Part shown: positions 1-39,418 of the stretch, piece by piece
How positions within the stretch are numbered: position 1 is the first letter of the stretch
How the letters are laid out: every line of letters begins with the position of its first letter
Assembly (NCBI GenBank): GCA_039815015.1
Contig: JBCCAC010000001.1
Span: 1-39,418, forward strand
DNA: 39,418 bases
Direction of reading: 5' to 3'
Origin: Pseudomonadota bacterium
GTDB taxonomy: Bacteria; Pseudomonadota; Alphaproteobacteria; Sphingomonadales; Sphingomonadaceae
The notes under the pieces: generated by a model
What the model was told of the DNA's origin: nothing
The model's database searches: none
What the model saw: the letters and a program-made list of their open reading frames with translations, nothing else
Made by a program: the position numbers and the translations under genes

Positions 1-895
1 CGCCGATATCCATGCAGGTCGTGATTTGTTCGGCCAGGATGTCCGGGCGGTAGTCGACGCGGGTCGTGATGTCTTTAATCACGCCCACTTTCGTGCCGGC
101 TTTCTGGAAGAACAGGACGGCGTCGTCGGTCGGCGCGGTCGGGGTGCCGAACAGGGTCGACGCCTGGACGACGTTCGCCGAACCGGACGCGTCTTGAATG
201 GAAACGCCTTGCAGCGCTTCACGGGCCAGCTCGCCACGGACGAACTCAAAGCCCATGTACTCGTTGATCTCGGCGTTCACGAGCGCCTTGACGGTCGCAA
301 AATCGCTGTTGATCGCTTCGTTATCGCTGAGAAGCGACTGCATCGCGCGGGCCGGCGCGTAGATTTTGCGCATCTCCCGCGGAACTTCTTGTTCGTCAAG
401 GATGCGGTTGGCGACGCGCAGCTTTTCGACCGACAGGCTGGTGTTCGCGCCGCCGACATTCTTGCCGATGACGTTGCCCGGCCGCAGGTTGACCGTGGTT
501 TGGCCCGTCTTGCCTTGCTGAGCGCCGCCCAACATGGCTTCGATGATGATGAAATCCATCTCACGGCCAAGCGCTTCCGCGGTCTTGGTCGTGAAGTCGG
601 ATTGCACGTCGATCATCAGCCGCGCTTTGGCTTCGTCCGGGACCGGGATCGAAACTTCAAACGGGTTCGGAATGACCTTGCGACGGAACTGGTCGATCTC
701 TTGCAGATTGACCGTTTCCAGCAGCGTCGTGCGACGCCGGGCTTTCAGGTCGCCGATGCCTTCAAAGAAAGCGTCTTCGGCGTTGCTGATGTTCTCGATT
801 TCCACGCAGGCCCGCAGGCGCGACGTCTTTTGACGCGCCGTTTCGAGGACGCGCTTGGAGAACATCGACGTGTAGGCGGTTTCGATGTTGGCCAT
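1..895 (-). CDS. Major capsid protein, N-terminal part (MANIETAYTSMFSKRVLETARQKTSRLR...); continues at 39418
   Basis: ATG at 895 with AGAGGAG RBS, open to position 1. QKTSRLR, ALGREMD and EINEYMGFEF motifs of BPP-1/T7-type capsids. Follows the scaffold gene. Absent from the ORF track because it runs off the edge. Confidence 0.9.
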   Translation of the reverse strand, partial: MANIETAYTSMFSKRVLETARQKTSRLRACVEIENISNAEDAFFEGIGDLKARRRTTLLETVNLQEIDQFRRKVIPNPFEVSIPVPDEAKARLMIDVQSDFTTKTAEALGREMDFIIIEAMLGGAQQGKTGQTTVNLRPGNVIGKNVGGANTSLSVEKLRVANRILDEQEVPREMRKIYAPARAMQSLLSDNEAINSDFATVKALVNAEINEYMGFEFVRGELAREALQGVSIQDASGSANVVQASTLFGTPTAPTDDAVLFFQKAGTKVGVIKDITTRVDYRPDILAEQITTCMDIG

Positions 896-931
896 CGAAG
901 CTACTCCTCTGTCGAATTGTCATGATGAAGC

Positions 932-1041
932 GCGCCACCCGGCGGACCGGACGCGTGGGGGTAGGCTCAACCGGACGCCGCAGCGCCACCCGGCTTTAGT
1001 TCAAGGGGATCGAGAGGCCCGGACGCCGCAGCGCCACCCGG
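932..1041 (-). repeat. Capsid-leader repeats/hairpins: 23-bp direct repeat (971-993, 1019-1041) plus a permuted copy (932-954)
   Basis: CCGGACGCCGCAGCGCCACCCGG occurs twice exactly; the same two half-motifs occur in swapped order at 932-954. Confidence 0.85.
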
Positions 1042-1887
1042 TTATTCGTCGCCGTAGGCTTGGCGCGCGAGTTCTTCCATGCGGGCTTTGAGCGCCGCGC
1101 CTTCCGCCGACATTTTGTCGGACAGGATTTCGTCGGTTTTCGGGTCGGCGATGATGCGGTCTAGCTCCGCTTCCGCCTGCTGCGGGGTCAGGCCCGCATT
1201 CCCTTTGTCGCCGGTTGCGCCCGGCAGTCGACCAACGCCGCGCAGAGCGGCGCCGATTTCTGCGAGGTTTGCGGTCATGTCGGTGTCCGCAAGCAGCCCG
1301 CTATTGAGCACCTCTTTGCGGATATGCTCAGGGAAGATGCGGTCGATTGCGTGAATGACGTCTTGCCGCTTCGCCTCATACTGCCGGCCCCACTCCGCGC
1401 GCAGGGTCGTCTCGGTTTCGTTGACCAGCGCGTCAATCTGATCGGCCCGCGCTTCCAGCTGTTGGATTTGCATCTGACCGTAAAGGTCGATCAGGCCGTC
1501 GAACTGCTGCTTTGAAATGCCGTTTTCATAGGCGAAGTCGGCATACGCGGTTTGCTGTTCTTCGTTCCAGCCCAGCGCCCGCACTTCGTCGGGGATGGCG
1601 TCCCAGCCATAACCAAACGCATCGTCGGGCAGCGCATAATTGGGGTCATGCTGGCGCATCTGCGCCGCCAGCTCCGGGTCGGCGGCGATCTGTTCAGCCC
1701 GCCGGTGGATAAGCTGGTTCGCCCCGTCGATCTCTTTGCGCGCCTTGGTGTACGCGCTCGCCAGCTCGGCCGGGCTTTGGTATTCGCCCACCCGCTCCAA
1801 AACTTCGGGGTCTTCGATGCCGGAAAACCAGCTATCGCTAGAAGTCTCTACGCCACCCGCGTCTGCGGACGTGTCGACGTCTGACAT
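1042..1887 (-). CDS. Capsid assembly (scaffolding) protein
   Basis: Acidic, helical 281 aa with LRAEWG motif, located between portal and capsid. Confidence 0.85.
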   Translation of the reverse strand: MSDVDTSADAGGVETSSDSWFSGIEDPEVLERVGEYQSPAELASAYTKARKEIDGANQLIHRRAEQIAADPELAAQMRQHDPNYALPDDAFGYGWDAIPDEVRALGWNEEQQTAYADFAYENGISKQQFDGLIDLYGQMQIQQLEARADQIDALVNETETTLRAEWGRQYEAKRQDVIHAIDRIFPEHIRKEVLNSGLLADTDMTANLAEIGAALRGVGRLPGATGDKGNAGLTPQQAEAELDRIIADPKTDEILSDKMSAEGAALKARMEELARQAYGDE

Positions 1888-1889
1888 GG

Positions 1890-2147
1890 TTAGGTGTCCT
1901 GGTGTTGTTGTTGCTTCGTCGGTCGCGCCGTCGGCTCAAATGAAAGCCCGACGCCGCACTTGTTGAGGATATGCCCGCACATGTCGCGCAATCCGATTTT
2001 GTATGCGACCATTTGCGGATCGAAGGTTTGAAACCCGTCGATTGCTTTGCCCTCGCCTGCAAAGCCCGACTTGGCGACGATGTCTTGCAGCACGCGCTTC
2101 CCGGCGTCGCTGCTGAACACGTCGCGATAGTCTTTCTCTAGGCTCAT
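1890..2147 (-). CDS. Bbp19-like head protein
   Basis: YRDVFSSDAGKRVLQDI motif; immediately downstream of the portal. Confidence 0.75.
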   Translation of the reverse strand: MSLEKDYRDVFSSDAGKRVLQDIVAKSGFAGEGKAIDGFQTFDPQMVAYKIGLRDMCGHILNKCGVGLSFEPTARPTKQQQHQDT

Positions 2148-3739
2148 TGCTGCTTCGCCACTTCCGACCCGGCTTCGGCCGCGGTCTTCGCCGTTTGCGC
2201 CTGCTGGGCTGCGATCTGCATTTGCATCATTTGCTGCTGTTGCTGCGCCGCCGCCTGGGCTTTCGCCTGCGCCTCTTGATCCGAGCGGATGATTTCGGAC
2301 GGCACGCCGACCGCGTCCGCCAGCCGCTTAATCATCTGCGGCCCGTCGAGGTAATGAACGACGCTTGGGTCAGTCTGCGCGATGGGGCCGGCAAGGCTGA
2401 GAAGCGTTTGAATGCTGCGCGTCTCGTCCGCCCGCAGCGCTTTGGACGCTTGGCTGACGAACTTCACGTTCAGCCCGCCGCCCTGCTCTTCCATCAACGG
2501 CGTGGGGGGCGGGAAAAACCCGCTGATCGACGCCAGCACGCGGAACGTCTGCACCAACAGCGGATCCAGCAATTCCGTTTGCAGCCGCCCAATCATCGGG
2601 CCGATGAGCCGGTTGCGTTCCTGCTGCCGGATCATGACCTCGGTGGCCGTCATGTTCGCCCGGTCGGCGCTGTTGAAGACCTCAACGTTGAAGTCGCGAA
2701 TGATCTGGTCGTTCACGCGCTGGATCAGCTCAACGCCAAGGCGAGGGTCGCCAATCTGCAACGGCGTGATGGTGCGGTTCTCTGTGAGGGTGAACCCGTC
2801 CGTCGTGTAGATCAGCGAGCCGGGGGCCGTGTTGATGGGCTCCAAAAACCCTTCATTCGGCACGATCAGCGGCGGGAACACAGCCTTTTCCGCCGCCGCG
2901 ATGGTGGTGCGCGACATCGCCATGAGCATGCGGATGTCGGGCAACGCCTCCAAAGCCGGACTGCGGCCGTAGGCTTCGCCCGCGACCTTGGTCCAGCGCG
3001 GCGTAAGGTAGGGCATGCCGAACGACGTGAACTCGTTGACGAGCGCCTTAGCGTCGACCTCGATTTCCTCGCAATGCCAATTGCCGACTTGGTTCGGGTG
3101 CGGCGTGACGGCGTGCAGAAACTTGATTTCCGTATCCGGCTCGATCTCCGCCATCCGCTGCGCTTTGTCCGATAGGGTTTGCGGATAGGCTTGCAGCGCT
3201 TGGCGCGCCGTCATCTTGTAGGACCGATAAACCGTGTCGACGCGGCCGGCGAAATCCTCGCCCAAGTAAATCTCGCTCAGCGGGCGGGAAGAAAACGACA
3301 CGCCGCCGCTTTCCTCATCAAGCCCGACGTACAAGCAGCCCGTGCCAAACGCGACGATCTCTAGGTAGACCTCGTGAATTTGGCTTTGGAAATTGGTTTG
3401 CGGGTCTGTGTAGACCTCCCGCATGATTTCCGTCGCAGCCTCGTACCAACGCCGGGTCGCTTCGTCTTCCATCAGCGCCGGATTGACCGGCTCCAGAACG
3501 AACCACGGCTGCGCCGGCCCGGTGAGCGCGCCATGCAGGGCGTTCGCCAACTGCGTCGCGGCCCATTGCGGCGTGCTGTCCGTCCCGCGATGCGTCCGCT
3601 GCGCGCCCCGCTCGATCGTCCGCTGGAAATCCGCCCGCTTGGGGTGGATGTATTCCGCGATCTCTTGGAACAGGTCGTCGAAGTTGGCGCGGCGCTTTTG
3701 GAGCGCTTCAAGCCGCTTCAGGTGCTGGACGGGCGTCAT
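2144..3739 (-). CDS. Portal (head-tail connector) protein, Bbp21/T7 gp8-like
   Basis: 531 aa; FGTG, RW..GEAYGRSPA..ALPD and MTATEV motifs; Gln-rich C-terminus. Confidence 0.95.
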   Translation of the reverse strand: MTPVQHLKRLEALQKRRANFDDLFQEIAEYIHPKRADFQRTIERGAQRTHRGTDSTPQWAATQLANALHGALTGPAQPWFVLEPVNPALMEDEATRRWYEAATEIMREVYTDPQTNFQSQIHEVYLEIVAFGTGCLYVGLDEESGGVSFSSRPLSEIYLGEDFAGRVDTVYRSYKMTARQALQAYPQTLSDKAQRMAEIEPDTEIKFLHAVTPHPNQVGNWHCEEIEVDAKALVNEFTSFGMPYLTPRWTKVAGEAYGRSPALEALPDIRMLMAMSRTTIAAAEKAVFPPLIVPNEGFLEPINTAPGSLIYTTDGFTLTENRTITPLQIGDPRLGVELIQRVNDQIIRDFNVEVFNSADRANMTATEVMIRQQERNRLIGPMIGRLQTELLDPLLVQTFRVLASISGFFPPPTPLMEEQGGGLNVKFVSQASKALRADETRSIQTLLSLAGPIAQTDPSVVHYLDGPQMIKRLADAVGVPSEIIRSDQEAQAKAQAAAQQQQQMMQMQIAAQQAQTAKTAAEAGSEVAKQQ

Positions 3740-3987
3740 CCGCCCAACGACGTCCGCCGCCGCCGACCGCTGCCCGTAAGGCCAGCCCGACGGATGCCGT
3801 CTTCCCCTTGATCATCATCAAGCCCAGCGAGCCGGCGACGGCGCTCTTCTTCGGTTTCGCCGTCCGCGGTCGTCGTCGTCTTCGGGGCCGGCTTCGGGGG
3901 TTTCGGGGTTGGCGTCGTGGTAACTAGGCCGCCACCGCCGCCGCCAAGCCACTTGCCGCCGCCACCGCCGCCACCACCACGACACAT
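3736..3987 (-). CDS. Small Gly/Pro-rich virion protein (T7 gp6.7/7.3-like position)
   Basis: Starts MC, poly-Gly tracts, ends RRTSLGG; coupled to the portal start. Confidence 0.7.
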   Translation of the reverse strand: MCRGGGGGGGGKWLGGGGGGLVTTTPTPKPPKPAPKTTTTADGETEEERRRRLAGLDDDQGEDGIRRAGLTGSGRRRRTSLGG

Positions 3988-4253
3988 CAGCGCATTCCTC
4001 CAAGTCCGGGTTTCTTGACCTTGCCCTTGCCGAGCAGGTCGTCGCCGATCGACAGGCCGCCGCCCGTCGGGTTGAGTTGGTCCTGCTGCTCAGCCGCAGC
4101 CGCTTGCCGCTTTTTGCGGTCCGCTTCCGCCGCCGCATTCACGGTCGCGTTCGGATCAGGCAAAGGCGGGGGCGCGGCCGGGGTTTGCGGCTTGCTTCCG
4201 CCCCCAAACAGTCCGGCGATCGGGCCTAGCAGCGCACTAACGGCATTGCACAT
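3987..4253 (-). CDS. Small virion protein (gp6.7/7.3-like)
   Basis: Starts MC, Pro-rich, ends KKPGLGG; coupled to the next gene. Confidence 0.7.
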   Translation of the reverse strand: MCNAVSALLGPIAGLFGGGSKPQTPAAPPPLPDPNATVNAAAEADRKKRQAAAAEQQDQLNPTGGGLSIGDDLLGKGKVKKPGLGGMR

Positions 4254-4690
4254 TGGTGAAATTCCTCGCCATTCATCCCAAAGGGGAAAGTCGCTTCGAT
4301 GTGAAAGCCCAAGAATTCAAGCCATGCGACGCTATCGACGTGCGAGGTCAGCACGCGCGTTTCTACGCGCCGGCCGCCGCGCTCCCGCGCCTCATTTATC
4401 AACCGCAGCGCCGCCTTGGTCGCCGACAGTTTTAGACTTGCAAATTTATCCGTGGCGTAAGCCGCAGCCCACCACACGCCGGGCATGACCTCGCCCCCGC
4501 CGATGACGATTTCGGGGCGCTCGCGGCCCAACACCGTGATCAACGGCATGTGCTGAAAGCCGTTCGCCCGCTGCATCGGCGTCGCATCGCCCAAGCATCC
4601 GAACTCGCGCACGTCGCGCTCACGCATCCGGGCGGCGACGTAGGTCAGGGTCGGGAGAAACGGGCGGAACGTGCGGACCTTACCGGCCAT
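4226..4690 (-). CDS. GNAT-fold protein, T7 gp13-like
   Basis: Likely start ATG 4690 (MAGKVR). MRERDVRE and SVAWLEFLGF..E....G.NGEEF motifs. Confidence 0.75.
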   Translation of the reverse strand: MAGKVRTFRPFLPTLTYVAARMRERDVREFGCLGDATPMQRANGFQHMPLITVLGRERPEIVIGGGEVMPGVWWAAAYATDKFASLKLSATKAALRLINEARERGGRRVETRVLTSHVDSVAWLEFLGFHIEATFPFGMNGEEFHQCAMPLVRC

Positions 4691-5936
4691 AGGTGTGATT
4701 ATCCTGCGCTCGCGTTTGCCGCGGCCCCGTCGGCCCGCCCCGCTTAAGGCCCATCGCCATGTACCGGGCGGCGTCCGCAGCATGTGAATGGTGGTCGTGA
4801 AGCGGCGACGGCCGCAGCGTTTGCAGCTTGTCGTCGAACTCGTAGCGATAGAGCCGTAGGTGCTCGAAGCCGACTTGCGTCTTGTCCCGGTCAAACCACG
4901 AGGTGCGCAGCATCATCCGCATGGCGTTGATGCCGTCCTCGATCCGGTGCTGCGGGACGATCTTGCAGGCCAGCCCGATGCGTTGCAGAGTTTCGACCCG
5001 CGTCCGGCCGGTGCCGATCTCCCGCGCCATCGCGTCATGCGGCAGCAGATGGCCCTTGTAGGCGTAGCCCCGGCTCTGAACGACCTCGACGTAATGGTCC
5101 AGCGCCTGCCCGGACGACTGGTAGAAGTCGATCCAGCGCGTGCCGTCCATCGCCGGCTGCGCCCACCAGATCGACGTCGCGTCGCCGATGCCCAGATCCC
5201 ACGCCGTCCAGACCGGCAGCATCGGATCGTAACCGACCTTGGCGAACCGCCCGTCGGCTTCGATCTGCTGTAGCTCTTTCGCGTAGATCGCGCCCTTTAC
5301 GGCCGCGTGGAAGTCGCATTCGAACTCGCGGCGATAGGTGTCGTCGTCCATCTCCGCCCGCATCGTCTGCAGCTCGGCGTCGTCCAGGATGCCGGTGGCG
5401 CTGGCCTTTAGGACCAGCAGATGCCAATCCGCGTCCTCTTCGGCCCGCAGCCGCATCGAATAGAAGGCGTTCTTACCCTTCGGCGTGCCGGAGATGATCG
5501 CCCAGCCCTTGCGGTCCGCAAGCGTCGGCAGGATCACCTCGACCCATAGCCCGGCCTTCATGTCGCCGAACTCGTCCAACACGACGCCGTCGAGATACAT
5601 GCCACGCAAGGCGTCGATGTTGTCCGAGCCGAACAGGTAGATCGTCGCCCCGTTGCGCAGGACGACCTTCAGCTCGGCCTCATAGACCGCCGCTGCGATG
5701 GCCTCGGTGTACTGCTTCAGATAGGCCCAGGCGTTCCGCTTCACCTGTTTGTACTGCGGCTGGATCAGGGCGTATTGGCCCGTCCCCGATTGGTCCTGAA
5801 CTGCGCGGTGGATGATGTCGTTGACCGCGGCGACTGTCTTCCCCGCCCGGCGATGCGCGACGACGACGCCGAAGCGTTCGTCTCTGTGGTGGAGTGGAAG
5901 GAACTGCGGCCGGGGCCGATATCCCGTATCAAGCAC
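4680..5936 (-). CDS. terL: Terminase large subunit
   Basis: Walker A HRRAGKT, Walker B GVVLDE, GTPKG, WDLG nuclease motif, HAADAARY. Confidence 0.95.
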   Translation of the reverse strand: MLDTGYRPRPQFLPLHHRDERFGVVVAHRRAGKTVAAVNDIIHRAVQDQSGTGQYALIQPQYKQVKRNAWAYLKQYTEAIAAAVYEAELKVVLRNGATIYLFGSDNIDALRGMYLDGVVLDEFGDMKAGLWVEVILPTLADRKGWAIISGTPKGKNAFYSMRLRAEEDADWHLLVLKASATGILDDAELQTMRAEMDDDTYRREFECDFHAAVKGAIYAKELQQIEADGRFAKVGYDPMLPVWTAWDLGIGDATSIWWAQPAMDGTRWIDFYQSSGQALDHYVEVVQSRGYAYKGHLLPHDAMAREIGTGRTRVETLQRIGLACKIVPQHRIEDGINAMRMMLRTSWFDRDKTQVGFEHLRLYRYEFDDKLQTLRPSPLHDHHSHAADAARYMAMGLKRGGPTGPRQTRAQDNHTYGR

Positions 5937-6225
5937 GCCGTGCTTTTGGCGCAGACAGGGGCGTGAGCTTCAAGAGGTCGGCGGCGCTGTGCAGGTATTC
6001 GATCGCCGCGTCCATCTCTTCTTCGGACAGGTGATCCGTTGAGCAACCAAGGTCCAACAGAAGTGGCGGGTCGAGGCGCTTCAACGCGCCGCCAAGCCGT
6101 GAGCCGCGAAATCGCCGCCGCAGCTCCGCTTCGGCCGCCTCTCTAGTCTCAAACCGACGCTCCATGAAGTCGTCTCGAATGACATAAACTTGGACGGCCT
6201 CAATCTGCGCTGACAGCGGGCTCAT
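5929..6225 (-). CDS. Hypothetical protein between terS and terL
   Basis: 98-aa ORF overlapping both neighbours; GGAG RBS. Confidence 0.6.
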   Translation of the reverse strand: MSPLSAQIEAVQVYVIRDDFMERRFETREAAEAELRRRFRGSRLGGALKRLDPPLLLDLGCSTDHLSEEEMDAAIEYLHSAADLLKLTPLSAPKARRA

Positions 6226-6599
6226 AGCTTCTCCTTCGGCGGTACGCCCGTGTAGACCAGCCGCGTCTCCACCGCCCCGCTATGCTCTGTCTCGGTCTTG
6301 TCCTTCCAGTCGTCGGGGGCCGTGTTCTTCACGCCGAAGATCGCGGACGTTCCGCCCTTCCCTGTTCGGACCGTGTTAATCAGCATCAGCTCCCAGGCCA
6401 GCGCCCGCTTCGCCTTCGCGCGTTCTACGGCTGCCAAAAACTCCGGGTGCTCGTCCGTCCAATTCGTGAGCGTGGAGCGCGAAACGCCGATATGGCCTGC
6501 GAAGGCCGTCACGCTCAGCCCGTCCGCACAGAAGGCTTCAAGCTGGTCGCAATAGGCCGGATCGTATTTCGACGGGCGGCCAACCTTAGCGTCGGACAT
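6222..6599 (-). CDS. terS: Terminase small subunit
   Basis: Start ATG 6599 (MSDAKVGRPSKY); HTH, W..EHPEF, AIF..KN...W.DK.E.EHSG. Confidence 0.85.
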   Translation of the reverse strand: MSDAKVGRPSKYDPAYCDQLEAFCADGLSVTAFAGHIGVSRSTLTNWTDEHPEFLAAVERAKAKRALAWELMLINTVRTGKGGTSAIFGVKNTAPDDWKDKTETEHSGAVETRLVYTGVPPKEKL

Positions 6600-6729
6600 T
6601 GTCGCTCCGCGCCGCCATGCTGTCAGACGCCGCGTGCGGGTCCCACAGCGACCACACCGCATAGCGCAGGAACAGACCGAAGCAGCCGACCCTATCGCGG
6701 ATGAAGCCGCAGGCCTGACAGTCGCTCAT
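6586..6729 (-). CDS. Hypothetical 47-aa protein (MSDCQACG...)
   Basis: ATGA-coupled to the upstream ORF; fills the gap to terS. Confidence 0.4.
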   Translation of the reverse strand: MSDCQACGFIRDRVGCFGLFLRYAVWSLWDPHAASDSMAARSDNVRR

Positions 6730-6914
6730 ACGATCGACGTCCGGCGCTTTTTACCGCCGCCTTTGTTGACGTGCAGATTGCCGGTTCGGCTGTTGTAGCA
6801 TTTGCCGCCCCGCATCACCGTCCCCGGAGGACAGCCTGACCGGCCTTGACTGATCGCCGCCGCCGTCTTCATGCCTTTGGGCTTCGGTTTGCCGCCCGCC
6901 GCTTTCTTGTCCAT
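6726..6914 (-). CDS. Small basic protein
   Basis: 62 aa, Lys/Gly-rich, AGAGGA RBS. Confidence 0.65.
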   Translation of the reverse strand: MDKKAAGGKPKPKGMKTAAAISQGRSGCPPGTVMRGGKCYNSRTGNLHVNKGGGKKRRTSIV

Positions 6915-6929
6915 CGCTGTGATCCTCTG

Positions 6930-7091
6930 TTAACGCTTCGCCGTTTTTGCGCTTTGTTTGAATGCTTTAGCGGTCGGCGCGCCCTTCGAGCCGGGCTTGC
7001 GCATCCGTTCAGGCGTCTTGCCCGCCGTCTTCTGCGCTGCGATGCGCCGCTTTTTGGCGTGGATGTTCGCGTACAGCCCGGGCTTAGCCAT
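6930..7091 (-). CDS. Small basic phage protein (MAKPGLYANIHAKKRRI...GAPTAKAFKQSAKTAKR)
   Basis: 53 aa, TGATG-coupled. I recognise the GLYANIHAK..GAPT..AF motif from other phage late regions. Confidence 0.75.
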   Translation of the reverse strand: MAKPGLYANIHAKKRRIAAQKTAGKTPERMRKPGSKGAPTAKAFKQSAKTAKR

Positions 7092-7429
7092 CAGCCGACC
7101 TCTTCGACGACGCCGAGCGTGCCGACCGCGACCGTGTAGGAGGTGTCGCCGTTGTACGTGACCCGGACGGCCCAGTAGTAAACGCGGCTTGCGAGGCTGG
7201 TGTTTCCCGAGGTGAGCGTGAAGCTCGCCAGCCCGCCGACTGCATTGGTGATCGCGCCCGTCACCGTCAAAACTTGCGTTGACGTGTCGGCCGGCTTTTC
7301 GAGCATGTCGACGATGAAGCTGACGCTCGCGCCAGTCAGATCGAGCGCGCCCGCGCCATCATCAATATCGATGTCGATCTGCACCGCGTCGCCGCGGATA
7401 ACCTCTAGGCTCTGCGGCGTCAGCGGCAT
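7091..7429 (-). CDS. BppU-N/Ig-like beta-sandwich structural protein
   Basis: IRGD...DLTGASV.F...G...F.L...T...YY pattern. Confidence 0.65.
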   Translation of the reverse strand: MPLTPQSLEVIRGDAVQIDIDIDDGAGALDLTGASVSFIVDMLEKPADTSTQVLTVTGAITNAVGGLASFTLTSGNTSLASRVYYWAVRVTYNGDTSYTVAVGTLGVVEEVG

Positions 7430-7644
7430 CAGATCACCCCGTCAATCGGCGCGCGCACCGTGGCGACGCCCGTTATGCTTGGCCCTGCTGTGACCGTTCC
7501 TGTGATTGACGGCGACTGCGCGACCGCGCCGGTTATGGGCGGGGGCTGCGTAACGACGCCGGTTAGCGGCGCTGCGGCCAGCGTGACCGGGCCGCTATCC
7601 CCGCCCCGAAACCCATCCGTGGCGACAGCCAAGCGACGGGTCAT
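7429..7644 (-). CDS. Small putative structural protein with ITG repeats
   Basis: Coupled to both neighbours; five (P)xI/LT/DG repeats. Confidence 0.6.
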   Translation of the reverse strand: MTRRLAVATDGFRGGDSGPVTLAAAPLTGVVTQPPPITGAVAQSPSITGTVTAGPSITGVATVRAPIDGVI

Positions 7645-8828
7645 GTTGTCCGCGTCACCGTCGCCGTCGTGGCGTTTTCAACGATGGTCTGCGCGATGCC
7701 CGTCGTCGTCCGGCTGGTGTCCGTCACGACCAAAGGCGCGCCGCTCTCCAAGCCATGAATGCGATGGATTTCCTGCAAGCGCGTCGCATCGGCCGCGGTC
7801 AGCGACACGGTCAGGTTCGCCGCCGAAAGGCCCGCGTCGACCTCTGTGCGCACATCCGTCGTCGACAGGTCGTTTAAGCCGTCGATGGCGTCCGTCACCG
7901 GCGTCAAATTCACGGAAATGCTCGTGGCCGCGATGGACGCATCCACTTCGCCCCGCACATCGGCCGCGCTGATGTCGTTCAACGCGGCGATCGAGGCCTG
8001 GATGGCCGTCACGTTCGCCTGCGTCGCCAGCCCCGATGTGTCGACCGTGACGCTGCCCAGCCCGGCGTCCAGCTCCGCCTTGGTGGGCGGGTCATAGGCG
8101 GCCAGGGCCGCAGCGGCGGCGGGCTGCAGCTCCGTCGTCCGCGCAATTCCGGTTAGGTCCGTGGGCGCATAGCCCACCGCGGCGGCGATCTCCGCCGTCG
8201 TCGGGATGGTCAAATTCGCCAAATCGGCCGTGGTGGCGAGGCCCGTGAGGTCCGATTGCGACGCTGTGCGGCTTGCCGCATCCGTCGTCACCGCCTCCCC
8301 ATCCAGGGTCGCGACCACATCGCCGCCGGAAAAGTTCAGCTGATCCGTCGTCGCGCGGATGGCGCTCACATCGCCGCTGACATCCACCGGGGCCGTATAG
8401 TCCGTGGTGGGCAGGCGTGAGGACACCGTCGCGTCGAGATTGCTCGTCGCCGCCGTCAGCTCGGCGTTCGTCGGCGGGTCGTAAGCCGTCAGCGCCGCCG
8501 CCGCCGCGGTTTGCGCCTGCGCTTGGCTCAAATCGTTCAGCCCGGAAATCGCCGTCGTGACGGGCGTCAAATCCACGCTCACGTCCGCAAGCGTGATCTC
8601 CGCAGAGCCATCCCAATCGATCGACCCGCCGCCGACCGGCGCCGACGCGCTGTAGAACACGACGCTGTATCGGCCCGCGGCGGCGGTCGGCATGTCGCCG
8701 GTGTAAAGCCCGTTCGTCCCCACTTCCGCGCAGGCCACGTCGCCGCCTTGCTGCGCGCCCGCGGTCGAAAACACCCGCGCCGTGACCGTAAGGCCCGACG
8801 CGCTGACGAAATTCAGCTCCCCCGCCAT
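7641..8828 (-). CDS. Ala/Thr-rich repeat protein, putative head/tail fibre
   Basis: 395 aa; internal repeats AAAAL.AYDPPT.AEL, LTPVT.AI.GLNDLS, ND.S..DVR.EV. Confidence 0.75.
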   Translation of the reverse strand: MAGELNFVSASGLTVTARVFSTAGAQQGGDVACAEVGTNGLYTGDMPTAAAGRYSVVFYSASAPVGGGSIDWDGSAEITLADVSVDLTPVTTAISGLNDLSQAQAQTAAAAALTAYDPPTNAELTAATSNLDATVSSRLPTTDYTAPVDVSGDVSAIRATTDQLNFSGGDVVATLDGEAVTTDAASRTASQSDLTGLATTADLANLTIPTTAEIAAAVGYAPTDLTGIARTTELQPAAAAALAAYDPPTKAELDAGLGSVTVDTSGLATQANVTAIQASIAALNDISAADVRGEVDASIAATSISVNLTPVTDAIDGLNDLSTTDVRTEVDAGLSAANLTVSLTAADATRLQEIHRIHGLESGAPLVVTDTSRTTTGIAQTIVENATTATVTRTT

Positions 8829-10342
8829 CAGGCGGCGATCCAGCTTTCAACGCCGCCCGTGATCGACCGGCGGTACAGCAAGCCGTCCGTTCCTTCCGTG
8901 ATCTCGGCCTTCAGCGTGTCCGGGGTCCAGCCAAGGGTCAGGGTTTCGTCGTCGTCATTGGCGATGGCCGTGGTCGTGGTCCCGCCTTGGCTGCGCAGCG
9001 TCGCGCTGACCGTGTTCCCGCTTTGAACCACGACTGTGATCGGCACATCCGCCACGATCAGGCCGGGATTGAGCTGACCGACCAACGCGACCGCGCCGTT
9101 CACGGTTTCATTCGCGACCATGCCGGCCGCGGGGTGCAGCTGGTCCGCGGCGGCGGCGACCGTGACGCCGTTGCGCGTCAGCGGAACCGTATAGGCGAGG
9201 TCGAGCTGGGACGTCGCGTCGTTCCATTCATAGATCAGCGCCGCGCCTTCAAAGGGGCTGGCGATGGCCACGCCGGAATTGCCGCCGTCGCCATTGTCCG
9301 CGATGTGGATCGGCTGGGCGACGACTTGGCTCATCGCCGAGGTCGGCATCAGCGGCGACGCCTCCAGCCCCGCGCTGTCCGCGCCGGAATAGGCGGAGAT
9401 CAGCCCGACCGCCTGGACCCGCGTCGCGCCGTTCGGCTCGTAATCGGTGTCGCTCGCGCCCGTTCCCACCGGCGGATTGGCGTCGAAATCGACCGGCGAT
9501 CCAGGAGAAACGCCCGTCGCCCCGTTAATCTGCCCTTCCGCCCCGTCGCGGACGTAATAGTTCACGACCGTGTTGTTGAACGGCGCGGAGACGAAACCCG
9601 AGCGGGGCCATGTGATCCCGTCATTCGTCAGCGGCATAATCAGCCGGCTGTCGTAGAACCGGCCATGCGGCTGCAAATCCATATTGGCGTTGTGGCAGGC
9701 CATCACCGGATTGCTCGCTTCGATGATGTATTCGACGTTTCCGTCGGTGTAGAGCCGCCGGTACTCCCAGGGCGCGAGCGCGATGTTCTCCTGGCCGCGC
9801 ACGACCGCGCCATCGCCGAATTTCAGCGCGATGACGCTGTCCAGCGGGCCGTTGACGATGTGGACCCACCCCTGGTTCCCGCCTGTCCCGCCGGGGCTGT
9901 AGGCGTTGCAGTTCCGAAAGCCGAAAAAAAACGTGAAGGTGAAGCTGAGCCCGAAGGACAGCAGCGGCATCGGGCTTTCATCCGCGCCGTCCACGCATTC
10001 GGAAAAGCCGTAGAACCCTTGCGTCGCGGTGATGATCGCGCCGTTCGCGAGGCCGGTGAAACAGATCGGCTCGCCCCGCCCCATGAACTCGCGATGCAGG
10101 ACATCGCCCGCGTTGAAGTCCGCGCCGGACGCATAGACCTCGACGACATTGCCAGCGCCCAAGCTGACGCCCTGGACCTTGCCCGACGTCGTGTAGCCGA
10201 CGGCCAGCACCGTCCGCGCCGGCTGGCCCGCATTGGCGAGGAGGCTTTGCTCCAGCCCTAGGGTCGATCCGGCCGCAATGGCCCCGGCCTCATCCGCCGA
10301 CACGCCCCCGCCCGAACCGCTGGAGACGCCGACTGCAAGCAA
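8828..10342 (-). CDS. Beta-rich putative virion/adhesin protein (~504 aa)
   Basis: Long ORF; likely TTG start at 10342 after a GGGGAG RBS; first gene of the late operon. Confidence 0.7.
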   Translation of the reverse strand: MLAVGVSSGSGGGVSADEAGAIAAGSTLGLEQSLLANAGQPARTVLAVGYTTSGKVQGVSLGAGNVVEVYASGADFNAGDVLHREFMGRGEPICFTGLANGAIITATQGFYGFSECVDGADESPMPLLSFGLSFTFTFFFGFRNCNAYSPGGTGGNQGWVHIVNGPLDSVIALKFGDGAVVRGQENIALAPWEYRRLYTDGNVEYIIEASNPVMACHNANMDLQPHGRFYDSRLIMPLTNDGITWPRSGFVSAPFNNTVVNYYVRDGAEGQINGATGVSPGSPVDFDANPPVGTGASDTDYEPNGATRVQAVGLISAYSGADSAGLEASPLMPTSAMSQVVAQPIHIADNGDGGNSGVAIASPFEGAALIYEWNDATSQLDLAYTVPLTRNGVTVAAAADQLHPAAGMVANETVNGAVALVGQLNPGLIVADVPITVVVQSGNTVSATLRSQGGTTTTAIANDDDETLTLGWTPDTLKAEITEGTDGLLYRRSITGGVESWIAA

Positions 10343-10356
10343 GACCCGCACTCCCC

Positions 10357-10396
10357 AAAAACGAAAACCCCGCAGCGCGCCCAAACGCTGCGGGGT
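10357..10396 (-). terminator. Intrinsic terminator in the late-operon leader
   Basis: 11-bp stem ACCCCGCAGCG/CGCTGCGGGGT followed on the minus strand by TTTCGTTTTT. Confidence 0.7.
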
Positions 10397-10473
10397 CCAC
10401 ATAGTCGCGATGGCCGGAGAACCATGTCGCTAAACCCGAAGCCCAGGCGCACCTCGGGCGGGATCTAAAAGTG

Positions 10474-10502
10474 AGCTTTGTTCACCGCGTGTTCCGGGTC
10501 AA
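10474..10502 (-). promoter_or_regulatory. Putative late promoter TTGACC-N17-AAAGCT containing a LexA-type box (GTTC-N7-GTTC, 10480-10494)
   Basis: Read directly from the sequence; matches the alphaproteobacterial SOS box consensus. Confidence 0.6.
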
Positions 10503-10975
10503 GCGGCGTTCTGTTTGTAAACCTGGAGCGGCCGCGGCTGGTCCTTTCGGTCCGGCGCAATGCGCTCCAGCCCGCGCGCCAGCCGCCGCGCGTCGCGCTC
10601 GTTCGGCATCAGTGCGGCGCAGCAAACGTCGATGCACAGGCCCGCATAGGGGCCGAGCGCCCGGCACTGGTCGCGGAACCGCCGTTCGGCGTCGGTCGTG
10701 CCAAGGCTTTCCGCGCCGCGGCCGCGCGGCTCGTCGCCCCAATTCGCCGTATGCTTCGGCGCGATGCCGGCGCGCATCCACAGCACCGACAGCGCCGTCC
10801 CGGCGTCGTAAAGGTCCGGGGTCAGATACGGCCGCTGCGTCAGCGGATCGACTATCTCGACCAGCGCGTCCAGCGGATGCGCATAGCGCTGCCGCATGGC
10901 GAACACGCCGGCGTCGTCGGTCTCGATCGCATGCGCTTGGCAAACGGCCAGCATCATGTCGCGCTTTGTGGTCAT
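10499..10975 (-). CDS. DUF6456-like late regulator (Q-analogue/antiterminator candidate)
   Basis: A.RR.....ALGP....DVCC......L..GL..IA pattern; last early gene before the late operon. Confidence 0.6.
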   Translation of the reverse strand: MTTKRDMMLAVCQAHAIETDDAGVFAMRQRYAHPLDALVEIVDPLTQRPYLTPDLYDAGTALSVLWMRAGIAPKHTANWGDEPRGRGAESLGTTDAERRFRDQCRALGPYAGLCIDVCCAALMPNERDARRLARGLERIAPDRKDQPRPLQVYKQNAA

Positions 10976-11178
10976 TGCGCGGCCTTCCTGCGGGTGTCCT
11001 CGGCGAGAATGCGCCGCGCCAGCTCAACCCAGGCGTCCCAAGATGCGCCGCAGCCTTCCCGCCAGTTGAATTCCCAGGACGGATCGTCGCTCTCTGGGTC
11101 GTGGGTGGTGATCCCAAAGCCGTGTGCTCCAGGTAAGTCGAACTCGACGGTGGTTGGGTAGTCTTTGTCGTTCGTCAT
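10972..11178 (-). CDS. Hypothetical 68-aa protein, paralogue of 21934-22131
   Basis: MTNDKD...DLPGAHGFGITT...WEFNWREGCGASWDAWVELARRIL; ATGA-coupled. Confidence 0.8.
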   Translation of the reverse strand: MTNDKDYPTTVEFDLPGAHGFGITTHDPESDDPSWEFNWREGCGASWDAWVELARRILAEDTRRKAAQ

Positions 11179-11366
11179 AGGTGGCCTTTCATCAGGCTCG
11201 GCTTCACGAAGCCGGCTTGGATTTGGAGATGCTTTGCGACGTCCAGCGCTTGCTCGGGAGTGAGGGCGAACTCGAACTCGCCGTCGTTGACGCTGACCTC
11301 GATCAGCTTCTTCGCGCTGTTCGTGCGCAGGCCGACCTGCGACCGCTGATCCCGAGCCTTGGTCAT
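11175..11366 (-). CDS. Hypothetical 63-aa protein
   Basis: ATGA-coupled, GGAG RBS. Confidence 0.65.
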   Translation of the reverse strand: MTKARDQRSQVGLRTNSAKKLIEVSVNDGEFEFALTPEQALDVAKHLQIQAGFVKPSLMKGHL

Positions 11367-11599
11367 CGGCTGCTCCGTTTCTCGGCATGATGGAGGAGTA
11401 GGCCGCGCGCCGCGACGAACGTCTCCGGCTCAGCCAAAGCTGACAGTAGATTTTCGAGATTGCTCAGCTCACCTCGGGTCGCTCTCTGCGCGAGAGACCC
11501 TAGCTCGGAGGTGCGGGCCGCATGTTCGGCCGCCTCGCGCGTGCTGAACCAGCGGTCGCAGTAGCGGTAGCGCGTGGCTTCTTCGATGTCCTTGGTCAC
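11363..11599 (-). CDS. Hypothetical 78-aa protein (MTKDIEEATRY...)
   Basis: GTGA-coupled start at 11599, GAGGG RBS. Confidence 0.6.
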   Translation of the reverse strand: MTKDIEEATRYRYCDRWFSTREAAEHAARTSELGSLAQRATRGELSNLENLLSALAEPETFVAARGLLLHHAEKRSSR

Positions 11600-11787
11600 G
11601 CGCGGCCCTCCAGCTTGTCGGCCAGGGCGAAGAGCCGTTTCGCCAGCACGCGCGCCCGGTTCGGCGCCGTAATCCGCGCTTCGCTGACCTTTCCGGTCGC
11701 CGCATCGCAAGCGTAGACCCCGATGACCATGCGGCCGGTGGGGGTCTCGTCGATCTGCGCGACGACGTCGTTGTATTCCATCCGCAT
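11596..11787 (-). CDS. Hypothetical 63-aa protein
   Basis: TGATG-coupled to the helicase. Confidence 0.6.
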   Translation of the reverse strand: MRMEYNDVVAQIDETPTGRMVIGVYACDAATGKVSEARITAPNRARVLAKRLFALADKLEGRA

Positions 11788-13325
11788 CAGGCGTCCTCTC
11801 TCGGTACGGGGTTAACGCCGCCGCCGTAGCGGGGGCCGTCGAGCGAGCGGTAGGCGTTGCGCTCGCGGTCGAAGTCCAAATTCCAGACACGCTCGTAGCC
11901 CAGCTCTTGGAACCGGCTTTTCGCGACGATGAACTGCGCTTCCGTGACCTGCTGGTTCGTCTCGCGATCCCATTTGCGCTCGCGGTGGACGACGAAGCCC
12001 TGATCGGGGCGGTTCTCCCAATGCTTCGACCCGCTGATGTCGCCCAGCGTCGGCGCGACGAACTTGCTGGTCTGCGGGTTGAAGGCGTTCGCGCGCTTCG
12101 CGGGATGCGCGAGCACCATCAGATGCACGCCCAGATCGCGGACGAACTCCATCAGCGCCGTCAGCGCACGGCCGATGTATTCCGTCTCGCTCTCGCGCGG
12201 ATGCCGCGCATGCTCCAGCCGGTTCCAGGGGTCGACGATCAGCAGCTGACAGCCGTCGCGGACGGCCGCCGCCTCGAGCGTGTCGAGCATCCACTGGAAG
12301 CCCGGAATGTCCCGCGGATGCTGGATGAACCGATAGGCGTCGTCGATCCACGCGTCGGCCGCGCGCTCCTCCTCGGCCGTTAAATCCTGCCATCGCTTGC
12401 CGACGCAGAACCCGCGCAGCAGCCGCTGGTAATGCGGTTTGACCGGCGTTTCGAACGACGCCATGCCGACGCGGACCTCATGGCGCTGGGCGACGCGGTA
12501 GGCCAGCTGCGCGCTGAAATGCGTCTTGCCCATGCCCGGCTCGCCGGTCATCACGCTGAACAGCCCCGGCGCCAGCGCGAAGCGGTCTTCCCATTCGTCG
12601 AACAGATGCGACCAGACCGTCAGCGGCGGGCGGTCCGGCACCTCCGACAGCCGGAACAGGCCCTCGATCCGCCACGGCCGCGCCTCGATCTCACACCATT
12701 CGCGGAACGCCGTCGGCCCGAGCGCGCGCAGCGCGTCGTTCGCGTCTTTGCAGCCCTTCGGCCAGTCCAGATCCCGGACGGTCGCGAGGCCGAAGACGCG
12801 CGCCAAGGCCGTCTTGAGCGCCTTGCCCTGGTCGTCCATGTCGCCGGCCAGAACGATCTCCTTGCCCGCCAACCGGCCGCACATCGCTTCGCGGGCCGGC
12901 GCGAACCGGGCGTCGGTTTCGACGTCGGCGTCCACGTCCGACGGATTAGCGCCGGCCGTCCAGGCGACGGCCTCCAGGCCGACTTCGGCGATCGACAGCG
13001 CGTCCATTTCGCCCTCGGTCACGTACACCCGCCCGTCGCCCGGCGTGACCAGATGCTCCAGGCCGAACCAGTAGCTTTCGCCGCCCTTTTGCTGGGCGAA
13101 CGCCTTGCGGCCGAGCGCGCGGTATTTGACCCCGACGACCTCGCCGGCGCGCCAATACGGGAAGGCGAGCGCGTCTTCACCCTGCAGCTCCGAAGGCTTG
13201 CAGGCGGCGACGCCGGCCCGATCCGAAGTCTCTCGGCTGATGCTGCGGCTCGCCAGAAACTGATCCGCCTGCGGTGTCGCAGTGGTTGCAGAAGTATCGG
13301 ACGCCGTCTCCGTCGACGTGGACAT
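11787..13325 (-). CDS. TOPRIM primase + SF4 (DnaB/T7 gp4/Twinkle-like) helicase lacking the Zn-binding domain
   Basis: VTEGEMDALS, D.D..G, KDAND, Walker A GEPGMGKT, IVDPWN, LAHPAK, DISGS. Start uncertain (ATG 13325 or GTG 13352). Confidence 0.9.
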   Translation of the reverse strand: MSTSTETASDTSATTATPQADQFLASRSISRETSDRAGVAACKPSELQGEDALAFPYWRAGEVVGVKYRALGRKAFAQQKGGESYWFGLEHLVTPGDGRVYVTEGEMDALSIAEVGLEAVAWTAGANPSDVDADVETDARFAPAREAMCGRLAGKEIVLAGDMDDQGKALKTALARVFGLATVRDLDWPKGCKDANDALRALGPTAFREWCEIEARPWRIEGLFRLSEVPDRPPLTVWSHLFDEWEDRFALAPGLFSVMTGEPGMGKTHFSAQLAYRVAQRHEVRVGMASFETPVKPHYQRLLRGFCVGKRWQDLTAEEERAADAWIDDAYRFIQHPRDIPGFQWMLDTLEAAAVRDGCQLLIVDPWNRLEHARHPRESETEYIGRALTALMEFVRDLGVHLMVLAHPAKRANAFNPQTSKFVAPTLGDISGSKHWENRPDQGFVVHRERKWDRETNQQVTEAQFIVAKSRFQELGYERVWNLDFDRERNAYRSLDGPRYGGGVNPVPREDA

Positions 13326-13449
13326 GCAAAACTCTCGCTTTCCGGTTTGCACCTGTGCGCGTTGGGCTGCAATTTGGGCATGTGCGATAATGATCGCCGG
13401 GCGGCAGGCGCTTCAATTCGGCGACGTCTTGATCGGATAATCGCTGCAT
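13177..13449 (-). CDS. Stand-alone primase zinc-binding domain
   Basis: RTCPNCS...R....L.V......YFCNHC; TAATG-coupled to the initiator. Confidence 0.8.
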   Translation of the reverse strand: MQRLSDQDVAELKRLPPGDHYRTCPNCSPTRTGANRKARVLHVHVDGDGVRYFCNHCDTAGGSVSGEPQHQPRDFGSGRRRRLQAFGAAG

Positions 13450-14168
13450 TACACGACCCCTGCAGTCGGGTCGGGGTGCAATACAACGACGTCGGCGGCC
13501 TGTTGTGCGCGAATACCGTCACCGATGATTTGCTGGTGTTTCTTTTCCAGCATGCGCGGGACCTTGAAGAACCAGTTCTCTCGGCGGTTCCCCTGGACCA
13601 GCCATGCGTCGATGCCGGTCAGCTCGGTCACGAGGTCGAGGGTGTAGTAGGCGCTGCCCCATCGGCGGAACTGCGCGTCGTCGATGCGGATCACTTCGCC
13701 TTCGAAGGCGTAGGCCGCCGCCCTATCCGACCGTAGGGAGGATAGGTCTTTCTCTGTATCTAACTCTGTATCTGTATCTCTCTCTGGGGCGTCACCTTGC
13801 GTCACAGGCGCGTCACAGCGCGTCTCTTTGCGTCTCCGCTCCCTGTAAGCCCTTGTTCTTTCAGCGCTGCTGTCTTCGCGCTTTGGCTGGCGCTTTTCCC
13901 AGTTGATCCAGCGCCCGCCGTCGAGGACGCGGCCTTCCATCGCCAAAAGGATCGCTGCGGCCGCTTCTTCCGTCACATCGAGCACGCTTGCGACGGTCTC
14001 TGCGTCACACTGCGTCACACCGCGTTCGTCCTCGTTCGCGCTGGCGTTCGTCAGGAGGAACGTCGCCGCGGCGATCACCGTCGCGAGCGGCTGACCCGAG
14101 GTGCGCGCAACGCTGCGCCACTTAGGGTCGGTCGGCATGTCGTGCCAAAGGCGGAGCCATTCCATCAC
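13449..14168 (-). CDS. Replication initiator (lambda O-like organisation)
   Basis: WLRLWHDMPTDPKW N-terminus, NWEKRQ..SAERTRAYRER linker, internal iterons. Confidence 0.8.
   Translation of the reverse strand: MMEWLRLWHDMPTDPKWRSVARTSGQPLATVIAAATFLLTNASANEDERGVTQCDAETVASVLDVTEEAAAAILLAMEGRVLDGGRWINWEKRQPKREDSSAERTRAYRERRRKETRCDAPVTQGDAPERDTDTELDTEKDLSSLRSDRAAAYAFEGEVIRIDDAQFRRWGSAYYTLDLVTELTGIDAWLVQGNRRENWFFKVPRMLEKKHQQIIGDGIRAQQAADVVVLHPDPTAGVV
13748..14020. promoter_or_regulatory. Putative replication origin (GCGTCAC iterons plus AT-rich TCTGTA tract)
   Basis: GCGTCAC at 13789, 13799, 13810; GCGTCTC at 13820, 13830 (about 10-bp period); TGCGTCACAC twice at 14001-14020; TCTGTA repeats within 13748-13785. 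Confidence 0.65.
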
Positions 14169-14629
14169 GCGGCCTCCGCTTGGCGGCGCCGGATCGGGCC
14201 GGCGTAATTTTCGTCGAGCCGGGCGTAGAGCTGCGCGATCTGGGCGTCGTCCATAAGGCGCGGCATGGGGTCGTCCGGCGGCGGCGTTATGAGATCGAAG
14301 CGGCAGTCTTTCGTGTTTTCCGGCAAGCGCAGCGCGACACGCGTGTGGTAGATGTGGCTAAGCGACAGCCCGGTCGCCGCCGCGATTTCAGCGTCGGTTT
14401 GCCCGCGGCGCACTCGGCTGCCGACGCGCGCGCGGGTGCGGGCGCCGTCCCGCTCAAGACGCGGCTTTAGGCCAAGCTGCCTAACCGTCGCGTGGATGGC
14501 TTGGCGGGTGACGCCGAAATGCTTCGCGGCCTCCGTTTGGCTCCAGCCCGCGTCTATCATTTTGCGCAGGGTCAAAAGGTCGATGATCCGCGGGCCGGCG
14601 GCCGGCGGTCTAGGGCGTGGGCTCGACAT
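14165..14629 (-). CDS. Double-HTH DNA-binding protein
   Basis: GWSQTEAAKHFGVTRQAI and GQTDAEIAAATGLS. Confidence 0.7.
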   Translation of the reverse strand: MSSPRPRPPAAGPRIIDLLTLRKMIDAGWSQTEAAKHFGVTRQAIHATVRQLGLKPRLERDGARTRARVGSRVRRGQTDAEIAAATGLSLSHIYHTRVALRLPENTKDCRFDLITPPPDDPMPRLMDDAQIAQLYARLDENYAGPIRRRQAEAA

Positions 14630-14957
14630 GGGGGTCCTCCGTTTGCGCGATGATCCGCATGACCTCTTCTGGCGTGCGGGCGATCCCCGCCGCGCCGCCG
14701 AAGCGGGCGATGTCTTCGAGGCATTGGCGCTGCGCCTCGCTGGCCGTGTTGCGGCCGGCCTTCAGCTCGACCGCGAACAGCCGGCCGTTGCGCACGCCGA
14801 GGATGTCCGGCGCGCCGGGGCGCATGCCGAGGCGCTTCAGCTTCTGCGCGACGGCGGGGTGGCGGACGCCTTCATTCGCCGGATGCGTCCACCACAGATC
14901 CCGGCGCCAGCGCAGCAGGTCCGCGACCGCGGCCTGCAGCTGTTCTTCGGGCTTCAT
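14610..14957 (-). CDS. VRR-NUC family nuclease/Holliday junction resolvase
   Basis: E..LQ, H.ANEG, G.RPG.PD, ELK...S..Q. Confidence 0.85.
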   Translation of the reverse strand: MKPEEQLQAAVADLLRWRRDLWWTHPANEGVRHPAVAQKLKRLGMRPGAPDILGVRNGRLFAVELKAGRNTASEAQRQCLEDIARFGGAAGIARTPEEVMRIIAQTEDPHVEPTP

Positions 14958-15397
14958 TCGGCGGCTTCGTTCGCCGCGCCGATCTGCGCCGCAGCGTGAA
15001 ACAGGTCGCCGGCGCCGATCCTGACCGCGTCCGCAAGCGGGGCGATTTCATTCGCCTCGCAGGGCGTGACGAACCGATCCTCGACCGCCCGCAGAACGGT
15101 GTCGCTCATATCGGCGAAATCGCGGCTGATCTGGCGCAGCAGCGGAATGTCGATCTGCGGCGCCGGCGGCGTCGGGCCTTGCCCGGCATGCTCGCGCGTG
15201 CAGTCGTAGTCGCCGGTCGCTTCCTCCAGCGCGCACAGCGCGTCGAACGGGATGCGGTTCAGCGCGTTGGCGGTGCGCCATGCCCGGGCCACGCCCTCCG
15301 ACACGCCGCAGATCAGGCCGACCGCGCGACACCCGCCCGCCTTCTCGTAAAGCCGGATCAGATGCCACTTCGTGCGCTTTTCGCGGGGGCTCAACAT
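14954..15397 (-). CDS. CII-like regulatory protein
   Basis: Follows cro; HTH-like N-terminus and D..VTP.EA.EI motif. Confidence 0.55.
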   Translation of the reverse strand: MLSPREKRTKWHLIRLYEKAGGCRAVGLICGVSEGVARAWRTANALNRIPFDALCALEEATGDYDCTREHAGQGPTPPAPQIDIPLLRQISRDFADMSDTVLRAVEDRFVTPCEANEIAPLADAVRIGAGDLFHAAAQIGAANEAAE

Positions 15398-15464
15398 TCG
15401 GAAAACGCCTTTTGGTTAAAGCGCGCCGCGCCCGTCATGCTGGGGCGCATGCGGGCTGTGGGGG

Positions 15465-15689
15465 TCAGGGGATGAGGTGTTCCGTGTGCTCGGTTGGGCG
15501 GCGCCGCCCGTGGGGAAAGGCGACGCGGTCGACCCGCTCCATAAGGCGGACGCTCGGCGGCGCGCCGGCTTTCCAGCGTGACCACGTCGAACGATTGACG
15601 CCGGCCGCACGCAAAACCGCGGCGACGCTGGACCCGTCCACCTTCACCTGCGCTTCAACGCGCGCAATCCATTCGCTAACGTCAAACAT
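15465..15689 (-). CDS. cro: Cro-like repressor
   Basis: 74 aa HTH (AAGVNRSTWSRWKAG..P), divergent from cI. Confidence 0.8.
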   Translation of the reverse strand: MFDVSEWIARVEAQVKVDGSSVAAVLRAAGVNRSTWSRWKAGAPPSVRLMERVDRVAFPHGRRRPTEHTEHLIP

Positions 15690-15692
15690 GCG

Positions 15693-15739
15693 GCGCATTA
15701 TTGCGCTTATTGCGCCACCCGGCAAGCGCAACATTGCCT
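15693..15739. promoter_or_regulatory. OR-like operators GCGCA-N4-TGCGC (15693-15706, 15726-15739)
   Basis: Palindromic 14-mers between cro and cI; the same motif occurs after cI. Confidence 0.65.
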
Positions 15740-15775
15740 GACGTCATGGCGCCGGCGCATTGGCATAGTCCGGGA

Positions 15776-16525
15776 ATGAACGACACCTATGGCCCAGACG
15801 GTTATGATCCGCCGGCGATACGCGCCTGGATCAGCCGTATTTGCGAGGCCGCAGACCTGTCGCCGACCGCGCTTGCGAAGAAAGCCAAGCTGTCTGCGTC
15901 GACAATCAATCGCTTTATGAAGCCAAGCTGGCCCGGCAACCTTACGCTGGACACGCTAGAGCGCCTTGAAAAGGCCGCAATAGATCATCTCAATAGCAAT
16001 CATGACGTTATGCATGGCGCAGAGATGGCCGGGTTTATTGAGACGTCGCAAGACGTGCGACGCCGCGAAGGCGTCACACCATCCCATATGCCGAACTCAG
16101 AACATGAGATTACGCTTATACCTGTATTTAGTCAGGAGATTTCGGCTGGCGACGGCGCATTTGCGTTTGACGAAGACTTTGCGAAAGACGTTTTCGCATT
16201 TTCGAGTTCTGAATTGAGCCGCATCACAGACAACACAAAAAATACGCTGGCGCTTGTTAAAGTCGCTGGCGACAGCATGTGGCCGACACTGCATGATGGT
16301 GATCAGGCTTTAGTCGACCATTCTGTTCGGCGACTTGGACGAGACGGCATATATATTATTCGCGCCGGCGTGACCGACGACATTCAGGTCAAAAGAATAC
16401 AGCACGAACCGCGCGGAACAGTGGCGATCATTTCTGACAACGCGCAGTACCGAACCTATGACGGCGTCGATCCAGGCGATTTGGCCGTGATAGGACGCGT
16501 AGTTTGGATCGGCCGAAAGGTGTAA
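15776..16525 (+). CDS. cI: CI-like repressor (HTH + S24 autopeptidase)
   Basis: HTH LAKKAKLSASTINRF, SAG cleavage site, GDSM and VKR catalytic motifs. Start could be 15746. Confidence 0.92.
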   Translation: MNDTYGPDGYDPPAIRAWISRICEAADLSPTALAKKAKLSASTINRFMKPSWPGNLTLDTLERLEKAAIDHLNSNHDVMHGAEMAGFIETSQDVRRREGVTPSHMPNSEHEITLIPVFSQEISAGDGAFAFDEDFAKDVFAFSSSELSRITDNTKNTLALVKVAGDSMWPTLHDGDQALVDHSVRRLGRDGIYIIRAGVTDDIQVKRIQHEPRGTVAIISDNAQYRTYDGVDPGDLAVIGRVVWIGRKV

Positions 16526-16573
16526 GGGCAAAAATGCGCTTGATCTTGCGCTCAGAGTAGCGCAATAATGCAC
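16526..16573 (+). promoter_or_regulatory. OL-like operators (16526-16539, 16560-16573) flanking a PL-like promoter
   Basis: GGGCAAAAATGCGC and GCGCAATAATGCAC with TTGATC/TTGCGC -35 candidates between them. Confidence 0.6.
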
Positions 16574-16597
16574 TCCGTTACCTAACGGAGGCGGCGC

Positions 16598-17290
16598 ATG
16601 GCGCATCTCAGCACACACAGTTTTCAAGGCGCGGATCTGCGCGTCATCGAGCGTGACGGCGGCGTCTGGTTTATCGCCAGCGACCTAGCCAGGGCCCTCG
16701 GATATCGCGACGCTGAAAAGCTGACGCGCATTCTCGACGACGATCACAAGGGTACCCGGAAAGTGGGTACCCCTGGCGGAGACCAGGACGTCACCGTCGT
16801 GTCGGAGCCGGGGATGTACCGGGCGGTGATGCGCTCGCAGCGCACCGAGGCGAAAGCGTTTGAGCGTTGGGTGATCGGCGACGTGCTGCCAGCCATCCGG
16901 CAGACGGGCGCTTACGTCGCGCCGGCTTACGACCTTCCCGCCACGCATGCCGAAGCGCTGCGCGCCTATGCCGACGAGGTCGAGGCGCACGAAGCGACCC
17001 AAAAGCGCCTTGCGCTTGTTGAAGCCAAGGCCGGCGCCCGCGCCGACCGTTCGTCCGCCGTCGCGTTCGCCGCGGCGCGTGGCTTCCAGTTCCCAAACTC
17101 AAAACTGACGACGCTTTCAAAGCGCGCCCGAAAGGTCGCGCAACAGCACGGCCGCTGCCCGGAGCGCGTCCACGACGAACGCTGGCCCAACGGCGTCCTG
17201 ATCCACGCAACCCAAGACCTCGCCGCCGCGTGGGTCTCGCTGGGCTGGCCTGATGCGCCAGCCCTGCCGACCGATGCGGCGGTTCAGTAG
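16598..17290 (+). CDS. BRO-N domain antirepressor
   Basis: WFIASDLARALGY, TPGG.Q....VSEPG.Y, F..WV..DVLPAIR.TG.Y; GGAGG RBS. Confidence 0.9.
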   Translation: MAHLSTHSFQGADLRVIERDGGVWFIASDLARALGYRDAEKLTRILDDDHKGTRKVGTPGGDQDVTVVSEPGMYRAVMRSQRTEAKAFERWVIGDVLPAIRQTGAYVAPAYDLPATHAEALRAYADEVEAHEATQKRLALVEAKAGARADRSSAVAFAAARGFQFPNSKLTTLSKRARKVAQQHGRCPERVHDERWPNGVLIHATQDLAAAWVSLGWPDAPALPTDAAVQ

Positions 17291-17303
17291 GAGCGCCCAG
17301 CCC

Positions 17304-17684
17304 ATGCTAAGCCATAGCCCGCCCGTACCGCTCGCGCGGTCGTATTGCCTCCCCACCGACGCCACGGCGACGACCAGCTACTTGCCGGACGAAATGATCT
17401 TCCTGGCGCGGTCGCTTTACGACGCCGGGGCCGAAGAGCGCCTGATCGCAACGCTGCGCGCCGTTGACGACGACGTCGACGCCGCCCCGCTGCTCCGCTT
17501 CCTCCAGGACTACCCGATGCCGGAAGCGCCGATCGCGCTGATCGAACACTGGCGCCGCCTCCGCGAATGCAGCGAGCACGGCGTCGGACAATCGACCGCC
17601 TTGTTCAGTTTCCAGCTGGCGCTCGCGACCGGCCTGCGGATCGGCGCTGAGCATTTCGCCCAGCGGACGGGAGGGGCGGCATGA
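17304..17684 (+). CDS. Hypothetical protein
   Basis: AGGAG RBS, ATG 17304, coupled to the next gene. Confidence 0.65.
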   Translation: MLSHSPPVPLARSYCLPTDATATTSYLPDEMIFLARSLYDAGAEERLIATLRAVDDDVDAAPLLRFLQDYPMPEAPIALIEHWRRLRECSEHGVGQSTALFSFQLALATGLRIGAEHFAQRTGGAA

Positions 17685-18202
17685 GCGGCGCGCACGCTTT
17701 ACGTCAGCGCCTCGCCGAACACGAAGCGCTGCGCCACCAGCTCGAAGAAATGGGCCTCGACGGCCAATGGCTGGACGACACCCTCGAAGGCGAAACCGAC
17801 CTCGACACTGCGTTGCTCGACCTCGCCGAGGAAGTCGCTGAGCGCGAAGCGCAGGCGTTGGCCGTCAAGGCCCGGCTGGACGTTCTGCGCGACCGCAAAA
17901 AACGCATCGAAGACGGTACGGCCACGATCCGCGCCGCGATGCTTGTGGCGATGGAGCGGGCGAACATGCCCCGCGTCAAAGGGGCGATCCACACCCTATC
18001 CGTCCGGGCCGGCGCGCCGCGCGCGACCGTCACGGACGCCAACGTGCTGCCGGGCGAATACCTGATCCCGCAGCCGCCGAAGGTCGATCAAGCCGCGCTC
18101 AGCCGCGCGGTGAAGGACGGCCTTTCGGTCCCCGGCGCTGTTCTGACCAACGGCGCCCCCTCCCTGACCATCTCCCCGAAACCGAAGCTGAAAGACGACT
18201 GA
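17681..18202 (+). CDS. Siphovirus Gp157-like protein
   Basis: DTLEGETD, coiled coil, LP.EY.....KVD..AL...K.G..VPGA.L.NG..SLTI. Confidence 0.8.
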   Translation: MSGAHALRQRLAEHEALRHQLEEMGLDGQWLDDTLEGETDLDTALLDLAEEVAEREAQALAVKARLDVLRDRKKRIEDGTATIRAAMLVAMERANMPRVKGAIHTLSVRAGAPRATVTDANVLPGEYLIPQPPKVDQAALSRAVKDGLSVPGAVLTNGAPSLTISPKPKLKDD

Positions 18203-18203
18203 C

Positions 18204-18635
18204 ATGGACATCAACGCCGCGTTTCCCTCGAAGTACCTGAAGGCCGCCGACATTCTCGGTCAGACCGTAAACGTCAATATCCGCACGGTTCTTATGGAGG
18301 AGATGGGCGACGGCGCCGAAAAGCCTGTCATCTATTTCCAAGGTAAGGAAAAGGGCGTCGTGATGAACCGCACGAACGCCGAAGCCGTCGCCGACGCATA
18401 CGGCGCGAATACCGAAGCCTGGGCCGGGCAGGTCGTCCAGCTCTACACGGAAAAGACGCGTCGGCCGGACGGGCAGCGCGTCGACGGCATTCGGATGCGC
18501 CCGCTGCCGATCATGCAAGGCGCGCCGGTTTCCGGTCAGCCGAGCGTTGCGCCGTCATCGGCCCCGCAGTTCCCCCCGCCGCCGGCCGCGGCAGCGGCGG
18601 CCGCCGTGCATCTCGACGACGACATCCCGTTCTAA
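18204..18635 (+). CDS. Single-stranded DNA-binding protein-like
   Basis: FPSKYLKAAD, N.TN, acidic DDDIPF tail. Confidence 0.75.
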   Translation: MDINAAFPSKYLKAADILGQTVNVNIRTVLMEEMGDGAEKPVIYFQGKEKGVVMNRTNAEAVADAYGANTEAWAGQVVQLYTEKTRRPDGQRVDGIRMRPLPIMQGAPVSGQPSVAPSSAPQFPPPPAAAAAAAVHLDDDIPF

Positions 18636-18636
18636 C

Positions 18637-18990
18637 GTGGCGCACATTCACGATCTCTACGGCGGCGGCAGAGCTGGCCCGCTCGATCCGGATGCGGCCT
18701 TCACTGAGATGGAGGCCGCGGCGGACGAATGGACCGACGCGGAAGCCGCCGCCGCGCTGCTCGAAGAAACGAAGCACGTCCTGCTCGCCCAGCTTATGAG
18801 CGGCCAGGACGGATCGATCAGCAGCCGCGAAATGCACGCCAAGGCGACGTCGTCTTACGATCTACATGTCCGCGGCATGGTCGAAGCCCGGCGCAAGGCG
18901 AACCGCGCGAAGGCGCGGCTGCAGAACATGAAAGCGCGGCAGGAAGCCCGGCGGACCGCCGAAGTCTCCGCGCGCGTCGCAATCAGTTAG
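18637..18990 (+). CDS. Hypothetical helical protein
   Basis: ORF fills the gap; coiled-coil character. Start uncertain. Confidence 0.6.
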   Translation: MAHIHDLYGGGRAGPLDPDAAFTEMEAAADEWTDAEAAAALLEETKHVLLAQLMSGQDGSISSREMHAKATSSYDLHVRGMVEARRKANRAKARLQNMKARQEARRTAEVSARVAIS

Positions 18991-18998
18991 GACGGGAA

Positions 18999-19313
18999 AT
19001 GGACATAGAACCGCGGCCTGCGCCCTACAGGATCGAGGGTGACGCGCACGACTTTCGCGTCGTCGATGCAGACGGCGACGAGATGTTCAGCTGTTACAGC
19101 GGTGATCCCCGCGTCTACCGCAGCGTCAATGGCCTTTTGGAAGCCGGCGAAGGCAGACCCGCGGTGGCCGCTGAAGTGCGCGCGATGGCGACAGAACATG
19201 GCGGCGGGCGGCCTCGGCCGCTCAACAGGGGCGAAAGCGTTGCAACGCGGATCGCCGTCGTGCCCGGCCTGCGGTCCCCTGGCGGGCCGGGAGCTTCGCG
19301 CCATGATCCTTAG
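18999..19313 (+). CDS. Hypothetical protein (MDIEPRPAPYRIEG...)
   Basis: ATG 18999 with RBS; overlaps dcd. Confidence 0.45.
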   Translation: MDIEPRPAPYRIEGDAHDFRVVDADGDEMFSCYSGDPRVYRSVNGLLEAGEGRPAVAAEVRAMATEHGGGRPRPLNRGESVATRIAVVPGLRSPGGPGASRHDP

Positions 19314-19755
19314 CGGCCCATCAATCCGCGCCTGCGCGCCGCTTGACCCGATCGTTGAAAAGACGATCCACCCTGAGACAGGGACGAGCTTCGGCCTCTC
19401 GCTCTGCGGCTACGACATCCGTATCCGCGAGAGGGTCGCGCTCAATCGCGGCGGCTTCGCCCTGACGTCGACGCTGGAGCGGTTCGACATGCCGAACCAG
19501 ATCATGGGTGTCGTCCATGACAAGAGCACCTGGGCGCGCCGCGGCCTCGCTGTGCAGAACACGGTGATTGAGCCGGGCTGGCGCGGATACCTGACGCTGG
19601 AGCTGACGGCTCATCTGTCCGGGCTGGAAATCCCAGCCGGCGCGCCGATCGCGCAGATCATCTTCCATCAAATCGACCGGCCGACCGCAGGCTACGCCGG
19701 CAAATACCAAGACCAGCCCGCACGCCCCGTGGCCGCAATCGCGGAGGTCGCGTGA
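19303..19755 (+). CDS. dcd: dCTP deaminase/dUTPase family
   Basis: SFGLS..GYDIR, DKSTWARRG, NTVIEPGW.G.LTLE, Y.GKYQ.Q. Confidence 0.9.
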   Translation: MILSGPSIRACAPLDPIVEKTIHPETGTSFGLSLCGYDIRIRERVALNRGGFALTSTLERFDMPNQIMGVVHDKSTWARRGLAVQNTVIEPGWRGYLTLELTAHLSGLEIPAGAPIAQIIFHQIDRPTAGYAGKYQDQPARPVAAIAEVA

Positions 19756-20348
19756 TGGAGGGTCGCGCCATCGGCTACGCCCGCGTCTCGACGGACGATC
19801 AGAACCCCGCGCTCCAGACGGACGCGCTCCGCATGGCTGGGGTCGCGGATAGCGACCTCTACGTCGAGCACATCTCGGGCGTGACCGAATTCGCGCTTCG
19901 GACTTCTCTGATCGAGGCGATCGACGCCTGCGCGCCCGGCGACAAGCTGATCGTGTGGAAACTAGATCGGCTGGCCCGTAGCGTTTGGGAGCTGATTAAC
20001 ATCACGAAGGCGCTGGACGCGCGCGGCATCCATTTCGAATGCGTCCAGGACAAGGTCGACACCTCGACACCGGCCGGGCGGTTCTTCTTCCACGTCATGG
20101 CGGCTGTAGCGGAGTTCGAGCGCGCCATGATCGTCGAGCGGACGAAGGCGGGCCTAGCGGCTGCTGAGCGGCGTGGCGTGCGGCTAGGCAAGCCGCCGTG
20201 GCCCCATCGGGACGAGGCTGTCCGACTGATCGCAGACGGCGCGCGCGTCCGCACAGTCGCCCGAAAGCTCGGATGCAGCGAGAGCGTCATCCGCAAGCAC
20301 TGCAAAGGCCATCTACCGCGTGATTTGGGGCGGAGGGCCGCAGCATGA
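19752..20348 (+). CDS. Small serine recombinase (resolvase/invertase family)
   Basis: IGYARVST..Q, VWKLDRLARS, DTSTPAGR, AEFER..I.ERT.AG, C-terminal HTH. Confidence 0.93.
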   Translation: MMEGRAIGYARVSTDDQNPALQTDALRMAGVADSDLYVEHISGVTEFALRTSLIEAIDACAPGDKLIVWKLDRLARSVWELINITKALDARGIHFECVQDKVDTSTPAGRFFFHVMAAVAEFERAMIVERTKAGLAAAERRGVRLGKPPWPHRDEAVRLIADGARVRTVARKLGCSESVIRKHCKGHLPRDLGRRAAA

Positions 20349-20403
20349 GCGGCGATCTCAACGTCTTGTAGCGAAACAACTTTTTGAAATCAGTGAGGAC
20401 AAT

Positions 20404-20739
20404 ATGGCCGAATTCAAGTATCGCGTATCCGCTTACCGACGGTTCCCAATCACCCGTGTCGAAATCATCCGACAAACGGAGAAGACGATATGGCTACGTG
20501 ACCGCTGGTACGGGTCGAAAGGTCGGCGCGTCCTGAAGCGCGACCGCACCGAAGAGTATTTCGACACTTGGGACGAGGCAGCCGCGGCGCTCGAAACTCG
20601 CGCTGATCGACACGCGAAGCATGCCGAGCGCAACTACCTCAACGCTTCGGAAAACTTGGAGCGCTGCGTGGCCTTTCGGGCGGCGGGCGAGCCGACGTGG
20701 ACCGAAGACGGCGAGCCTGCGCCGGAAACGAGCGCATGA
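20404..20739 (+). CDS. Hypothetical protein (MAEFKYRV...VEIIRQTEKTIWL)
   Basis: GAGGA RBS; coupled to the next gene. Confidence 0.7.
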   Translation: MAEFKYRVSAYRRFPITRVEIIRQTEKTIWLRDRWYGSKGRRVLKRDRTEEYFDTWDEAAAALETRADRHAKHAERNYLNASENLERCVAFRAAGEPTWTEDGEPAPETSA

Positions 20740-20933
20740 CGAAGGCCATCGACCTACGCCCGCCGATCCTGGAGCGGCTGATGGAGTTCTACGAGCCAGA
20801 CGAGATCGGCGAGTGGATGAAATCGCCGCATCCGCAGTTGGGCGGCATCAGCCCGAGTGAAGCACTAGCGCGCGGAGGCTTCGACGAGGTTCACGAGATC
20901 ATCGATCGGCTGGATACCGGGGTCCACCTATGA
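20736..20933 (+). CDS. MbcA/ParS/Xre antitoxin C-terminal-like protein, copy 1
   Basis: W...PHPQLGG.SP...L..G..DEV...IDRL..GV. Confidence 0.75.
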   Translation: MTKAIDLRPPILERLMEFYEPDEIGEWMKSPHPQLGGISPSEALARGGFDEVHEIIDRLDTGVHL

Positions 20934-21133
20934 CGAACGATCCGCCCGTGTCTCGCATCGAAATTGACGACTTTCTCCAAAACCGTTTCGAGCATTTTTA
21001 CCAATGGTGCACGCAGCACTGGATGTCCACGCCACAGGACTGGCCAAGCGCCGAAGAGCAGCGCGGATGGGACGCAGCAATAGAAAGCCTTCCGGCCGCG
21101 CTCGAATGCTATCGCGAGGTTTTTGACAAATGA
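20930..21133 (+). CDS. Hypothetical 67-aa protein
   Basis: ATGA-coupled at both ends. Confidence 0.65.
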   Translation: MTNDPPVSRIEIDDFLQNRFEHFYQWCTQHWMSTPQDWPSAEEQRGWDAAIESLPAALECYREVFDK

Positions 21134-21351
21134 CCGACCAGAAATCGAACGATTGGCAGCCTATCGAAACGGCCCCCAACGACCGGCAAATTCTCGTCGG
21201 ATACGAGACTGGTGACGTCTGGTTGTGCAGCAGCATCCAGAACAATTTTCGCTGGGTCGCTTACTCCGAAAACCCGGATCGCGAAGACGACGGAGTGATC
21301 TGTGCGACCCACTGGATGGACATCCCGCCAGTCCCAAAGGCCGCCTCATGA
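21130..21351 (+). CDS. DUF551-like protein
   Basis: WQPIETAP...ILV...THWM..P..P. Confidence 0.8.
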   Translation: MTDQKSNDWQPIETAPNDRQILVGYETGDVWLCSSIQNNFRWVAYSENPDREDDGVICATHWMDIPPVPKAAS

Positions 21352-21545
21352 CGAAGGACATCCACGAGCGTCCGCCGGTCATCGAGCGGCTATCGCAGTT
21401 CTACGAGCCTGAAGAGATTGAGACATGGATGATGTCGCCTCACCCGCAGTTGGGCGGCATCAGCGCGAATGAAGCACTGGCGCGCGGAGGCTTCGACGAG
21501 GTTCACGCGATCATCGACCGGCTCGATAGCGGGGTCCACTTATGA
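21348..21545 (+). CDS. MbcA/ParS/Xre antitoxin C-terminal-like protein, copy 2
   Basis: Paralogue of 20736-20933. Confidence 0.75.
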   Translation: MTKDIHERPPVIERLSQFYEPEEIETWMMSPHPQLGGISANEALARGGFDEVHAIIDRLDSGVHL

Positions 21546-21937
21546 GCGACAGAACGAAGGTTTCGCACACGCCCGGGCCGTGGCGCTTCAGCCCGTATTA
21601 CGACCTGCGCCGCAAGGCGTACTCGAAGACGCGCTGGAACGGGATTTTTGAACCCGTCCCGGACCAGGACTGCGGTCATAAATCTCGTGTTCTGTCTGTC
21701 GGGATCGAGGGTCAGGTCGATGATTTCTGGATTTCGTGCAGCGAGGCCAACGCTCGGCTGATCGAAGCAGCGCCCGGTCTCTACGAAGCGCTGGCAGACA
21801 TCGGCGTTTACGGGTGCGGAATGCTGAACCAGCCGGCCGCGATGAACGGCCCGGAAGAGGCGTGGTTGCGGGCGCGGCTTCGTGAGTACGAGCGCGTCGC
21901 CCGTACTGCCCTCGCCAAAGCGGAGGCCCCTGCATGA
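21542..21937 (+). CDS. HTPGPW...ANARLI.AAP family phage protein
   Basis: Both motifs present; ATGA-coupled. Confidence 0.75.
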   Translation: MSDRTKVSHTPGPWRFSPYYDLRRKAYSKTRWNGIFEPVPDQDCGHKSRVLSVGIEGQVDDFWISCSEANARLIEAAPGLYEALADIGVYGCGMLNQPAAMNGPEEAWLRARLREYERVARTALAKAEAPA

Positions 21938-22131
21938 CGAAGGATAACGACACCGTACAGATCGACCTACCGGGCGCGCATGGTTTCGGCATCACGACCT
22001 ACGATCCCGAGAGCGCAAATCCGTCCTGGGAATTCAACTGGCGGGAAGGCTGTGGCGCATCATGGGACGCTTGGGTTGAGCTAGCGCGGCGCATTCTCGT
22101 CGAGGACGCCCGCAGGAAGGCCGCGCAATGA
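21934..22131 (+). CDS. Hypothetical 65-aa protein, paralogue of 10972-11178
   Basis: Near-identical protein; ATGA-coupled. Confidence 0.8.
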   Translation: MTKDNDTVQIDLPGAHGFGITTYDPESANPSWEFNWREGCGASWDAWVELARRILVEDARRKAAQ

Positions 22132-22454
22132 CGAACGCTAAGCACACACCAGGGCCGTGGAGGCAGACGGCGAAACACCCTCGTCAGATTTGCGATCCGC
22201 ACGGCCGGAAGGTCGCTAAGTGCCTTCTTGAAACGAGGGGGTTTCATGGGTCGGCGCTGCCGGATGGTGAAGCTGAGGCCAACGCCCGCCTGATCGCCGC
22301 CGCCCCCGATCTCTACGGCGCATTGGGTGAGCTGATTGAGGCATGGAGCTGGTGGCAAGAGGACCCGGTCGAGCGCTGTGGGAGTGTCGTCTTTGAGGGC
22401 ATTCAAGACGGCCTAGCCGCGCTCGCGAAAGCCCGCGGAGAAATCGCGCGATGA
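22128..22454 (+). CDS. HTPGPW...ANARLIAAAP family phage protein
   Basis: Both motifs present; ATGA-coupled. Confidence 0.75.
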   Translation: MTNAKHTPGPWRQTAKHPRQICDPHGRKVAKCLLETRGFHGSALPDGEAEANARLIAAAPDLYGALGELIEAWSWWQEDPVERCGSVVFEGIQDGLAALAKARGEIAR

Positions 22455-22543
22455 CGAAGGCAAGCGTTCGTTACTTAGCCCCCGCCCTAGTAAGCCTTTC
22501 AGCCGAAACCCTTACTAAGCGCCGTATCTCGGAGGCCGCATGA
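22451..22543 (+). CDS. 30-aa mini-ORF (MTKASVRYLAPALVSLSAETLTKRRISEAA)
   Basis: ATGA overlaps at both ends keep the coupling chain intact. Confidence 0.45.
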   Translation: MTKASVRYLAPALVSLSAETLTKRRISEAA

Positions 22544-22725
22544 CCAGCCGAAAGCGCGAGAAGCTGATCCGCATGATGATGCTCGTTCGTCGCGCGCCGC
22601 CGGACCCGCGGAAGTTCTCATTCCACGAACGCCGCCATCACCTGCCGGAGTTCATCCTTACGAACCTCCAAATGCGCCAGCTGCGCGACGTGCATCGCAT
22701 GTATCTGCGCGGCCGCCGGAGATAG
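22540..22725 (+). CDS. Basic hypothetical protein
   Basis: GGAGG RBS, ATGA-coupled. Confidence 0.55.
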   Translation: MTSRKREKLIRMMMLVRRAPPDPRKFSFHERRHHLPEFILTNLQMRQLRDVHRMYLRGRRR

Positions 22726-22736
22726 GGCGGATGGGC

Positions 22737-23042
22737 TCAGAGGTATCGCGTGTAGGGGCTGGTGTAGGACGAGGATCGCGTGGTGTCGGCCAGCTCGAAA
22801 TGCGGGAAGGCGTCGAGGAAGGCCTGCGCGTCGGCCAGCCGTCGGAAATACAGCCCGACGGAGTCCTGCGGGAACCCGCCCGCCGCATGCCATGCGAACT
22901 CCATCCAGCCCAGATTGTCCCGCAACCACGCATGCGCCCGATCGCCATCGCGACCGAAGCCCTTCTCAGGGACGAACAGGCAAACCCGGATCGGGAAAGC
23001 CCCGTCGTCGATCTTCTTTTGAGGCGTTGAGCGTCGAACCAT
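22737..23042 (-). CDS. Hypothetical protein (MVRRSTPQKKIDDGAFPIRV...), putatively SOS-regulated
   Basis: 101 aa, antisense to the operon; LexA-type box 5 nt upstream of the ATG. Confidence 0.7.
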   Translation of the reverse strand: MVRRSTPQKKIDDGAFPIRVCLFVPEKGFGRDGDRAHAWLRDNLGWMEFAWHAAGGFPQDSVGLYFRRLADAQAFLDAFPHFELADTTRSSSYTSPYTRYL

Positions 23043-23047
23043 GAGGG

Positions 23048-23062
23048 GAACGAAGCACGAAC
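23048..23062 (-). promoter_or_regulatory. Alphaproteobacterial LexA box GAAC-N7-GAAC
   Basis: GAACGAAGCACGAAC; TTGCCA -35 candidate at 23077-23072. Confidence 0.65.
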
Positions 23063-23099
23063 AAAGGGGCTTGGCAACTGGCCAGGCGATGACGCTGGA

Positions 23100-23390
23100 A
23101 TGACGATGGTCGACGCCAACGTCGCCGCGTCGACCCTTGGCGTGGGCGCAGACGCCGTGCGTAAATGGGCTCGGGCTGGCATTCTCCCAGGGGCGCACAA
23201 GTTCTGCGGAACGTGGCGGTTTGACCCTGTCGCGTTAGCGAAATGGAAGCGTGCTCAGGAGCGGAGGCCGAGTGAATGGCGGGCGTCTACAAGCGCGGAT
23301 CGGTATACTGGGGTCGCGTCACCCGCGGCGGTCGGGAGTTCCGACGCTCGCTTAAAACAGCTTCTCGCGACACAGCGGAAAAGCGCCTAG
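23100..23390 (+). CDS. xis: Excisionase (winged HTH)
   Basis: A..LGV...VRKWARAG.LPGA.K..G.WRFD; directly upstream of and overlapping int. Confidence 0.8.
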   Translation: MTMVDANVAASTLGVGADAVRKWARAGILPGAHKFCGTWRFDPVALAKWKRAQERRPSEWRASTSADRYTGVASPAAVGSSDARLKQLLATQRKSA

Positions 23391-24322
23391 CCGCCTGGAT
23401 CGACGACATGGAAGCGGTCGCCTGGGGCGACAAACCGCCCATCCTGTTCGCCGACGCCGCATTCGATTTTCTCACAGAGCATGGGGCCGCGCTTCGGCCC
23501 GAAAGCCTCCGGCGCTACCGGACGAGCGTGAAGGCGCTGCACCCGCATTTCGAGGGGCGCACCATGCAGTCGATCGGCCGGGCGGAAATGGCGGAGTTTG
23601 AAGTGACGCGCCGCCGCGAAGGCGTGACGGCCTCAAGCATCCGACGCGACCTCGCCTGCCTGTCCTCGATCTTCACCTTCTGCATCGAGCGCGAACGGGT
23701 GGAGGTGAACCCCGTCCCCGCGTTCATGAAGATGCGCAGCCGGCGCGGGCTAAAGGAAAGCCCGCCGCGCGACCGCTATCTCAGCCATGAGGAGGAGGGA
23801 AAATTGCTCGCCGCGGCGGACCCCGCATTGCGCGTCCAGATCGCCTTCGCGATCGACACGGGCTTGCGCCTGGGGGAGCAGTTCGGCCTGACCTGGAGCA
23901 ATGTCGACCTCAAGGCGGGCATGATTTACGTCGCCGAATCGAAGTCCGGCCGCCCGCGGCGCGTGCCGCTGCTCGAAAGGTCGCGCACGAATCTCGGCAC
24001 ACTGCCTCGGCACATTTCCAGCCCGTTCGTTTTCCATCAACCGGGCGCGGGAAAACCCTATGACAGGCGCACGCGGCCGCTCGAAACGGCGCGGAAGCGG
24101 GCCAAGATTTCCACCCTGCAATGGCATGATTTGCGTCGAACCTGCGGCTGTCGGCTGCTCCAGGACCACGGCCTGGACCTCTACGAAGTCAGTAAATGGC
24201 TGGGGCACGCGAACGTCACAGTGACGCAGGCGAGCTACGCGTTCCTCGCCACCGACCAACTCTCGCGAAAAGTGCAACCGAAATCCGCCGCACAAAACCC
24301 GGCACAAGACACGGGGATTTGA
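23276..24322 (+). CDS. int: Tyrosine integrase
   Basis: TGLR.GE, SKSG, HDLRRT, LGH.....T...Y. Confidence 0.95.
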   Translation: MAGVYKRGSVYWGRVTRGGREFRRSLKTASRDTAEKRLAAWIDDMEAVAWGDKPPILFADAAFDFLTEHGAALRPESLRRYRTSVKALHPHFEGRTMQSIGRAEMAEFEVTRRREGVTASSIRRDLACLSSIFTFCIERERVEVNPVPAFMKMRSRRGLKESPPRDRYLSHEEEGKLLAAADPALRVQIAFAIDTGLRLGEQFGLTWSNVDLKAGMIYVAESKSGRPRRVPLLERSRTNLGTLPRHISSPFVFHQPGAGKPYDRRTRPLETARKRAKISTLQWHDLRRTCGCRLLQDHGLDLYEVSKWLGHANVTVTQASYAFLATDQLSRKVQPKSAAQNPAQDTGI

Positions 24323-24517
24323 GCGCCGGCGTTGCCGCTAAGTCATTGAGAAATATGGTGCCCGGGGGCGGATTCGTACCACCGACACGCGGATTTTCAA
24401 TCCTATCCCGTTCCGCCGGTTTTTTGGCGAAATTGCTTTTGTTCAATGGGTTATGAGGGCGCGACAGCCGGAACAGTGAGAACAAATCGGCACAGCACGC
24501 GCACAAATCTCGGCACA
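23982..24517 (+). repeat. Putative integrase arm-type repeats (GCACA...CGGCACA) at 23982-24001, 24289-24306, 24481-24517
   Basis: CGCGCAC(G/A)AATCTCGGCACA matches 19/20 between 23982 and 24498; repeats flank the att core, with IHF-like AT-rich motifs near 24338-24350 and 24442-24454. Confidence 0.6.
24356..24403 (-). other. attP core: 3' half of tRNA-Phe(GAA)
   Basis: GGATTGAAAATCCGCGTGTCGGTGGTACGAATCCGCCCCCGGGCACCA: anticodon arm, T arm and CCA end; no 5' half; directly after int. Confidence 0.9.
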
Positions 24518-24604
24518 GCCTGAAACGCCCTTCTCCGGCCACACTTTGGCTTGAATTGCAGCTTCCAATAATCCCGTCAGCGCCCAAGAAGCGGAGCGGT
24601 CGCG

Positions 24605-24994
24605 ATGATTAAAATTCTCAACAGGCATATCGACTACGTCATTTTGGGGTCTGCATAGCTCGTCTTCGCCTACGTCCTCGTCGTGATCGTTTCTGGCTAC
24701 AACAAACTCATGATCGGCGGCGTCACTGCGCTCGCCGGAGGGGCGACGTTCGACGCCAGCCTGGCGATTGCCTGCGCAAGCGTCCTTCTCCTCTTAGGCC
24801 TACTGTATGTCGCGATCATGACTCCTATGGCGTATCGAGACTTCCGCGAGAAGCGTTTCCCCATGCCTATCCCCCGCGACCTCATAGAGTTCATGATCGG
24901 CCGGGAGCTGGCGGAGAAAGAGGCGGCGCGGGAGGCGCGCGTCGCCGCGAAGCGCGCCGCGGCTATTGAATCCGCTGACGCGCCACGCCCTTGA
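24605..24994 (+). pseudogene. Membrane protein gene with in-frame TAG at 24656-24658 (pseudogene, read-through or sequence error)
   Basis: GGAG RBS plus ATG 24605 is in frame with the 24683-24994 ORF; the hydrophobic stretch spans the stop. Confidence 0.55.
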
Positions 24995-25385
24995 GCTTCT
25001 CATAGGTGCGCAGGCCGCCCAGGCCGAGCATGCCCATCAGGATCGTGACGAGCGCCCCGGTGTCCGGCGCGGGCATGGGCGTCCCGATATTGGTCCAGCC
25101 GGCGATCACCGCCGCTTGATGCGCCCAGACGATGATCGGGTGGAACGACGCGAGCGCCAAGCCGAGCACGCACACCCAGCCCGTGGCCGGCCGCCAGCCG
25201 GCGACGAAGGTGGAGTCATGCTTGGCCTCGACGGCGTTCACCTCCATCTGGTGGATCGCCGGGAGTTGCCGCACGCGCTCCAGCGCCAGCTTCGCCTTGT
25301 CTCGCTCTTCGTCGCTGGTGAACAGCTCGTCGAGCACGCCGCCCACGCCGCTGACGACGCCTTCCGCCACATCGCCCCAGATCAT
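24963..25385 (-). CDS. Holin (3TM/GTA-holin family)
   Basis: LDELFTSDEER, N..EA...S.FVAGWRP..GWVC, GMLGLGG.RT.EK.KGV. Confidence 0.85.
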   Translation of the reverse strand: MIWGDVAEGVVSGVGGVLDELFTSDEERDKAKLALERVRQLPAIHQMEVNAVEAKHDSTFVAGWRPATGWVCVLGLALASFHPIIVWAHQAAVIAGWTNIGTPMPAPDTGALVTILMGMLGLGGLRTYEKLKGVARQRIQ

Positions 25386-25804
25386 AGGCCGTTCCTTTCC
25401 GCCCAGGCCCGCACGTCAAAGGTCGGGCAGGCTTTGCGCTTGTCGTAGTCCCGATGGCCCGAGAGCTTCAGCGGCCCATAGGTCTGACGGTAATTGCGGA
25501 TTGCGCCGATCAGCGCTGACAGCTGCGCCGGCGTGAACGTGTCCTCCGGGCGGGCGTCGGTGACGCCGTAACCGCCGGCGAGCGCGATCCCGATCGACCG
25601 GCCGTTGCGACGGTAGCAATGCGCGCCGGCCCGCTCGATCGGCCGGCCTTCTTCGGCGCGGCCGTCTTCCCCGATGACGAGGTGATAGCCGATGTCGGAC
25701 CAGCCCCGCTCGTCGACATGCCAGCGCCGAATTTCGGCGACGTCGGCCTTCTGCCCGCGCCGCGTATCCGTGCAATGCACGATGATTTCGTTGATCCGCC
25801 GCAT
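25382..25804 (-). CDS. Endolysin, N-acetylmuramoyl-L-alanine amidase (T7 lysozyme-like)
   Basis: IIVHC, IR.WH...GWSDIGYH, GAH, GHRD...KACP.F. Confidence 0.93.
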   Translation of the reverse strand: MRRINEIIVHCTDTRRGQKADVAEIRRWHVDERGWSDIGYHLVIGEDGRAEEGRPIERAGAHCYRRNGRSIGIALAGGYGVTDARPEDTFTPAQLSALIGAIRNYRQTYGPLKLSGHRDYDKRKACPTFDVRAWAERNGL

Positions 25805-25818
25805 GGCCGATCTCCCAT

Positions 25819-25842
25819 AAAAAAAGCCGCCCGAAGGCGGCT
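25819..25842 (-). terminator. Intrinsic terminator upstream of the endolysin
   Basis: AGCCGCC-TTCG-GGCGGCT followed by a T-tract on the minus strand. Confidence 0.8.
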
Positions 25843-25866
25843 CGCGTCGATCATTGAGTTCAGGGG

Positions 25867-26076
25867 TCAGGGCGTCTTTGTGAGGAAGTCGACGCCCTTG
25901 TTCGCCGCCGCGCCGATCCCGGCGGCGAGGCCCATCAGCCAGTATTTCGCCCGCTCAAGTCGGGCGACCCGACGCTCGACGTCGTCGACGTCCCTCGCCG
26001 TGTCGTCCACTTTGGACAGCGCTGCATCGAGCTTGCCTTCGATGCGGCCGATCAGGAGTTCCAGCGGCTCGCTCAT
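25867..26076 (-). CDS. Small coiled-coil + transmembrane lysis-region protein
   Basis: IGRIEGKLD...RVARLER..W..G.AAG.G. Confidence 0.7.
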   Translation of the reverse strand: MSEPLELLIGRIEGKLDAALSKVDDTARDVDDVERRVARLERAKYWLMGLAAGIGAAANKGVDFLTKTP

Positions 26077-28988
26077 GGCAGCAGCGCCGCCGTGCCGAGC
26101 GTGATCCCGAACTCGCTTTCGTAGGAGTTATGGAGCAGCGCGATCTGCGCCGGCGTCAGGACGCTATCGAACAACCGGATCGCGCCGATCCGCATCGGCA
26201 GGCCCCGCCCGAGGTTCTGCTGGTCGATCAGCGCGGCGTTGACGCGCGGCCGATAGCTTGGCGTCGGCGTGTCGAGGGTGAAGGTCTCTTCGATCCCCGC
26301 GAGCTTCGAGAGGTACATCCGCGCGGTCCCGGTCCCACCGACGCCGGCGCTGCGGTCGACGCTGACCGTCAGCGCCTGATAGGTCCGCTGGGTGAAATGC
26401 GCCCGCCCGAGAAACAAGCGAGTGTTGCGTTCGAAGTAGTGCGGCTCGTCCTGGCGGCCCGGCTGCAACGCCGTCCGCATGATCAGATTGTTGACGACGG
26501 AGCCCGACGTCGAGCCGAGCATGGACGTGTCAAACGCCCCCGGCCCGATGGCGTCGCCGGTCTGGAAGAACAACATCGAGATCGTGACGTTGCCAGACGC
26601 GAGCGCATTCAAAAGCGCATTGTAGGCGTAGACGTCGTTCGATCCGACATTGACTTGCTGGAAGCCGTCGACCGTAACGAGCGTCCCGCCCGCCGCGGCT
26701 TCCGACGCCCATGCGCCGCCGTTCGCGCTGTCCACGATCGACGCCGCCGTCGAGCCGGGGTTCTGCGGGTCCATGTTGACCGTCGGCGATTGGAAGGCTG
26801 CGGGCTGGTAAATCGCGGAAGGGCTGAAGCCCCCAGCCCCAACGCGGTTGCGGCCGGCGACGCGCACCTCCTGCGCCGCTGCGCTGGGCAGCGCGCCGAT
26901 ATCGAGGGTTACGCTGAGCCCCGGCGCGACTGGGTCCGCTGTTTCAAGCGTGTCGATCCGCGTGAACGCGCCGGCCGTCCCGTCCTCCCGGTACTCGATC
27001 GCGAACTCCTGCGCGCCCTCCGGCGATACGACGGTCAGATTTGTATCTGCAATCGTCGGCAGCGGCGGGGTCGCGGGGACGGCGCTGTCAAACCGCGGCA
27101 GGCGACGCAGGACGTCCGCCAAGCGACGGCCATTCGCCCGCTGCTCGCCGGTCAGATAATGGCCGGCCGTATTGGACCCGAAGCCGCCGCTGACGAAGGC
27201 GGTGTTGGCGACCTCTAACGCCGTTTCCCGCTGAGCGTCCACGATGTCCGACAGCCCCGGCGTCGCCGCTGCGAAGCCCGGCACGACGGACAGCATCAGG
27301 AACGGGATCGTCGACCATCCAGCGTTCGCACGGATGCGCGTGATCCCGGCCGCAAGATCGGCCTTATAGGTCGCCTTGGCCGTCGCCGCGTTGGCCTCGC
27401 CCTGACACCAAAGGATCGCTTCGGGCTCGGCGTCCGGGAACGCCGCCGCGACCGCCGCGAGCGCGTCCTGCACGTCCTGAAAGCCGCCGCTCGCCGCCGC
27501 CGGGTCCCAATAGCTCCCCGTCCCTACGGCCGCGCCGACGAGCGCGCACTGAACGACGATGAAGCGTTCTCCAGGCCGCAACTCGCCGATGCGCGACAGG
27601 CAATAGGAGAAGGCCGGCGAATAGTACCGCGCCGGCGGGCCGAACGGGCTCGTGAAGCCCGGCCCCTCCATCCGCAGCACGCCCGACTGGCCCGGGCCGG
27701 ACGCAGGCGACGGAAAGGCGAGGATCTGCGGATGGGGGACGTCTATCGTCTCGTCCGCCCCGCCGTCCGGCGAGCCGGAACCGACCATATTCGATTGCCC
27801 GGCGGCCAGGATGATGCGGTCGGCGAGGCTCCCCGCGCCGGCGGCTGCGGCGGAGGCCGCGGCGGCGGACGCCGAGAGCCCAGCGCTCACCGCAGCGGCG
27901 GACGCCGAAATGTCCGCGGCGCGCGCATCCGCGGCTTCCGCCGCTGCATTCGCCGCGCTATCCGCGGCCTTGGCGGCGTGATGCAGTGCGGAAAATGACG
28001 ACGTGCCGGGGACAACGCTGTCTTCGGGGTTGGTGGCCCATTGCTGCGCAAGGTTGCGCGCCGCTTCCGCCGCCGTCTGCGCCGCCTGCGCATCGCCAAC
28101 TGCGGTCGACGCGGCTGTCGCGCTCGCCGCGGCGTTCGTCTCGCTGTTGCCAGCGTTCGCTTCCGACGTGGCCGCCGCAGACGCCTCCGCCACCGCGTTC
28201 GCCGCCGACAGCGCCGCAGCGGACGCAGAGCTGGACGCCGCCGATGCGGACCCTGCGGCTGCGGTCGCGCTGCCCGCCGCCGCAGTCGCCTGCGTCGTCG
28301 CGTCCGTCACGGCCTGCGTCGCGGTGGACAGATCCAGCAGCCGGCGCACGTTCCCGGCCATCGTATCGGCGGGGATGTTCGTGCCGGTGTGCGCAATGAG
28401 GACGCTGTAAATGTCCTGCGTCGCCGGGTCCGTATAGATGTCGCCCGAAAAGTACGCCGTGCCGCTCACGAAGTCGCCGCGGTCGCTCCCCGTCTGCGTG
28501 AGGTTCACAAGGTCGCCGTTTGCATCCCAGCCCAGCGGCGAACCCGCGTTCGGCTCAGGCAAGACCACGCTCGCCGTCTGTGTGTTGACCGCGAGCAGCA
28601 CGGCGCGTTCGGTTTGCTCTTGAAGCTGCTGTAAGCCTTGCGTCAGGCGATCAAGCGCGCGCTCGTTGGTTTCCGCCGGGAACCGCGCACCCTCGACAAA
28701 TTCCGTCAACTGCGTGAGCGACAAGTCGCGAATGATCGTAAGCGTTTGGCCCGACGCCAGCGGGGTCGTGAGCGTGACCGACCCGCCGTTTGGGTCGCCG
28801 TTGCTGTCCGTCGTCGCTGCGACGGTGTAGTCGGCGCCTAAGACAAGCTTCGTCTCGTTCCCGTCCGCCCCAAGGCGGAAGACGCCAAGGTCTGCGGATG
28901 CGAAGAACGCGAACGTGACGGTGAACGTCGTGGATACGCCATCGCCGCTATACGGCCCGGAACGGCGGGCGTCGCTGCCTACGGTCAT
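26073..28988 (-). CDS. Tail fibre/spike with SGNH (sialate O-acetylesterase-like) domain
   Basis: T7 gp17-like N-terminus (YSGDG..T.F...F; ERALDRLT...QQ), Ala-rich stalk, AGQSNM and W.QGE.N motifs, FN3-like and lectin-like C-terminus. Confidence 0.88.
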   Translation of the reverse strand: MTVGSDARRSGPYSGDGVSTTFTVTFAFFASADLGVFRLGADGNETKLVLGADYTVAATTDSNGDPNGGSVTLTTPLASGQTLTIIRDLSLTQLTEFVEGARFPAETNERALDRLTQGLQQLQEQTERAVLLAVNTQTASVVLPEPNAGSPLGWDANGDLVNLTQTGSDRGDFVSGTAYFSGDIYTDPATQDIYSVLIAHTGTNIPADTMAGNVRRLLDLSTATQAVTDATTQATAAAGSATAAAGSASAASSSASAAALSAANAVAEASAAATSEANAGNSETNAAASATAASTAVGDAQAAQTAAEAARNLAQQWATNPEDSVVPGTSSFSALHHAAKAADSAANAAAEAADARAADISASAAAVSAGLSASAAAASAAAAGAGSLADRIILAAGQSNMVGSGSPDGGADETIDVPHPQILAFPSPASGPGQSGVLRMEGPGFTSPFGPPARYYSPAFSYCLSRIGELRPGERFIVVQCALVGAAVGTGSYWDPAAASGGFQDVQDALAAVAAAFPDAEPEAILWCQGEANAATAKATYKADLAAGITRIRANAGWSTIPFLMLSVVPGFAAATPGLSDIVDAQRETALEVANTAFVSGGFGSNTAGHYLTGEQRANGRRLADVLRRLPRFDSAVPATPPLPTIADTNLTVVSPEGAQEFAIEYREDGTAGAFTRIDTLETADPVAPGLSVTLDIGALPSAAAQEVRVAGRNRVGAGGFSPSAIYQPAAFQSPTVNMDPQNPGSTAASIVDSANGGAWASEAAAGGTLVTVDGFQQVNVGSNDVYAYNALLNALASGNVTISMLFFQTGDAIGPGAFDTSMLGSTSGSVVNNLIMRTALQPGRQDEPHYFERNTRLFLGRAHFTQRTYQALTVSVDRSAGVGGTGTARMYLSKLAGIEETFTLDTPTPSYRPRVNAALIDQQNLGRGLPMRIGAIRLFDSVLTPAQIALLHNSYESEFGITLGTAALLP

Positions 28989-28999
28989 CGTTACCCCAT

Positions 29000-29027
29000 A
29001 AAAAAAGCCGCCCGAAACCCGGACGGC
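29000..29027 (-). terminator. Intrinsic terminator upstream of the tail fibre gene
   Basis: GCCGTCCG-GGTTT-CGGGCGGC plus T7 tract. Confidence 0.7.
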
Positions 29028-29029
29028 GC

Positions 29030-29058
29030 TTGAAAAAGGCTACTCAGTAGCCATATCA
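29030..29058 (+). promoter_or_regulatory. Moron promoter with palindromic operator GGCTAC-TCA-GTAGCC
   Basis: TTGAAA at 29030-29035, CATATC about 16 nt later; perfect inverted repeat 29038-29052 in the spacer. Confidence 0.65.
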
Positions 29059-29062
29059 GTGG

Positions 29063-29224
29063 TGTCGATACTGGCAATCAAGCCAGCGACAAGCGGGGAG
29101 GACGAAGATGGCTTTTCGCTTCGTCCTCTCGTTTAGAAGTGAAAAGCGGAGCTGGACCCTCCGCTTTTCGATAGGCTTCTAAATCGAGAGAGGTGGGGGC
29201 CAGGTAGGCCCTCACCGCTCCCCG
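29063..29224 (+). other. Highly structured leader RNA
   Basis: Stems 29063-29091; 29098-29107/29119-29128; 29141-29151/29159-29169; 29132-29139/29176-29183; 29192-29201/29207-29216; 29094-29100/29218-29224. Confidence 0.75.
29108..29182 (+). CDS. 24-aa micro-peptide MAFRFVLSFRSEKRSWTLRFSIGF
   Basis: Strong GGGGAGGA RBS 5 nt upstream of the ATG; TAA at 29180-29182. Confidence 0.6.
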   Translation: MAFRFVLSFRSEKRSWTLRFSIGF

Positions 29225-29241
29225 AAGATAAGGGCGCGGCG

Positions 29242-29670
29242 ATGACACCTCAAGAATTCCAAGACTGGCGCAAGGCGATGAACCTCACGCAAGAAGCCGC
29301 CGCCGAAGCCCTCGACCTGTCCCGCGCGACGATCAAGATGTACGAAGCCGGCAAGCGGCCGGGCAAAGACGCCCGCCCCGTCGCGATCCCCCGCACCGTC
29401 GCCCTCGCCTGCGCCGCGCTGGCCTGCGGCCTAGAGGAAAGCGATGCGGTCCCCCAGGATTGGCCCGAAATCGACTTCAGCGTGGACCACACCTCACATC
29501 GAGCGCTTCAGGCGTCGATCCTCGACAACCTCCATAAGCCCGACGCTGTGCGCTCGCTCGTGGAACGGTGGTTTGAGAGCGAGCGCGAGCTTCTACAGGC
29601 GTTGCTTGACGACGATAAGCGGCTCAGCATGCATCAGATGGTGTTGCTGCATCGGGCCGTTGGGGCCTGA
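29242..29670 (+). CDS. XRE-family HTH protein with C-terminal extension
   Basis: MTPQEFQDWRKAMNLTQEAAAEALDLSRATIKMYEAG...IPRTVALACAAL. Confidence 0.85.
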   Translation: MTPQEFQDWRKAMNLTQEAAAEALDLSRATIKMYEAGKRPGKDARPVAIPRTVALACAALACGLEESDAVPQDWPEIDFSVDHTSHRALQASILDNLHKPDAVRSLVERWFESERELLQALLDDDKRLSMHQMVLLHRAVGA

Positions 29671-29748
29671 GTGGCGACGCGCCGCCGGCTCCCTTGCCCC
29701 ACCCCTAAGCCTGTGATTGCGTAGCCTCCTCAAAAGCGGGAGGTCGGC

Positions 29749-30240
29749 ATGGTCGATTTCGGCGCGATAACCGGCGCGATCACGAGCCTGAACGCGATCG
29801 CGGAACTCGCGAAGAACATCCGAGAGACGAAGGACGAGAAGCTCGCGAGCGATAAGTTCGGCGAGCTAACGATGGCGCTGCTTGAAGCACTCAAATTCAT
29901 CCGAGCTGCGGAGGATGAATATACTGCGCTTCGTCGCGAACTGGCCGACCTTAAGCAGCAAGTAGCAGAGATAGACACATTTGCTGCTGAGGCCGCGAAC
30001 TATGAACTTACTGATGTTGAGCGAGGCGCGCTGGTCTACGCGCTCAAGGAAACAGCAACACCGATGCAACCACCGCATTGGCTCTGCGCATCCTGTTATC
30101 AGAAGTCCAAGAAAAGCATACTCCAGCGGGATTCGACGCCGATTAAAGATACGCGACAGATTTTTTACCGCTGCAACGAATGTGGGAGCAAAATATCTGT
30201 CGATCGCGCCAACTTCCCCGGCTCTGGGTACATTCCATGA
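29749..30240 (+). CDS. Moron protein: coiled coil + C-terminal Zn ribbon
   Basis: GGGAGG RBS; HWLCASCY...SILQ...CNEC; lower GC. Confidence 0.8.
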   Translation: MVDFGAITGAITSLNAIAELAKNIRETKDEKLASDKFGELTMALLEALKFIRAAEDEYTALRRELADLKQQVAEIDTFAAEAANYELTDVERGALVYALKETATPMQPPHWLCASCYQKSKKSILQRDSTPIKDTRQIFYRCNECGSKISVDRANFPGSGYIP

Positions 30241-30360
30241 CATCCCTTCATTGAACTCCTCGTGAGCCGCCGGCATGCTCGCGCTCATCAACCTCGGCTC
30301 GGGCGTCCGACTGCGACGGCTTCATCGGTTTAGTGCGGTTTTAGGCGATAGGAGAGTTTG

Positions 30361-30486
30361 ATGGACTTAGAGCTGTCGCTGATATTTGGCGTTTTTGTCG
30401 GTCTTGTCGCCGCGTGCATTATCCTTGAGCGCCGCATAAAGGCGCTCACCAATGAGGTGGAAGACATCAAGCGTCGCCTGCGTTAG
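30361..30486 (+). CDS. 41-aa single-TM peptide (MDLELSLIFGVFVGLVAACIILERRIKALTNEVEDIKRRLR)
   Basis: AGGAG RBS; TM helix plus short coiled coil. Confidence 0.6.
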   Translation: MDLELSLIFGVFVGLVAACIILERRIKALTNEVEDIKRRLR

Positions 30487-30580
30487 CGACTTGGCCACGG
30501 CGCATGTCTTGCCGCCGCTCGATGTCCTCATTGCGGCGCGGGCGAAGAATAGCTCTGGTGGGCAGCGCGAAGGCTGCGCT

Positions 30581-30853
30581 TTAGTTCTTCTCTTTATCAG
30601 GCCCAAAGACGAAATCCACAACACCGCGGATCATCGCGCGGACCTCGTATTTCTCGCCTGTCACGATAATCCCCCCTATTATCGTAAATCCGACGATGAC
30701 GGTGAATAGGTTCGCCCCGAACCCAAGTGCATCTAATGTAAACGCCACAGCAAAGAACACGCAGGCCACGTAAGCGACATACAGTAGCGCAACCAAAACA
30801 AAGCAAAGCGCCACCCGAAGCATATTCCAGTAAATGAGAAGCGCGTCCTTCAA
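30581..30853 (-). CDS. Small membrane protein (2 TM)
   Basis: Likely TTGA-coupled start at 30853; hydrophobic; lower GC. Confidence 0.55.
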   Translation of the reverse strand: MKDALLIYWNMLRVALCFVLVALLYVAYVACVFFAVAFTLDALGFGANLFTVIVGFTIIGGIIVTGEKYEVRAMIRGVVDFVFGPDKEKN

Positions 30854-33800
30854 AGCGCGTCCTTCCGGGCCATCTCTGCAGCCCATGCTTCGCGGAATTC
30901 TTCTAACTGACTGATGGCGTTGTCCTGTCTCACGCCATTATCGATGGTTGCGACCATCTCGCCAATCAAGGGGGAGCCCATCGCAAGCGCTTCGCGGGCT
31001 GCCCCAGAGTACGACCGCCGGATTTTGTCTAGCATCTTCGCCTTGCCGCCATCCGGGCCGTCCGTCTCACTTTCGTAGTCGCGGCTGAACTCGCCAAGCT
31101 CGCCCGTCACAAGCGCATTCATGGCGTCGAACATGCCAAGTCCGCCGTACTTCTCTAGCTTGATCTCGTTGCCCAGCATCCGATTAATCAAGTCTTTGAC
31201 TTCCGGGTACCGCTTAAGATTGATCCGCGCGCCGTCGAACGAAAAGCTGTTCGACTGTTTCGACACAAACTTGTCGAGGCGCAGCATTTCCTCATCAATC
31301 GGACTGGGGTCTTCCCGCCGCGAATAAATCGGCGACATCATATCGTAAGCCCAGCCCAAGCCCGACCGGAAGTCGACCTCTCGCCCCCACAAGTCGCGGA
31401 CGGGCGGCATATCTTCGGACATTCCCGGAATGCGCCGCTTGGCGCTTTCGATATAGCCATCGGCCGCGCGCAAGTAGGGGTCGCTAAAGCGCGCCGCCTC
31501 GTTCAGCGCGGACGGCACGAACGAGCCCGCAAAGCGTTCTAGGAAGCGCTCAGTTTCCCACTGATCTCCGGTCATCGCCGTCATGAACTCGACGCCGCCT
31601 GAGATAAACGTTTTATCCGAGAACGTGTTCCCGATAGCGCCGACGACAGCGGCCGAAATCTCGTCGATCGTCGGAAGGTCGTCATCGTCCCAATCCGCAT
31701 ACGTCACGAACTCCGCGGCGTTTGCCGCCAGCCCCATAACCATTCCGTAAGGGTCGAGGCGGTTGTACGCATACCATCGGTCGCCAAGCCGAACGCTGTT
31801 CGGTTGCCAGCCATTTCGGCGCATGGCCGCCATCTGGCGACGGTCGCTTGGCCCGGCCCCGGAGACATGCCCTTCCATCGCCTGTTCGGCGACGAACGCC
31901 ATGAACATCGTTCCGAGCCCCATGCGCGCGAGCGCAAGGTCTGCGTCCGCACCGCCCTTCGCGATGTCGCGCCGCCACCCCTCAAACAACGGCGCGAGCG
32001 GTGTCCGCTCTAGCGTGTATTCCGCGATGTTCACTGGCGTCTTGATGAAGGGCAGGACAAAGCGACCCATCACGCCCATACGGTTGATGCTTTGCTGAAA
32101 CGCCTTGCCGCGGACACCCAGCTCTTTCGTGAAAGTCGCCATCTCGGCTTGCTGTAACGCGATGATGCGTAAGTCTTCCGGCGGGTCTTCTATAAGCTCG
32201 ATGAAGCGCTTTTGCCGATTGGCTTCGGCCAGCTTCCCGCCGCGCACTTCGTCCGCCACTTGCCGCGTTGCCCGCGCGCGAAGCTCCCCGCGGTAGTTCA
32301 GCGTTTTGAAAAACTCATCCGTCCCGGCCAAGGCGCGGCCGGGCAGTGAGTAGACGGACCCAATGGCGTCGATCGCACCACCGGCCGTGCGGCCTAGCAT
32401 CGTGTTTTGACGTAGGCCGATTTTCGATAGCGCCGGGTCAAGGTATTCCGCCGACATCTTTTGCGTATACGGCGTATCGAGCTTCGACCCGGTCGCGCCG
32501 CCACTAACCTCGTCCAGAAAGTATCCGGTTTGCTGCGTCCGCATGGACCGCGCCGCAAAACGCGCCGCATCCTTAAACCCGCCGAGCATCCCGATAAGCT
32601 GGCTCATCGCTTCGCCATCGGCGACGCCGTCGCCCGTGCGGATTGCGCCAGCGGTCGCGCGCTCGTAAAGCTGCTGCGCCACCACGCCCGCGTTCGACGC
32701 AATGTTGACGATGTGCGTCTTCGGGCCGGAAAGCAGCCCCAGCATCCACGTCTCTTGAACGGCGTCCAGCGTCCGCATGAGTGCGCCACGCTCAACAATG
32801 TCGTCGATCCGACCCATATCGCCGCCCTCGAACAAGCCGGCGATTTCTTTCGCCATCCGCTCGTTGACGTCCCGGCCGCCGAAATTGTTCACCACGCCTT
32901 CGATGTGGCGCATTTGCTCGCGACTGCCGCCGGCTGGAATTCTCCACGATTGCAGCGCCCGCGCTGTCTCGCGCCGCGCCGCCATCACTTCGCGCTGCAC
33001 TTCCGCGTGTACAGCGTACATCTTGCGGAATTTAAACAGGTTTTCTGCGGTCGGCTCGCGCGCTGCGGCTTGCGCGATCTCGCCCAATTTCTGCGCGCTG
33101 GATGTGTAAAGCGTCCGGGCCGCGAATGTTTCTTCCGCATTCATCGGCTGGCCTTGTCGGCGCTGCATAAGCGTTTGGAACGCATCTACGCTGCGGGACA
33201 TCTGAACGGTTTCGGCGTTGGTCTGCACGCCCCGCGCGGCCTTTTCGATGTCGGGCGTGAAGTTGTCCGCCATCGTTTGCATGATGTCTTTGACATCATC
33301 AGCGCTGTCGATCCGCGCGAAGTTGATAGCAAAATCACCGTCTTCACGCTTTGCAGCCAACAGCCCGCGAGCCTGCGCCACATCGTTACCGTGCGCCGGC
33401 CGGCCAACACTTGGATCAAACGCCCGGTCGGTCAGTTCCATCGTTCCGTCAAGGTCGGCGAATGCATTGTCCGCCATGCCCGGCCGAAGCATTTCGTCCG
33501 TCGCCGCTTGCATGGACGTTCCGCCCTTGGCCGCCTTGGCGATAAGGACGCGCTTTGTTGCAGACAGAGCGCGCACGCCGCCTTCGGCCAATAGGCCAAA
33601 GCCCAGCCCTTCAAACGACTTCTTCAGTCGGGCTTCGAGTTGAGTATCGTCGTCGTCCCCAGCAAGGTATTCCGCGATCGGATTTTGCAGGTCGGGGTAC
33701 TTCTGCACGAGGTCCGCCAGCCCATCCTCTTGAGGATCGAAGAAGCCGCCATCGGCGATCATACCCTGCGCGCCGAGCTTGGCGGCCTTGCCGATGCCCG

Positions 33801-34377
33801 TCGTCGCCTGAACGCCCTTCAGCGCCTTTCCCGCCACGCCAAAGCCGGCAAGGAACTGCGAGACGTCTCGAACTATGCCCCCGGCAACGCTGTCCGCCTC
33901 GTCTTGTCCAACAGCCTCCTGAACGGCTCCGGTGATGTCCTCGGGGTTTAGGCCGATGGTTTGGTCGTCCGGCACGAACGGAATGTCGAACGTCACGATG
34001 CCGTCGCCAAGGTTCGCAGACAGCCAATCGCCAGCTTCCGCTACAGCCTGCGCCGCCTCATCGAAACCGTCGACGATGCCGCCTAGCGCTTGTTCTGGCG
34101 CTTCGATCAGGCCCCGCCCTACGTCCAGCGCGACATCGCCGGCAATGTCCGCCGCTTCGCCGAAAATCTCGCCTGCGCGCTGCACGATGCCTTGATCTGC
34201 GCCCGCCTCTGCGGCCATAGCGCTCGCGCTCGCGAACAACATCTCATCTTCGCGACGCTGGCGCACGCCGACATAGCCCGCCATCAGGTCGACCTGCATA
34301 TCGCCCTCAAAGATGGGCGTATCTTGCAGCGATACGACGGGCGGAAGCTTCGCCGTGACGCGCGACGCATCAGCCAT
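30850..34377 (-). CDS. Large internal virion (ejection) protein, gp16-like position
   Basis: 1175 aa; LSGP.TH..N, DEFFK, PF.KTP.NI, GWQP.S...Y.RLDP motifs. Confidence 0.85.
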   Translation of the reverse strand: MADASRVTAKLPPVVSLQDTPIFEGDMQVDLMAGYVGVRQRREDEMLFASASAMAAEAGADQGIVQRAGEIFGEAADIAGDVALDVGRGLIEAPEQALGGIVDGFDEAAQAVAEAGDWLSANLGDGIVTFDIPFVPDDQTIGLNPEDITGAVQEAVGQDEADSVAGGIVRDVSQFLAGFGVAGKALKGVQATTGIGKAAKLGAQGMIADGGFFDPQEDGLADLVQKYPDLQNPIAEYLAGDDDDTQLEARLKKSFEGLGFGLLAEGGVRALSATKRVLIAKAAKGGTSMQAATDEMLRPGMADNAFADLDGTMELTDRAFDPSVGRPAHGNDVAQARGLLAAKREDGDFAINFARIDSADDVKDIMQTMADNFTPDIEKAARGVQTNAETVQMSRSVDAFQTLMQRRQGQPMNAEETFAARTLYTSSAQKLGEIAQAAAREPTAENLFKFRKMYAVHAEVQREVMAARRETARALQSWRIPAGGSREQMRHIEGVVNNFGGRDVNERMAKEIAGLFEGGDMGRIDDIVERGALMRTLDAVQETWMLGLLSGPKTHIVNIASNAGVVAQQLYERATAGAIRTGDGVADGEAMSQLIGMLGGFKDAARFAARSMRTQQTGYFLDEVSGGATGSKLDTPYTQKMSAEYLDPALSKIGLRQNTMLGRTAGGAIDAIGSVYSLPGRALAGTDEFFKTLNYRGELRARATRQVADEVRGGKLAEANRQKRFIELIEDPPEDLRIIALQQAEMATFTKELGVRGKAFQQSINRMGVMGRFVLPFIKTPVNIAEYTLERTPLAPLFEGWRRDIAKGGADADLALARMGLGTMFMAFVAEQAMEGHVSGAGPSDRRQMAAMRRNGWQPNSVRLGDRWYAYNRLDPYGMVMGLAANAAEFVTYADWDDDDLPTIDEISAAVVGAIGNTFSDKTFISGGVEFMTAMTGDQWETERFLERFAGSFVPSALNEAARFSDPYLRAADGYIESAKRRIPGMSEDMPPVRDLWGREVDFRSGLGWAYDMMSPIYSRREDPSPIDEEMLRLDKFVSKQSNSFSFDGARINLKRYPEVKDLINRMLGNEIKLEKYGGLGMFDAMNALVTGELGEFSRDYESETDGPDGGKAKMLDKIRRSYSGAAREALAMGSPLIGEMVATIDNGVRQDNAISQLEEFREAWAAEMARKDAL

Positions 34378-35755
34378 TGGCGATAATCTCCTGCGCTTGG
34401 CGAAGCTGTTGAAGTCGGCGCATTTGCTCTATCGCGCCTGCCCGGCTGATCTCTCGATTGGCGACGCGCTGCACAAGTAAGGCCGCCTCTTGCTCCGCAC
34501 TGCGCTCGCCCCGCCGAAACTGGCGAACAACATCCGACGCGCGGAGTTGCGCTTTCGCCGCCAGCGTCTCGCGCGCGAACGCCGCCAAATCGGCCCGCGG
34601 CGCATCCGGGTTTTCCGTCATAAACGCCCGTAATTCATCAAGCGCTTCGGCCTCGGATGACCGCAGCCATTCAGGTCGCGACAGGTCTGTGATAGGCGCT
34701 GCGACATCGTCCGCCGCCTCGATAAGCGCCGCGTCCGCGTCGTCGATTTCCCCACGCGCCAGCGCTTGCGTAACCGCGTCGCCCGACGCCCGCTCGCGAA
34801 GAAGGCGGGCCGCTATGGCAGGGTTGCGGCGACCCGCTGGGGCATTGGCGCTTGCGTTGGCCCGCGCAAAGGCGGGGCCGCTCAAGGCGTTTTGGTTTTC
34901 GCGCAGAAAGTCCGGTGTTAGGCGATTGGGCGAATACACTTCGGCTTCGACGCTCTGCTGGCGCTCCATGAACGCCGCGCCGTCCTCGGCGTCATGCGCT
35001 TCTAAAGTGTCTTCCGCCTCGAACCGCCGCCGACGCTGTTCCGCCCGTGCTAGGCGCGCCACGCTATCCGCGTACTTGCCAAGATGGTCCGCTTCGCCCG
35101 CCTCGTAGCTTTGCAGGTAGGCCGCCGGGTCTCGCCGGGCTGTCTTTTCCGCAATCGAACTCTCTGCAAATTGCTGTAGGTCGGCGCGCTGCTTTGCAGC
35201 GTCATCATCCCCGATAATCGCGCGCCGGGCCTCAATCGCGTCGACTGCGCCGGCAAAAAACAACTCCTGCTCGTCCGGGTCGTCGGCTTCGAGAAAGCCA
35301 CGCCGCGCCTCATCAAGCGCCGTCGTTAGCGAGCCCCCAGCTTGCTTAACGCGGGCTGTCGTCGCCATTTTCAAGGCGCGCTGTTCGGTTGAGCCAAGGT
35401 TGAACTTTACAAAGTTCCCCACTTCCGCGGCGACGGTCGGGTCTTCTTCCTGTAAGCGCTGTTCCCACGATTGTCCGAACTCTCGCGCGCGGTCGACATA
35501 GGTATTCGGGTCGCCGTCCATCGTTCGCAGGTGATCGACCTCCGACCGCTTATACTCAAGGCGCAAATCCGCAATGCGCGCCTGCTTCTCAATTTGCTCC
35601 GCCGCGGCGGCTTCGCGTTGCAAGCTACCCCCGATGATGTCGGTCGCTTGCGACAAGCCTTGCACCGCGGCCGTGGCGACGCCGCCGCCAGCGTCTTCCG
35701 CGACGAACTCTTGCCGGCGTGCGCGCGCCTGCGAAAAATACCGTGGCAAGCTCAT
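34370..35755 (-). CDS. Internal virion (ejection) protein, gp15-like position
   Basis: Helical, Ala-rich 461 aa; synteny. Confidence 0.75.
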   Translation of the reverse strand: MSLPRYFSQARARRQEFVAEDAGGGVATAAVQGLSQATDIIGGSLQREAAAAEQIEKQARIADLRLEYKRSEVDHLRTMDGDPNTYVDRAREFGQSWEQRLQEEDPTVAAEVGNFVKFNLGSTEQRALKMATTARVKQAGGSLTTALDEARRGFLEADDPDEQELFFAGAVDAIEARRAIIGDDDAAKQRADLQQFAESSIAEKTARRDPAAYLQSYEAGEADHLGKYADSVARLARAEQRRRRFEAEDTLEAHDAEDGAAFMERQQSVEAEVYSPNRLTPDFLRENQNALSGPAFARANASANAPAGRRNPAIAARLLRERASGDAVTQALARGEIDDADAALIEAADDVAAPITDLSRPEWLRSSEAEALDELRAFMTENPDAPRADLAAFARETLAAKAQLRASDVVRQFRRGERSAEQEAALLVQRVANREISRAGAIEQMRRLQQLRQAQEIIANG

Positions 35756-36216
35756 TTGCCGCTCCCAAAGATGCTGCTAAAGCCGCCGCCGCTTCCGCCA
35801 GCGGCTCCAAGCGCGCCGGTGACGCCGTTCATGACGCCGCTCGTGAGCGCGCTCTTGCCCTGCGCCCGGCGATTTTTCGCTTGCGTGCGAAGGTTGTTGC
35901 TTTCGATGGTCCCCTCACGGCCGCGCATCGCCTTATCCAACGCGGTCTCGCCGATCAGAAGGCTCTGCTGGTCAAGGTTTCCGCCGCTGTCGACTTTGCC
36001 GCCCCGGCCCGCGGCGCCCGCACGCAACGCGCCGACCCGCCGTTGGGCCTCACGGTCCATCTGCGCCTGATCGAACGCCGACCGCGCTTGCGCGTCTTCC
36101 GCCTGCGTATTCAGCGCCGCCGCGTCGGCCTTGGCTTGGCGGTTTTCCTGAATGCCGCCCATGACGCCCGACAAGAGCGACATGCCCCCCACCACGAGCG
36201 TAATCGGGTCGCACAT
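35752..36216 (-). CDS. Internal virion protein, gp14-like
   Basis: MCDP start, hydrophobic Gly-rich ends, Gln/Ala-rich core. Confidence 0.8.
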   Translation of the reverse strand: MCDPITLVVGGMSLLSGVMGGIQENRQAKADAAALNTQAEDAQARSAFDQAQMDREAQRRVGALRAGAAGRGGKVDSGGNLDQQSLLIGETALDKAMRGREGTIESNNLRTQAKNRRAQGKSALTSGVMNGVTGALGAAGGSGGGFSSIFGSGK

Positions 36217-38213
36217 TACCGTGATCCTGACTGTTCGATCGTGAGGCCCCGCACCGTCATTGGCAGGGCCGTCCGTTGGCGGATTTGGACCCGCCGGCTT
36301 AACGCGGTGCTGTTCTGCACCGGCCGGCGAATGGTCCCGCTGAACAGCGCGGGAACCACGTCCATATTGTCGTCGATCTCCCGCGCCGGGATGACTTCCA
36401 GTTTTTCGCCCTCGACGCCGAACTCCGCGCCGATGGTGTCTTGAAAGTCGACGCTAACCCGCGAAATCCGCCGGTTCGACGCCTTGCCGTCTTCACGGGC
36501 GCCATCGGTCGGTAGGTAGTAATTCAGCGACACGACTTCCGACGTGTAGAACAGGCCGCATTGAACCTCGAATGCGGGCGATTGCAGCGTAAAGCCGCCG
36601 CCCACCACCACCCGGTCCGGGTGCGTCGCGCCATCCACGACAACGCCGACCGTCTCGCCTTCCAGGTGATCCGCCCCGGCGACGTTCGTGAACTCCGCAT
36701 AAACCTCATCGGCCGCGAAGCCTTGAAGCAAGGGCGGGACGTCCGTCACCAGAAGAACCTGCGCGCAGCCCGCCGCCTGGACCGTCTGCACGCTCACAAT
36801 GCACCGCTGCAACGCTCCGCCGCGCGTGCGGGCGCGCAGCATGTAGCGCTCGCCCTTCGCCGCGAACAGGCTGGTCGACGCCGTGAGCGTCGCCGTCTCG
36901 CCCTGCACCCATGTCCCGCTTGCCTGCGTAAGCGTCAGCACGCCCGTAATGACATTCGCGAAACCAAGTTGGCTGTCGAGGTATGCGCCGCCGTCACGGT
37001 CCACCGTGGACGACGGGCGATAAGGATCTGCGAGGTGTTCGACGTAGCGCACCGTTTTGTTGTTGATCGTGCGCGCGACCGTCATCCAAACGTCGTCAAT
37101 ATCGCCGAACGGGCTTGGAATGATCGCGGTGCTTTCGACAACCGCGTTTTCGCCGTCTAGCCGGCCGCCGATGATATGCTGCGCCCAAGCGTTGACTTCC
37201 TGCGATTTCAAGATGGTCGCGCTCAACACCGACCCGTCTTGCGCCGGCATCCAGATGGTCGTTTCCGGGTCGTTCTGATAGCTCAACTCGACCATGCCGC
37301 GCTTCGCCAGATGCTCGGCGAACACTGCTTGGTCGGGCGTGGAATACCCGTCGACGCCAAAGTCGAACGTCGCGGCGCGCAACTGGCGCTGCGCCCGGTT
37401 AATGAAAAACACGTCCTGGTCGACGATGGCGGGGGGCCGCGTGTGGCACCCGACCTGCGACTGTCGCCGGGCTTCGATATTGCTCGACGAAAACCCGTTC
37501 GCTTGGTTCGGGGCCGCGACGGTCCAGACCCCGCCTTGCGTCCCGATCAACAGCGTATCGCGCGACGGGACAGACCACAGAATTGTGTTCACTCGGTCGC
37601 TATCAAGCGTGAAATCAAAGCTGTCGTCGTCAGCCGATCCGCCGGCGAAGTTGTCGAAATCGCCGACCCGGCTAAACCGCAGCTGTTGGCTCGCCGTATC
37701 CCGGCCGGCGAGGACAAGCCGCTGTTGATAGAACGTCACCGCCCGGTAGTTGCCGCTGGGGGCGGGCGTGGCGAATGTCCAGTTGGTGTTTGACGTCCGC
37801 GTGAGCGTCCGCAACGCGACTTCGGGGTGGACCAGATAGAGCGTATCCGCCGTCTGCGTCCATGCGATGTCTTCGATCTGCGCCGTCGTGTACGGGCTCA
37901 CAAACTCGTATTCGACATCGCTTAGGGTGACGACGCCCCGCGCCCGATACACCCGGACGTACAGGTCGCCGAACTCCAAAACATAAGCGTCTTCGCGGCC
38001 GAAGTTGAACGGGATCAACCGCACCCGCCCGTTGTTCTTGGTGCCGTTCACATACAGCGTCGGCGGACGGCGCACGACAGGCCCCTGCGCGTAGGGCAGC
38101 ATGTTCAACAGCCGCGACGCGCTGATGCCGTACTTGCCGACGTCGTCCCGTTGGTACAGGCGCGGGGACATCTCCCCGCCGGTAAACGACGTTTGGCTGT
38201 AGACCGCCATCAA
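36216..38213 (-). CDS. Tail tubular protein B (nozzle, gp12-like)
   Basis: QTSFTGGE.SP....R.D, RLIPF.F, YVLEFG..Y.R, F.QQRL, W..H. Confidence 0.9.
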   Translation of the reverse strand: MMAVYSQTSFTGGEMSPRLYQRDDVGKYGISASRLLNMLPYAQGPVVRRPPTLYVNGTKNNGRVRLIPFNFGREDAYVLEFGDLYVRVYRARGVVTLSDVEYEFVSPYTTAQIEDIAWTQTADTLYLVHPEVALRTLTRTSNTNWTFATPAPSGNYRAVTFYQQRLVLAGRDTASQQLRFSRVGDFDNFAGGSADDDSFDFTLDSDRVNTILWSVPSRDTLLIGTQGGVWTVAAPNQANGFSSSNIEARRQSQVGCHTRPPAIVDQDVFFINRAQRQLRAATFDFGVDGYSTPDQAVFAEHLAKRGMVELSYQNDPETTIWMPAQDGSVLSATILKSQEVNAWAQHIIGGRLDGENAVVESTAIIPSPFGDIDDVWMTVARTINNKTVRYVEHLADPYRPSSTVDRDGGAYLDSQLGFANVITGVLTLTQASGTWVQGETATLTASTSLFAAKGERYMLRARTRGGALQRCIVSVQTVQAAGCAQVLLVTDVPPLLQGFAADEVYAEFTNVAGADHLEGETVGVVVDGATHPDRVVVGGGFTLQSPAFEVQCGLFYTSEVVSLNYYLPTDGAREDGKASNRRISRVSVDFQDTIGAEFGVEGEKLEVIPAREIDDNMDVVPALFSGTIRRPVQNSTALSRRVQIRQRTALPMTVRGLTIEQSGSR

Positions 38214-38839
38214 CTGGACCCGAAGAACTGACGGCCGTAGATGTCGCCGTCCCGGTCATGCGCATCGAGCCATGTGGAGTTATCCAGACGCGGCGGCGTG
38301 CCTTCGCGCGCGTCCGCGGCCTTCGCTTCGGCCAACACCCGGCGGAAGGCTTGGTCGATCCGCTGGGCTTTGGTCGTGCTGTCCGTCAGGCTTTCGGCGG
38401 TGTCAGACGCAAGGTAAAGCTCAAGCGCGCGCTGGAATAGCGGCGGATACAAGGTCGTGTCTGCGACCCGCACAAGCGCGAGGATCGACAACGGCGTGTC
38501 CGCGTCCGACAGCAGCTTGCGGCCTTCGACCTGATAGGTGTCTTCCGGCGTGCGGGCGTAGATGCCATTGAAGCCGTCCGCGCGCAGGCTGACGACCCGC
38601 AGCACGTCGGTCGGCAGGGTGAATTGCCGCGAATAGCCAAAGGCCGGCGGCGTCGCGTCTTCCGGCAGTTGCAAGCGCCGGATGGCGAAATTCCATGTAT
38701 GGAGCGAGATGAGCTGATCGCGGGCGATGGGATAGCGGCGGCCCATTAGGCCGGGGATGCTGCCCGGATCGCTCAGCGCCAGGATGGGCGATTGCCCAAG
38801 CGCGTCGAGAGCGCCGTTGATGATGTCGATTTCTGACAT
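38210..38839 (-). CDS. Tail tubular protein A (adaptor, gp11-like)
   Basis: I.N.AL..LG, H.WNFA.RR..L, F.LP.D.LR, A..ADA.E. Confidence 0.9.
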   Translation of the reverse strand: MSEIDIINGALDALGQSPILALSDPGSIPGLMGRRYPIARDQLISLHTWNFAIRRLQLPEDATPPAFGYSRQFTLPTDVLRVVSLRADGFNGIYARTPEDTYQVEGRKLLSDADTPLSILALVRVADTTLYPPLFQRALELYLASDTAESLTDSTTKAQRIDQAFRRVLAEAKAADAREGTPPRLDNSTWLDAHDRDGDIYGRQFFGSS

Positions 38840-38863
38840 AACGCCCCCGCTGTTTCAGGAAGT

Positions 38864-38891
38864 GCGGGGCGACTTGATATAGCCGCCCCGC
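38864..38891 (-). terminator. Hairpin after the capsid/cement genes
   Basis: GCGGGGCG/CGCCCCGC stem; weak U-tract. Confidence 0.45.
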
Positions 38892-38897
38892 TATCGG

Positions 38898-39338
38898 TTA
38901 CGGACCGACGAAGTAGAGCGTCACAACAACCGTTCCGGTCGCTGGCAGACCAGCTGTCGCGACCGTCAGCAGGAGGTCATCGCCGCCTTCGACCGGCGTT
39001 GCGCCAACCGCAGCCGCCGCCCCGAAATTGGTCGGGACGTTGGTCGTGGTGAACGTGCCGGCCGCCCGGAACAGCGCCGGGGTCGCGCGGGTGCCGATAG
39101 AGACGGTCGACGTCCCCAGCGAAACGGTCGTCACGATTTGACCGAACAAGAACGAACGGTCGACGGGCAGCTGCCCCAGAACGTGCGTATCGCCCGACGC
39201 GTTGGTCTGCGCGGCGAGGTCGATCGTGGCCTTAACCACGTAAACCTTGCCGTTGCTTTCGCGAGCCGACGCCCGGACGGCGGACGTCGCTTGCGACTTG
39301 TCGAGGAAACGAGCCTCGCGTGCGAAGAATTCAGCCAT
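38898..39338 (-). CDS. Capsid cement/decoration protein (Bbp16-like position)
   Basis: 146-aa beta-rich protein directly after the capsid; GGGAGA RBS. Confidence 0.75.
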   Translation of the reverse strand: MAEFFAREARFLDKSQATSAVRASARESNGKVYVVKATIDLAAQTNASGDTHVLGQLPVDRSFLFGQIVTTVSLGTSTVSIGTRATPALFRAAGTFTTTNVPTNFGAAAAVGATPVEGGDDLLLTVATAGLPATGTVVVTLYFVGP

Positions 39339-39353
39339 TGTTCAATTCTCCCC

Positions 39354-39418
39354 TTACGCGCCCGGCGATGCAGACGCATCGCAGACCATGTAACCGACAT
39401 GAGTTTCGAGCATCCGCG
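39354..39418 (-). CDS. Major capsid protein, C-terminal end (...ARMLETHVGYMVCDASASPGA*)
   Basis: In frame with 1-895 when the ends are joined (895+65=960 nt, 319 aa). Confidence 0.8.
   Translation of the reverse strand, partial: RMLETHVGYMVCDASASPGA

What the first reader, a model, noticed from the sequence alone, without database searches (positions are those of the whole stretch)
29030..29670. Self-contained moron: operator-controlled promoter, switch-like RNA encoding a 24-aa beta-hairpin peptide, then an XRE-HTH gene
Seen: antisense to the late genes, a promoter has a perfect GGCTAC-N3-GTAGCC dyad in its spacer, followed by about 160 nt that is almost fully paired. A 10-12-bp stem (29098-29107/29119-29128) buries the strong RBS of the micro-ORF. 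It competes with 29094-29100/29218-29224 and with 29126-29131/29185-29190, which extends a long hairpin formed by the coding sequence itself. The peptide MAFRFVLSFRSEKRSWTLRFSIGF alternates hydrophobic and basic/polar residues in two strands around a turn. Inference: an unannotated toxin-antitoxin-like or abortive-infection unit, with a translationally locked micro-toxin plus an autoregulating HTH partner, or an RNA-switch attenuator. Late antisense transcription could also silence it. I cannot assign it to a named family.
Basis: partly seen in the sequence, partly recalled or inferred. Interest (0 to 1): 0.75.

Follow-up and report, generated by a model that had tools for sequence, protein, structure and literature searches.

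The report
Phage peptide with triple safety lock
This phage carries a recurring unit found in about 50 related loci: a 24-amino-acid peptide gene whose ribosome site is folded shut, a backward-facing promoter predicted to make a small opposing RNA, and a repressor gene; together they likely form a toxin-antitoxin module that keeps a membrane-damaging peptide switched off.

Summary
All stems and the dyad lie where stated; folding z = -6.3. The same layout occurs in 51 distinct loci, window included, most of them prophage-like: operator in the promoter, 5' hairpin, locked ribosome site, 21-35-aa peptide, stable hairpin, 3' arm, repressor gene. It predicts a 40-70-nt antisense RNA over the peptide-HTH spacer. 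Lock stems covary, the hairpin is tuned for the sense strand, and peptides show purifying selection (pN/pS 0.53). Peptides alternate between cationic beta-hairpin-patterned and hydrophobic helical types. Best reading: a type I toxin-antitoxin module (yonT/SR6-like layout) with its own Aca-like autorepressor. Toxicity, translation and the antisense RNA are untested. No Rfam family matched over its cut-off, no peptide matched Pfam or NCBIfam, and nine literature searches found no description.

The parts
29000..29027 (-). Intrinsic terminator on the minus strand; would stop antisense read-through (and lies 12 nt before the tail-fibre start)
29030..29058 (+). Sense promoter (-35 TTGAAA; -10 CATATC/ATATCA), predicted
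   Evidence: sequence; same register as homologous promoters; not called by scanner
29038..29052 (.). Operator dyad in the promoter spacer, predicted site of the HTH protein
   Evidence: dyad of at least 5/6 pairs in 41 of 50 cassettes against 12 in shuffles; perfect in 23 against 0.6; only copy in the window
29063..29091 (+). 5' hairpin of the mRNA
   Evidence: a hairpin at this position in homologues
29094..29130 (+). Ribosome site and local lock (29096-29107 paired with 29119-29130 of the coding sequence)
   Evidence: native codons lock harder than 149 of 150 synonymous variants
29108..29182 (+). 24-aa cationic peptide with alternating hydrophobic pattern (net +4); candidate toxin
   Evidence: properties; family-wide pN/pS 0.53
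29185..29190 (+). Competitor strand that partly unzips the lock
   Evidence: cost to open the SD falls from 16.0 to 5.8 kcal/mol once it is transcribed
29192..29216 (+). Stable 3' hairpin; predicted barrier to 3' trimming, and terminator hairpin for the antisense RNA
29218..29224 (+). 3' arm pairing with the SD (7 bp here; 10-18 bp and covarying in most homologues)
29180..29219 (-). Predicted antisense RNA (start about 29219; 3' end uncertain, may read on to the terminator at 29000)
   Evidence: inferred from promoter and hairpin
29225..29253 (-). Antisense promoter: -35 TTGAGG (29253-29248), 17 nt, -10 TATCTT (29230-29225), overlapping the HTH start
29242..29670 (+). XRE-family HTH protein, 142 aa (conserved N-terminal ~63 aa plus a C-terminal extension without a family)

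Best explanation
[quoted passage not shown] Shown: layout, stems, covariation, conserved antisense promoter motif, conserved operator. Inferred: (1) the sense promoter makes one mRNA for peptide and HTH, and the HTH represses it through the dyad; (2) the full mRNA is translationally silent for the peptide; (3) the antisense RNA pairs over the spacer, so RNase III would cut the mRNA and remove its protective hairpin, and in the window it also removes the competitor strand and tightens the lock; (4) when fresh antisense RNA stops (prophage loss, host shut-off by another phage), leftover mRNA trimmed back to the hairpin would be translated and depolarise the cell; (5) the phage's own late transcription runs antisense across the unit and would silence it. 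Likely role: prophage maintenance or abortive infection.
For: Antisense promoter motif in 39 of 46 long-range-lock loci (shuffles 3.1), 5 of 5 local-lock loci (0.3), 3 of 97 cassette-less homologues (6.8); its register shifts between subtypes while the 17-nt geometry is kept; two loci found later by DNA pattern alone also carry the -10 box. Long-range lock: 41-45 of 45 loci paired at each of 12 consecutive positions, four positions with four Watson-Crick pair types; 5.5 of 7 spacer pairs kept within loci against 3.7 across loci. Median cost to open the peptide ribosome site 23.6 kcal/mol full-length, 5.1 trimmed (45 loci). 3' hairpin: GNRA/UNCG loop on the sense strand in 40 of 50, on the antisense in 1; at least 4 U in the tail in 36 of 50 antisense, 1 of 50 sense. 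Non-ATG starts in 35 of 50 and near-perfect SD, features listed for txpA and yonT (PMC6562991). In the window, blocking the antisense target raises the SD opening cost from 9.4 to 15.4, as SR4 does to bsrG. Peptides are 21-35 aa, cationic amphipathic or hydrophobic.
Against: No expression, translation or toxicity data. In the long-range subtype the nascent ribosome site is open (median 6.1 kcal/mol; no codon-encoded lock in 4 of 4 tested), unlike aapA1 and hok with their metastable locks, and antisense binding alone would open it (6.9), so the antitoxin role there depends wholly on RNase III decay. In the window the trimmed form is still costly to open through the start codon (12.3). The promoter rule was set after viewing the loci, and loci are related. 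The antisense U-tails are modest and include the reversed stop codon. The window's peptide fits the beta-type profile only weakly (6.6 bits; 58 of 2000 shuffles as high; not among the top 8 of 51,790 small ORFs of the genome). Operator-helix covariation is confounded by kinship (rho 0.47 against 0.35 for the rest of the HTH).
Confidence: 0.6

Rival explanations
1. Aca-like pulse generator: on DNA entry the unrepressed promoter fires, the peptide is made only from nascent transcripts, then the lock and the HTH shut it off. The peptide would be an anti-defence or superinfection-exclusion factor, not a suicide toxin.
For: Cargo-then-repressor order with an inverted repeat in the core promoter is the acr-aca layout (PMC9410906 abstract); HTH and RHH repressors both serve there (PMC13551039) and, by sequence appearance, here (L238). 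Nascent ribosome site open in the long-range subtype.
Against: The window and 3 of 4 other local-lock loci lock during transcription through codon choice, leaving no pulse. Weak starts limit a burst. Does not explain the antisense promoter or the sense-tuned hairpin; 'antisense' and 'toxin' do not occur in the Aca paper searched.
Confidence: 0.17
2. Inverted type I system: the antisense RNA is the trigger. It strips the 3' arm off the ribosome site and cuts away the repressor cistron, switching the peptide on.
For: In 45 long-range loci blocking the antisense target drops the median opening cost from 23.6 to 6.9 kcal/mol; an unpaired linker offers a toehold.
Against: In the window, L026 and L044 the same block tightens the lock, and in L012 and L069 it is neutral. 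A constitutive-looking promoter would leave the toxin always on. 3'-overlapping antisense RNAs of B. subtilis promote decay.
Confidence: 0.12
3. Type II-like pair or anti-repressor: the peptide binds the HTH protein.
For: Co-transcribed; the HTH has a conserved hydrophobic C-terminal helix.
Against: Unrelated peptide classes share one supported HTH clade (L069 with L037/L076/L090/L091, SH-aLRT 96); beta-type peptides occur with other repressor families.
Confidence: 0.06
4. Leader-peptide attenuator that only tunes HTH expression.
For: When the first ribosome site is occupied the 3' arm can fold onto the HTH site (cost rises over 1 kcal/mol in 29 of 45).
Against: No sense-strand terminator tail; the effect is small and follows from any anti-SD near an SD; amphipathic patterns and purifying selection point to a functional peptide.
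Confidence: 0.05

Closest known systems
yonT-yoyJ/SR6 of B. subtilis prophage SPbeta (PMC5848175, abstract; PMC6562991, passages and section 2.4)
   Same: Prophage operon; small toxin with rare start and near-perfect SD; antisense RNA between the toxin and the downstream gene, acting on the 3' UTR via RNase III.
   Different: Downstream gene there is a second toxin, here a repressor with an operator; no sequence match; Gram-positive host; here a 10-18-bp long-range SD lock or a coding-sequence lock.
bsrG/SR4 and txpA/RatA (PMC6562991, passages)
   Same: 3'-overlapping convergent antisense RNA; SR4 lengthens the SD-blocking stem, as predicted in the window.
   Different: No co-transcribed repressor described in the passages seen; helical toxins; antisense overlaps the ORF.
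aapA1/IsoA1 and hok/Sok (PMC5416894, passages)
   Same: Silent full-length mRNA closed by long-distance pairing and activated by 3' processing.
   Different: Their antisense RNAs target the 5' region and metastable hairpins guard the nascent RNA; here the antisense is 3' of the ORF and inside a bicistronic mRNA.
acr-aca operons (PMC9410906 abstract; PMC13551039 abstract and passages)
   Same: Small cargo gene followed by an HTH or RHH repressor; inverted repeat in the core promoter; 5' UTR hairpin.
   Different: No known Acr; cargo is a locked 21-35-aa peptide with a convergent promoter; only generic HTH similarity (Aca3 E 3e-4).
Rfam CC2171 (RF01867)
   Same: Shares the strong SD motif and a GC hairpin (21-26 bits in five relatives).
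   Different: Far below the 75-bit cut-off; the host's own CC2171-like copy has no anti-SD arm. Rejected.

Membership tests
Type I toxin-antitoxin systems | Small (<60 aa) protein gene | tested here: met
   21-35 aa ORFs in 50 of 51 loci; pN/pS 0.53 over 19 partly overlapping pairs
Type I toxin-antitoxin systems | Protein is toxic when expressed | not testable with these tools
   no assay
Type I toxin-antitoxin systems | Cis-encoded antisense RNA gene | tested here: inconclusive
   promoter motif and terminator-like end conserved; transcript not observed
Type I toxin-antitoxin systems | Antisense RNA neutralises the toxin | not testable with these tools
   folding predicts tightening in the window, opening in the long-range subtype
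Type I toxin-antitoxin systems | Toxin ribosome site sequestered in the full mRNA | tested here: met
Type I toxin-antitoxin systems | Membrane toxins have an alpha-helical transmembrane segment (PMC8309996) | tested here: not met
   window peptide GRAVY 0.14, beta moment 2.37 over helix moment 1.54; met by pattern in 9 other loci with hydrophobic peptides
Named type I families (Rfam, Pfam, NCBIfam) | Profile match of RNA or peptide | tested here: not met
   Rfam, no cassette hit over cut-off; no peptide hit
acr-aca operons | Repressor downstream of cargo, inverted repeat in core promoter | tested here: met
acr-aca operons | Repressor binds and represses that promoter | not testable with these tools
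   only covariation, kin-confounded
acr-aca operons | Cargo is an anti-CRISPR or anti-defence protein | not tested
   no Acr library on hand; window peptide has no PHROG or PADLOC hit
Rfam CC2171 | Score over 75 bits | tested here: not met

The most novel reading that the evidence does not exclude
A new class of phage module: ribosomally made, antimicrobial-peptide-like beta-hairpin toxins in an exchangeable slot, controlled by a circuit in which one antisense RNA, whose promoter is written into the repressor's first codons, sets both toxin and repressor, and in the main subtype acts as the trigger that unlocks the toxin instead of the antidote.
Probability: 0.2. Interest if true: 0.9.

Novelty: new variant of a known kind. 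Interest (0 to 1): 0.74.

Why it matters
The review passages seen describe membrane type I toxins as alpha-helical (PMC8309996) and place 3'-overlapping antisense systems in Gram-positive bacteria (PMC8594479). This family would add beta-hairpin-patterned toxins, a 3'-type system in alphaproteobacterial prophages, and a type I system with a dedicated co-transcribed repressor, joining toxin-antitoxin RNA control to Aca-type DNA control. It is only 640 bases, has about 50 natural variants with swapped peptides, operators and locks, and gives direct tests of how prophage maintenance or abortive-infection toxins avoid killing during the phage's own lytic cycle. It also flags micro-ORFs that the profile libraries scanned here do not cover.

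Tried and rejected
Rfam: no cassette hit over cut-off in the window or in the relatives scanned; CC2171 rejected. No peptide match in Pfam or NCBIfam; in PHROGs only L120's peptide had weak hits (holin E 0.04). DNA search of named phages and plasmids with one cassette: no match; three plasmid HTH hits inspected had other upstream genes. No RNA holder listed for the window. The only full-length homologue of the 142-aa HTH (65% identical) came without DNA context; none in 200 same-family genomes at E 1e-10. The HTH C-terminal extension gave no Atlas hit over 0.9. The actinophage relatives of L120's repressor (598 records, 6 inspected) did not show the layout, nor did L271. A pattern for the window's subtype found no new cassette. 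A strict SD/anti-SD pattern hit 7 of 401 same-class genomes, near the reversed-pattern control; one (G178) was read and is a true cassette. The HTH tree is a quick, poorly resolved tree. RNAalifold on the sequence alignment recovered the lock core and 3' hairpin but lost misaligned columns; no covariance model was built. No complex prediction was run.

Full report
Setting. The window is the whole of contig C198 of G000. It is a temperate podovirus-like phage: integrase, S24-peptidase repressor, terminase, portal and a T7 gp14-like protein. The unit lies on the plus strand between an internal-virion-type gene block and the tail-fibre-like gene, both on the minus strand.

Observation. Every pairing and the dyad are as described. 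The leader folds far beyond chance (z -6.3). The sense promoter is not called by the scanner but lies in register with clear promoters in homologues. The dyad alone is common (25 perfect ones in the window).

Conservation. In the first, unbiased search with the HTH domain, 7 of 25 distinct loci had the same upstream layout and one more a decayed copy. Further searches, with alignments enriched for cassette loci and with DNA patterns, gave 152 distinct HTH loci; 48 carry the cassette, window included, and three more with other repressors were added from pattern hits, 51 in all. One has a frameshifted peptide, so 50 enter peptide-based counts. Two further cassettes turned up later (L238; L277). 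Cassette membership was assigned by script plus inspection. Controls are the 97 cassette-less homologues scoring at least 45 bits with at least 60 nt upstream, 52 of them a chromosomal clade.

Two kinds of lock. In 46 loci a near-perfect SD pairs with an arm just before the HTH gene. Among the 45 with a peptide, 41-45 are paired at each of 12 consecutive positions, and the variable spacer positions covary (5.5 of 7 pairs within loci, 3.7 across). Opening the ribosome site costs a median 23.6 kcal/mol in the full leader, 5.1 after trimming to the hairpin and 6.1 in the nascent RNA. In five loci, the window among them, the lock is inside the peptide's own coding sequence. Codon choice builds it: 1 of 150 synonymous variants is as tight in the window; 0, 0, 0 and 5 of 60 in the other four; four long-range loci show no such effect. 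The window also has a 7-bp version of the long-range arm.

The missed part. On the minus strand, overlapping the HTH start, lies a sigma-70-type promoter: 39 of 46 and 5 of 5 cassettes against 3 of 97 controls, one of those the decayed cassette (shuffles 3.1, 0.3, 6.8). Six of the seven misses have TA at the right place with a variant sixth base. In the long-range subtype the -35 box comes from the Phe-Lys codons; in the local subtype the -10 box sits about nine bases further upstream and the -35 comes from the Gln-4 codon (window: TTGAGG-17-TATCTT). The rule was written after seeing the loci, but L238 and L277, found by SD pattern alone, also have the -10 box. The 3' hairpin is more stable on the sense strand in 49 of 50 loci, carries GNRA or UNCG loops there in 40 (antisense 1), and has a U-rich tail only on the antisense side (36 against 1; the tail includes the reversed stop codon). 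So it does not end the sense transcript, probably protects a trimmed one, and probably ends a 40-70-nt antisense RNA. In the window that tail is weak, and read-through to the minus-strand terminator at 29027-29000 would give a 220-nt RNA covering the whole peptide gene.

Operator. A dyad of at least 5/6 pairs lies in the promoter region in 41 of 50 loci (shuffles 12), with a second copy of at least 7/8 upstream in 22 of 39. Loci whose recognition helix has Arg/Gln use GAA- or AAA-type half-sites, most others TAC-type, and other repressor families have other dyads. Kinship explains much of this (rho 0.47 against 0.35), so it is suggestive only.

Peptides. They are 21-35 aa; 35 of 50 start with GTG, TTG or CTG. 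About two thirds are cationic with a strong beta-type moment; others are hydrophobic helices or helix-plus-strand. The helical ones recall DinQ and Ibs (recalled resemblance; no profile hit). Pooled pN/pS is 0.53, with four of 17 computable pairs near or above 1. The window's peptide shares the pattern but homology to the beta group is weak (58 of 2000 shuffles as high). One supported HTH clade holds both lock types and two peptide classes, which points to exchange of parts.

Context. Of 43 loci whose flanks were scanned, 13 had a late-type neighbour (terminase, HNH, tail, late activator or antiterminator); 12 are on the opposite strand. Many sit next to the antiterminator or terminase genes, so late transcription would cross the unit antisense.

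Mechanism. Most likely (0.6) a type I toxin-antitoxin module with autorepression, as set out under Best explanation. The common effect of the antisense RNA in both subtypes would be a duplex cut by RNase III; in the window it also raises the SD opening cost from 9.4 to 15.4 kcal/mol. Against it: in the main subtype the nascent site is open and antisense binding alone would unlock it, which keeps the pulse (0.17) and trigger (0.12) readings alive. Nothing here shows transcription, translation or toxicity.

Known systems and novelty. Closest are yonT-yoyJ/SR6 (PMC5848175, abstract), bsrG/SR4 and txpA/RatA (PMC6562991, passages and section 2.4), aapA1/hok (PMC5416894, passages) and acr-aca operons (PMC9410906 abstract; PMC13551039 abstract and passages). 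T1TAdb passages place 3'-side antisense families in Gram-positive bacteria (PMC8594479); a toxin review calls membrane type I toxins alpha-helical (PMC8309996, passages). Passages of PMC2887945, PMC11951105, PMC11264685 and PMC5737381 showed nothing matching. Nine searches (listings only) found no description of this unit. The library lacks most subscription papers, and the supplement of PMC5737381, which lists RNA motifs, could not be read, so a prior motif entry is not excluded. Verdict: real, conserved, a new variant of a known kind; interest 0.74.

Noticed in passing
window 29749-30240 (+): 163-aa ORF just downstream, coiled-coil plus two Cys pairs, phrog_1244 (E 1e-33, unknown function); no PADLOC hit. 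A second moron gene, not part of the conserved cassette.
   Followed up: partly
window 29000-29027 (-): A minus-strand terminator sits 12 nt before the tail-fibre start (28988), so the late operon would need antitermination here.
   Followed up: no
L238 and L120: Same layout with unrelated repressors: an RHH-like gene (by appearance; no Pfam hit) behind a beta-type peptide, and a phrog_597 DNA-binding gene behind a transmembrane-type peptide. Single examples each; suggests the design reaches beyond Alphaproteobacteria.
   Followed up: partly
L196-L223 and metagenome relatives: A conserved HTH clade related to this repressor occurs in many same-class genomes, without the cassette; function not examined.
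   Followed up: partly
L224 (G000:C336:360-529, -): The host's CC2171-like RNA (45.5 bits, under cut-off) has a strong SD and an 18-codon ORF, so that Rfam 'sRNA' may be a leader-peptide mRNA.
   Followed up: partly
L011 and L144: Decayed cassettes: peptide broken, antisense promoter and HTH kept, as expected if the toxin is lost first.
   Followed up: partly
window 29063-29091 and homologues: The 5' hairpin loop often begins CAAU (e.g. window, L031, L116, L277); it could be a protein-binding site, as for Aca1/Aca2 RNA motifs.
   Followed up: no
window 26073-28988 (-): 971-aa tail-fibre-like protein with a SASA acetylesterase domain, a candidate polysaccharide-deacetylating receptor-binding protein.
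   Followed up: no
L001/L043, L030, L122: tRNA genes lie on the opposite strand just upstream of the cassette.
   Followed up: no
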